Below are positions 1 through 64,000 of a stretch of DNA of 64,000 bases, in pieces (positions within the stretch are counted from its first letter, which is position 1; each line of letters begins with the position of its first letter). The translations under genes and the position numbers were made by a program. The notes beneath the pieces are model-generated. The model did not search any database, was not told the origin of the DNA, and saw nothing but the letters and a program-made list of their open reading frames with translations. The DNA comes from Lytechinus pictus (lineage: Eukaryota), in NCBI RefSeq assembly GCF_037042905.1, contig NC_087251.1, positions 6,078,001 through 6,142,000 on the forward strand, read 5' to 3'.

Positions 1-1153
1 CTCATTGAATATGCTAATTTATGCATATTTTTCCAAACTAAAAAAATGCTTCTTATTTGTTGACCGATTTTGATTTTTTTTGTTCCATCTGAGATCTACA
101 TGAGGTTCACCATGGTTCTACACAGAATTTAGAAATTTTGACTAGAAAATTATTTATGTTTATTATACAAAATTTATTCATAAATCACAAAAAATTATTA
201 TTTGACATTTATTCATCAATTTCAATTCTGTTTCCTCAATTTATGTCACCAATATAATTCACTAGTTGTGTCAACTGGGCTGAAATTAAAAATTGTATTA
301 AATTTCTTTGTGAGATGCCAGATGAGCTCTACATCATTGATGTGCTAGTTAATGTTATAACCTTCAAAGTACATGTAAATGGATCAGTTTCATGAAGCTT
401 GGACATAAGGGTAAACGCATATCACTGATAAGTTTGCATTAGTTTCAGGTCACATGATTAAAGTCAAAGGTCATTTGAGGTCAACAAACTTAGTATTTTA
501 TTTAAATATTTTTTCTTCATCTTAGTGGCTTTCAAAGAAAGCACTGCTGCTATATTTAATATTTTAATGCAGGCAAAGCTGCCATTGGTGTTCCACTGTT
601 TTTCCATTCAAAAGATTAATTTTCTATAAATGAAATGAATAATTAAGACATTTATAATTGTTGGACGGACAGGTTTATACTTTCTGTGAGTCTTAGACTG
701 GAAGCAAATTATACAGAGTAACAGTGGGTCTAATATATTCTGTTTTTGATGGATTGGCCAAAATTTGTTGTAGAGCGAAGTCAGTGAACTTTGAGAAGTC
801 AAATTTGCATGAGAATTATCTCAGAAGAACCTCACAAAATTAACTTAAGTACCTGTGCTCCTACAAATGAAACCATATATGTAATAATTGATTTGCTTTA
901 TTTTATTCATTGAGTGTAGAATGAGGGAATTAATTAATGTGAAGGGAAGGGAACGTCCATGCTTGGAAATTCTAGCAACTAAAACAATTATGAAAAAGAA
1001 AGCACAAATTTTGTTATTAAAAACTAAAGTAGATGTTGCCTAAAAAAGTTTGTGTGTGTGTTTATTAAGCTACATTGCCTGTTAACTATACTTTGATAAT
1101 AATCCAGTATAACAGCTAAAACAATATAATCTGGCTATATTTTGATTTCACAG

Positions 1154-1283
1154 TTATGGTGGTGGACGACCAGAACGACCTGCCTATGACAGCAGAGGAT
1201 CAGAGCGAGGCTATGAAAGAGGAGGCTTCGATCATGGGGGCTATGATAGAGGAAGCCGACGCTCCCCTCCTCCAAGACGCTAA
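1154..1283 (+). CDS. Terminal coding exon of a Gly/Arg/Tyr/Asp-rich, probably RNA-binding (SR/RGG-like) protein; upstream exons lie outside the window
   Basis: Acceptor ttttgatttcacag ends at 1153. Frame reads YGGGRPERPAYDSRGSERGYERGGFDHGGYDRGSRRSPPPRR* (TAA 1281-1283), followed by a long AT-rich UTR-like stretch. Confidence 0.7.
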
Positions 1284-1555
1284 ATTGCTTCATGTAAGAG
1301 AAATGAATTTGAAGAAGGAAATTATTTTCACAAATTCTGTAATATGGTCTAAAAATGTGACCAAAATTTGGTCAAAGTGTTTGATTATGCTGTTATCTGT
1401 TGTTTAATGTACATACATGATCATGGTGTTTGATGTTACTTGATTTTTTTTTCCATTGCCCTCTCTACGATCATTATGTTCTTATTGTACTGATTCCTAC
1501 TTTCCAGTTCAGAATAATCTTCTTTAAAAAAAAACTGATTTGAAAAGACTACGTA

Positions 1556-1667
1556 TAGTGGTGGACCGTGACCAGGAGGAGACAAAGCATTGGAGGGAAA
1601 AGCATTGTTCACAAACAATACAGTGCCCCTCCAATCATTGTCTCCTCCGGGTCACGGTCCGCCATTG
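1556..1667. mobile_element. Short palindromic MITE (hAT-like termini) in the probable 3' UTR
   Basis: Arms gtggtggaccgtgaccaggaggagacaa / ttgtctcctccgggtcacggtccgccat and attggaggg / ccctccaat. Flanks actacgta / actgcata may be a decayed 8-bp TSD. Confidence 0.65.
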
Positions 1668-1943
1668 ACTGCATAACATGCTTTTATGTGAGTTACTTTT
1701 AATTGCATCTTCCAAATACATTAATTTAATGAAATTTTCAGTCTTGAAAAAATGTGTAACTTGCGAATTTCATTTGTACTGTATATTGACATTTTAAACA
1801 TTTTTAAAAACTATTGATTGCATTATTTATTTCAAAATATGATATTCAGAAAGTTTACACAATGTAGGCTGTGAGACATTTCATTACTCAGTAAGAAAGT
1901 TACTAGCAACAGTTCATATAAGTCCTCTATGGATAAATCTTTA

Positions 1944-2345
1944 TTAAAGAGAAATGCCAGTAGTTGCAGTAAACACTGATTTCATGAGAAAGTCTGTAAA
2001 ACCAGGCTTAATTGTCAGTATATCATCGAGGATCTGGATCTGGTACAGTTACATAAACTAAACTTTGTGAAATCTTAAAATCTACGCTGAAAAATGTTCA
2101 CGCTGAAGATCACTAACACAGATAAGTGCGCGTGGGACAGTGTATTATTATTGCTTTGAATGTCGGCCCGACGCTTGACCCAAATCCTGTGCTTATTTGC
2201 TGATTTCTCAGCAATTACACAATTTCTTCCAGAATCCTTTGGCACATATGTTTTATTTATACAAACAGACACTTTGGTGGTCATTTCATTGGATTCTGTA
2301 CGAACTCATTTTGATATCGTTACCACAACTGGAATTTACCTTTAA
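1944..2345. mobile_element. TTAA-flanked MITE (Kolobok-like)
   Basis: Starts ttaaagagaaatgccagtagttgcagtaa and ends ttaccacaactggaatttacctttaa: imperfect TIRs bounded by TTAA. Confidence 0.6.
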
Positions 2346-3476
2346 GTGGTGAATAAGTACATTTGATCTAAATGTTCTTTGTTCTTTGAAATTTCCCTAC
2401 ATAACATTCAATCATTGCGTTCCATGATTCACACAGCATTATTTCAAACTTTGTGGCCTGCTACCTCTAAATTGCATTATTGTGTACTACATTCAATTAT
2501 ATTTCATTTACCCTGTTAGTTCAATTTGAAAAAAGAAAAACAAAAAATTATTACCCCCCCAATGGTCACTATTTGGAGCACTTTTTTATTTATTTTGCGT
2601 TTCATTATGGGGACCCATACTTGTTTTTAATGGATAAACTACATGTACATATACGATACATTAGCATAACTTCTTGCTATTATCTTGCAAACTTTCATGT
2701 GAAGATTTTTTTTCTGTTTTAAAAAAGTGCATGTGTGTATGAAAAATGAATGTTTGTATTTTTTGTACTAGTTTGTTCGTTTACTGGAATTGCACAAAAT
2801 GTAGGTATAGACAGGAGGGTTTGTAGTTTGTACATTATTCTTGATTATGAAAGAGATAATAATCTATGTGAATATTGTAGTATTTTGCAGACATGTACCC
2901 AAGTCCTATAGTACCATGCAGTATTTTGATATGCAAATTAAGATTGCAACTCTGCAAGTTTATTCCGATATTTGTTATTTTTGTTTTTCTGTTCATTTAA
3001 AAGGGGGCATGCTCCAGAATATACTATTCCTTGTCTTAGCTTGTATTCAGTCTTGATATTAATTAAGGGTTTTGTTTGTCCAGATACAACTAGACTTTGG
3101 TTTAAAACATATATGCTGATTATCTTAAGGAAATTGTAAATTTGCAAAGCTTTTCCTGTATTTTTAATGAGAGACGGACAGGCATATGAAGTGAAACACT
3201 GTCAACTTTGATTTTTGTTTGTTTCATTGTTGATGCATGTAAGTGATTTTTTAATGTGAGCATTGACTATTTTCCTGTGTCTTTTTATAATAAAAAAGAA
3301 TGTGATAAAAGAGCACGAAGAATGTATTTTTTATGTTGTCATTAATTTGGAAACTTCCAGATTTAACCCATGGTGTTCTTTTGAACATACGCGTACAGGG
3401 TGTTTATTTTGTAAGTGGGGCTGCTATCCCCCTCATTTTTTTTTTTCAGCGTCATAATTTTCACTGAATTTCCCTG

Positions 3477-4307
3477 TTAAAGGACAAGTCCACACCCCCA
3501 AAAAAAAGATTGATGTGAATAATAAGAGAAATATATCCAACAAGCATTAATCTGAAAATTTGATCAAAATTTTGTATAGTAACATGAAAGATTTTTTTTT
3601 TTTTTTTGGGGGGGGCAAGTCTTCCCCTCACCTTATTTTATTCCCTCGTCTAACTCGGCTCATTTTCGTCTTCTTTTTCCCCCTTCTGTCTTTCTCCCTT
3701 TCCTTTTTTTCTTTTCTTCTTTCTCCTTTTTTTTTGCTCCGCCAATTTTTTTTCAGGGGGGGGGGGGCACGTGCCAGCTCCCCCCCCCCTTAGCTACGCC
3801 ACTGATTGTACATGTGTAAAATAAGAAAGTTATGACATTTTAAAGTTTCGCTGAATTTCACAAAACATATGCACATCCTGGTTGGTATGAAAATGAGGAG
3901 ACTGATGACACCATCCACTCTTGTATTTTATTAAACAAAATGTGAAATATTCTAATTTTCTCTTCACTGTCATGTGAAAGGAGTTTTATTTCCTCCTGGA
4001 TATGTGGAATTACCATTATTTTAACATCTTGTGAGTCGTCAAGTTGGTCATTATTGTCAAGTTTGTAAAAATTGAAAAACAAGAAACAAAAGAAATGAGT
4101 GAGGGACATCCTGGGGGATAACATCGATTATTTCATTTACATGTCACTGAATGGTGCAAAAAACTATTTTGTGAAAAATAAGCAAAACTTCAAAATGTCA
4201 TAACCTTATTTTACATCCGATTTGGATGAAATTTTCAGCCTTATGCTTGTTGGATTTTTCTCTATTGATTCAAATCAACATTTTTCTGGGGTAGACTTGA
4301 CTTTTAA
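3477..4307. mobile_element. TTAA-flanked MITE (Kolobok-like), same family as 58662-59263, interrupted by a 245-bp insertion
   Basis: TIRs ttaaaggacaagtccac...gtagacttgacttttaa. Interior is colinear with 58662-59263 apart from 3566-3810. Confidence 0.8.
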
Positions 4308-4373
4308 TAAAAGCTTCTTGATAGTCGGGTCAGTGAATGCCATAGGGGATTGAAGTTCCACTCTTGTGGCTGT

Positions 4374-4652
4374 CAAAAGGGTACTCCAGGCTGAAAATGA
4401 TAGGACTGCAAATGCAAAAACTTATTTTGTTAAAAGGAGACATGAAATGGGGGAGGGGGGGCATGTCATGACATATTCAGGCCACCTATTGCATATACAA
4501 GATGGCGTGCATAATTATATAAACTTTGAAATACAGTAACTTTGTTACATAATTATTTATACTATCAGATTTTGATAAAAATTTTAGCGTTTTGCTCTGG
4601 ATTTTACTGATACGTCAGATTTAATTATTTTCAGTGCCGAGTACCCTTTTAA
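4374..4652. mobile_element. Kolobok-like MITE
   Basis: Inverted termini aaaagggtactccaggctgaaaat...attttcagtgccgagtacccttttaa. Confidence 0.55.
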
Positions 4653-5279
4653 CTGGTGTGAACATGTTTTTTTTTTCTAAATCGCCCTCTGGTTATTTCA
4701 ATTGTACCCCGAAACACAGTCTACATGAAAAGGAGGGCAAGAGAGAGAGAGACTATTATTTTTCTGTCGCCTGTATTTTGGACATCTACATATTTTTGGT
4801 TCTTGTTGATAGGTGAGCGATTCTTCCCCTGCTGGAGTGATTTATATATCGGGTATCCAAACATGATCGGGGGAAGAAGTAAAGTAGATAGTGTGAAGTC
4901 CTTTCAAATTTGGGTACATTATCCAGTGGAAATTGTGGGGAATGCATTTTCATTGTTAATATCATCTGTGTAACATGCACAAATGCCTAAAAAGCTAAAA
5001 ATATAGGGAAAATAATGCACACGTTATTGTATCGACCAAAGTATCAGGCCTACGATGTGAAAGTTTTAAAAAAGTGCATAAGAGAAGAACTGATTTGGGG
5101 TGAGGAGACTATTACCTCCTTAAAGGGGTATTCAACCTTGGTAATAAAATGAATAATATGTGGAAGGAGACAGTGAAGAGAATGCAGTTTGAAAGAAATA
5201 GACAATGAGAAAATTAAACCCTAAACTGGCAACTCAGTAATTGTGGCAAAGGCAACACTCCCAATCATAACGTATACTA

Positions 5280-5882
5280 TAGAGTACTCATAAAATCAAA
5301 ATGCGAGCGCGCAGCGCTAATTTATAGTCCTATTCGTTTGACAATCACATCTGAAAATGGATATTTTGATAACTTTATGGAATACACGAAGACAATGCGA
5401 ACTTGGCAAATCAAACAATGCGACCACGCAGCGTGAGCTTAGAATTTTAATATGTAGACCACAAAATGGACATTTCACAGAGCACTTAAATTTGTAAATG
5501 AAAAAAAAATAATGAAAGCTCGATGTCCGAGCTGAAATATGTTTTGTATATTGACTTCAAAACTTGATATTTTAAGCTACATATCAGCCTATTGAGCAAG
5601 ATATGAATCTCATCCAACAGGCATTTCTGGCGCGAAGCGCAAGCGAAAATTTTGTATAGTAACATGAAAGATTTTTTTTTTTTTTTGGGGGGGGGGCAAG
5701 TCTTCCCCTCACCTTATTTTATTCCCTCGTCTAACTCGGCTCATTTTCGTCTTCTTTTTCCCCCTTCTGTCTTTCTCCCTTTCCTTTTTTTCTTTTCTTC
5801 TTTCTCCTTTTTTTTTGCTCCGCCAATTTTTTTTCAGGGGGGGGGGGCACGTGCCAGCTCCCCCCCCTTAGCTACGCCACTG
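5280..5882. mobile_element. Partial hAT-like non-autonomous element (CAGTGGCGTA terminus on the minus strand)
   Basis: Ends in ctacgccactg. Carries gcgagcgcg/gcgcgaagcgc-type motifs like those in 48836-49779. Left boundary is approximate. Confidence 0.55.
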
Positions 5883-6814
5883 ATTGTAGACACGTACCTC
5901 TGCGATCAATGTCGTCCAACGGCTGGGATTGGGTACTAGGGCCCACTGAACTGGAATACGTATTAATACGTATAAATATCGTTTTCTTGACAGCTTGGAG
6001 TGTTCGCCCTTAATTGTTTATAAAGTACGTATTAAAAAAAAATGACACTGATGGATTTCCATGGAGTTACAAGACTGATAGGATCAATCGTAACCCCTTG
6101 TAAGACGGGCCTCTGATATGCGTGGGGGCGTGAGGCTGGTGGGGGAGGGTGGTATACATGGATGGAAATCAGGGGACAGGGGGACACGTCCCCCTACCCA
6201 AAATATGAGGGGGGGGCACAATATCAAATGTCCCCCTACTATTTTTGGTCTTATATGATGGAAAGAAATACATCATTCAAAATCGAAATAAAAATTGTAC
6301 TTTGGACGAGATGACCTTACTTTTTGGGTGATAACCTTTTTTTTGCTTGTCAAATTTATTTTGGTCGAAATGACCTTCCATTTTGGGGTGATAACCTTTT
6401 TTTTTTGCTTGTAAAATTTTCAAACCCCTGGTCCCCCCTGCCTTGGAGATTTTCGCCCTTGAGGGTATATACGATATACCCGGGGTAAATTGCTGACCTG
6501 CCGATTCGACCGTCTATTGCCAACTCGTCCACTCACCAACATGGTCTACATTTAGTCTAATGCCATTCCGTCCATCAACATTTCGTCTAACAACCATTTG
6601 GTCCAATAACCATTGGTCCAATCGATCACTTTTTCTACTAGCCACCATTTCGTCTCAGAACCAGTTGGTCTAGCTAATCGATTAATTTTCATTCATGATG
6701 CCAAATTAATACTTAGTCTAAATAGATCAATTGGTATATGGACTAAATGGCTATTGGACCAACTGGTTATTAGACGAAATGGCAACGAACTGATGGTGGG
6801 GGCCTGGCTGGCCT

Positions 6815-6953
6815 TAGCCTCTTGTAGAGGCCCTGTCGGCTGCTTTCCGAGCGAACATGGCGAAGCAAGGGAGAGAGCGAAGCAGAGCGCCAGGCCGCCA
6901 GTCCTAATTCGCTTCGCTCGGAAAGCAGCCGCCAGGGCCTCGACAAGAGGCTA
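6815..6953. mobile_element. 139-bp palindromic MITE with TAG termini and 9-bp TSD (Academ/AcademH-like by inference)
   Basis: TIR tagcctcttgtagaggccctgtcggctgctttccgagcgaa / ttcgctcggaaagcagccgccagggcctcgacaagaggcta. Perfect flanking duplication GGCTGGCCT at 6806-6814 and 6954-6962. Confidence 0.8.
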
Positions 6954-7028
6954 GGCTGGCCTGGGAAACGGGGCCAGGGCAGGGGGATTACCCTGTTGTT
7001 GTGTGCATGTGTGAGCGCATGCGTATAA

Positions 7029-10000
7029 CACGTACGTGAACCGCCTATAGGCTATGTATCAACTCAGTGGAGCCCGCCATTATAAAAGCCCTCTCGCGGT
7101 AGGTCGCCTAACAGTCTTGTTAGCGACGCTTACGAGCATCTTCTTGCTCACTCTCCAAATTGTCTGCGATATTAAAATCCTAAAAACTAATGAAATCGTT
7201 TAAATTTAGTAAGACTATGAATGTTTATCATTTATATTGACTATCGGTGTATCAACCTATATCGAAATTATAAGCAAGTGTGTGTAAGAAAGCGAATTAC
7301 CAGTCATTTTGATGAGTGATACAATATGCCAAAATTTATGAAAATATAGCGTAAATTTTATATAGCATTTCAAAATCCTTATTTTCAATATCCCCATAAT
7401 TTTTTGTTGTTTTAAAAAATATCTTAATACATTAAATAGAATTTTCCCGACCTGATAACGTTGGTAGCTTATTTTCTCCATCATTCATAAGAAAATTTTA
7501 GGCCTTCAAAATCAGGTTGTTTTTTGTTATATTTCTAAAAGAAAATAGTTAGATTCGAACTACTATACCATTGTTCTCCCGAAGAAGGGTTATCATCTCA
7601 TAATTTTGTGTATATCGTACATAACATTAAATATTACGAGTGTAGCAATCAATGTTGGATAACATTTTTCACGATGAGTTACGTAATGAACAGACAAATC
7701 AAGTTCATTCTTAGCACGCGAGCCGCATAATGCTAAATTTTAGCGTGTGCAGACGAGGCTGATCGCCCTGGCTGTCCGTTCAGATTATCCAGTCCGATAC
7801 TGGAGTCAGGTGGTATATTTTACGTACCTTTTCCCCTCGCGATGACCACTGTGCAGTTTAAGTGTTTTATTTTGATACTCAGTCTATGAAATTCATACTT
7901 TACCGATGTCTAAAAATGCTTGGAATATACCTGACACATAAATTATTTCATTTTCGGTGATTATTATTTCTTTCCTTAATTACAATAAGTCAACTTGATG
8001 TCAAGAACATTGACTGTATAGTTAAAATATAGGTTTGGGAAATATCGTGTTAAGTTTGTCCAATGTCATCAGCATCTCGGTATATGTTAAACAGAAAATA
8101 TAAAACAACTATATGTTTTGTAAATTCCACGACCGCCTACACCATTATGGAACATATGAAGCCGACCTGCATGACCGCCGGGGGGGGGGGGGCACTCAAA
8201 TTATTTGTTAAAATGAAAGTAAGACCTTCAATATGCCTATTTTACCAGGCTCTTGTGATTATAAATTATAATCATGGTGAGTTGGGGGAGTGAAAAGGGT
8301 TGGATGAAATAGATTGGGGAGGGGTCGAGGCCGAGAGAAAAAAAGAATTAAGGGGCCAAAAGGAGATTGCAGGCCGGTAGAATGACAGAGGGGCAAATAT
8401 TATTAGGGCAAGCTTTATTTGAGGAAGCTTGACCATAACAGGAGGGAATGAATAATAGAAGACAGTGGAAATTTAAATAGGGAGAGCTGATCTTTGAGAT
8501 ATATAAAAGCAAAAACAAAGAAAGAGAGAACAGGGAGATATAGAAGGAGGAGGAGAAGCCCTTGCAATTAAAATATATCAAACACACTTGTCTGGGGCGG
8601 CAGTGAGCACGGTGAGATGATGATTATTCCCCCCCCCCTCCCTCTATCACCTATAGTCAGTAGCAGAGAAAGGGGGCTAATGGGACCAGCAGAAAATTGA
8701 CTGATTGATCGATGAATTGAATTTGTTTAGCCAGATTGGCTAATAAAATCAATTTATTGACTGTATTGAATACAGTCACCAAAATAAAATACAGTAGCAT
8801 TAAAATCAGTAATCTCGGACAGCTGGAAAGCTTATAGTAGGATCCCATTATGATAAAAGGTAAAAACTTAATATTTACACGATAAAAACAGGAATTACTA
8901 TTAGAAATAAGAAAGATAAAGGGATGGTATATACAAAAGGAGGAGGAAGAGGAGCTGGATTGAGAGCCGAAAGGCTTCTCTAATCTTCCCTCCGTTTTCA
9001 ACATGGAAACTACATTTTTTTAATTCTTAAAATTAATAAACTACTGTTAGAAAGATTTTTTTTAAAGTGCTTTAGATTGCATGGCCGAAAGTATAAAAAC
9101 GAGACATTTCTCGCAAAGTGCCAATCAGCCCAGGTCATTACGAAATTATGTTTTGCTTTCTTGCAATGGTTATAGGGACTATCCGCCGAATCACGAGAGC
9201 CTGGTTTATCGCAGTTGTATGATTCAAAATTGTTGTAAATATTGCCATCATTTTTATTTTAACAAATCAGGAGCCGCCATGTCGTCTTCATGTCCCAGTT
9301 CGTGGAGGCAGCCGTGGAATTTACAAAGTTTACAGTCATTCTGTGATCTGTTTAACATACAGTGAGATACTCATGACATTGGGCAAACTTAACACGATAT
9401 TTCCCAAGCCTTGACAATTCTTTCATTTTTAACTAGAGTATATACAGTCAATGTACACATTCTAAGATTGACTTTTTGTAATTCATGCACGTCGAAAGAA
9501 ATAATAAAAGTCGAAAATGAGATCAATCATGTGTCAGGTATATTAGAGCATTTTTAGATATCGGTAAACTATTCATTTCACAGATTAAGTATCAACATTA
9601 AGCACTATAACACTGGACAGTGGTCATCGCAAGGGGAAAATGTACGTAGAATATACCACCCGAAACCAGCATGGCCAGTATGGGACTAGATAATCCCGTC
9701 CGACACACTAGGGATCAGCCCCGTCTGCGCACGCTAAAATTTATCATTCTGCGGCTCGCGTGCCAAGAATGAACTTGATTTTTTATCTTCATTACAAAAC
9801 TCATCGTGAAAAAGATTATCTAACATGGATTAATACACTCCTAAAATGAATTGCTATGTATCATTTACACAACAATACGAGATGATAACCCTCCTTCGGG
9901 CGTAAAGTTGGTATAGTAGTTCGAATCTAACAATTTTCTGTTAGAAATATAACAAAAATTAACCTGATTTTGAAGGTCTGGCATTTCCTCATAAAGCCGA

Positions 10001-10434
10001 GAAACAGTAATCTATTAACGTTATCAGGTCGGGAAAATTCTGGTAAATGTAATAAGATATTTTTTAAAACAACAAAAAATTATGGGGATATTGAAAATAA
10101 GGATTTTGAAATGCTATATAAAATTTACGCTATATTTTCATAAATTTTGGCACTTTGCATCACTCATCAAAATGACTGATAATTCGTAATATAACCGGCA
10201 ATTGCCTTTAAATTCGGTATGAGTTTGTACACCGATAGTCAGTGTAAATGATAAACATTCATAGCCTTACTAAATTTGAATAATTCCATCAGTTTGTAGG
10301 ATTTTAATATCGCAGACATTATGGAGATTGAGCCAAACGATGCTAACAGGCGTTGCTAACAGGGTTGCTAGGCCCGAAAATCCGATTAAGCTCCGCCCAC
10401 TTTTTACACTGAGTTGGAGGGATGAACGTACGTG
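7029..10434. mobile_element. Large foldback element with ~1.15-kb imperfect inverted arms (7029-~8175 and ~9270-10434) around a ~1.1-kb spacer
   Basis: Reverse-complement matches along both arms, e.g. gccaaaatttatgaaaatatagcgtaaattttatatagcatttcaaaatcc (~7330) vs ggattttgaaatgctatataaaatttacgctatattttcataaattttggc (~10100). Candidate termini cacgtacgt/acgtacgtg are flanked by ATAA on both sides. Confidence 0.8.
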
Positions 10435-10489
10435 ATAAACGTACATACCGGTACGTACGGTATGTGTGTAAAACATATTAATATGTATG

Positions 10490-11005
10490 ATGGGGGGACC
10501 TAAAGCTACGCACTTTGTTTACAAACGATACAAACTATGCCAATTTTAATATTCTAACAAATCATCTTTCACAAATTTGTGTTAAATATTGTAAAGATTC
10601 ATAACCAAAAAGAAAATATCACAAAACTCACTAATACGAAAATCCCGCCGTGTTTTCCGAACACCTCTTGATTTCGCCGCCCGATATAGAGGGGTCCTAA
10701 AGCTACGCACTCAATTTATCATGCAAAGAAAAAGTATTTCCTGTCTCTAAACTTCTAAATAATGTTCATATTCTTATAGGAAAATATGAAATCAGAGTGA
10801 ATATAACTCCAAAATTCCAAACAGTCGCTGGTTTTCTCTGTATTTAGCGATTTATTGCAGCCTCTGTACAAAAACTGAATAGGAATCGTTCGTCACACTG
10901 CAGTCACTAGCTCCACACACAGAGTGCGCATTTTGCAATTGAAATTGCATGCGCATTGGAGTGGTGCGTAGCTTTAGGACCCGCGTAGCTTTAGGACCCC
11001 CTACC
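10490..11005. mobile_element. pogo/Tc1-like MITE directly upstream of the NUDT14 start codon
   Basis: Motif ggggtcctaaagctacgcac at ~10492 and ~10691, with inverted copies gcgtagctttaggaccc twice at 10966-11000. Confidence 0.65.
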
Positions 11006-11040
11006 ATATAGCTTAGCTGCTAGGGATTGATCCTGCTGCA

Positions 11041-11124
11041 ATGGCCGATAAAATATCTGATGTCAGTGTTTCTCTTTGTTCGAGTTCTAAGTATGTGACA
11101 CCTTTCCGACTGCTATATAAACAG
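11041..11124 (+). CDS. NUDT14: NUDT14-like UDP-sugar diphosphatase, coding exon 1
   Basis: Reads MADKISDVSVSLCSSSKYVTPFRLLYKQ, then donor GTAAGT. Resembles the recalled NUDT14 N-terminus (..SPYLRPLTLHYRQ). Phase-0 join to exon 2. Confidence 0.88.
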
Positions 11125-11283
11125 GTAAGTCTAGCTACGGTTATTTTTTTTTCAACACTGCGGGATCCCGACCCGAGACTGCCAAAAAAAAGACTTTACC
11201 TAGGCTAAGTTGGAAGTTGGACTTGGAGTTAGCGCAGCCAAAAGTTCAAAACCTCGATTCCTACCACAGTCACAGAGTCAGAG

Positions 11284-11800
11284 CACTCATTCAATGAACA
11301 AGGTTATATGATATAACCTTGTTCTCAGTTACAAATACAATACATCTCCATGGACCATGTGTTGCAAAATAAGGGTAGCAATGTTTGGCTTATTTTCTCT
11401 GTTTCTTTGAGACAAATGCTTGATTTTTTACACTTTCTGTTTCCATTACAGCTATTCATCATATAACTTGGCTCTTAAGTAAATTTGATTCTTTAAATCA
11501 TTTTTTCTTAATTAAAAATAGAGATTGAAAAATGAAAATTTTCTTACCATATTACTTTCCACCAATAGAGGGCGTACACAAAAATATGCCCAAAATTTAA
11601 GTTTTTGAGCGCTCTGGTGAATACAAAAATTATTCCCTGGCCACTTATGAAAAATAAATTGCAACTGTATGGAAATTAGTAATTTTGGTCACAAAAGTGA
11701 CATTTTAATGATTTTTTAAAGTGTGTGCTGTGTACAGCATTGGCATACCATAGTCCTTCCTGTAGATTTCCCACAGGCAGGATGGTTGCAGTGAACAAGT
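11284..11800 (+). repeat. Interspersed repeat, with an inverted copy at ~48270-48766
   Basis: Shared cactcattcaatgaacaaggttatatgatataaccttgttctcag hairpin and ccaccaatagagggcgtacacaaaaatatgccc core. Confidence 0.8.
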
Positions 11801-12064
11801 GCTACAGAGCTAGCCAGAACAGCCAGCTGTGCTGGCCACGGGTTTTGGATGCGCCGCTGCATCATGCAATCAGTAATGTCACACTCAGTCTCAGCACTCG
11901 CTGCATTATAGTGTAGAGGACCGTGATATATTTTTTATTTTGATATAGTCATTTAATACGGATCCTAGAGTCTAGACCAAAACTAAAGCTCCGGTCTCTG
12001 TTATATTGGTTGTTCCACTGAACTCCGTTGGCTCCATCTCCACTCACCTGTGCTCACTTTTTAC

Positions 12065-13163
12065 CAGGGCTGCCAACTTTTGAGAAGAGTTTGGAGTGAG
12101 ACATTGCGAGGGAGCGAAGCGACCAAGTCCAAGCCCGAGGGGGGGATGGTGTGGAAGGGGAGTGTCCCCCCTTCCACGGTAGGGAGCTTTTACAATTTTT
12201 GCAATTTAAATGGTGCAATCTGGCACATACTGTTAACTCTGATTCCATAAATACATAAGGCAGGATTCAAAAATTTGCTTTTTTAATGAAGTTCACTGGC
12301 CTTGAAAAAAAATTCCACATTATTATTCCAAATCAACTACTTTATAAGCTTAGCAATGAAACCTCAACCTCTGATTATCTTCTGCTCCCTTAAAGGAACA
12401 AAGAATGAATTAAGGAAAGAAATAAAGAAGGAAGGAAGCAATATAAAAAAGAAAGAAAAGGTAAAAGAATAGATAAATATAGGACGGATGGACTAAAGAA
12501 TTAAAGAAAGAAAGAAATAAAAAAAGAAAGGAAGAAAAAGAAATAGAGAAAAATGTTTTTTTAAAGGACAGAATGAAAATGAAAAAAGAAAGACAGTAAC
12601 AAAAAATGAAAGAAGAGAGGGAAGCAACAAAGAAAGATTGAAAAGAAAGAAGGAAAGAAACAGAGGAAGAAAGCTAAAACTATCGTCATAAATAAATTTT
12701 CAGTTTCTTTTTGGCTTAATTAAAATAAAGCTACGAAAGAAACTAATTGTATCAACACACACACAAATGTGGGGCTATCATGCATTCAGAGCGCAGGGCC
12801 GGCAGGCTATCACCATGGCATGGCATTGCATTGACACTCGATCGCACCCCGCTTCATAGTAAAATTTCGACGTCACCAGCTCTCATCCTCACACGCGGGA
12901 TACGTAAGCCAATCGCTACTCATCTTGTCTTTACGCTGCAAACCAAAACCAATTTGCATTGATGGTTTAGCTTTGCGCTTGTGTGGTTAAAAACTTTTAA
13001 ACTTTTGCCTGGCCGGGTCATAATGTTATTGAATATCCGATATAGGCTAATAAACTTTTTTCTCTCTATTATCGGGTTTCAGCGTGAGAATTCCTATGAT
13101 CAGGGTGAGAATCGGGTGAACTGTGTGAGACTCAAGCAGATTGCGCGAGAGTTGGCAGCCCTG
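12065..13163. mobile_element. hAT-like MITE with GA-rich interior
   Basis: TIR cagggctgccaact...agttggcagccctg. TSD is imperfect. Confidence 0.7.
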
Positions 13164-13215
13164 CTTCTACAGAGACATGGGGCCTGTTTCACGTAGCCTT
13201 AAGTTGAGGACGATC

Positions 13216-14393
13216 GTGATGATATTTTAACATATACTTCTTCATCACGAAGCCTTGAACCCCCTCCCATATACATTATAAGAGACACATGTAAACAAAG
13301 ATGGATTTCCCTTGGAAATCCATCTTTGAAGATAGAAATCATGTAAATTTCTATCATTTTATTTATCTATACACCTTCATACGCCTAACTCCACCGCACA
13401 CCTTACGACTGTTCGCAATCCGATTTTGGAACTCGCATTTTGCTCATTTTCTGAAAATGTGAATTGAACATATCATTTAATTTGAGGTTAAAATTAACTG
13501 AAAGAATACTATTATAACCATTTTGAAAGATTGCAAGCCTTTATTTAGGAGTAAAGGCCAAATTTGTTTCAAATCGTAGCCAATCGTACGACTGCTATGA
13601 TGTCATTACGACTAGATATTAAATTCGCTTTTATTCTAAGAAGGATGATAGCATAGTCACAGATTTGAACATAGGTATTCGTACGATGATTTAGAACATT
13701 ACACAGTAAGATATTCCAAGTCTTGATCTTAGCATCAAATTTTACTACATTTTATTCTGAAATCGGGTCGCAGACCAATCGTAAGGTGTGCGGTCGCCTT
13801 TAAGTGTATGAAGGTGCAAAAAATATCTTAACAAAAAGGTTAAAAATGAGGTTTCTTACCAGACCGATCTCGTGTAGATCCCTCGATCCATTTGTATACA
13901 CTGCACATACAATAGGCTTGACCCTTGAACCGCTTCATTATGATGTACATGTAGCTTCGAAAAGCAATGCTACAAAATGCCGATTTGAAGAACTATTTAT
14001 AGATAAAAATTATTATTTAACAAATAATAAAATTTAAAACTTGATGATAAATAGATTTTATCATTATTGTAATAATAATTATTTATAATATTTATAATCA
14101 AGTTTTAAATTCTATTATTTGTTAAATAATATTTTTTATCTATAAAGTGTTCTTCAAATTGGCAAGCCTATTGTATGTGCGGTGTATACAAATGGATCGA
14201 GGGATCTACACGAGATCGGTCTGGTAATTTTTTGCACCTTCATGTGTAGATAAATAAAATTATAGAAGTTTATGTGATTTCTATCTTCAAAGATGGATTT
14301 CTTAGGGATATCCATCTTTGTTTACACGTGTCTCTTATATGTATATGGGAGGGGGTCAAGGCTTCATGATGAAGAAGTATATGTCAAAATATT
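13216..14393. mobile_element. Palindromic non-autonomous element with a nested Kolobok-like MITE (~13385-13803)
   Basis: Arms 13216-13380 / 14235-14393 and 13805-14055 / 14090-14240 are reverse complements. The nested element has ccgcacaccttacga...tcgtaaggtgtgcggtcgcctttaa. Confidence 0.75.
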
Positions 14394-14396
14394 TAG

Positions 14397-14546
14397 GGAA
14401 TATTGGATGGCCTTGAGTGGGATGCGTTGAAATATTGTACGAGCTGAGGAACAATATTGGATGAGTCGAAGACGAATCCAATATTGTTCTTCAGCGAGTA
14501 ACAATATTTCTACGCATCCCATGAAAATTGGTCATCCAATATTCTT
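14397..14546. repeat. ~150-bp hairpin repeat (gagtcgaagacgaa loop)
   Basis: Arms gaatattggatggcc..gggatgcgttgaaatattgt..gaacaatattggat / atccaatattgttc..acaatatttctacgcatccc..ggtcatccaatattc. Confidence 0.7.
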
Positions 14547-16284
14547 ATTATTATTTAGATGCCCCCACAAAGCTAAACATAAATTAATTAAGAAATCTTC
14601 GTTTAGTAGTAGGCCTAGTGTACGGCACTGATACTTAAACAACAAATTCACACATATGCATTGCATTGTACGTAAAATTCTCACATAAATTACATGTAGC
14701 TGTAGCGCACATCGCGTCGTCTTCATAATTATGAAAAGCGCAACTAATAAGCAATGCAATTTCGTTGTGACGTTACAAAGCCTCATGCGCTCAGTCATTT
14801 ATTAACCAATGATAATCTTGTGGGCAGGGCAAAATATTCATTTTGTCCAATATTTTCAATATTGGACGGTTTGCATAGGCATGCACGTTAATCAATTTCA
14901 ATATTTTATCTCCTCGACCTCGCAAGACGTCAAAAAATATCTGCATCTCTAAAACACTACATCTAAATAATAATAAAAGATATTATCACGAAGCCCTCAA
15001 GGCTAGTTTCACGACGAGATGAGCGATACTGCATACGTAGGAACGTCCTAGGACCATGCATTCTTCTGAGATAGGAAGATTGACGACATATCAGCGATTT
15101 CAGTTTCCCGAAGGCAATTTTGTCTTCCAAGTCCGCGACATTGTTTGATATTGATAGTATCGGAAAAATATTTAGTCTTCATCGTCACCTGAACCTTTTA
15201 TTTCGGAATGGCAACTTTTCATAAAATCATATATTTCAGTAAATGGAGATCAAATAATGTTTTATTTATTAATGATCGTAGAAGTATGGAGCTTACTTTA
15301 TGAGGTAAAAAGACAAAAAACTTTAAAGATTCACAAACATAACTGGATAAAATCAAAATTTTCATTATTTCCCTTATTTAGAACACATTGTCCTTTTAGA
15401 GACACCTTTCATTGATATTTCAATGAAAGAGGCCCTTGTCCGACATAAAAATTGAATTAATTAAGTAATTTCGACATTGTATTATTTCAATATTCTGAAT
15501 TTTTATAGAATATCTATTTATAATGATAATTTTGCAAAATTTGTTGAGGTAAAAATAGGGTTTGAATGGAGTAAGCAAAATCAACGTGTCTGATTGTATG
15601 AGACTAAAAAGGAAAATATGAGAGGCGGCGTGTGAAAGATCTAATTTATTAATTTTATTTGTCAGATATAATGCAAGAAATGCAAGAAATACAAATGTGA
15701 GTGTTTAGAGTATAAACATACCTTTGCATGACGAGTAACCGAAGACAAGCAAAATATGAAAATTGCTGCAAACATGTCCAAGTGGGTAAAGTAGTGCTTT
15801 ACAATAATAATTAAAACATAGAAAAATGTGTGAAATCAATCCGCAATGGAAAAATTACTATTTACAGAAACAATGCTAAAAATGACAACAATCATAAACG
15901 TTAGTCATATTTGAAGTTGATAACTTTATTGAAGTTTATATAAGAATTATATAAGAATATTTAAGCTTTAAGAATATAAAAAATATATATGTTCAACATT
16001 TTAAAGTTAAGGAGTCGAGACTATATTATTGCTTTAACATGACATTGGGGCAGATAACAGACTTTCCATAATCTTTTCTTTTATAGGTACAGTGAACTTA
16101 TCTTCATTTGTAATGACTGGATGGGTTCGTAAACTATAGGCCTAATCTATATCTTAAATTCAATTAGCTATTTTGTTACTGCAGATTTTTTTTTTTTCAT
16201 TCATCATCTCAAGATAGCACAAATCCAACAATCAATTTTCATTGATTAAAATTAATCTCAGCAAAAAATAATAATTATAATGAA

Positions 16285-17946
16285 AACTAGAACTTTAATT
16301 CGTCATGAGGACGAATTAGGTGATCTGTCTCTGATTTTCATGATCACGAATACAATCACCATGTTTATTGAGATCAATACGATGATCATATTGAAAATTG
16401 AACTTTTATTATGAAAAGAACATGTTGAATACTCTTGAAAAGAGGAAAATGAGAAGTTTTGTGAAATAGGTGTAGGTGATACACATGGTACATGTTACAT
16501 TAAAAGGGTTTTTAAACTATTTTATTGTGCAATATTTTAACTTATATACCTTGCAATGGTCATAAAGGACCATTCCATTTGTGAAATGTTGAAAAGAAAA
16601 AAAAAAAGATTTTTTTTTTTCATGTTCACCCCTGGGCTCGAACCCTGGACCCTAAGGATGCAAGTCTGATGCCTTACCAATTGAGCTACACTATTTCCCA
16701 TAGACTTTACACATAAGCAAATTAAGAGGATCTCAAATCCAATATTGCAAGAGAAATACGGGCATGATCCCGGCATCTGATCGGAAAATGGAGACGGTTC
16801 AGACGACACTTGCGATAGCTTAGAATCTGAGCTAAAACATACTCCAAGCTCAGAGAAAACCGACAAAACAAAATGGAGATATGGCTCGCGAAATAGAGGA
16901 ATGTAAAATCCAGTTTTGAGAAAAAGTAATTTCCCATAGAGATTGCACACAAAATGACATGCCTCTATAACTTGCCATTTTTCAGGATGATCCGTTCCTT
17001 TAAATGTAAATATAGCCATCACATTAGAAAGCGTATGTCTTTAGCTACAACATATAAAAAACTGAGCGAAAATTGACCAATATTTACGGAGTTAGAGTCA
17101 AATTTGCATAACTATGATGACGTCATAAGTAGCAAAGTGGAAATTTTGAGTTCCGACGCCATTTTGATGACGTCATGATGAAATTAAGGGTCAAATGTGG
17201 CATGAAATCATATCTCCCATCCATACTCTATTCGAATATGAAAAAAAAAATTGGGGGTCAACAGACTTCCTGAAAGCTATAATGAATTTTGTATAGGCAT
17301 GTTGCACATATATTGTCTATGGTTAGTGCGCGCGCGCGTGCTGTAAACTTTGATGGAGGCTAATTCCGTTATTACTTGTCATAGAATGTTGATCAAGGTA
17401 TGAAATAACTCAGAATTATATTATCGATGCATTGATATAAAAAAAATGGCGATCCTATGCTCTATAGTGCCGTTACGCGCGAGAACGCGCGCGTAACCGT
17501 GCGCGCGCACAAATTTTTGAAATGCTTAAAATGACCTGAATCATACTATACTTTGGTCAAAAAGTGATTTTGAGCATTTTAAAATTTTGACGCGTGCGTA
17601 CTCGCCCGTCGTGATCTTTACATGACCTTTGATGACATGGACAGTTGACCCTTGACCTGAAGTTAATGTGATGTAAATATTGTTAATTTTTGATAATTGA
17701 TAATGAAGATATGATTGATAATGTGATCTTACAAAACGGCATCTAGATGACCTTGAACTTGTTTTATACACATGACATGATAAGTCCCCATATCTGATGA
17801 TATTTTGAAGATAATTGATGATGTATATTTGAAGATTTTGTGCTCACAAGAAAAGGGCAGAAAATAAAGATAAATAATAAATAAATAAAAAAGAAAATTC
17901 GTACGAAATTAATAGTTGATCTGTCGATTGACAGATCACCTAATTA
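16285..17946 (+). mobile_element. Helentron/HINE-like non-autonomous element
   Basis: Subterminal inverted repeat aattaggtgatctgtc (~16314) / gacagatcacctaatt (~17930), a 3' hairpin tgatctgtcgattgacagatca, and A-rich flanks. Confidence 0.6.
16624..16695 (-). pseudogene. tRNA-like (Pol III A/B box) remnant embedded in the Helentron-like element
   Basis: Minus strand TAGCTCAATTGG (A box)...CTTGCAT...GGTTCGAGCCC (B box). Acceptor and anticodon stems do not pair properly, so it is not a functional tRNA. Confidence 0.6.
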
Positions 17947-18037
17947 GGAAAAAAATAATAAATGATTTAGCATGTTTAGTAACATTTTAGTTTTGTTGCT
18001 GAAAGTTATAAACACGAATTTTACCATACATCATTTA

Positions 18038-19530
18038 TTTTTGTCTCGCCCACCAGAGGTGAAGGCGAGACTTAGGGATCCAAATGTCGTCCGTCCGTCG
18101 TCCGTCTGTCGTCCGTCCGTCACAAACCTAAAGACACATAACTCCACAACGGTAAGTCGCTTTTCAACCAAACTTGGATGGTAGATGGACTTGGGGGACC
18201 TGCATGTTATGCTGCAGTCGGAGGTCACATGGTAAGGTCAAAGGTCATTTTCAGGTCAACGTTAAAGTTTACATGCAAGACTCTCTGACACCTAACTCCG
18301 CAACCGTAAGTCACTTTTCAACCAAACTTGGATGGTAGATGGACTTGAGGGACCTGCATGTTATGCTGCAGTCGGAGTCACATGGTAAGGTCAAAGGTCA
18401 TTTTCAGGTATACGTTAAAGTTTACATGCAAGACTCTCTTATGACACCTAACTCCGCAACTGTAAGTCACTTTTCAACCAAACTTGGATGGTAGATGGAC
18501 TTGAGGGACCTGCATGTTATGCTGCAGTCGGAGTCACATGGTAAGGTCAAAGGTCATTTTCAGGTCAACGTTAAAGTTTACATGCAAGACTCTCTTATGA
18601 CACCTAACTCCGCAACCGCAAGTCGCTTTTCCACCAAACTTGGATGGTAGATGGACTTGGGGGACCTGCATGTAATGCTGCAGTGGGAGGTCACATGGTA
18701 AGGTCAAAGGTCATTTTCAGGTCAACGTTAAAGTTTACATGCAAGACTCTCTGACTCCTAACTCCGCAACCGTAGGTCACTTTTCAACCAAACTTGGATG
18801 GTAGATGGACTTGGGGACCTGCATGTTATGCTGCAGTGGGAGGTCACATGGTAAGGTCAAAGGTCATTTTCAGGTCAACATTAAAGTTTACATGCATGTC
18901 AACGTTAAAGTTTACATGCAAGACTCTCTGACTCCTAACTCCGCAACCGTAAGTCACTTTTCAACCAAACATGGATGGTAGATGGACTTGGGGGACCTGC
19001 ATGTTATGCTGCAGTCGGAGGTCACATGGTAAGGTCAAAGGTCATTTTCAGGTCAACATTAAAGTTTACATGCAAGACTCTCTTATGACACCTAACTCTG
19101 CAACCGTAAGTCGCTTTTCAACCAAAATTGGATGGTAGATGGACTTGGGGGGCCTGCATGTTATGCTGCAGTCGGAGGTCACATGCTAAGGTCAAAGGTC
19201 ATTTTTAGGTCAACGTTAAAGTTTACATGCAAGATTCTCTTATGACACCTAACTCCACAACCGTAATTCACTTTTCAACAAAACATGGATGGTAGATGTA
19301 CTTAGGCGACCTGCATGTTATGCTGCAGTGGGAGGTCACATGGTAAGGTCAAAGGTCATTTTCAGGTCAACATTAAAGTTTATGTGCAAGGTTCTTATGA
19401 CAAGTGTTATTCCATCCCAGCCATTTCACAATGAAGTTTCGATACAATTCTGTTGCGTGCCCTCGCAAATCACGATATTTCTGGTTATTTTCATAAGTGG
19501 GCGAGACACAAAATCACTTTTGCCATGTTT
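18038..19530 (-). mobile_element. Helentron-like element containing ~8 tandem ~156-bp units
   Basis: Terminal hairpin gtctcgcc...ggcgagac (18043-18071) and a second subTIR gtgggcgagac (19497-19507). The cctaactc motif recurs near 18291, 18447, 18603, 18757, 18934, 19090 and 19248. Confidence 0.75.
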
Positions 19531-20096
19531 TAAATTTGTTTTCATGTTGTTTATCTAATGAGAAAGTCAGAGAGATCGCCGCCCATTTCGATATTTCAAG
19601 TTTAATTGAATAAAACAAAAACAAACTGGAAAATGGACGGGGAAAAGACGGAGGGAGAATAAAAGAAAACATAACAAAAAATTATTTGGGCCTATTACCC
19701 TAGAGAAGTTAAAATGACATCCATTTTTTGTCGTCTTGCCATGCAAGATGACAACTAGACAACCTTAACGACCAGTTGCGCAAAAAAAAGAAAATTCATC
19801 CCAGATAAAATGCATCAGAGTGCAATCGAATGGAATGACGCCCCCCCCAAAATGTTTAAAGGTGATATGTCAGTATGGCTTGCCGTACACGCATTTTCTC
19901 TCAATGCCAACGGTGGCGGGCGGTGTGCAAAGAAGATCATGCCTACGTAGGGACATGTCTGGAGGTGTCTGGAGGTGTCTTTCTAAGGAACATTCTTCGT
20001 ATCGCCCAAATCGGCTTTGTGAAACAGTTGAGCGATATCTCGCAACAGGCCCCAAAGCTATAACTCGATCTGTACAGGTACTCAATGACAATGGCC

Positions 20097-21800
20097 ATCA
20101 TCATCATCATCCGTTAAAGTACAGTCTACCAGGTTGGTGTATCATCGTACTTGTAGAATTGTGCAGGAGTATGTACAGTGCTGTGGAAGATCTATTCTAC
20201 GTGCAGTTAAAAGAATCAGCGCAGTCTTGGCTCAATTGGATTTTCTGCACCTCAGCCTTGAAGCTGGCTACTGAAGTGCAGTTAACTGTAATGGCAGGGA
20301 GAGTATTCCACAGTCTAATGGCATCAGGAATAAAAGTTTTCTGATATGTAACAGTGCGAGCATGTGGGACGTGTAACCTCATTTGATGACCACGAAGCGA
20401 GGTGAAAGTAGCAGCCTGGTTGAATTAAGTACTGTACCGTTGGTACATCAACAATTGCGTTTACCAAGCGATAAACCATCACCACCTTGAACTGGACTCT
20501 TCTTTCTTCAAGGGTGGGCCACTGTAGCTGTCGTAGCATATCGGTGACACTACTAGTGCGATGATGGTCTCCCATGGTGAATCTAGCATATCGTCGCTGC
20601 ACCATCTCCAGCTTCCGGGTGTTGTCCTTGGTGAAGGGGTCCCACACTTCTCATCCATATTCAAGGACAGGTCTGAGGAGAGATTTGTTACATAGAACCT
20701 TGACACTTTTGGGAATGAGTGCAGGTTACGTTGCAAGAAGGCACGTGTAGAGTTGGCCTTCTTGGTGGCCATGCTAATATGGAGGTTCTACTTCATGTTC
20801 TGATGAATATGAACACCAAGGTATTTAGCAGAGCTGACCTTTTGTAAATGTTGATCATGAATGGAGTATGTCATGTTTAGTGGTTTCCGCTTGTTGGTTA
20901 CTGAGATAGTTTGACACTTCCGAGGATTGAATTTCATAAGCCAGTCTGACTCCCACTTCTGCAAAGAGTCAAGATCCTCTTGGAGTTTGTTGGCATCATC
21001 CTAAGATTTGATCTTGCGGTAGAGTAGACAGTCATCGGCAACAGTTGGGTTGTTGTCTGAGATGAAATGCAATCAAGCAGATCATTGATGTAGAGTAGAA
21101 ACAGGAGAGGGCCGAGGACACTGCCTTGCGGCACGCCTGACGAGACTGGGATAGTATTTGAGGTACATCCATTGAAGACTACCCTTTGAGTTCTGTTGTG
21201 GAGGAAGTCTTGAATCCAGCGCAGGGTAGTAAGACGAAGGCCGTAGAACTTCAGTTTGTATAGAAGTCGGTGGTGAGGGACTTTATCAAAAGCCTTCAAA
21301 AAATCCAAAAGGATCATGTCTTGCTGTTTGCCTTTGTCAAGGCCTTTGGCAAGGTCATCACAGGTGAAAATGAGTTGGGTGATACAAGAACGTCGCTTAC
21401 GAAATCCATATTGAGCATCTGTTATAATGTTATTACTATCCAGGTGATCCATAATAGAGCTGCAGAGAACATGTTCTAGGACTTTGCACGAGATAGATGT
21501 CAGAGATTTGGGTCTGTAGTTCTCTGGATTACTCCTATCTCCTTTCTTGAACACGGGAGCAACATTTGCCATTCTCCAGTCATCTGGAATAATGCCTTGA
21601 TGGATAGATGCTTAGAAGAGTATTGTAAGCGCTGGGGTGATCTCATCAGCAGGTGTTTTCAGTAATCTGGCTGAAATTCCATCTGGGCATGTTGCTTTAT
21701 GAGGATCAATTCTGGATAACAGTTTATCGACACCAGTTGGAGAGATGTCAATTTCACCCATATGTTTATGTATTAAGTTCGGATAAACCAGAGAAGTGGG
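20097..21800 (-). mobile_element. 5'-truncated, frameshifted CR1-clade non-LTR retrotransposon (RT domain)
   Basis: ORF 20934-21572 has RT motifs (PVFKKGDR..NYRP.SLTS, LDF.KAFDKVPH, GVPQGSVLGPLLFLLYINDL) and continues in shifted frames (LEMVQRR, FIPDAIRLWN). A (TGA)n tail lies at ~20097-20110. Confidence 0.9.
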
Positions 21801-21954
21801 AGTTGCGCGACAGCCAAAGTAAGTCAATGGTTTTTCCTTTTAAGTTTATTTTTTTCCTGTTTTGGCGCATTTCAGGCCAAAACGGAATAATAATCTTTAT
21901 TTTGGTCCAGTTCTTTTTATATATTTTTATGAAATAAAGACAAATATCTCTTTC

Positions 21955-22150
21955 TTCTGTACGCCAAGGATGGTAAGTTCAGGTGTTTAAGCCTTTCCTT
22001 GTATGGGAGATGTTTGATCCTAGAGATTACTTTTGTTGCTCTCTTGACAGCCTTAGCATCAGCAATTTACTGTGGTGACCAGATGACATTTCCATATTCC
22101 AGGAGTGGCCGCACTAACCCTTTAAATAGTTTGGGGGATCCTATTGTTAT
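21955..22150 (-). mobile_element. Short CR1-type RT C-terminal fragment
   Basis: Minus strand reads FKGLVRPLLEYGNVIWSP...RATKVIS..KHLPYKERLKHLNLPSL.YRR.RD. Confidence 0.7.
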
Positions 22151-22265
22151 TTTATTGTGTCTAACTTACACTCTCTATGAGACTCAAACATCAATCTAAC
22201 GTTACTAGATTCTAAGTTTAAGGTTTAGCAAAATCCATTGAAGAATAACAGTTCTCAACATTTTT

Positions 22266-24060
22266 ATCAAATCAAATCATTTATTTCCACAATAATAAAA
22301 AAAAACATTACAAATATGTACAAAATAGAAAACAAACATAATTGAAAAGGAAAGGAAGTGAACCGAGTTACTAAAAAATGATACAAAGAAATGTACATTA
22401 TTGTGGGGGAGCCAAAGAAGATAAAAATAAGTCTTAAAATCAGGCACCCAACATAAAATAAACAGATAAGTGATATCAAAATAGACATTTCTTAAAAATA
22501 TATAGCATGCGAATATGGCTCTCATTCATAACTTTCAAAATAATAGTTAAGAAAATCAACACAGTCATAAAAAATCAAATATCATTACGTATGGAAAAAG
22601 AATTAAGAATGATAACTTAAGTGATGACATAAACAATACAAAAAAAGATAAATTTGATTTTTAAGCTCTACTGTTATTTGTTAAATTTGTATCAATCAGG
22701 TACTTTTGAAATTACGTTTGAAGGAATGGAGGGATACTGAGTTTTTAATTTCTTTTGGTAAGGAACTCCACAGTTTAGGGCCAGTGAATAAAAGAGTGGA
22801 TTTAGCATATGATGTTCGAACCTTTGGAAAATGAAAGTCATTGGCAGAACGGGTTTCATAAGAATGTAAATCTAGATTAAGGGGAAATATATCAGAAATA
22901 TGAGGAGGGTGTAGACGATGTTTACATTTATACATAAAAATTCCAATTTGTAGATTCATGATATCATACACAGTTAATAGTTTGAGTTTATGAAATAATG
23001 GATCAGAGTGGGAATAATATGGAGAATTGGAAATAAGGCGAACCGCTCTTTTCTGCAATTTGAATACTCTATCAGAAAGATATTTTGAACAACAAGCCCA
23101 GATAATGTTACAATATGAAATATGTGGGAGAAACAAGGTATTATAAATGGAAAGAAGTATTTTAGGCGGGAGAACGTGACGTAAGCAATACAATACACCG
23201 ACAACTTGAGATATTTTAACACCGACATCTTCGATATGATATTTCCATGACATTAGTTCATCAATACGGATACCTAGAAATTTTGAATGATTTGTATGTA
23301 ATAATTGAAATCCATTCATTTGTAATTTAATATCCTTAATGTTACTAAATACCATAAAATTTGTTTTAGACATATAACTAATTTATTACATTTTAACCAA
23401 TTGCTTAAATTTCGGTCGGAGTTCATCGTTTAGAGTGTAGGTTATAAAGGAAATATCTTTATGAGTAAAAAAATACTAGTATCTGTAAATTGTATACAAT
23501 TTAAAATATTTGAAGAGCATTGAATATCATTTATGTAAATAAATAATAATGGACCTAATATGGATCCTTGTGGAATCCCACAAACAATATCTAACATTAC
23601 TGAACTAATTGAATCAACAGAGACAAATTTTTTCTATTTGTTAAATAGTTCACAATCCACTGATAGGGCATTCCCCGTATACCACAATGATAAAGTTTTT
23701 GTTTTAGAATATGATGATCAATGGTGTCGAATGCTTTGGACAAGTCGATGAAAATACCTACGTTTTTATTTTTTATTTTCGATGGAATTTGTGATATCTT
23801 GAGTAAATTTATTTAAAGCCAATGACGTTGAGAGACCCTCCCTAAATCCATATTGTGTACTATTGAGAATGTTATGAGACGATAAAAAATAGGATACCCT
23901 AGTATATACACATTTTTCAATTAGTTTTGAGAAGACAGTAAGGACAGATATGGGTCGATAATTTGATACAATTTCTTTTGATCCTGACTTGAATACAGGT
24001 ATCACTTTTGTTATCTTAAGTTTATCAGGTACGATTCCTGTAGAAATTGATTTATTGTAT
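22266..24060 (-). mobile_element. Decayed L2/Crack-type LINE with 3' UTR and tail
   Basis: ORFs 23766-24107 (KVIPVFKSG..NYRPISVL..QYGFR) and 22696-23373 (KFLGI.ID...LQKRAVRLI..GPKLWSSLP). GIPQGSILGPLLF remnant near 23550-23580. Tail aataaatgatttgatttgat at ~22266-22286. Confidence 0.9.
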
Positions 24061-24909
24061 GACAAGTCCACAACAAAAAAGTGGATTCGAATAAGAAAAT
24101 CAAACACACAGCCATAAAGGCAATGCTGAAAGTAAGAAAAGAAATTTATTACATTTTATTTTGGTTTATTTTCACAAATTGCACAATACAACAATTGGAT
24201 GAGTCAGTGGTGTCGCACATGCACTATTATATTTAAATTTTTGGAAAATTTGACAGTAGGTTCCAAATTTTCAATGACAATCCCACAAGTATATCCATCA
24301 TGGAGGAATCAACCTTGTTTTACACTGTGATGAAGAAAAAATGAGATACAGTGCGCCCCCCCCCCCCCAAAAAAAAAAATGCCCCTCTGATATACAGTTG
24401 AATTCATTCCAAGATTAAATATTATTCCAAATTAAATGTGTGGGACTAGGAAGCTCTTTCATGTTCTAACTTCTTTGAATTATTTCATTGGTCATTGGTA
24501 TTGCTGATGGGTGCGTTGAGTCTGTTGCATTGGTGATTGGTTCACGTCACATTGACTGGAACCCCACCCTCCGCCCAAACTCCAAAGCATAAACCGGCAA
24601 ACAGGGGGGATGGGTTCCCTTAACGCCACATGACACACAACGTCACAGACCCCTTCGGTACAAGCCTTTTTGTCGTGGTTTGTGATGATGACTGAAGTAT
24701 TTTCTTACAGAAAAAATAGATTATATTTTCTGAGATGGGAATGATTGTAGTGTTGATAATATGAACTGCCCAGAGTGAAAACAATATTAATCATTCATTG
24801 TATGACTGCTAGCTGAGTTGATTGAAGAGTGTTGTTTTTCTTGATAACCAGATGTCAGTGACAGTCTCATTGGTCTCTATTTTTGTATTTTATCTGTGTT
24901 TGCATATAG

Positions 24910-24953
24910 GATGGTGTGAAAAAGACATGGGACTACATCAAAGGACATGACAG
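24910..24953 (+). CDS. NUDT14: NUDT14-like, coding exon 2
   Basis: tag|GAT...GAC AG|gt, reading DGVKKTWDYIKGHD(S); compare recalled NUDT14 NGAQKSWDFMKTHDS. Confidence 0.9.
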
Positions 24954-25689
24954 GTTTGTAAATTCAACTAATTCGCAATATTATACAGACAAATGGAAAC
25001 CAGTATTCTCTTTCATTTTCCACAGATTGATTTACTAGACCAAAAGCTTCAGTCTCTGTAGACTACCCTGATATGCTACATTCACTACACTGACCTATGG
25101 TATTCAAATGTCAGAAGTTGTTTAATAAATCCCCAGAAAAGAAGATTATTCCTGTCTATTGATTTACAAGTTTTTTTTTTTTTTTTTTTTTTTTTTTACA
25201 TCACAAACTTCAGATTTCCTTTCTCAAAAAGTCCAGGCATCAATGAGCTAGTAGTGTTTATTTCACCCATGTTTCACTTCCTGTGTGTCACTTATTTTCT
25301 CATACAAGCATTGTACATGTACGATTTCTTTGTTTACTTTTGAAGGGGCTACCCTTGAAATGACGAAAGGAAAATTGACACCTTTTTATGGTGGCTCTTG
25401 CATGCATATGAGCATTTCATGAAAGGACTTGTGCGACGTATTATCCGACAAGTCGTGTTTTATCCGACAGTTGCCCTACTAATAGTGCTTCTCAGCCAAT
25501 CAAACTTAATGAAAGTTATCATATCTGACAACTCGTCTGACACAAATGCTACCAGAGGTATCACTACATGGATCCAGCCCCTGTATTTAATTGTGTTATT
25601 CTCCCTTTTAGTATGAAAGTAACCCCACAAGAGACAATCATTTTGTCTTGTCTGTATTAGCAGATATAATGAGTTATGACCATTTACTT

Positions 25690-25850
25690 CCTTCAGACCC
25701 TTTCCTTCTAGGGCTGCTTGTCATATAGACATTCTGGCTATTAATCCTAGTTCATTCTTAGTGATCAGCACCAGGTCATCTGCGTAGAGCAATTGCCGTG
25801 GGAAACCTTTCCTAAATGTTTTTTGAGATAACATCACGTGATAAAAATGA
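25690..25850 (-). mobile_element. RTE-like RT fragment
   Basis: Minus strand reads KGFPRQLLYADDLVLITKNE, containing the YADD motif. Confidence 0.6.
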
Positions 25851-26280
25851 AAAGATAGTACATGTACTTCTACTTTACTTTGACATCAAAGCTTTTGCAG
25901 TCAATATATGTTATGATGCATGCTTTTGCTTCTCTAATTAATGCGATGACTGCTATCCCAGCCCCCTTCCCCTTTGTTCCCCTCAAGGCCCATCTGACAA
26001 TATCCATTGATGCTGAAATTGAGCTGTGAAAATAGCACCATTATCCTATGTTTGATTTTTAATACCGGTAGGTATAGGATCATATGAATTAAATGTCTTC
26101 GTAATACCAGTGTGGGGTATATATTTTGTATTGAACAGACAGAGATATTAATTTATTAAACTGACTTTTTTTTCATTTTTGTCAATCATTGCCTTGCCAT
26201 TTCACCAAAATAATATGGAGAATGTTGGAAATAATTCTTAGATTTGTGAGATGTATATATTTTCTGTCTTCTTATTGCAG

Positions 26281-26345
26281 CATTGCAATTCTCCTATACA
26301 ACAAGGACAGGGATGTATTTCCAGTTGTAAAGCAATTCAGACCAG
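26281..26345 (+). CDS. NUDT14: NUDT14-like, coding exon 3
   Basis: cag|C ATT...CCA G|gt, reading IAILLYNKDRDVFPVVKQFRP with the conserved VKQFRP motif. Confidence 0.92.
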
Positions 26346-26569
26346 GTAATACTTAAAAAAAATTTTTTTTAGTATATTTACATAAGCTATCACTATGTGA
26401 ATGTTCTCTTTTTCTTCTTTAAACCAATAACGGCTAAGTGCTTAAAGTATGAATGTTTGCAGGTGACAGGCCCAAATTCTGAGGAACATGGTGATAAAAT
26501 AAGTTAACTTGACAATGGTAGATATTTTGAATGTAAACTGATCCAGTCTTTTCATTTCCTTACATTTAG

Positions 26570-26777
26570 CGGTGTATGCAGCCAAAATCCAGGCATTCAC
26601 TGATGGACAAATAGTGGACACTGCCAAGCATAAAGGAGAGGAAGGGATGTGCATTGAACTTTGTGCAGGGATCATGGACAAGAATAAAGATGTTACAGAG
26701 ATGGCTCAAGCAGAGGTCTTAGAAGAAACAGGTTACAAAGTTCCTCTGGAAAACCTCAAGAAAATAACAAGTTTCAG
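26570..26777 (+). CDS. NUDT14: NUDT14-like, coding exon 4 (Nudix box)
   Basis: Reads AVYAAKI...ELCAGIMDKNKDVTEMAQAEVLEETGYKV...ITSF(R). Phase-2 donor AG|GTAAGC. Confidence 0.93.
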
Positions 26778-26883
26778 GTAAGCTCTGATTAAGTATGAAA
26801 CAGTTCAGCTATGTATGTTATCTTTATTCAGACCTGTATACTGCATTCTTTTGATTTCTTCATTAGAAAACACAGAATTGTTT

Positions 26884-27240
26884 GGCCCGAATTCACAAAG
26901 GTGGTTTTTAAAACCCACGGTTGAGTCCATGGTTTATGCAGATTTCATGTATAAATTACGCTTAATTTAGCGTGTATCGGGCGCGTGTATAAAATGTGTC
27001 AAATGCTGATGCGCGCTTTGGTCACAGTGCGCCAAATTGACGCAGTCCACTCTTCAAACAGTGGACTCATGAATAAAATAGCATATCTAACCATGGTAAC
27101 AGGCGTCAATTTGGCGCATTGTGACAAAAGCGCGCATCAGCATTGGACATTTTTTATACACGAGCCCGATACGCGCTAAATTAAGCATAAACCATGGACT
27201 CAACCGTGGGTTTTCAAAACCACCTTTGTGAATTTGGGCC
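26884..27240. mobile_element. Near-perfect palindromic MITE (PIF/Harbinger-like termini) in NUDT14 intron 4
   Basis: ggcccgaattcacaaaggtggttttt..ccacggttgagtccatggtttatgc / gcataaaccatggactcaaccgtgg..aaaaccacctttgtgaatttgggcc; the inner arms are also complementary. Confidence 0.8.
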
Positions 27241-27547
27241 TTTATGTTTCTGATTCACTTTATTTATCTGTAATTTGATAACAGCTACATTTAATAAAAA
27301 AAGACATTGCTTCATGAATAAAATTTACAATTAGAATGGAAAAAGAGTGACCTTTCAAATTTAGTGTTAGCTACCAATCTAAATGTATATTCAGAGGGGT
27401 TTCAATAAAATTAAATGGAACAATTAGTTTAGTCGTATCAATTGAAAACTTGATTATGACATACGCAGTTTCACTTGAACTTACTTTTCTAGTGTCTTGA
27501 ATATATAAAATAATAAATGATGGTGAAATGTATTTTCTGTTTTCTAG

Positions 27548-27785
27548 ATGTGGAGTAGGCACAGAAGGAACCGAACAGACATTATTTTATGCTGAAGTTA
27601 CCGATCAAATGAAAGTCAGCAGAGGGGGTGGTTTGGTTGAAGAAGGCGAAATGATTGAGGTCATTGATCTCAGTCGCCAGGAGGCCTTAAAATGCATTAT
27701 GGATGAGACAATTGCTAAACCATGTGGAATGATGTTTGCATTTACATGGTTCTTCTTTATGAAAGACAAGGAAGAGACATCATGA
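27548..27785 (+). CDS. NUDT14: NUDT14-like, terminal exon 5a
   Basis: ttttctgttttctag|A TGT (phase 2), reading CGVGTEGTEQTLFYAEVTDQMKVSRGGGLVEEGEMIEV...FAFTWFFFMKDKEETS*. Confidence 0.9.
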
Positions 27786-28025
27786 TGATGACGACTTTAA
27801 TTTTTTCAATATAATTCTTCCTTTGATGCAATTTTTTAAAAATCTACTTTTGCAATATTATTGTCTGTAACCGTAAATGTCTGATTCCAAGTTTAAAGCA
27901 AATTTAACTGCCCATTTTAATGTAGTACAGTAAGCTTGAGTACAGTAAAGACATAAATATAGCCTTTACTAATTAAAATGAGTAGAGTATATGCGCAATG
28001 AACTGTATTTGGTAATCATGCACAG

Positions 28026-28254
28026 GACTGGAGTCGGTGTGAAGGGAACCTTGCAGACACTGTTTTATGCTGAAGTTACCGATCAAATGAAAGTCAGTTC
28101 TGGTGGGGGATTAGTGGATGAAGGTGAACAAATTGAGGTTATTGAAATCAGTGGTCAGGATGCCTTAGAGACCATTATGGACGAGACCATTACCAAGCCA
28201 GTGGGAATGATGTTTGCATTCACATGGTTCTTTTTCATGAAGGACAGAAAGTAG
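28026..28254 (+). CDS. NUDT14: NUDT14-like, alternative terminal exon 5b
   Basis: atgcacag|G ACT (phase 2), reading TGVGVKGTLQTLFYAEVTDQMKVSSGGGLVDEGEQIEV...FAFTWFFFMKDRK*. Intact. Confidence 0.8.
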
Positions 28255-28765
28255 AATTTTGGTATTACAGCTGATACTTGCAATAGATTCATGTAACAAC
28301 CAAATACTATGGTTAGTTTCACTATTTTTATTTTGAAAAAAAAAATACTGATGCTACAATCTGTAAGCATTTGGTGTATGAATTTGACCTTTGGAAACAA
28401 TTAATCATACAAAATTTGTGGTTTTGCAGTTTCTAAAAAGTCAATTTGATCAAATTATAAAATCTGTGAACAGATATTCAGTGAAGGTGCAATGCATGAG
28501 AGATTGATTAAGATTGTAAAAAAACATTCGTAAAATATCGTAAAAAACACATTCCACACCACATATCTGTTATTAACTGTATAAATGTGAAAAAAGTGTA
28601 GCACAAATTTTAATGCATGCATGTATGTAATTTTATTGCAGGTATCTTGTACAAAATATATACATTGCAGGCGTCATTGAAGTTTGGGAAAGTGATTTTG
28701 GAATGAGTCTTGTGATCATGAGTAGGTTATTAATGGACGAGTCTTGTTTTCACATCTATGTACAG

Positions 28766-29009
28766 GAATGAAGTTGGTGTGAATGGAGCATTGATGACAC
28801 TGTTTTATGCTGAAGTTACCGATCAAATGAAAGTCGATTCTGGTGGGGGATTAGTGGATGAAGGTGAACAAATTGAGGTTATTGACCTATCAGGCAAAGA
28901 TGTAATAAGACACATGATGGACGAAACTATTGAAAAGCCAGTTGCCATGATGTTTGCCTTTACCTGGTTTTTCTTCATGAAAGGTAAAAGGGATATATAC
29001 ACCAGATGA
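28766..29009 (+). CDS. NUDT14: NUDT14-like, alternative terminal exon 5c
   Basis: atgtacag|G AAT (phase 2), reading NEVGVNGALMTLFYAEVTDQMKVDSGGGLVDEGEQIEV...FAFTWFFFMKGKRDIYTR*. Intact, with AATAAA at 29681. Confidence 0.8.
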
Positions 29010-32000
29010 AGAATCATATTATATTTGTGGACTCTTGTGGAGGAAGTTGAATGGATTGAGGTTACTAAACTTCTCCTTTACATTGTTCCAACTGCACAAG
29101 TGTTGGCCAAGGCCAACACTTCTGCAGCACTGGTTTTACAGTTTTCATTCATTAATTCATTTATTTGACCAGAGTAAATGTTTCCCTTTTTTCTGTACAT
29201 GGAAGTGAAAGCAAAACCATGAATACAATTTTTTAATATGACATGCTGATTATGAAAAATGAGTCAATGAAAATATCTGTTTGCTGCATATTAGCTCATT
29301 GTATATTTGATTTTCTCACTAAAAAGGGGAACTAAAGAGCTTTAAAAACACAATGAATCTTCTGCCATAGGCCCATATGCATTAGGATACTATAATCATG
29401 TAGCTGTAAAATATGTTCAAGTGATATTGTCATACAATCCTTATTTAAAAGTGAATGTATAGAAAAGGAAAAGGACCACTGGTATGTGTATAAACATTTA
29501 GTTGTGTTTTTTTTGGCAAATATTGTGAAATGAATGTTGAATCAAGAAGCTGAAAATTATTAATCATTCTAGTGAATATGTTATCCAGGGTAAGGATCCA
29601 GGAATTATGTGAATAGTTGAGTTCTTGAGCTGGTCCTATCTGTTTAAAGTGAACATGTTAGCTTGGCTTGAATATGTAAGAATAAAAATTAAACAGGATG
29701 TATTTACTAGAGAGAGCTTTTTCATATTTGTAAGTTTCTGTCCATAGCAAAATTTGATGAGTTTCAGAATATTGCATAAAAATTAATTCCACAATTTAAC
29801 CGGACGGTTTTTTTCAATTGCCTAAATTATCAAACTTGAATTATCATTTTCCCTAGAGACGGCATGTTTGACTCCTTTTTTATTCTTGAGAGAAGTTTAG
29901 AACAAGGGATGCCTCTTTATGGTGTACATGTAACTGAATTCAACTTGCAGAGTTGCAAACACATCAAAGTTGAGTCACATGCAGGAAATTTTGGGTTCTT
30001 ATTTTTGCAGCATATTTATCTATGTCCATATATACTCTGTGTCAGGCACATATTCTCAATAGGTTTCAATTGTACCATGTACAAAACCATAAGCTATGCA
30101 GATGTTTGTACATAATTACACTTATTTTATTGCATGCATGAAGAAAAATCACCTTTGCTTTTGGCAAAGTGTAATAATATGAAGAATTCTGCATAGTCCA
30201 TGATTTTGTACCATGGTACAATTGAAACCTCTGGTAGAAAAAGTATCACTGGTATGTCTCATTTGCAATTGTCATACATGTAAGTATTGGTAATTTCACA
30301 GCATCAAGTGTCAAGGTATAGAAATGATTAAATGTCAGCCTTACTGCTATAGATGATTTTAAAGTTCTTTATTAAAGCTAATTATTTCAAAGGAAGAATA
30401 TCAGCTATTAAGGATTTTACTTCAAATTTTATTGGGAATTTTTATTTAATTACGACTTATGATACTCAGGGATATGAATCAGAGAATGTTTCAAATTCTT
30501 ATTTTTCAAACCCAGGTTTGCTCACCATCAAACTGGGAGAGCCAGATTCACCCCCACACTCACAGCTATTGCGCTTAACCGTTTCTGAACAATTCATTGC
30601 CCCCTCCCCCTTCTACTCTCTTCTTCTGCATGCTTCTTTGGCTGTCTCCTCCTTGAATTCAAAAGCCCCTCTTAAAACATGCCTATCATCTCTCCCCTGC
30701 GTTAATGCCTTCATACCCCATTTGCCTTCACCAACCAGTTCACCACTATTTCTTAACACAGCATCTGCATAATCAACTCTGTATTCTTGTTATCCATCAA
30801 CTTCACACCACACATTGCGCTTCCTTGTCATCAAATCCCCATCTCATTTTCACTCAAACACAATGTCAGAAATATTCCATCTATCTCACTCAGGGGGGGG
30901 GGGGCCACTTACATTGAATGTGGATTCCATGTGCGACCAAAAAAACATGTAAAAAGGATGTCTTTTTTAAGATAGGGCACGTTACGTACGTAACGTAATA
31001 AGGGCGTCAAAAACACTGAAATAATGAAAAAAGGGTATCTATTTCGCTAGGAAAGCTACGTGTTTAGGGTCAAATTTGCGAGGGTATAAAAAATCAAGAG
31101 TTGGGCTGTACTAAACCCAATGATGTAGGTAAAGGTAAAACCGAGTCTGTGACATAACATTGAAATATCGCTGTACTTGTTTAGGGGTTCAATTCAGGAA
31201 ATACTTGCCAATAGTATCGTTTTGTTTCCAATACTTGTTAAGGGTAGGGTTTCACACGCAAATACTTGTTAAGGGGTGCATTTTCAGAATGTGGAAAATA
31301 AGATACATTTACGCCTTATAGAGCAGCTTGCAAGTATCCTGTCGTGGATTTTATCCAACTTTACTGATATTTTCTCTTATTTTTCTGATTATTCAAGAGG
31401 GTGGACTTCCCCTTTGAATTAAAAGGATTTAAAACGTCAGAATTTAATGAGAGAAGAGATATATATATACATTGCAATGGAAAGCCTGTTCGAAAATTGT
31501 GTACAAAAACATTGTTGTCAAGTTTAATTATAAATAGCATGTTTAATGTGCTAATTCTTGTATATATTTGTACATCTATAGAGAGACATTTAAATAAATG
31601 AATATGAAATCCATTGAAAGAGTTTGTAGTGTGCATATTTGTCTGGTTCAGATGTATGAGTGACAAGGGTAAACAAAGAGGTGTAGTTCATTTTAATGGC
31701 ACTCTGCAAGTGAGTATAAAATAAAATGTAATTTATGTACATTTTTAGTTAACAGAGTAATCCTTTCCATTTGGATAAAATGGGGGGGGGGGGGGTCATG
31801 CTTGATATCTGTTGCCATTCCCAGCCTCAAGTACTCGAGAAAACCATACTTTTGATGCAAAAGCAAAAAATTATAATTCTTATTTTTACATCCAGTTTTA
31901 CTTTCATTTTCACTTTCATTTTCATCTTTCCTTTTGTGGGTTGAAATGTTGTAGAACTGCTGGGAACCAAATCTTTATCAAAACTTCTTTTAACGCTTTT

Positions 32001-34731
32001 ACATTTTGCAGCTCTTTAAGATCCATGCCTAATGCATGTATTTTGGGCCAACCAACATGCAAGAGTTGAGAATATAGAGAATAAGTATCACATTCTTGGT
32101 TTATCTGGAATGTGCATCATATGCAGAATACCTAAATGTTACATGCTATTCATGATTACCCGATATGTGATATTAGTCGTGAACTAGCCATATCAAACAT
32201 GGCTTCCATGAATATAGTAATGCCAAAGAACAAGCTTAAACCCCATTCAGTTTATAAGGTGATCCCAAGAAGGTATCTCCAGGATTCATTTTCAACATCT
32301 CCTAATTTGAATAAATAATGGCCTCCATTGTTATTCATATGATACAAAACTAATTGCCTGTTTCTGCTTTTGTATTGCAAGTTTTGTACATGGTTAGACC
32401 TGCCTGTAAAAAAGTCTTATTCCACTGTTCCTGATCCTAATAGTGATTTTTTCAGAACACAATTTTTTACCTTACATGTCTTGGGCCCGTTTCATAAAGA
32501 CTTACAACTATACCATTATAACAACTACCATGGAAACAGGACTCAGCAGCCAATCATGATCCAGGTTTCATGGCAGTTTAATACAATAATGGCAAAGTTA
32601 CACTAGTTCCAAGTCTTAATGTAACAGGACCCTTTGTGGAGTTAAGGCCAGGAGTTCTAAAATCTTGGGGATTACTAAAAATATTCTTAATGGCCTTGTG
32701 ACTTCGAACTTATGGCCTCAACTCCAACACCCTTATGGCCTGTACTCCAACCTTGTACAAAATTAGAATAAAACAGTGATCTCTTTATGCAAGTTTTAGC
32801 TATAGGCCTATCTGATAAAATGCCATACAGGTTGTCATAACCATGATGCATGCAGCAGGAAAGGGTAATTGCTGTATACAAAAAAAAATAACTGGTTCAT
32901 TATATTGGTGACAGGCTAATTAGCATGTATTGTACATGTACAGTTGACTTTTGTAAGCTATGATGAAGCAAAAAAAAAAAACACAACACATAAATGTGAT
33001 GTATTAAAAGGACATGTTTGTTAAGAATCAGAGAACACCCATTTTCAGACATCAGATGAACTTTAACTTCAATATATTTTATTATCAAAATGTAGAAATT
33101 AGCATCACTCAATATAAAGACATAAAAAACTCCTGGAAACTTACAGATTTTGTGGGTCAAAAGGATAATTTTAAGTTGTAGATGGTTTGCATCTACTTTG
33201 TCTACAAGCAGATGGTCTCATTATCAGACCATCTTACATCATCATAGATAAACCCTCTTTGTCTACTATCAATTCAGCCTAATTACCATTTGGTCCAACT
33301 ATAACTTGATCTAATACACGTTTGGTTTAATGCTAAGATGGTATAATTCCATTTTGTCTACTCAACATTTGCACTTTGTCAAAATTGAAAATTAGTTCAT
33401 AAACAGTTCATCTCATAAATTAGACCTAGTGGATAATAGACAAAGTGGGTATAGCCTAACTGGAAATTAGACAAACTGATAAAATGGTTAAATGGCAATT
33501 TGACAAAACATATATTAGATGAACTCGGATTAGAATTAGACCAAGTGGGTAAATACCATTAACCAAGTGGCAAGTTACCTTGTAGACAGGTCTGGTGTCA
33601 TATATTTCTCCTTTTTTTTTTCAGAATAAAAGTACACAATACTGCAAGGTAGTTTGAATACACACATCATACATGATGTTAATTTCTCATACATGTATAT
33701 GAATTGACTGAACACTTTTATAGTAGGCCTTGTATATGAGTAAAACCTGGAATGTGTAATAACTTCTACATTTTTACTGATGCAATATGCACTTTTAGAT
33801 AAAAATGTGTTTAAAAGCAGAAGTAAGATGCAATCTTTTTAGTGAGTTTTGTCAAAAATCCAGAAATATTTCTGAAATATTTTGGACAAAACTCACAAAA
33901 AACTAATACTAATCAATATTTTGGTAATCAGAAATGTACTCACTAAAAAGATTGCATTGAAGACAAGTTCCCTGAGTCAGAGCTACTAGTCCAACACTAC
34001 CCAGTCAACTCTGCTGGTCATTGTTGCAGCTGGTGGAGCAATAAAATTCAAAGAAAGACTGACCACTTCGAGAACTAAATTTCCTGAAAATTTCATACAA
34101 TATTATTTACCAAGTAGGACTATGGAAAATAGATTACCATGCATAAATTCTAAATTTTCTAGCTTGAATTCATCAGCTCATAAGGCTACGACATCATTTG
34201 TTTACAGCTACAAGTACTACTACTTCACTTTTCACCCTGAAATGGCACTATGAGATATCACTCTAATTCCAGCGGAGTAATTATGAGTTGCAAACAAACA
34301 GAATATATATGACTGCACCCATAACATTACAGGCTGATAAATTCAAGCAAGTAATTTTGAAATAATGCTCAGTTATCTTATTTTCATAGTTCTACTTGAT
34401 TGATTAACAGTTATAAATTCAATATCATGCAAAAGTTTTAATATTGTATATAGATAAGAAGTTTACCAGTAGTTTGGTAATTTTTCAGTCTATAGTGACA
34501 CTGTATTCATTAATTCTTTATCGCATCAGTCTCGGCAGAAAAGTAGCCTCAGGCAACCAGTACACAAAAAAAAAACAAAGACTCGGGCATTCTTTTTTGT
34601 TTATAGTATTACAAAGTTAAGTGACATTCACTTGGAGATACTAGTATATCATTGTTCATCACAAGCAGTTAACCTTCGCCTGAATTAAAATAAAATATAT
34701 ATTGAATGGAAGCTTGATGCAGCCTTGACAC

Positions 34732-34823
34732 TTATTTCTTCTTTTTAGATTCTGTTGGGGTTGGTACATCCTCATCTTCAAACACAAAGTAATATCCTTG
34801 TAGCATCATAATGATAGAAACAC
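34732..34823 (-). CDS. ERG28: ERG28 homologue, last coding exon
   Basis: tttgcag|GT GTT, reading (G)VSIIMMLQGYYFVFEDEDVPTPTESKKKK*. The C-terminal lysines fit a KKXX ER-retrieval signal. Confidence 0.88.
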
Positions 34824-34989
34824 CTGCAAATTGAAGAAAAGAAAGACAAATTACAGCTAAATTCATATTTTGACTTGAACTAATATATGTATAAAGTATA
34901 CCAACATGATTCTGCTATGCACTGCAATGTACATGAAGAGATCTAGAGAAAATTGATCTTTACTGTAACTTTTGAAAGTATTATTCTAT

Positions 34990-35284
34990 AATAATAAATT
35001 AATAATAGTCAGTTCTTGTATGGCGCATAACACATTATGAATAACATCTCTATGCGCTTCCAAAGGACTTGGATATTATTACCCCGGCTGTAGCTCAAGC
35101 AGCTTTCATGTGTTGGCATTTCAAGGAATAAATTCCTGCCAGGTACCCATTCACCTCACCTGGGTTGAGTGCAGCACCATGTGGATTAATTTCTTGCTGA
35201 AGGAAACTACGCCGTGACTGGGATTTGAACCCACGACCCTCTGTTTCAAAGTTCGGAGACTAATCCACTTGGCCACAATGCTCC
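34990..35284 (-). mobile_element. tRNA-derived SINE
   Basis: Head gagcattgtggccaagtgg...gggttcaaatccc (A/B boxes), central tgctgcactcaacccaggtg..aatgggtacc domain typical of deuterostome SINEs, and a (TAT)n tail. Confidence 0.85.
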
Positions 35285-35438
35285 TTTATAAGGTGAGATG
35301 CATAACAAATTCATCTAGAAAATTTCCGAAAATCATTTTGTATGAAACTGGTGTAAAATTATTATGTATTTTACAAAATGATTCCACAACAAGAATAAAC
35401 CAATATTCTAAAATAAATGTAAGATAAATGATGCATAC

Positions 35439-35557
35439 CTGATATTACCAGAGGAGATACAATACCAAAGCTAAGCTCAACTGTCTCAAATACAAGATAC
35501 TCAGTAGTAAAGTGTATGAATGCTAGAATGAATGAGAACAGAGTCAAGTCATACACC
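35439..35557 (-). CDS. ERG28: ERG28 homologue, coding exon 3
   Basis: ctttag|G GTG...TCA G|gtatgc, reading VYDLTLFSFILAFIHFTTEYLVFETVELSFGIVSPLVIS. Confidence 0.9.
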
Positions 35558-35950
35558 CTAAAGGGAGAGAGAGAGAGTATGAAACAAATATAATGAGGTG
35601 TTTTAACACCATTTCTCCTTGTTCCAAAGTTGAAGTATTGGTGTGTTAAACTCTTAACAAATCGATTAAAACCCAATAGAGCTGATGCTCACAAGGTTAT
35701 AAAATCTGAATATTCTTTTACAAACGTGCACATTTATCCCAAAAAAATTCAGTCCTTGATGACAAAAAAAAGTATGTTCTTCGATATCTATTTTTTTTCC
35801 AATAATAATTCAAATATAAAGTAAAATCCTTGTAGCATCATCATTCAAAAGAAAAAAATCAAACAATGTGAAAAGTAAAATAGTTTTGAAATTTAGCACT
35901 ACATGATAAAAAGCTAATGTATATAACGCTAGTAGTACTACAAAACTCAC

Positions 35951-36041
35951 GCTCTATTCCTGATGTCATAAGAACACATCATTCTTACTGCCCCGGCAAG
36001 CAAAGTCCAAGTTCCAAATAATCGTCCCAAAACAGCATTCA
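35951..36041 (-). CDS. ERG28: ERG28 homologue, coding exon 2
   Basis: tttcag|TG AAT...GC|gtgagt, reading VNAVLGRLFGTWTLLAGAVRMMCSYDIRNRA. Matches the ERG28 R.FG.WT motif. Confidence 0.92.
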
Positions 36042-36084
36042 CTGAAAGAAAAAGCATCAAGAATCTTATGAAGGGGTCCTTCAA

Positions 36085-36086
36085 AC

Positions 36087-36120
<34 letters not shown>

Positions 36121-36437
36121 ACTTAAATTTGGTTTGGACGGGCGGTGTGCGGCTGAAGGTTGAAAACCTATACCCATATTTACAGGTCATTTTGGCTAAA
36201 AAGGTACCTATTATTAAGGATTTATTAAGGATTTATTAAAATTCGATGAGCAAAAAAAAAAACTAAAAAAAAAAAAAAGGTTATCACCCAAAATTGGAGA
36301 ATATGGACCCATGTTTAGGGCCAGTATCTAAAAATTGGGGCCATGTTTAGGGATTTTCCAACATAAAACTATACCCTGTGTTTAGGGATTTCTCCCAAAA
36401 AACTACCCATTCCAGCGGCACATCCCCGTATGCCTTA
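36085..36437 (+). mobile_element. CCCGGGG-terminal MITE, truncated by the adjacent pogo-like insertion
   Basis: Begins cccggg(G)n gtacttaaat.. and has recurrent acccatgtttaggg motifs. A G-run-headed repeat of similar style lies at ~30890-31300. Confidence 0.5.
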
Positions 36438-37735
36438 GGGGAGATCGGGGTTAGTTGGAACATTTTTGACAAAAATGGCTGTAAAATCCAAATAGATTTC
36501 ATTCGAGAAACAATCAATATATCAGCTTGAAGCATATATCTAAGGGCTTTAAATGTACCCCATAAAATTTTTAACTCTATGATGGTTACTGAAAAATCCA
36601 CTTGAACAAGACCATCGCAAACGTTCCAACTTACCCCATATACGGGGTAAGTTGGAACATGGTATGGGGTAAGTTGGAACACTGCATGGTCAATTAAGAA
36701 TTATACTTAAAGTTAAACCACTTAAAACTGTAATATTACATGGTCTTAGCCTATTTGCTTTATTTTTTTCAAGTTCAAAATAATTAAAGTGTGGATTTGT
36801 TTTCTATTATACAGCCACTCACGCAAGCAGACTGTGTCTGTATAGTAGAATTCCACGTAGTTAGATGCGTTTGATTTTATATGCAATTAAGTGTACTATC
36901 AGCAATTTCATGTACGTCTGCATCAAATTTACAAGACAAAAATTAATTGTTTACATTTTTTTCATTAATTAATTATACAAATAAGCATATGAAATTTGCC
37001 CTAAATTTTTAAAAAATGTTTTTGCCTTTAACTTGATTTATTAAGCTAGTAGAATGCTAATTTTTGGTGAGAGTATCAATTTTCACATTTATAACAAATA
37101 TCCACCAAAAATTGCAAAAAACATAATTTCTTATGTATTTTTCTTTCTTTGTATTTCTTTGTTTTTTGGAACCTTTGTTTTTCCAATGAACTTTGTCGGG
37201 ACTCTTTTGCGATCATGAATAGCATAAAATGAATCCATTTGAACAAAAAAAAATATTTTTGGTTGAAAAACACAATTTGCATTGACCTTGTACATGGATC
37301 ACGTTTTTGAACATTGGGTCCGACATGCATGTACAAAATGTTGCGTAATTTCGAATCCGCGCACACAGGCATCGCAAATTTTGTCTCAAATGATGCGCAA
37401 GACTTGAAAATAAAAAGTCAGCGATCTGTGCAGTCAAAAAATTTCACGCGACAGCGTAGTGACGAAATTTGTTGGGGGGGGGGGGCTAAAATTGACCCCC
37501 CCCCCAGTTTGACAAGGGTTAATATTGCATTAGGTGCCTACAATAGGCCTTAAATGCACACTCAGACCTAACTGATAAACAAAACAAGCATGGTATACAA
37601 TACATGTTCAGAAGAGTGTGAAATACTTTATACATTTTTTTCTCGTATCTAATGTTTTTATTCATAATTATGTTTGGGGTAAGTTAAAACATGTTCCAAC
37701 TTGCCCCTTCAATTTTGTTCCAACTAACCCCGGAG
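36438..37735. mobile_element. pogo/Tc1-like non-autonomous element with nested insertions
   Basis: ta|ggggagatcggggttagttggaaca start, repeated ggggtaagttggaaca, and inverted tgttccaactaaccccgg at ~37716-37733. Confidence 0.6.
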
Positions 37736-38039
37736 GCCCATTTGACGTTTATTAGCTTATAGCACAAAAAAGGGACTTCACCATGGCATATTAATAACCT
37801 CATTTTGTAGCTTGGTACAAGTGTCTATTATACCCCCAAACTGGACACTTTAGTCAGTATTCCACTCGTTTAATCTTCATAATAAGCATTTTAGTGATCA
37901 CTCTTGTGATTTTTTTGCCCCCATTGCCATTGTACGCAATACTGTTTGGGCCAGTGGCGGCTATTGTAGACATCAAAATACAGCAATGTTCCCATATATG
38001 ACATAATAAATGATATATCTCGTTATAGTAATGATGATT

Positions 38040-39736
38040 TGCATACTTATTTACTTCTTTCATACATAGTGATTTTTTTGCAGTTTAGTGCTCATTTTTG
38101 TGAAAATTAGTTTTCCCTATTCATATTGTACATAATAGAGTATACAATGGCCTATGGCGGCCATTTTGAATATCAGGAAAATAAATATTTTGTCAAAAAT
38201 TATTTTTTATGATTGTATATTTCACTCCTGCCACACAATTTCATGCATTTCATAGCCAATTTGCAGACAATTTTATGATTTTCATGGGTAATTTGCATAT
38301 TTTGGCGGCCATATTGGATTTTGCCAATTTGCGGAAAATGCTCAAGGTTACACGAGTGACATCATCCAGACTCTTAATCAGCACCCTCGAATTGACAACA
38401 AACCATCAAAAATATTGTAAATATCAAACTAGCACATCAATGATGTGGAGCTCATCCGGCATCTCGCAATGAAATTTAACACAATTTTTATTTCAGCCCA
38501 GTTGACACTATAGTGAATTATATTGGTGACATAAATTGAGGTCTTTGAGGATATAGAATTGAAATTGATGGAAGAAATGACATAGAAGCATTTTTGTGAT
38601 CTATGAATAAATTTCATATAAATTAAGCATAAATAATTTTCTAGTCAAAATTTCATAACTCTGTGTAGTGTGTAGAACCTTGGTGAACCTCATGTAGCTC
38701 TCAGATGGAACAAAAATAATCAAAATCAATCAACAAATAAATAAGTAATTTTTGTGAGTTTTGAAAATATATGAATAAATTAGCATATTTAATGGGTTTC
38801 AAAATTCTGTGTTGAAATTTTGTATCACCACCTCGAGCTATCATATAAAGCAAACAAAATTGAAATTGATCAACAAATGATTTGTGATTTATGAATAAAT
38901 TTTGCATAAATTAGCACAAATCATTTTCCAGAAAAAATTTTGTCTACAAGTTTGGTGAACCTCATGCAGTTCTACCAGATGGAAGAAAAAAAAATCAAAA
39001 TCGGTCAACAATTAAAGAAGAAAAAGCATTTTATGTGAATTTTTAGAAATATGAATAAATTAATTTTGCATAAATTAGCATAAAAATTGTTCTAATCAAA
39101 ATTTCAAAATTCTGTGTAGAAGTTTGGTAATCTCATGCAGCTCTACCAGATGGAAGAAAAAAAATCAAAATCTGTCAACAAATAAAGAAGAGGCATTTTC
39201 TGTGATTTCTGAATAAATTTCGCATAAATTAGCATAAATAATTTTCTACTGAAAATTTGTGTAGAAGTTTGGTGAACCTCATGAAGTTCTACCAGATGGA
39301 AGAAAAAAAAATCAAAATCGGTCAACAATTAAAGAAGAAAAAGCATTTTATGTGAATTTTTAGAAATATGAATAAATTAATTTTGCATAAATTAGCATAA
39401 AAATTGTTCTAATCAAAATTTCAAAATTCTGTGTACAAATTTGGTAATCTCATGAAGCTCTACCAGATGGAAGAAAAAAAATCAAAATCGGTCAACAAAT
39501 AAAGAAGAAGCATTTCTTGTGAATTTTGACAAATGTGCATAAATTAGCATATTTAATGAATTTCAAAATTCTGTGTAGAAGTTTTGAATCCCCCACCTAG
39601 TGCTATCATATAAAGCAAACAGAATTGAAATCGGACTTGAAATGGCGAAGAAGAAGCATTTTGAAATTGTGAACAGACGACAGACGCCACGCCATGGCAT
39701 AAGCTCATTTGGACCTTCGGGCCGGATGAGCTAAAA
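38040..39736 (+). mobile_element. Helentron-like element with internal AT-rich tandem units; a related inverted fragment lies at 1-350
   Basis: Recurrent ctaccagatggaagaaaaaaaatcaaaatcggtcaacaa units and a 3' hairpin agctcatttggaccttcgggccggatgagct followed by an A run. Left boundary is approximate. Confidence 0.65.
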
Positions 39737-39762
39737 ACAAGGTTTGGTCAATTTTCTATGGG

Positions 39763-42310
39763 GGGTCATTCCATGCCAATTCACCCAATGAATGTTCAAT
39801 TTTGCACCCGACCCTCTCAGAATTTGTTGTAATTTGGTACACATTAAATGACCCTAGCACAAAAGAAAAAAAATTAGTTCAATCGGTCCGTCGGTTCTCG
39901 CGCTACGGCCCGCCCTTTTCTCCTTGTTTTGACAAAAATGGGCGTGACCTTCGACTTTCAATTGCCATTGCATCGTAACGTGCTGACCAATTTTCACTAA
40001 ACTGGTACCATTCAAAAGGAAATTCAGAGAGGAATCCAAAACATGCATCAAATAATGTATTGGTGCGATTTATAAGGTCATGACCTGACCTTGAGTTTGA
40101 CCCCCGGACAAATAATTTTTCAACTTGATTTTCGTGTATGTTAATTATCAGTATGATATTGACAAAATATGTTAAAACCAATGATGATATTTTATTTCTT
40201 CTTTTAAAACTTCCAAAGATACCAATTATCTGATCTGAAATTTCACTCCAGTCCCACATACTGATATTCATGTTAGTAAAGTGTTTACCAGTCCCATGAT
40301 ACATGATTTCTTCCAATCTTAAGTTACAGTATGCAAACTCATGAAAAGAAATTAAGCTCATTAGTTAACAAATGAAACATTAAACATTTATGCTCATGAA
40401 TAGGTATCTGCTAGGGCATTTTGATGTTGGGCAATATATAATAACTCATTATTAGATAACTGCTGGGAACTGCAATATCCTGCTTTCTAGTAAGCTGTAC
40501 TCCCCCAAAGTGGCCTGATACATCCTTCAGATCCTTGAAGCATCATACATTCTTGATGATGATGTTAGAGATGGATGATCGATTGGAGAGGTAATATTGT
40601 TTCTGCATATCCAGCAGGTACAGTTATCCATCTTTACACTGCACCCCTATGGTAAAACGCGGTGTCTGACTTTTTTTTTCCAATTTTTTTTCTTCAGAAA
40701 AGTAGTCAGTAAGCCACTTTTTTTCACATGACACATCCAGTTTTCCTAATTGCTTTCTGAAAAGCAACTTTTAAGTAATCGGCAAAATGCAGTATCTACA
40801 TTTTGCACAAGATAAGATATTAAGCATTAACTTTTTTTATAAGTCGCTCCATACTATTTTATTTATCAAGTATTCCTTTATCATCGAATTGTAGAATGCC
40901 TATTTCAGGCCAAAACCACCCATACAAATTTTGTCTTTATGTCTTGAGATATTGGTGTAAATGTAGATTTTAAGCAATACTCAGTTTCCTACGGAAAAAT
41001 GCAGAACCAAAAGATGAAGAACATGTTAATCAAACTCATTTTTATCAGGGCACCCTCTGTGTATCTAAGGTATTATTTTCCCCTTGAAATACACAATGAC
41101 ACATTATTTCATGGTAATGAAGCAAGTGATAATAAAACTGAATGGAATTCTGGACCATCTGTAGATACATGTACTGCGTTTTTCCATGGAGAAACCGAGC
41201 ATTCGCTTTGACTTTCCCAGAGTAGGCCTATCTACGGTACATTTCTTCAATATCTTTAAAAAAAAAAAACATTTGTTTTGGGAGCCTTATACTCAACAAT
41301 TTGATGATAAAAGAATACTAAGATATAAATAGTTTTGAGTAGCTTTGGAAAAACACAAAATGCTTAATATCTCAACTTTTGCAAAATGTAGATACTGTCT
41401 TTTTTTCAATGGGGAGGCAGTGAAAAGGATACCTGCTGGGTAGCTAGATACAATATTATCTGTCTAATTGATCATCCATCTCTAGCATCATCATTATAAA
41501 GAATGTATCCAATGCTGAAGCTTCAATGATCTCAAGGGTGTTTTTACTTTGGGGGAGTACAGCTGACTAGAAAGCAGGATATTGCAGTTCCCGGCAGTTT
41601 TTGAGTTATTATATATATTGTCCTTTGTAATATCAAAATGACTAAACAGGTACCTACCGGTACATGTATTCAGAAGCATAAATGTTTAATGTTTCATTTA
41701 TCAACTGATAAGCTTAATTTCCTTTCATCTGTTTGCATACTGTAACTTAAGATTGGAAGAAATCATATATCATGGGACTGGTCAACACTTTACTAACATG
41801 AATATCAGTACGTGGGACTGGAGTGAAATTTCAGATCAGATTGGTATCTTTGGAAGAGTTTTAAAAGGGGAAGAAATAAAATATCATCATTGGTTTTAAC
41901 ATATTTTGTCATTATCATACCTATAATTAACATACACGAAAATCAAGTTGAAAAATTATTTGTCCGGGGGTCAAACTCAAGGTTAAAGTAAAGGTCAAAG
42001 GTCATGACCTTATAAATCACTCCAATACATTATTTGATGCATGTTTTGGATTCCTCTCTGAATTTCCTTTTGAATGGTACCAGTTTTGTGAAAATTGGTC
42101 AACACGTTACGACGCAATGGCCATTGAAAGTTGAAGGTCACGCCCATTTTTGTCAAAACAAGGATAAAAGGGCGGGCCGTAGAACGAGAACCGATTGGAC
42201 TAATTTTTTTGTTTTGTGCCTGGGCCATGGGGAATTTTTTGTGTACCAATTTACAACAAAAACTGAGAGGGTCGGGTGCAACCACTGGGTGAATCCAGAT
42301 GGAATGACCC
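39763..42310. mobile_element. 2.5-kb foldback non-autonomous DNA transposon with GGG termini and 4-bp TSD (Sola2-like)
   Basis: TIR gggtcattccat...atggaatgaccc with TGGG on both flanks. Arms stay complementary inward to ~41000/41190, and the mirror ORFs 39854-40051 and 42034-42336 translate alike. Confidence 0.85.
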
Positions 42311-42479
42311 TGGGGCCTATCCTGGACTATGCATGAAGCATGGCATAGGAATGAAATATCCATTGATAGTGGATAAGTCTGGAGGCTGAATAGCACTAGA
42401 AAAATGTAATTAACATTGAACCAGACACACCGACTTAATCATAGGTTATCATGTCCCTAGATTTATCACTCTAACTTAC

Positions 42480-42615
42480 CCATCTCTTGAGCCTGTGTGT
42501 ACATCCGTGTTGCAAGAAAAGAACTTTCCATGAAGGCCTGCATTGCACTTCCTACTGCCATGAAACCAACCAAGAAGATCCAAAATCTGAGCACCTTTGT
42601 GAAAGCATTGGCCAT
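42480..42615 (-). CDS. ERG28: ERG28 homologue, first coding exon
   Basis: caccATGG context, reading MANAFTKVLRFWIFLVGFMAVGSAMQAFMESSFLATRMYTQAQEM, then G|GTAAGT. The spliced product is 145 aa with consistent phases. Confidence 0.92.
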
Positions 42616-43127
42616 GGTGATATCTAATCCTCCAGTCCAGAGAAATGTAAGAGAAAAAAATATTTTCAATTCACTTAAGCTCAGGACCCATACTCACCTA
42701 GCAACAGTTGCCTTGCATTTAGTTTGTGTAATTACTACTAGGTCAGAGGTGTACATTACTAAAATGCTGAATGAACATCCCCCCTAAAATAATGAACGAG
42801 GCAATTGCTAGTTGTAGTTCAATGTGATCAACTAGGTCCATATACTTATGACATTTCAAAAACTTAACCTTGGTTAAGATTTCGATATTGATTCCCTCAA
42901 CATGGTCTTAAGTTCGTTGACTCTAAATTAATCTTACCCTAAATGATCTTTGACCTTGGTCAAGTCACCTGAAACTCAGGCAGGATGATAAGTAGGCATA
43001 ATACTTGATTGCCCTTATATCTACGTTTCATGAACTAGGATCATTTACTTTCTAAGTTATGATGGCTAATTAATAACTTACAAAAGTACATTTAGATAAA
43101 AGTTGACTTGATACACATTACTGGTTC

Positions 43128-43411
43128 CAGGGGTGGATCCATGATTTGCCAAAATGGGGGGGGGGGGGGGGGGGGAGGCACATTTGACAAGCAAAGAAAG
43201 CAAGAAAAAGTTTTTTTACCCAAAATTAAGGACATTTTGTCCACGAAAAAAATTGAGAAGAAAAAAAAGTCTTCACTTTCAAAAGGGGGGGGGGGCACAC
43301 TTCTGTTTTACCGGCATTTTTACATTACAAATTTTAATTGCGCCTCTCAAAGGGGGGGGGGGGCACAAGCTGGATTTGGGAGTTTGCCCCCCCCCCCTAG
43401 ATCCGCCAGTG
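43128..43411. mobile_element. hAT MITE with 8-bp TSD
   Basis: caggggtggatc...gatccgccagtg with perfect TSD ACTGGTTC (43120-43127 and 43412-43419). Confidence 0.85.
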
Positions 43412-44533
43412 ACTGGTTCAGGACAGTACTGGGCAATTCCATGGAAAATGTTCACTTCAGTGAAAAAATAAAGTTTAAGATTTCACTTAAGGAGTCAAAT
43501 TTTCTTAAAAAGTAATCTATAATGTTTGATTTTTCAATAGACAAATCGCAAAATTGATAAAATTTTGCATTTTTTCCATCACTTAAAAAGAATAGTGAAT
43601 TGCAAAAAAATGAAAAAATGTGGCTATTTTTAAACATTTCATTCTTCCTGTCTCTACAAAAAGCAACTAAGGTCCCAGAGGTCTCGTTGAACTTTTAAAT
43701 AGTTGATTAATGTTTACATCAAGAGAAAATAATTGTTAAATTTGTGCCATTCATTAATTTTAGAGAAATCGATCTTCAGATTTGTGTTATTTCTTTTACA
43801 TTACCAGTGTCATTTCCGTTACGTTTTTCACTTAAAGTTTTCATAGCTAACAGGAAATTTGTCTGAAGTTACTGCAAAGTCAGATTCTATGTTAGAATCA
43901 AACGCCCTACCATGTAGCAATCATTTTCCCTTACCAATTCTCATTTTCATAAAAATTGTGTAACGGACATGACACTTTGCGTATTACATGACACCTTATA
44001 TATAACACGAGGCAGCATTCACAAAAATGAAATATTGGGCTCAGTGTAACAGAATGATGGTCAGTCTCAATTGATTGAGGGTAGCTGGATGTCAGATACA
44101 AATACTATTAACTCATTAATTCATGAAATCTGCATATCATTCAAGCTAAAATTGAAGTTGGTGAATGAGGAAAGTTCAGCTCTTGTTCTGGTAGATTTTT
44201 CTGAGAATTACCGGTATGACACAGATTATCAGGATTAGATGCAGCTAGCTCTGGCAACATACTCAGATCTCAGTCTGCATCATTCGTGTTTGAACAAAAG
44301 ATAATTGATTGTCTTAGGTGTTTGCAGGGAGATATAGAACATGATAAAATTGCAACTTGTGCATTCATGAGATCATTGATGGCGCTGGCTCACAATTAAA
44401 AAATTAACTGGTGAGAATAGGAAACAATTTAAAACAATCAAACAAATACACCACTTTGAATGTGAGCAGGAGAGTCAATACTAAAATAACCAGTGATGAT
44501 GAGCCACAATCAACTTCATCCTCTCTTTGGCAG

Positions 44534-44977
44534 TAGAGGTGCACGGCCAATATTGGAGACTGTCTCCAATGCAGGAGATTATCTCCAATATCAGAGACTT
44601 TTGTAAAGAATTTGGGTATCCAATTTCAGAGACAGTCTCCAGTTTTGGAGACCAATATCCTTTGTTTACATTGGCTGCAAAAGGATTACCTTGGCGGCAA
44701 ATAAAAATGTAATAAGGAGATTCCTCATGAAAAATTACCCCTTTTCACCGCCTACTTTAAAAATTCACTCTACTTTTGTTTTGATTTTATAAGGATTTTT
44801 GTTGTCAATCACACACAAAACAAATGGGCTTCTGACCTCAGTGAGACAAAATTTTGGGTGGAAAAAATCATGCTTTTGTTGGTGTTGTTTCTTTTGTCCT
44901 TCTGCAAAGCAAGTCTCCAATGTGGGAGATTGTCTCCCCTATTGGAGAGAGTCTCCCATATTGGCCGTGCGCCTCTA
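44534..44977. mobile_element. MITE with TAGAG termini
   Basis: tagaggtgcacggccaatattggagac...gtctcccatattggccgtgcgcctcta. No clear TSD. Confidence 0.7.
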
Positions 44978-45528
44978 GAACTACTGTTCGGAAGTACAAG
45001 TTAACACTTCTGTGTGAATTGAATTTTCTACTAAGAAAATACAAAAATACTTTGTTGCCCATGTGACCACCTAACAAGAAGATGGGCATCTGGGTGTGTA
45101 GGTCTCGCTTAAGTTAAGTTAAGTTATGCGTCTTGTAGTTGTATTTGTATTTGTAACCTTGAAGGAATAATCCCTAACTTGGGCCTAAGCAGCTCTTCCA
45201 AGCGTCTATCGGAAGAGTGTCAAGGGATCGTGATGAAGAAGTATATGTCAAAATATTTAAAAATATCATCACGAGGCTCAATTAGGCTAAAAATGATGAC
45301 CGGTCAAAGTCAAGACAAAACCACTCCTAGTACCAATGAGGTCCAACATTACATGTATGGACCTCATAGGCGACATCAGTAGTATTTTTGGTTAGAAATC
45401 TCTGAGAACAGGATATTTAGGCAATTATATCATAAGTACAAGCTCTATTCCTTTCTCTTATTTAAATTATAATTTTATAGTGTAAATGCATCGTTAGCAA
45501 CAACAAAAAATGAAAGAAATGAAGGGGA

Positions 45529-46036
45529 ACTTACATTTTCACGGCTTTTTCCTGATTTTCTGGGCAGCTGCTCTTCTCTTCTGACTCGCGATCGAAGCTG
45601 ATATGAAGATCACGTGATTCGCGTTCTCGTCAGCTGATCGGTTGGTTATTCTTTTCGTCAGACGTTAATAATATATATTTTATAATGCTAGCATTCATCG
45701 CTAATTTAGGTGAAAGAGATTGAAGTTAAACAGCGCCAGGTCGGAATCATAATTATTTTGGAAGAGTGTATTTATACACTCGATCTCATACCTGACGTAG
45801 ACGGCGCTATTCAACAAATGCACAATCTTCAATATAAAAAATAAAACAGAAAGAACGCCTTGAACACAGGCCAAAATGCCTAACGATTTATCCGCGGCAT
45901 TAACAACTATCGTAAAGGGCGCTCCATTTATCAATAAAGATGGACGCTAAGCTGTCTATGGCGACAAAATTTGCCGCAAATATTTACGAAGAATTGTGAG
46001 AAATGGTCTGAAAATGCAACAAAAGAACCGGTGAGT
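45529..46036. promoter_or_regulatory. Probable bidirectional promoter for ERG28 (-) and ACTMAP (+)
   Basis: CpG-enriched segment bounded by an outward-facing minus-strand donor GTAAGT (45534-45529) and a plus-strand donor GTGAGT (46031). Palindromic E-box ATCACGTGAT at 45609-45618. Confidence 0.6.
46014..46030 (+). CDS. ACTMAP: ACTMAP-like, candidate first coding exon (MQQKN-R); alternatively 5' UTR with the start at 53262
   Basis: ATG CAA CAA AAG AAC CG|GTGAGT joins in frame (phase 2) to the exon at 53231. Confidence 0.5.
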
Positions 46037-47640
46037 ACCGATTAAAGTTTAAACATTATTAAAGTTATAAATAGATTATACATACCTTGTAGATTTAGTT
46101 TTTAAGGTGATATTAGTGCTTAGTTCTAAGCTAGGGAGGCCCAAACGCGCGTGAGTGGAGTCCCAGTTTATTAGCACGGGTAAGTATTGGGGTGTCGCCT
46201 AGAGTGGACAAAACAGTGCCGACAAACATGACAAAGCTAGTTTTTGCTAACACAAAATTTCAAGTGCGGGACTAAGTGAGGAGAAACGGCCAAGAAGTTA
46301 CTTTGAATTGAAATTAGGCCTACTTAACATAAGACATTTTGTTCTCAGAAAGTACCAGTAGACTAGGATGGCCTAATGAAAAGAGTCAGTTACCTACAAT
46401 CTCTTTTGTTGAAAGAACGATCGAAGGGAGGTATACCGGAATCCTCTGCCCGCCTCGCCTGCAGCTGCAAAATTATTTTCCCACCGTCGCGTCCGCGCCG
46501 GTATATAATATGAATCTGCGGAATAAGACTGCGCATGCGCGTGGACACTAAATATTCACTGTACTATTATCCATGACACAGCCTAACCAAGGAGATATCT
46601 GATATCACTACTTCCTTCCCTGCTCTAACTTAGCGCCCCAGCCATCTCTATGACTATGGCCCCAGCCCACTCACCGGCCGGCCACTCACACAACATGCGA
46701 GATTGCTAAACCTAAAATCCAGACTTTCTTTCTGTGGTGACCAAGAATATGCTCCGGCATTTAGGTCAGTTCTCCGGTTTTCTTCCAGTCTCATGTCTCT
46801 CGGAATATTCTAAGAATAGAACGGCGATCCGACTACCGGTACTAGTACTACTACTAGATTCAGAGACCGTGTGTGATAGTTGATGTAGACAGACTTGGTG
46901 TCTTTGTAGTACTAGTATTACGATATTGCGAACTTATGTGTGTGCGGCAGCCGGCAGGCGCAGGTAAGCGTGCACTTTACTTAGTATGGACTATGCTATG
47001 GTAGTGCCACTACTATTACTATTAGTAGTGGATCGTATTACCGAACACTTTTCATGAATTCAATCATATCAAACACATTATTCTCATAAAATTCACCAAA
47101 CTTTCACCATGAATACACAATTACCTACAAAATATAAATAGGCCTATGTAAAAAATTTGCCGAAATCGTTTTTCCTTTTTTACGATATTAGCTTCCAATC
47201 GGACCCCTCTTCGCATGTGAAATATTTTGGTTACTTAAAAAGGTATCGTATTACCGAACGTGTGTTTTCTATGGGAAAAGTTGAAAAAACAACAAAAAGC
47301 ACTGATGTCAGTGATGAGCTATTTTGACCATATTTTGTTATTTTTAGAATATTAAGACATGAAAAATGCGTTTTTTACCATTTTTCATCATCTTTCTATT
47401 ATTTCAAGTTCTCTTTGGAAGGATGTTACAAAATTTTGAGCGTTGAAATTATTTTCTGATGCGTATGATGCGCGCGTTCGGTAATACAAGACCGGTCGGT
47501 AATAATACAATCACTCACTAATATACTGTACTAACTTAGTTTTGTGAATTGGGAAGTGACGTCTGTGTCCTGTGAACTGAGCTGAAATTCCACTCAGTCA
47601 AAATTAACAAAATTTTGAGATAGGCTAGCTTCAAGTTTAA

Positions 47641-50330
47641 GGGTGTCTGGAGAAAAATATTATTTTTCTTATTTCAAGAAAATATCACATTTTCTTTGTG
47701 AATTTGAAGAGAAATGACCTTCAGACTGACAGAAATGTAACAATTTTAACATTTTTGAAAAAAAATCTGATTATTGGCTGCAAAAAAGAAGAATGAAATT
47801 AGGTCAATTTTCAGCATTTCTCTGCCATAGACTGTGTAGTTAAGAAATGGACACACACAAATCTAAATTTTTAGCTTCCGAGTCCGAGAGCTGTGTTAAT
47901 TCACTGGCGTAAATCCCAGGGGGGGGGGGGGATATATCCCCCCCCCCCCACTTTTCGAGGAGGGGGGGATGGCCTGTACAAACATCCCCCCCACTTTTTA
48001 CGAAAGAAATGAAAAAAAATCACAAGAGATAATTGTTTTATTGGTGAAAATTCTTCCTGAAATACCGCTTAACAAATAAAACAATATTATTGAATCATAA
48101 AATGCAAATAAAGAGCCAGTTCACCATTTCCAAATGAAATACTTGTGTCCTTATTATAACATTGAAGAGAAACCCCCGTTTCTTCCAATTCATCAATGTT
48201 AGGGTCTTTGGAAGGGATTAAGATGGAATGTCAAAAAAATATGAATGTAATCTCTAATAAAACCCATTTGTTTACTGCAACCACCCTGCCTGTGGGGAAT
48301 CTGCAGGTTGGACTATGGCATGCCAATGCTGTACAGAGCACACACTTAAAAAAATGATTAAAATATCACTTTTGTGACCAAAATTACTAATTTCCATACA
48401 GTTGCAATTTATTTTTCATTAGTAACTTGGGAATAATTTTTGTATTCACTAGAGCGCTCAAAAACTTGAATTTGGGGCATATTTTTGTGTACGCCCTCTA
48501 TTGGTGGAAAATAAAATGGCAAGAAAATTTTCATTTTTGTATCTCTGTTTTTAATTAAGAAAAAAATAATTTAAAGAATCAAATTTACTTAAGGGCCAAG
48601 TTGTATGACGAATAGGTGTAATGAAAACTGTCAGTGTAAAAAAAATCAAGCATTTGTCCCAAAGAAAAAGAGAAAATTTGCCAAACATTGCCATCCTTAT
48701 TTTGCCACACATGGAGATATAACTGAGAACAAGGTTATATCATAACCTTGTTCATTGAATGAGTGATAAAACCATTAAACCATCATGGGGTAAAAAAGAT
48801 AATAATATTGGAGGGGTATTTGCCATATGGACATACAGTGGCGTAACTATGGGGGGCACATCCCCCCCTCATCGGCTGACCAAAAAAAAAAGGGGGAAAA
48901 GGAGAAAAGAGGGAGAAAGGAAGAGAAACATAGTGAAAGAAGAAAAAATTATTCATTATAATATTATATTATATTATAATTATGTTATGTTACATTACAT
49001 AAGAAACATTTTTATCATAACTTTATGATTTGCCCAGGGCCTACGTCTTCATTGTTCCTGGTGCTCGCACTGTCTGTTTAACGAGATACATAATCCTGTT
49101 GTACTAAAACATCCCGTTTTCAAGTCAATACAAACCAAATATATTTCCTAGCACTTGAGTTATCATTGTTTTATGTAGTGACATATATGCTTCTTTTTCA
49201 TGTCTCAAAAAGTGATTGCCCCATGTTAAGGTCTTCGTATATATGAAACATTTCCTGTCCGTGATTACGTTCGCATTAGTGGATTGGTGAGATATGTCTG
49301 CTCTTCATGAATTCCCCAAATCAGTCCTTAAAATGTTCCTTCTTCTGATCTGAATATCAAAAATTTTCAGCTCGCGCTTCGCGCTCGCATCATTTGGTTA
49401 ATGAAATACGTATGGTCCTAGTTATTTCCTACAAAGAAACCTTAGAATGCCCCACTTCAGGTCTGAATTATCTAAATTTTCAGCTCGCGCTTCGCGCTCG
49501 CATTGTTTAGCGAGACAGGTACCTATCATAATTACACAAATTTGATTATAATGTCCCTTTTTAGGTGTGAATATAAAAAAAATTTCCGCTCGCGCTTCGC
49601 GCTCGCATTATTTGATCGGTGAGATACATATCCGTTTAATGACATTGTCCTTAAAATGTCTCTATTAGGTCAGTATAACTGGCAACTGAGCGCGCTTCGC
49701 GCGCTCACTAGTGCACTCACTCAGTGATTAAAAAATTTTGCTGGTGCCCCCCATTGCCGTGACCCACGGTACGCCACTGTGGACATATCAATGACAATTC
49801 CTTGCATATCTAAAAACATGATTGCAAAAAAATGCCAAAATATTTCAGTCATCCCCCCCACCCATCAACAAAGATTTACACCAGTGTGTGTTATAAATTT
49901 ATTATTAATGCCAAAAACTTGTCCATAAAGAGTCCAATAGGATTTTTTATGCTCTTTCTGATGGTATGATTTTTATAAAGATTTGGAAACCAGATCACAA
50001 TGAAAAATTGCGACAAAGTGTAAAAAATTGTGCAAAACAGAAATTTCATTTCCCATAGAAAACGCATGGGGAAATGGCAATCTCAACACACACAAAAATA
50101 AGGGTTTGCAATTTATCTCTAAATCCTTATTTAAAATGATCATATAAACTTGTCCTTACTGTCAAAAGAAGCCCCTTAATTTTCTCTTTCCATACATGCC
50201 AAACACAAGTTAATAATCAATTCAGATCACATTATTCTAGTAGCCTGAACTTCCCGAAAAAAATGTGCCATATTTTCCCCTAAATCAGCCTCTCTTATGC
50301 TGACACTTTTCAGTGTGGCTTCAGACACCC
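47641..50330. mobile_element. Multi-layer nest: GGG-terminal element containing a hAT-like element (47902-49886), which contains a further hAT MITE
   Basis: Outer TIR gggtgtctg...cagacaccc; middle TIR cactggcgtaaatc...gatttacaccagtg. Confidence 0.6.
48836..49779. mobile_element. hAT MITE with 8-bp TSD
   Basis: cagtggcgta...tacgccactg with perfect TSD TGGACATA and subterminal gctcgcgcttcgcgctcgcat repeats. Confidence 0.88.
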
Positions 50331-53230
50331 TAATAATCTTTCCTAAGCACATGTCAATAATTAAGTAGGGTTATCAATATCATTAAATATCAGACCAAAA
50401 CTTAACTTAGGCTTGCCTTAACTTAAGCTTCGGTCTCTGTTGTTATTATGTTGTTTGTTCCGCTGAACTCTAACGAGTAACGTGTATTGTAATTCTAGTC
50501 TGAACGGTAATCCTGGGTTTTAGGGGCGTAAAATATTTTTATATATTACCGGCCTCTAACTTCAGCCAAATCATCCCAGCTTAGTATCACAGCCGGTTCG
50601 ACTTTAAGACATTCTCGTATCTGTCACCGTGTTAAATTGGCGAGATCAATAACATAATTTCTACAATCACTCAAACTTTTTATAAAATAAAAAAGACATG
50701 CACGGGAAAATAATATTGTGCTATACAAAATTATTACATTTAAAAATTACATCGTGTACTTTGAGGTCCATAATAATCCATTTTACAGAGACGATCTTGT
50801 CACTCGTACATCCCCGAAAAAGTTGCCATCTTGAAAATATCGAGTTTCGCGAGATTTGACTTCCGGGTTTTATTTTCTCTCTCATATCATCGCCATTCGA
50901 TGAAACATCAAATTTCTTTCTTTGCCAACGTGATTTCGAGTTCGAAAAATTGTTTTGATGCTGGAAATACGAAATGGATAGATCTAAGCAAAATTGTGTT
51001 TTTTAAAGTGATTTTTGTTTGCATACAATTTTTGTTCGGCCTGTATTCATCTTTTATTTCTCAGGCGACGTTTTCTTGACGCCGATGTATTAACTATGGA
51101 AGGTTTTTTCTTCGGGCGATGGTAATTTTCCGACTTCACAAATGTGTCGCATATTGCCCTCAAAGCTAAAACGCGAGGCGATGTCAGACTAATTAATGAG
51201 TCATAATTTTTCTTGAGTTTGAGCGAGGATGATCTGGTATTAATAATGACCCTTTTGAAATTGTTTGATATTTTAACAATTTGTACCTCTAATGAATAAC
51301 AAATGTGGCATTGAACTTGTGCAGTGATGAGGTGAATTGAAATGAATGGGTCGAGCGGATCAAGCTGTGTGTCACTCGCTAGTGCAAAAATTAAGAATCT
51401 CTCAGAAATAAATGTAGTATCCCAGTCTTACAGAAATCAATGCAGACTCTCTTACATGTAGAAATGAATTATTTTTATGATAACATAATTATATCCCTGG
51501 AAACTGTGATTGTATTTATTTCCAAGAATTGTTTTAATTCCGTGTAAAATTATGATTCTGCAGTTGTCTTTATTTCTGTGGTTGCTTTATTTCTTTAGTT
51601 ATCTTTGCTTCTAGAGTTTTCTTATTTTTGAAATTGTTTTATTTGCGAGGTCATCTTTATCTGAACGATGACATTCATTTGTAAAATATACTGCTATTTC
51701 AATTACGTTATTTTTTTTCTAAATCCTTTATCTATGATTGACAAGATTTATTTTGGAGTTGTCTTTTATTTCTAATTATATCAATTTCTGGTTAAATACT
51801 TTTATTTCTGACTTTATGTACTAGTCGTCCAAAGTAATGTATCAATTTCTGAATGTTATATTTCTGAGATACTACATTTATTTCGGAGAGTTTCTTTATT
51901 TTTGAGATTCTTAATTTTGGCCCTTTTGGCTGCCCATAAGTGCAGTGGTCACGGCCGGTAGAACATGTAATCTACACATGGCGTGTGTGTGTGCATCAAT
52001 ACAATTACAAGTCATGTGCAATCATCGGGTGTGAAGCCAAAGGAGACACATGGGTATGTTAGCCGGTATGTTAGCCCCCTCTTCAAATATATATTTTTTG
52101 ATAGCAAATGGGTTACATCAGGGATGGAAGGGGTATATCTCTTTTCAAATACTGCAGCCTTTGAACAAAAAAGCTTACAGTTCCACAGCTTGTAATACAC
52201 AATACACACAACCACATTTCATATCTTTTGCTCTCTCACTCATAAGCCTGGATCTCCCCACTTTATACTTGCAGCAATTCAGCCACTCTCGTGATCACAT
52301 GACACATGCACACACATCATATCCACATATCATTCAGCATTGCTGGAGTCATGAGATACATGTACAGTGCAACCTGCAAATTTATGAGTGTTGGGAGTAG
52401 CAGCCAAAAACATAATCTCATGAATAAATTAGCATGCTCCCCCCCCCCCCATTTCTCTGCCAAAAAGTTTCAAAGAATGTTTTTTTTTAGAGTTGCAATT
52501 AGCGCCAGAATAGACTACATACAATGCAAGTTTACCAAATGTTTTTCCAAACCACTCACTTGCTACGCTCACTTGCATAATGAGATATAGCCAACATATG
52601 CATGTTAATTTTTATTCTAATCAGCCTGATTCTAATAACAAAAAATCCCTTTCAAAACAGTTTTGCTCAACTTAAGTTATTACCACCAAACACATGCAGA
52701 TACATTGTACTTCAGGCAGAAATGTAATTTCATGTTGAAAATATCGGTTTGAACCCAATACCCTTTTTGACATACTAGTGCCTTTTCTTTGCTTTGCCCC
52801 TACAAATGAAAGTATGTTCTGCTGCTCCTGTGTAAGTTGCTAATTACTCCATGTACAGTAAAGGTCATAAGTAAGGGGCCACTCTCAGATTTAAAAGAAA
52901 ATCATACAAAACATACTGTACTTCATTCAAATGTATTGACACTGAATGGGCTACATGTATGACAGTTCTATCACATCACACAAGCATGCTTCCAAGCGGT
53001 TTTAATTGCACTTCTGCCAAACCCCAGTCAGTTTTCATGATGTATTCAAATTTCATGTGTACCTTTAAACTATAAAGGTTTGCATAAAAATTGGAAATGT
53101 TTAAAGCAAATGTTGTTTTTTGACACCTGATAGCTTGTCAGAGGCTCGTCTGACACAGCAACAAGTTTTTGGCCTGTACTGTAATGCATTTCTTGAGACT
53201 TATTTACTTTTAAATGTAATTTTGTTTTAG

Positions 53231-53401
53231 GTCCAAAGAAAGTGTTGAACAAGGAGGTGTCATGGAAACGTCTATTCCTCCACCTCCTCCTCCTCCATCT
53301 GTAGTTCATATTAGCCCCACAGAGGATAAGAAGAAAACACATGGAGACTTAGAAAGTTCTGCACTTGAGGTTAAACAGACAATTGAAAGGTTGCCCTCAT
53401 G
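53231..53401 (+). CDS. ACTMAP: ACTMAP-like, proline-rich N-terminal exon
   Basis: ttttgttttag|G TCC...TCA TG|GTAAGA, reading SKESVEQGGVMETSIPPPPPPPSVVHISPTEDKKKTHGDLESSALEVKQTIERLPS(W). Phase matches the 60884 exon. Confidence 0.78.
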
Positions 53402-53526
53402 GTAAGAAAATGTACTTGTTATATATATATATATCCACTTGGTATGGGAGTAATTGAGGTTTCCAAGAGTGCTCAATGCCAGGGCAGAGCAATATATAGG
53501 CCTTCAGACTGTCCCCGTCACCCAGG

Positions 53527-56046
53527 CAGGGTGACCAGATTTCACAAAATGAAATACGGGACAATCGACAAACAGAAGGGTACACAGTGTTAGACTTGTG
53601 AGAAAAAAAACTAAAGAATTGGAAGGGAGGGTGAGCGAAAGAATGAAGTAGAGAAAGAAAAGAGATGAATTGAGACGAAAGAAAGAAAAAAATGACGGGG
53701 AAAATGAAGGGAAAAATAAAAGAAAGAATAAAAGAAGGATGAAAGAAAGAATTAAAGAGAAAAAAAATGTTTCCGTCATTCTTTGAAATGAATATAGAAA
53801 GAAAGAAAAAAGGAAGGAAGGGAAGATGAACAAATGTGTGAAAGACAAATAAAGCAGAGATAGGAAAAAAGAAATTAAAAAAAAAGGAGGAGGAAAGAAA
53901 GAAAGAATGAAGGAAAGAAAAATGTTTCTTTCATTCTCTGAAAGAAAGAAACTAAGAAAGAAGAAAAACAGGAAGGAAGGAGGGAAGGAAGGAAAAGAAA
54001 GAATTAGAAGGGAAAAATAAAACAAAGAATGAAAGAAAGGAGGAAAAAGAGGGAGGGAAGAATGAAGGGAGGAGAGAGTGAAAAAAGAGAAAATATTGGA
54101 AGGAGATAAAGAACGAAAAGAAAAGGGAGAGGAAGGGAGAAGGAAGCAAAGAAAAGTTTAAGGAAAGAAAGAATGAAGCAAATAAAAACTGATATTTAAT
54201 ACAGAAGGAAAGAAAGAAAATGAACACAAAGAGAAAAGGTCAGGAAAGAAAGAAAGATGGAACAAAAAGGGCAAGCAGGATGGATAGAAGGATGAACAAT
54301 GAAGGATATAAAAGAAAGAAAGCAAAAAAAAGTTCAAACTTCAAGGAAACAAGACAAATCCAATCATCCAACAAAAGTCATAATGATATTTGGTGTTTTT
54401 GAAAATGTATTTTAAAATTAAAACAAGTGGAATGCCTCTGGCGGTCTCACCTGCATCACGCGATTCAATATAGCAGCAGTGCTGACTTTGAAACCTACTG
54501 TAACTCGCACAAGATGTTCAGTCATACTTGGTTACTCTTATGTCCACGTTTTATGAACTAGACCAATACACTTACAGAGATATCATGGTAATTCAACAAA
54601 TACCCCCAATTTGGCCGAAGTTCATTGACCTTATATGACCTTTGACCTTGATTATGTGACCTGAAACTCGCACAGGATGTGCAGTGATACTTGATTACTC
54701 TTATGTCCAAGTTTCATGAATCAGATCCATAAACTTTCAAAGTTATGACGGTAATTCAACAGATACCCCCATTCGGCCAAAGTTAATTGACCTTTGACCT
54801 TGGTCATGTGACCTGAAATGCGCACAGGATGTTCAGTGATACTTGATTACTATTATGTCCAAGTTTAATGAAGTAGATCAATATACTTTCAATGTTATGA
54901 TGGTAATTCAATAAATACCCCCAATTTGGCCAAAGTTCATTGACCCTAAATGACCTTTGACCTTAATCAGGTGACCTGAAACTTGCACAGGATGTTCAGT
55001 GATACTTGATTACTATTATGTCCAAGTTTCATGAATCAGATCCATAAACTTTCAAAGTTATGATAGTAATTCAACAGATACCCCCAATTCGGCCAAAGTT
55101 CATTGACCCTAAATGACCTTTGACCTTGGTCATGTGACGTGAAACTCATGCAGGATGTTCAGTGATACTTGATTAACCTTATGTCCAAGTTTCATGAACT
55201 AGGTCCATACATTTTCTAAGTTATGATGACATTTCAAAAACTTAACCTTAGGTTAAGATTTTGATGTTGATTCCCCCAACATGGTCTAAGTTCATTGACC
55301 CTAAATTACCTTTGACCTTGGTCATGTGACATGAATCTCAGGCAGGATGTTCAGTAATACTTGATTAAACTTATGGCCAAGTTTCATGAACTAGGTCCAT
55401 ATACTTTCTAAGTTATGCTGTCATTTCAAAAACTTAACCTTAGGTTAAGATTTGATGTTGACGCCGTCGGAAAAGCGGCGCCTATAGTCTCACACTGCTA
55501 TGCAGGTGAGACAAAAAACTAAATTGTTTTAGAAATGAATAAAATTTCAAAGTGAAACATAGTCAAACTTAAAAATTAGATGAAACATCGCGGCATCATA
55601 CACACCAAGACTCAAAACGAAAGCTGAAACAACTAGATCTATGAAAACTCAATAACTTGTTCCTCCGATTACATCTCCAAATCGGCAATCTGTTAATCCA
55701 TTATAATATGATTTTAAAAATTATTTTCCCGCCGATTTTGTGATTATTTTGGTTGAAAAACTGTTTATCATATCATGTGTGCACCACTGAGAATCTGCTC
55801 CAATCCTACATGCCTAGCTAGAAGCCTGCCACACACAGGCAGGAGTTAACAGTTATCAATTTTATTGTCTCTGCTTCGTCATCTGTTGGTTATTTGATGA
55901 AAATTTGTCACTTTTAAATGTATTAACTACATTTTGTTCAAATACTCTGAAATACAGGACAAATAGGCGTCCCGGTAAGGATATGTCGGGACAAAGGAGC
56001 AAAATACGGGACGATCCCGGGAAATAAGGAACGTCTGGTCACCCTG
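53527..56046. mobile_element. hAT-like MITE with GA-rich interior, hosting a Helentron-like insertion
   Basis: TIR cagggtgaccaga...tctggtcaccctg; TSD CACCCAGG / CACCCGGG (7 of 8 match). Confidence 0.8.
54421..55516 (+). mobile_element. Helentron-like element with ~155-165-bp tandem units; family fragments also at ~360-602 (-) and ~42830-43070
   Basis: subTIR gtctcacctgcat near the 5' end and atgcaggtgagac in the 3' hairpin; repeated tgacctttgacctt...caggatgttcagtgatacttgatta units. Confidence 0.75.
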
Positions 56047-56759
56047 CACCCGGGGGAAGGGGGAGAGATATCTTATCTCTTTACGACCGACCGTCTATAC
56101 ATCCCCCGGTGTTCGGGAGATTGACACCGGGGGATGAGTGGGCTAGGTCATCGGCATCGTTACGTAAGGCGCGCCCGCACATGATAACGCCGGAAATGCA
56201 ATTTCTTGCAGCTAGCCGAGCACTAGAACAGTACTTGTATAGCGGTAATAGCATAAATAGAACAAATCGATCACTGATCGAACTTGATAACCGGCTTGAT
56301 ACATTGAAGATGAATGAGAGTGGGATTGTATTATTCCTCGGATTGATTATCTTCAATCCTTCACGCTAGTGAAGATTATCAGTAATTTTAAACTGAGACA
56401 TGATCTTGATCAACCTGAGCGGAAGCAGTTCTCTTGACACCACATTTCGCGCATGCGCACTTATGATTAAAACAGGTGCGCGATCTCGGATTACGAGCCA
56501 AGGTCGCTCTTCCTTCGAAAAACCTGGGGGATAGAACCGGGAGATGGGGGACAATCCTCCAGACTGTTGATTTTCCGGGGGATTTCCCAGGTGACGGGGG
56601 ACAGTCTGAACAGGGTGATAGTCATACCTTTGGTCAGCTTGGTCTGCAACCGTCACACATTACGCGATCTTCAGGCAGACTGATGATCTGACAACTTGGT
56701 TGTGTCAGAGTGCTGCGCAATGGGTCGTCACACCCGATTGATTTTCTGGGGGTCTTCGG

Positions 56760-57150
56760 CATCTGTGACGGCACTGATATTATTTCTGACCTTTTGTTGA
56801 GACACTATTTGCTATTGGTGATAATGATATATTTCTCTTCCAGACAGAGATTGCAGAGCCCCTTTTTTCTTAGGTTTAGTATTTGACTTCTTTCCTATAC
56901 CCCACATTAATTCAAATAGGTGTCTAATTCTTTTAGTTTCAATATGTACTTTGGAGTTGAGTTTCATTTTTGTATTTTTCATGATTCACTGATTTGATGT
57001 GGTTCCTGTATCTGTCCGTGAAAGATCCCCCCCCCCCCCACAAGACCAAAGTAGCAATTTTCCTTGTTTCCGTGCAGGATCCATGCTTTGTAGATGAGGG
57101 CCGTCCTAAACATTTCCATTGCAGCGGGCGCTGCGTGTTTATTAATGCAC
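56760..57150 (-). mobile_element. Decayed Penelope-like element, GIY-YIG endonuclease region
   Basis: Across frameshifts the minus strand reads ALIYKA..ENCYFGL..SFTDRYRNHIKSVNHEKYKNETQL.KYILKLKE...LCNLCLEEKYII...LNKRSEIIS.CRH, the pattern I recall for PLE GIY-YIG C-termini. Confidence 0.75.
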
Positions 57151-58661
57151 TGACTTCCGAGTTTCCAATGGTTGAACACAGGAGAAATTCAGAAGTCAGT
57201 GAGTAAATTTAAATGGAACCACACGCGCTCGTTCATACGGACACACAAAAAGAGGTCGCAGCATGCTCACAAGTGAGGCATACAGTACATGTATCTACAC
57301 TGAATAGAACATCTCTTGGCGCATACTCAGTCTTTTTCAGCTGTTCAAAGTTATACCTGGGGTAACCATCAATCTCAAAAGTCTCTTTAATAAAATAGAA
57401 ATGAAAATACATAACATGAAAATGAATAAGCAATGTCCAGAAATTTAAACCAGACAGAATTAATAGGTGCTTGTTGTCTGATTTCAAGCTGCAGTCAAGA
57501 ACTGGTGATGGGCTATGTGTAAACGCTATATTTTAATTTTTTGCTACCCCCCCGAAATGCAAGTCAATCATGTACATTTTTAGGGGTCCTTGAGTATAAT
57601 TCATTTTAATATCTCAACTATTTCTAGTCAAATTTTCACGCTTTAAAGTTTAGTTATTTATTATTTATTTATTAGAAAATATTCCTACAGGATAAAAAGA
57701 TAAGCTGAATTGCTGTTTTACATCAATGTCCTGATTTAACAAGGTTAAAAAACATATAAAGTTACAATAATATCATGATGCAAAATACATATATATATAT
57801 AAACTTAGCTACTAAAATATGAAAATAAAATACTGTAAATAATTATGTTAAGACATTAAAAAAAGTGAAATTACTTAGCTACTAAAATATGATAATAAAA
57901 TACTGTAAATCATGTTAAGACATTAAAAAAAGTTAAATTCAGTTTGAACCAGTTAAGTGATCATGGGAAGATAATCTGTTATCACCACCCCAACCTTTCA
58001 CAAGCAAACTCAGACCTGTCCCCAACCAACGCATCGCAGACATTTCCCTCCGCGATGTAGCGGATGCTTCAACTTCCCAACCAGTACGATTCCTGCACAT
58101 GAGCCCAACTTCAGAGACTGGGCGCTACTAAACAAACACCCTCCCTGATGCTCGAACCCACCGACATCCACGATGCCCGGCCCAACCGCACGCCTCCGCA
58201 CTCCACCCAACAGGCCCTTCCAAACGACCACCTCGGCGAATGGCTGTTGCCCGACCCACCGCGAAACGAACGCCGCCTTCTAATACTGTGTGCCCTCTCT
58301 CCCATATAGGAGAGAAAAGACACAACATCCAACAGCGACACTCACCCCATGGTAGGTGGAACAACAATCACCCACCATAACAATCATCCAGAAAAGCCCA
58401 TGAAACAGAGTGAGCGACACGCAGCCAAGCCAAACATCATGAACATCAACAGGCTCCATCATAAAAAAAACGTCCACTCTACAACACCTGCACCCCGAAA
58501 CAGAGCTCACATACCAAAATCACACCCATAAGGAAACCAAAACACCCACCACATCGCAGAAAGAAAGAAAACAGACCAAAATGAAGATAAAGAAAGGATG
58601 TACAGATTTAAAAAAAAAGAGAATAAAAAAAGAGAAAACAAGAACAGAAGAAAGGAAAAAT

Positions 58662-59263
58662 TTAAAGGACAAGTCCACCCCAACAAAAAGTTGATTTGAA
58701 TAAAAAGAGAAAAATCCAACAAGCACAACACTGAAAATTTCATCAAAATCGGATGTAAAATAAGAAAGTTATGACATTTTAAAGTTAGCTTAATTTCACA
58801 AAACAGTTACATGCAAATCCTGGTCGGTATGCAAATGAGGAGACTGATGATGTCATCCACTCACTATTTCTTTTGTATTTTATTATATGAAATATTCTAA
58901 TTTTCTCCTCATTGTCAAGTGAAACAACAATTAATTCCTCCCTTTACACGTGGAATTAGCATTGTTTAATACTATATGGTTCAGTCAAGGTGGTCCTTAT
59001 TTTCAAATCTGTAAAAAATGAAATATTGTATAATTCAAACAATAAAAAACAAAAGAAATAGTGAGTGAGGGACATCATTGTCTGTTTCATTTGCATGTCA
59101 CTTAGTTGTGCATATCACTGTTTTGGGAAAAATAGCGAAACTTTAGAATGTCATAACTTTCTTATTTTACATCCGATTTTGATGAAATTTTCACTGTTAT
59201 GCTAGTTTGAATTTTCTCTATTTATTCAGATCAACATTTTTCTGGGGTGGACTTGACATTTAA
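58662..59263. mobile_element. Kolobok-like MITE (uninterrupted copy)
   Basis: ttaaaggacaagtccacccc...ggggtggacttgacatttaa with long complementary arms. Confidence 0.85.
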
Positions 59264-59833
59264 TACAAAATAGGGAAGGCAAAAAAAGTTGGAAAGCAAG
59301 AAATGATATAAGAGATAAGACAAAGAAAGGGAAGAGTAAAGAGAGAAAAGAAAGAAATAAAGGAAAGGGTAAATATGAAGAAAGATAAGAGACATAGAGT
59401 GAAAGAAAGAAGAATAGAAAGAGAAAAAAAAAGAAAGTGAGAAAGAAAAAAACAAAAAAAATGAATATTCACACACCCAACATTAAACTTTCCAGTCATC
59501 CATTCCCAAGTCTGCGATGCAATAACAAAGCATAATCCGAATTATAGGGCCCTGCTACCATGAACCCTACGCTGCTACCAACAGAAAGAACGGGAAATAC
59601 ACAGTAGAATCGTTACAATGATGCTTCATATGACCGAATAAAGATCAGGAAGACATGTATTAACATTGGAAGAGCTTGTGGTATAACATTGAGTGTATCA
59701 CAACTGCTAGTTCTTACGTCATGCCTATCAACTACCATCTCAATATTATTACATAATCTTGTAGGAGCCATTCCATGTATACACCTAAACATGATATTGG
59801 CTAAAAAATAATCATTATTTCAAGATACAAATG

Positions 59834-60425
59834 TTAAAGGAGAATGAAACTCTTGGAGCAAGTTAGCTTTTGTGAAAGCAGAAAAATCAAAGAATAAGAT
59901 CAACAAAAGTTTGAGTAAAATAGGACTAGCAATAGAAGAGTTATGAGCATTTGAATGTCGAGATCACTAATGCTATGGAGATCGTCCCATTGGCAATGCG
60001 ACCAAGATCTATGATGTCACAGATGAACAACTCTCCCCTTTTGGACACTGAAAATATACCCCAAAACATCTCTTTTTGCTCATTCTAATCATATGACAAA
60101 CGATTCATCAATGATATAATGTTGCGAAACCTCTGTACTTGTCCTCTCATAAAGAGAACACCTCACCTTGTGATAGACTCTATAAAAGTGAGAATATAAG
60201 TGAAATAAGTACTAAAGTAATGAGGGAGTTGTACGTGTGTGACATCACAGATCTTGGTCGCATTGCCAATGGGAGGATCTACATGGCATTAGTGATCTCA
60301 ATATTCAAATGCTCATAACTTTCTTATTATTCATTCAATCTTCCTCAAACTTTCAACACTATGTTTCTTTGATTTTTCTCTTTGATATGGATTCAGCTGG
60401 TTTCAAGGGTTTCATTCTCCTTTAA
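59834..60425. mobile_element. Kolobok-like MITE
   Basis: TTAA|aggagaatgaaac...gtttcattctcct|TTAA, with internal arms cattggcaatgcgaccaagatct / agatcttggtcgcattgccaatg. Confidence 0.88.
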
Positions 60426-60883
60426 TTCTCAAAATTTACCAAAGAGACTTTTTGGCAAGAAGAGTTTCATTCACCCAGCTGGGTCCTTTCTGTAAAGCAA
60501 TTCAGTGGCTGCCTATTATCTGTGGTTATCAGCCCTACCTCACATCCGAGGGAGACACGTAGGCCTTTCTTCTGCTAGTTCTGCTGGCTCAATTTCAAGT
60601 TTCAAGCTTTTAACTCAGATACTTTTTAACAGGACATTTTTGTAATGATTAAAAAGCAAATCGTGTTCAATATTATGGCGACTTCTACCTTTAAAAAAAT
60701 TCAGAATCCTTTGTATGTTTCCATAATTTAAAACAATCAAACTTTGCAAATAAAAGTCATGTCAGTACTTTGTCTAAGCGCTCTACAACAATGCAGCGTA
60801 ATACCCCCCCTGTATTGTGTAGAAAGATGTGAAGATCTCAAGATTGTTATAAATGAATGCTTTGTTCTCTCATTCTATTATAG

Positions 60884-60967
60884 GAGACTTCAGAGTGCAG
60901 ATGAAGGAAAAGCAAGATGGCTAACTTGTAATCAAAAGATAAAGTACATTGGTCAGCAAGGGACTAC
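60884..60967 (+). CDS. ACTMAP: ACTMAP-like coding exon
   Basis: tatag|G AGA...ACT AC|GTAAGT, reading RLQSADEGKARWLTCNQKIKYIGQQGT(T); compare recalled human LRWILFCADLPSLIQEGPQ. Confidence 0.82.
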
Positions 60968-61343
60968 GTAAGTTGCCAAACTTGTTTGGTATTTCACATG
61001 GCTGTTCGTGAGTTTTGATCAATACGCAGTAGTGCGTGTCCTCTTCGCATGATCTGAACAATGCTGTCATGCCTTTTATACTGCACGCAACGAGGCATTT
61101 AAGTGCGACTCTTAGTCATACTTAAGTCTTTGTGAAACACCCCCATGGATTAATAAAAGCTCCCATTTATAGAGGTGTTTTGTTACATAGATACATGGAT
61201 GGTTACTTATTTGACCTGGATTTAGTATGTTTGAAACTTTGAACAATAAAAGCAAATCAAATGTTTATTTATAAGTATGTATGGGAAGGAAGGTACATGT
61301 ATGTATGTGTGATTTCATAGTGATTCATTAATTTATTTACCAG

Positions 61344-61465
61344 CTGTGGCCTTGTAGCATTATCAATGGCTGCCAGTATGCTGAAATCATCAGGAAAGAG
61401 TCTAGATGTAGTCTTAAATGCAGCAAGAGAGAAGGGGTACACACTCCAGGGAGAAATGTTTTCAG
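61344..61465 (+). CDS. ACTMAP: ACTMAP (C19orf54, actin maturation protease)-like exon with the presumed catalytic Cys; the gene continues beyond the window
   Basis: ccag|C TGT...TCA G|GTAAGT, reading CGLVALSMAASMLKSSGKSLDVVLNAAREKGYTLQGEMFS. Matches the family motif CGLVAL.MA...A.ERGYT.QGEMFS. Confidence 0.9.
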
Positions 61466-62085
61466 GTAAGTACTTATACTATATCCTGCTTCCATTTGAT
61501 AATTCAATGTTAAACTTGACTCAGTCATGTTCTGAGGATCTGGTTTTGAGGATTTCATTGTAAAAGGTGTAAAAAAAGGAGAAAAATCATAAGTACCTTT
61601 TGATACCGGTACATCACCTTCAAAATTAGCTTACGTATTATATACCAGTGAGGATGATCCAACTATTATGATGGGTTCAAGGTCAAAGATAGCAGAGGTA
61701 ATTAATTCCTAAACATGACTTGGTCTCGCAAGAACTCTTAACTTAATGAATACATACATATTAAAGTGATTGCTTAATTCTCAGGTACTTTTTACTTGTA
61801 CAGTGATCCCAACACATAGCCCCTTGAATGCTTTATCAATGGGTCCCGTAAGTGATTTACACATTTAGTGACAATTTGTTTTTTTAATACAAAATAAAAT
61901 TCATGGTGAATGGTCCCTGCATAGTTTGCGTACTTGTGCATGCTAATGCGGGGACTATGTGTGCCAGCTTGCGACCGTTCATGAAATTCATGCATAGAAG
62001 ATTAGAAGAGTAAAAACTGAGGCTTGTCAGGAACAATTCTTGCAGAAACTCGCACATGTAAATTATATGTATCCTTTTTCAAGTA

Positions 62086-64000
62086 GGGTGATTCCATACG
62101 TGTCGTACGGGACATTTGGAGAACATTTGACAGTTTTTCAACAAGAAAAACAACAAATTATTCCAGTAAATAAAGATAATCATCAAGTACTACCGATCTG
62201 TTAGATGGACCAACACTTCATATGACTTGAATTCACTTCATTATTGATAGAGATTGAAAATAGTAATGTGTCGTACGGACGCAGAAAAATGACTTTTTTT
62301 GAAACCGTAAGTTTGTACTCAAAAGTCTGTGAGTTTCACAGAAATTTTTAATAAAAACTAAACTCAAATTGATATTCAATTATCCAAGAACACATATACA
62401 CACAAAAGTTTTCAAAATCAACATTAATGAATAAATAAAGCAAATTATAATTTTTGAGAACAATGTGGCGTACGGGACACTCAAAATGTGTCGTACGGAC
62501 ATCTCTAAATTAAAGCCAAACTTTCTTACTCTATGTCTCTTTAACGTTTTCAATCAATCAATAAGGCTGATGATAATGATATTCCTATCAAACAAAATAT
62601 ATTTACAATGATTGAAAAGACTATTGGCTGAATATTTCTTTCAATATATCACAAACAAAATGCTGTGTCATACGGGACACTTTTGTGTCGTACGGGACAG
62701 CATGTGAAACAATTAGCTTTATATTAATAAAAAAGAAAGCGTTATTCAGGGATATATTTGTTACCTTATTCTGTCAATTATATGTAAATTGGGACCAATC
62801 ATAACTTTTTTCATAATGGAAATGTGCAACGATTCACATCATTTTTTAAGAGCTAAAAAAAAAAAAAAAAGTGGGGTTTTGTGTGAAGTTAAATGACAGG
62901 TTGAGGTAATTGCATATCCGAGTTAGCATGGTTAGTGACATCAGTAATGATCTCCGGTTATACTATTTAAACATTGAATGAATGAAACTGTGTCTGTGTA
63001 GATTATAGGAATAAAATGTTATGATTTTTCATATAAAATCTATAAACATGATATATGTCACGACTGTCCATTTGTAATTCCACAAAAAATCTAAAGAAAA
63101 AAGGCTTTACTATGTTAAAATTTTCTGTATTTCATGGAACCATAGTATTTGTCTTTTTAGCCAACTTTAGAAAAAAAGGAGTTTCGATGTATAAAAAAAA
63201 AAAAAAAAGCAAATGGATAACATGAAAAGGGAGTTTAAAAAAACAGTCAGTATCCTGTGCCTATAGGCCTACAGCAAGGGCATGTTCTTTTAGGTAGATG
63301 TTCCCATCTTCACAGCAAGCTATGTGAATTTTCTGGATCCCGGGAAACTGTGCAGCATTATCCCAGCTTACAATCTCTCGAACCTGTTGCTCAATTTGAG
63401 TTTTGGAGATGTGTATCACTACTGTCTTCTTCAGGAGACGGCAGACTGTGTTTGCAAAGTCTAATGATGACTGAACAACCGATCTTGTGTGCTTCTTACT
63501 CATGACTTCAGCACGAACCGCTGACTTCGCTCGTCCTCCTACCCCATCTACTACTCCTTTGCCATGGCTGGTGGCAAAGTACTTCCACATGAATTTCTTC
63601 TTGTACTTTAAGGAGAGTACCTCTAGTAGCTTCATCATGAACCTGTTCTTGAATTCTGAAGATGGCCCATCTGTCCATATGACCTCTTCACCAGCATCAC
63701 ACTTGTCTGGGATTAGATGTTTCTCATACAAGTGGTGAATGAACACAGCCACTGAATCCTTCGACTTTTCTTTGGAATCGGAACACACAAGAAAGGTCTT
63801 GCACGACCCGTTGTACATCGAAGGTGCTGTAAATAGAGTTACACTGGATCTGCTCCATAATGCGCTCTGAACTTCATCCTGGTATTCGCAAAAGTAGTTC
63901 ATTGCAAAGTCTAGCTGAAGGACACGTTTGGAGGGGTCACATTGGTCTTGATGAAATTTGTTCGCCTGGATACGCTTCAAGTTGACGTGGTGTACCATCT
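62086..64000 (-). mobile_element. DNA transposon (Sola2-like by inference) inside an ACTMAP intron, cut by the window edge
   Basis: Terminus gggtgattccat, with about six subterminal gtgtcgtacgg(g)ac-type repeats in 62099-62700, followed by a transposase ORF. Confidence 0.75.
63261..63998 (-). CDS. DDE/D-type transposase catalytic region (5' part outside the window)
   Basis: Uninterrupted 245-aa frame with LDFAMNY..QDEVQSALW, WTDGPSSEFKNR and YFATSHGKGVVDGVGG motifs. Confidence 0.85.
   Translation of the reverse strand: MVHHVNLKRIQANKFHQDQCDPSKRVLQLDFAMNYFCEYQDEVQSALWSRSSVTLFTAPSMYNGSCKTFLVCSDSKEKSKDSVAVFIHHLYEKHLIPDKCDAGEEVIWTDGPSSEFKNRFMMKLLEVLSLKYKKKFMWKYFATSHGKGVVDGVGGRAKSAVRAEVMSKKHTRSVVQSSLDFANTVCRLLKKTVVIHISKTQIEQQVREIVSWDNAAQFPGIQKIHIACCEDGNIYLKEHALAVGL

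Follow-up and report, generated by a model that had tools for sequence, protein, structure and literature searches.

The locus raises the question of why a sea-urchin NUDT14 gene carries three copies of its last coding exon behind one set of upstream exons, and whether the proteins that differ in this exon also differ in what they do. The question was addressed in a window of 64,000 nucleotides from Lytechinus pictus, to which all coordinates refer. The reading that we prefer, with moderate confidence, is that exon 5 of sea-urchin NUDT14 is selected by splicing and that the isoforms would differ either in the X moiety that they accept or in their kinetics. The array itself is probably functional.

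A tblastn search of the window with full-length relatives returned one NUDT14 gene on the + strand, with a single match for each of exons 1 to 4 and exactly three for exon 5. This is in line with the earlier note on this DNA, which had read one copy each of exons 1 to 4 from the letters. The composition of the window is that of AT-rich animal DNA (GC about 30-43%), and a scan of ten long open reading frames elsewhere in it gave a family match for one only. The constant part of the gene and the intron that follows it contain these features:

11041..11124, + strand: coding part of NUDT14 exon 1, with the ATG at 11041 and the donor GT at 11125 (tblastn and reading of the sequence)
24910..24953, + strand: NUDT14 exon 2, DGVKKTWDYIKGHD (tblastn)
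26281..26345, + strand: NUDT14 exon 3 (tblastn; loose ends of RNA reads)
26570..26777, + strand: NUDT14 exon 4, which carries the Nudix box GIMDKNKDVTEMAQAEVLEETGY, with the donor GT at 26778
26884..27240, strand not assigned: palindromic MITE-like repeat in intron 4, outside the exon array (inverted repeats I1/I2)

Exon 1 was matched over 28 aa with 96% identity to the 5a isoform of L. variegatus, and 28 reads of the RNA run X20 have, where exon 4 begins, a loose end that carries the end of exon 3. The exon-4 donor is common to all three exon-5 junctions. Within intron 4, the MITE-like repeat reached a depth in the thousands on both strands in the RNA and contig runs, and the unique part at 27270-27489 had zero depth in all four runs.

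The array proper comprises three terminal exons, named 5a, 5b and 5c, and a short stretch behind them:

27548..27785, + strand: terminal exon 5a, X-loop CGVGTEGTEQ, most like the ancestral type and with the strongest polypyrimidine tract
28026..28254, + strand: terminal exon 5b, X-loop TGVGVKGTLQ (translation, alignment, junction)
28766..29009, + strand: terminal exon 5c, X-loop NEVGVNGALM (translation, alignment, junction)
29037..29071, + strand: probable relic of a further exon-5 copy, resembling the VDEGEQIEV part of 5b and 5c

Translation bore out the description given in the earlier note, namely three last-exon copies with YAG acceptors in the same phase, open frames and stops of their own. 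The exons measure 238, 229 and 244 nt, are all open in frame 1 and encode peptides of 78, 75 and 80 aa that end at TGA, TAG and TGA, respectively. The acceptors (tag|A in 5a, cag|G in both 5b and 5c) share one phase, and the AG at the end of exon 4 together with the first base of any copy forms an arginine codon (AGA or AGG). Aligned without internal gaps, the three peptides are invariant in 48 of 80 columns; 5b is 77% and 5c 67% identical to 5a, their tails are unlike (KDKEETS, KDRK and KGKRDIYTR), and DNA identity among the copies is only 69-81%. The pyrimidine share before the acceptor is 0.76 in 5a, 0.53 in 5b and 0.65 in 5c, and the weak 5b and 5c acceptors may be the regulated ones. In local alignments the exon copies scored z = 60-100 against 200 shuffles, and the flanks (240 nt on either side of each copy) were unalignable at z <= 1.4. 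The coding part alone has therefore been retained, and what had been judged by eye, intact frames between unalignable spacers, lies far beyond chance. All three copies have in common a 33-nt stretch without a single difference (27585-27617 in 5a). The match behind the array (28-35 nt) starts 28 nt past the 5c stop, and, of 500 shuffles, 0 attained its score in the comparison with 5b and 1 in that with 5c; judged from this similarity, 29037-29071 is probably a decayed further copy of exon 5. Tandem and homologous, with equal acceptor phase and a stop in each, 5a, 5b and 5c are in these respects arranged like homologous alternative 3'-terminal exons.

RNA evidence was drawn from two stranded raw runs chosen by species label (X19 and X20, about 6/100 of each being read) and from two contig runs (X1 and X12), the kind of which is presumed. 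All reads over the gene have their first mate on the - strand. Exon 4 is joined to each of the three copies in these data, in every case across GT..AG. Junction 26777>27548 (5a) was represented by 9 reads in X19 and 12 in X20, junction 26777>28026 (5b) by 0 reads in X19, 5 in X20 and one contig each in X1 and X12, and junction 26777>28766 (5c) by one read in each raw run and one X12 contig (depth 33.4); the two raw reads for 5c fall below the listing threshold of the read-mapping tool, and the short side of the contig joints measures only 25-30 letters. The 5a junction prevails in both raw runs, with 21 of the 28 junction reads, and the share of 5b is 0/10 in X19 and 5/18 in X20, a difference too small to call. 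Exon 5a is absent from X12, contigs joining exon 4 to 5a occur in neither X1 nor X12, and gaps in the contig runs carry no weight. The proposal that splicing yields three forms has thus held, for 5c on two raw reads and one contig, and the outcome of a single junction being used, which the earlier note had named as a refutation, did not occur.

The RNA also bears on how the copies end. Both spacers between them have reads, and contigs of X1 run colinear with the genome, with zero differences, over 27590-28052, 28116-28825 and 28856-29799 and beyond. Since reads and X1 contigs cross the spacers, at least part of the RNA joined to an upstream copy keeps the downstream copies as 3' UTR. Candidate 3'-end signals and the terminal UTR are located as follows:

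27972..27977, + strand: ATTAAA hexamer, with no other canonical poly(A) hexamer in the spacer from 5a to 5b
29010..29799, + strand: 3' UTR after 5c, covered by read depth and an X1 contig to 29799 and beyond

A hexamer scan from the 5b stop to 5c gave no AATAAA or ATTAAA, and past 5c it gave AATAAA at 29681 and ATTAAA at 29688, 30327 and 30371. The X1 contig in the UTR after 5c has 1378 letters, 944 of which align to the stretch examined. Depth in X1 steps up along the array (8.2, 13.7, 21.8), as would be expected if the copies shared a distal poly(A) site; these steps are missing from the raw runs, whose depth in the spacer between 5b and 5c is 0-3. Among the 15 of 50 joints listed, none departs from the 3' side of an exon-5 copy; further acceptors may lie among the other 35 joints and 331 loose ends. 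The three copies do not look like clean, separately polyadenylated last exons, because the RNA continues from one copy into the next. As for docking and selector pairing in the RNA, the only inverted repeats between intron 4 and the exon copies were short AT-rich matches, and when the shared 33-nt core was paired with six neighbouring regions, the duplex energies lay within those of shuffles. Depth was also seen to climb at 28590-28699, upstream of the 5c acceptor.

These observations suggest the following mode of choice. The single exon-4 donor would be spliced to one of the three acceptors (27548, 28026 or 28766), the stop of each copy would limit translation to the first copy past the junction, and any copies further downstream that remain in the RNA would serve as 3' UTR. 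All isoforms have in common exons 1 to 4, with the N-terminal dimer and base-binding domain and the Nudix box, and exchange the last 75-80 residues. Within these, the GGGL-x-EGE loop and a hydrophobic C-terminal helix stay constant, and the X-loop and one surface helix vary.

By sequence similarity and fold the protein groups with NUDT14, a Nudix enzyme of the UDP-sugar/ADP-ribose diphosphatase type in the NDP-sugar diphosphatase branch of the superfamily. The 5a isoform of L. variegatus matches human NUDT14 (8otv_A) over residues 3-203 with an E value of 1.6e-46. An AF2 model, built on an alignment of 60 of the roughly 150 relatives collected (pLDDT 94.2, pTM 0.88), has the two-domain fold of NUDT14, and Foldseek aligned it with human NUDT14 (9gzv_A) at an E value of 3.4e-26 and a TM score of 0.89. 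Compared with the Nudix box motif GX5EX5[UA]XREX2EEXGU (PMC11089510, available text), GIMDKNKDVTEMAQAEVLEETGY of exon 4 fits at G, A12, E15, EE and G and deviates at E6, R14 and the last U. Whole isoforms score 18.6-19.8 bits with the Pfam NUDIX model, below its cut-off of 21.1, and single exons are below it as well. According to the available text of the same paper, the base pocket of human NUDT14 includes Y17, W34, D35 and L107 (PMC11089510). All four sites map to constant exons; Y17, W34 and D35 are aligned and identical in the sea-urchin protein and are encoded by exons 1 and 2, the W-D pair of exon 2 corresponding to W34/D35.

Exon 5 begins at residue 135 of the AF2 model. The earlier note had placed a cluster of differences just after the Nudix box; its position behind the box is correct, whereas the box itself lies in exon 4 and exon 5 starts 15 residues further on. 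Both of the variable clusters that the note had described were recovered in the model. The first (exon residues 1-10) takes up the loop 136-141 and the strand 142-151. It is followed by a loop (152-169) that carries the GGG and E-G-E elements and by a strand (170-176), after which come helix 177-185, the second variable cluster, and helix 193-212. The GGG...E-G-E loop is present in 5a, 5b and 5c; no row out of 60 departs from GGG160-162 or E168, and residue 166 is E or D. This loop after the Nudix box would have the catalytic role that it plays in ADP-ribose pyrophosphatase.

In a MAFFT alignment with the ADP-ribose pyrophosphatase NudF of E. coli (25% identity), SPGGTSE of that enzyme falls on CGVGTEG at the start of exon 5. 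As described in the available text of Srouji et al. (PMC5389931), the proline of ADP-ribose diphosphatases sits in the "X-loop", a loop in contact with the X moiety, and each active site of the E. coli dimer is reached by X-loops from both subunits. On the strength of this alignment at 25% identity and of one publication dealing with other Nudix enzymes, the first part of exon 5 would correspond to the X-loop, a recognised specificity element. The isoforms may accordingly accept different X moieties (sugars) or have different kinetics. Mixed dimers would carry hybrid active sites, given that in this enzyme class each site is within reach of both subunits' X-loops.

Residue tallies over 51 non-echinoid rows of animal and bacterial relatives set the variable positions in context. 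Residue 140 is S, A, T or G in 48 of the 51 rows and charged in none, whereas in the echinoid copies it is E (a), K or R (b) or N (c). Residue 136 is G, S or A in 49 of 51 rows and E in 5c; residue 142 is S in 34 of 51 rows and T, S or A in the echinoid copies; residue 183 is F, L, Y or M in 51 of 51 rows and C, T, H, Y or F in echinoids. Judged by these tallies, the residues swapped by splicing are unusual for the family.

The rate of substitution argues that the copies are maintained. Over 72 shared codons, NG86 dN/dS was 0.12 for a-b, 0.10 for a-c and 0.25 for b-c, figures that are rough because dS between the copies is saturated (pS 0.6-0.95) and the centre of 5b and 5c appears to have been homogenised by gene conversion. 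The copies are by these ratios under purifying selection, as the earlier note had suggested from the intact frames, and a dN/dS near 1, which would have spoken against it, was found in no pair. The distribution along the exon is uneven. Between 5b and 5c, codons 11-39 contain 0 synonymous differences in 19.3 sites and codons 40-72 have a pS of 0.95, so that the centre of the two looks like a recent gene-conversion tract. In codons 1-10, pN (0.27-0.53) nears pS (0.27-0.69), and for this short segment alone relaxed and diversifying selection are, from such counts, indistinguishable.

The copies are also conserved beyond the species. Eight longer proteins were matched by a profile built from the three peptides, seven of them named NUDT14 or NUDT14-like "uridine diphosphate glucose pyrophosphatase" and all seven from sea urchins (Lytechinus, Strongylocentrotus and Diadema); the eighth is a protein from an ENA contig. 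Among NCBI isoforms, L. variegatus has X1-X3, S. purpuratus X1-X4 and Diadema antillarum X1 and X2, which share residues 1-134 and vary exclusively in the exon-5 tail. The named proteins of L. pictus comprise one form each of the 5b type (P0003) and the 5c type (P0123) and none of the 5a type; the 5c peptide of the window matches the tail of P0123 at 100%. With the 5a isoform of L. variegatus (P0002) as a tblastn query, exon 4 of the window was 100% and 5a 95% identical. Over 72 residues, 5a has 4 differences from L. variegatus X2, 10 from S. purpuratus X2 and 16 from Diadema X2; 5b has 1 from L. variegatus X3, 9 from S. purpuratus X1 and 10 from S. purpuratus X4; and 5c has 2 from L. variegatus X1 and 9 from S. 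purpuratus X3. The copies in the window differ from one another at 15-22 residues, and each has in both L. variegatus and S. purpuratus an ortholog that is closer to it than any paralog in the window. Exon types are thus conserved across genera, that of 5a as far as Diadema; three species have NEVGVNGALM unchanged, and CGVGTEG is retained as far as Diadema. Disabled forms of 5b and 5c in related species, the remaining outcome that would have counted against use of the copies, were not met with in L. variegatus and S. purpuratus, whose annotated isoforms carry intact tails.

A maximum-likelihood tree of 17 tails, from which three near-duplicate rows (two of L. pictus, one of D. setosum) were left out, placed all echinoid copies together (98/97) and contained a group of b, c and Diadema X1 (98/96) and a c group (99/95); the b group was without resolution. 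Tails from brittle stars, sea cucumbers, acorn worms and molluscs fell outside the echinoid group. According to this tree, and with outgroup copy number taken from annotated proteins only, the tandem duplication of the last coding exon took place inside the sea-urchin lineage. Taking the tree together with echinoid phylogeny, the split of a from b and c is presumably very old, and that of b from c would precede the divergence of Lytechinus and Strongylocentrotus. S. purpuratus X1 is b-like in its first half and a-like in its second and looks like a chimera, so exon-level recombination appears to go on.

Two explanations would deny the array any role. The tandem copies might be an artefact of assembly, haplotypes or reads stacked in a row; sea-urchin genomes are highly polymorphic, and the RNA reads differ from the window sequence at many sites. 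Copies with 69-81% DNA identity between unrelated spacers, difference-free X1 contigs over 27590-28052, 28116-28825 and 28856-29799, and the annotation of the same array in other species make this hardly credible. A view of 5b and 5c as pseudo-exons, duplicates out of use or in decay, is very improbable as well. Their polypyrimidine tracts are weaker and junction reads for 5c are few, yet both frames are open, both junctions are present in RNA, dN/dS is far under 1, tails of the 5b and 5c types are annotated intact in L. variegatus and S. purpuratus, and what is probably a decayed copy adjoins at 29037-29071 by contrast.

Two further explanations accept the isoforms and differ on what the exchanged module does. 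The three proteins could be equivalent, and the array would then matter through its 3' UTRs and expression control or would represent tolerated splicing variety. The identity of the catalytic loop and core residues across the copies, the prevalence of 5a (21 of 28 junction reads in the raw runs), RNA that carries the downstream copies as UTR, and a pN near pS in codons 1-10 all agree with equivalence, which we nevertheless consider unlikely: type-specific residues are kept across genera (NEVGVNGALM in three species, CGVGTEG to Diadema), the changes fall where 51 other family members hardly vary, and overall dN/dS is 0.10-0.25. The module could instead tune dimer pairing, stability, localisation or the choice of a partner protein by means of helix 177-185 and its C-terminal tail. 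A helix away from the catalytic loop does make up the second variable cluster, the tails diverge (KDKEETS, KDRK, KGKRDIYTR), and residue 183, F, L, Y or M in all 51 other sequences, is C, T, H, Y or F in echinoids. The strangest substitutions fall in the X-loop, however, and a partner protein is purely hypothetical, so that we regard this explanation as distinctly unlikely. Within the preferred reading, a difference in substrate or kinetics among splice-selected isoforms, a more specific version is possible, if doubtful: the acidic, basic and neutral X-loops would confer different sugar preferences, mixed dimers would be hybrid, and gene conversion would keep the catalytic centre identical while the specificity parts diverge.

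The earlier note had been aware of no description of the arrangement for NUDT14. This holds for papers, none having been found in the literature outside subscription journals and supplements, and fails for databases, in which NCBI lists X1-X3 of L. variegatus and X1-X4 of S. purpuratus. The isoforms are thus already in the NCBI protein sets and apparently unstudied. Those of S. purpuratus, L. variegatus and D. antillarum represent the same gene and the same event, with types that match 5a, 5b and 5c, and are database predictions without description; S. purpuratus has a fourth form compared with the three copies in the window.

Homologous alternative 3'-terminal exons constitute a known class, termed type B and exemplified by human CAPZB in the available text of Pillmann et al. 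(2011, PMC3228551), and they are also reported for Drosophila pip and PGRP-LC in that of Ivanov and Pervouchine (2022, PMC9013439). As far as these texts describe the three genes, the NUDT14 array resembles them in its tandem terminal exons alike in length, phase and sequence, one of which is used per mRNA, and in the alternative C-terminal modules that result, pip being likewise an enzyme. It differs in that the part exchanged is the specificity loop of a Nudix hydrolase, and also in that NUDT14 RNA reads through the copies, with negative searches for a competing RNA structure. Classical mutually exclusive internal exons arise by tandem exon duplication (PMC9741552, PMC8373072, PMC5740500, available text). 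The array shares with them, within what these sources describe, old tandem duplicates, homologous substitution within one domain and strong conservation. Their clusters have a downstream exon and a mechanism against double inclusion, a task that the stop of each copy performs in NUDT14. With no exon behind the copies, the array falls outside the classical mutually exclusive type. In Drosophila aldolase, three alternative fourth exons give rise to three isozymes. Aldolase, too, is an enzyme of metabolism whose C-terminal exon exists in three tandem alternatives, the enzyme and the phylum being different.

With human NUDT14 (PDB 8OTV, 9GZV, 3Q91) the sea-urchin protein has the Y, W and D of the base pocket in common; the human X-loop, SGVGLTGS, has small neutral residues where the echinoid copies carry E, K or N. 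No alternative form of the corresponding human exon turned up in the searches of this analysis. NUDT14 was termed "largely unstudied" in a recent structural paper (PMC11089510, available text), and the idea that the loop past the Nudix box sets the choice of substrate is, in the available text of PMC5389931, based mostly on comparisons of distant enzymes. The array offers a natural three-way exchange of the X-loop (four-way in S. purpuratus) on one otherwise identical Nudix scaffold, each version having been kept at least since the split of Lytechinus and Strongylocentrotus. This makes the X-loop idea cheap to test with ready-made variants, and it provides a lead to the role of NUDT14 in an embryo model in which isoform-specific knock-down is routine. 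A stop codon in each duplicate permits the choice of one protein out of N without the machinery used by mutually exclusive internal exons; this principle is not new, and the sea-urchin array is a clear case of a known class.

Over approximately 90 nucleotides (28056-28145 within 5b, 28796-28885 within 5c), terminal exons 5b and 5c of NUDT14 are identical except for two neighbouring bases. In contrast, synonymous sites in the 3' halves of the same two exons are saturated, and the near-identical tract likely reflects gene conversion. At the protein level, this contrast between the two parts of 5b and 5c is likewise present in L. variegatus; it is absent from the S. purpuratus proteins. A shorter run of 33 nt (27585-27617, 28063-28095 and 28803-28835) is identical in all three copies, 5a, 5b and 5c, including the synonymous sites. 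This three-copy identity could be a product of gene conversion or else of a constraint acting at the RNA level. A search of the neighbouring DNA for a pairing partner of the 33-nt run found none.

The S. purpuratus proteins P0005, P0125 and P0127 include isoform X1, with a b-like first half and a second half of the a type, and an old model of 347 aa in which three exon copies follow in series, a-b-c. The isoforms X1 and X2 of Crassostrea virginica NUDT14 (P0148 and P0149) have the same length, and their sole difference is the stretch matching window exon 2, including the Trp-Asp pair of the base pocket. The equal length and the confinement of the difference to this stretch suggest an independent alternative-exon pair, which would lie at the opposite end of the substrate site.

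In both raw RNA runs, X19 and X20, read depth rises to about 6 at 28590-28699, upstream of the 5c acceptor and directly after a region of near-zero depth (28370-28589). The rise encloses AG sites with pyrimidine runs near 28640 and 28670 and may mark a further acceptor or a transcript start. The RNA reads also differ from the window at two positions. Position 27623 is A>T in 13/13 and 27/27 reads, so that codon 25 of 5a specifies Ser, as in relatives, in place of Arg. Position 28051 is T>A in 7/13 and 8/20 reads, changing codon 9 of 5b, located in the X-loop, from Leu to Met.

Probable relic, repeats and mobile-element-like sequences in the window
18133-19402, tandem repeat array, 8 copies of 157-nt units
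20934-21611, minus strand, ORF that encodes a reverse-transcriptase domain (RVT_1, E 6e-27)
26884-27240, MITE-like palindrome within NUDT14 intron 4, recognized by inverted-repeat arms and read depth
29037-29071, probable relic, a short segment similar to the VDEGEQIEV portion of exon 5, 28 nt 3' of the 5c stop and in the 5c frame
38883-39551, tandem repeat array, 170/317-nt units
54498-55461, tandem repeat array, 163/315-nt units

The match score of the relic was equalled by 0/500 and 1/500 shuffles, and the segment may be a decayed fourth copy of exon 5, shortened through deletion. The reverse-transcriptase frame, a retroelement fragment, sits within the 13.8-kb intron 1 of NUDT14. The intron-4 element has arms of 56 nt, with 96% complementarity, and of 88 nt, with 91%. 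Its depth reaches thousands on both strands, in RNA and contigs, with numerous variants; it is therefore one member of a large expressed repeat family.
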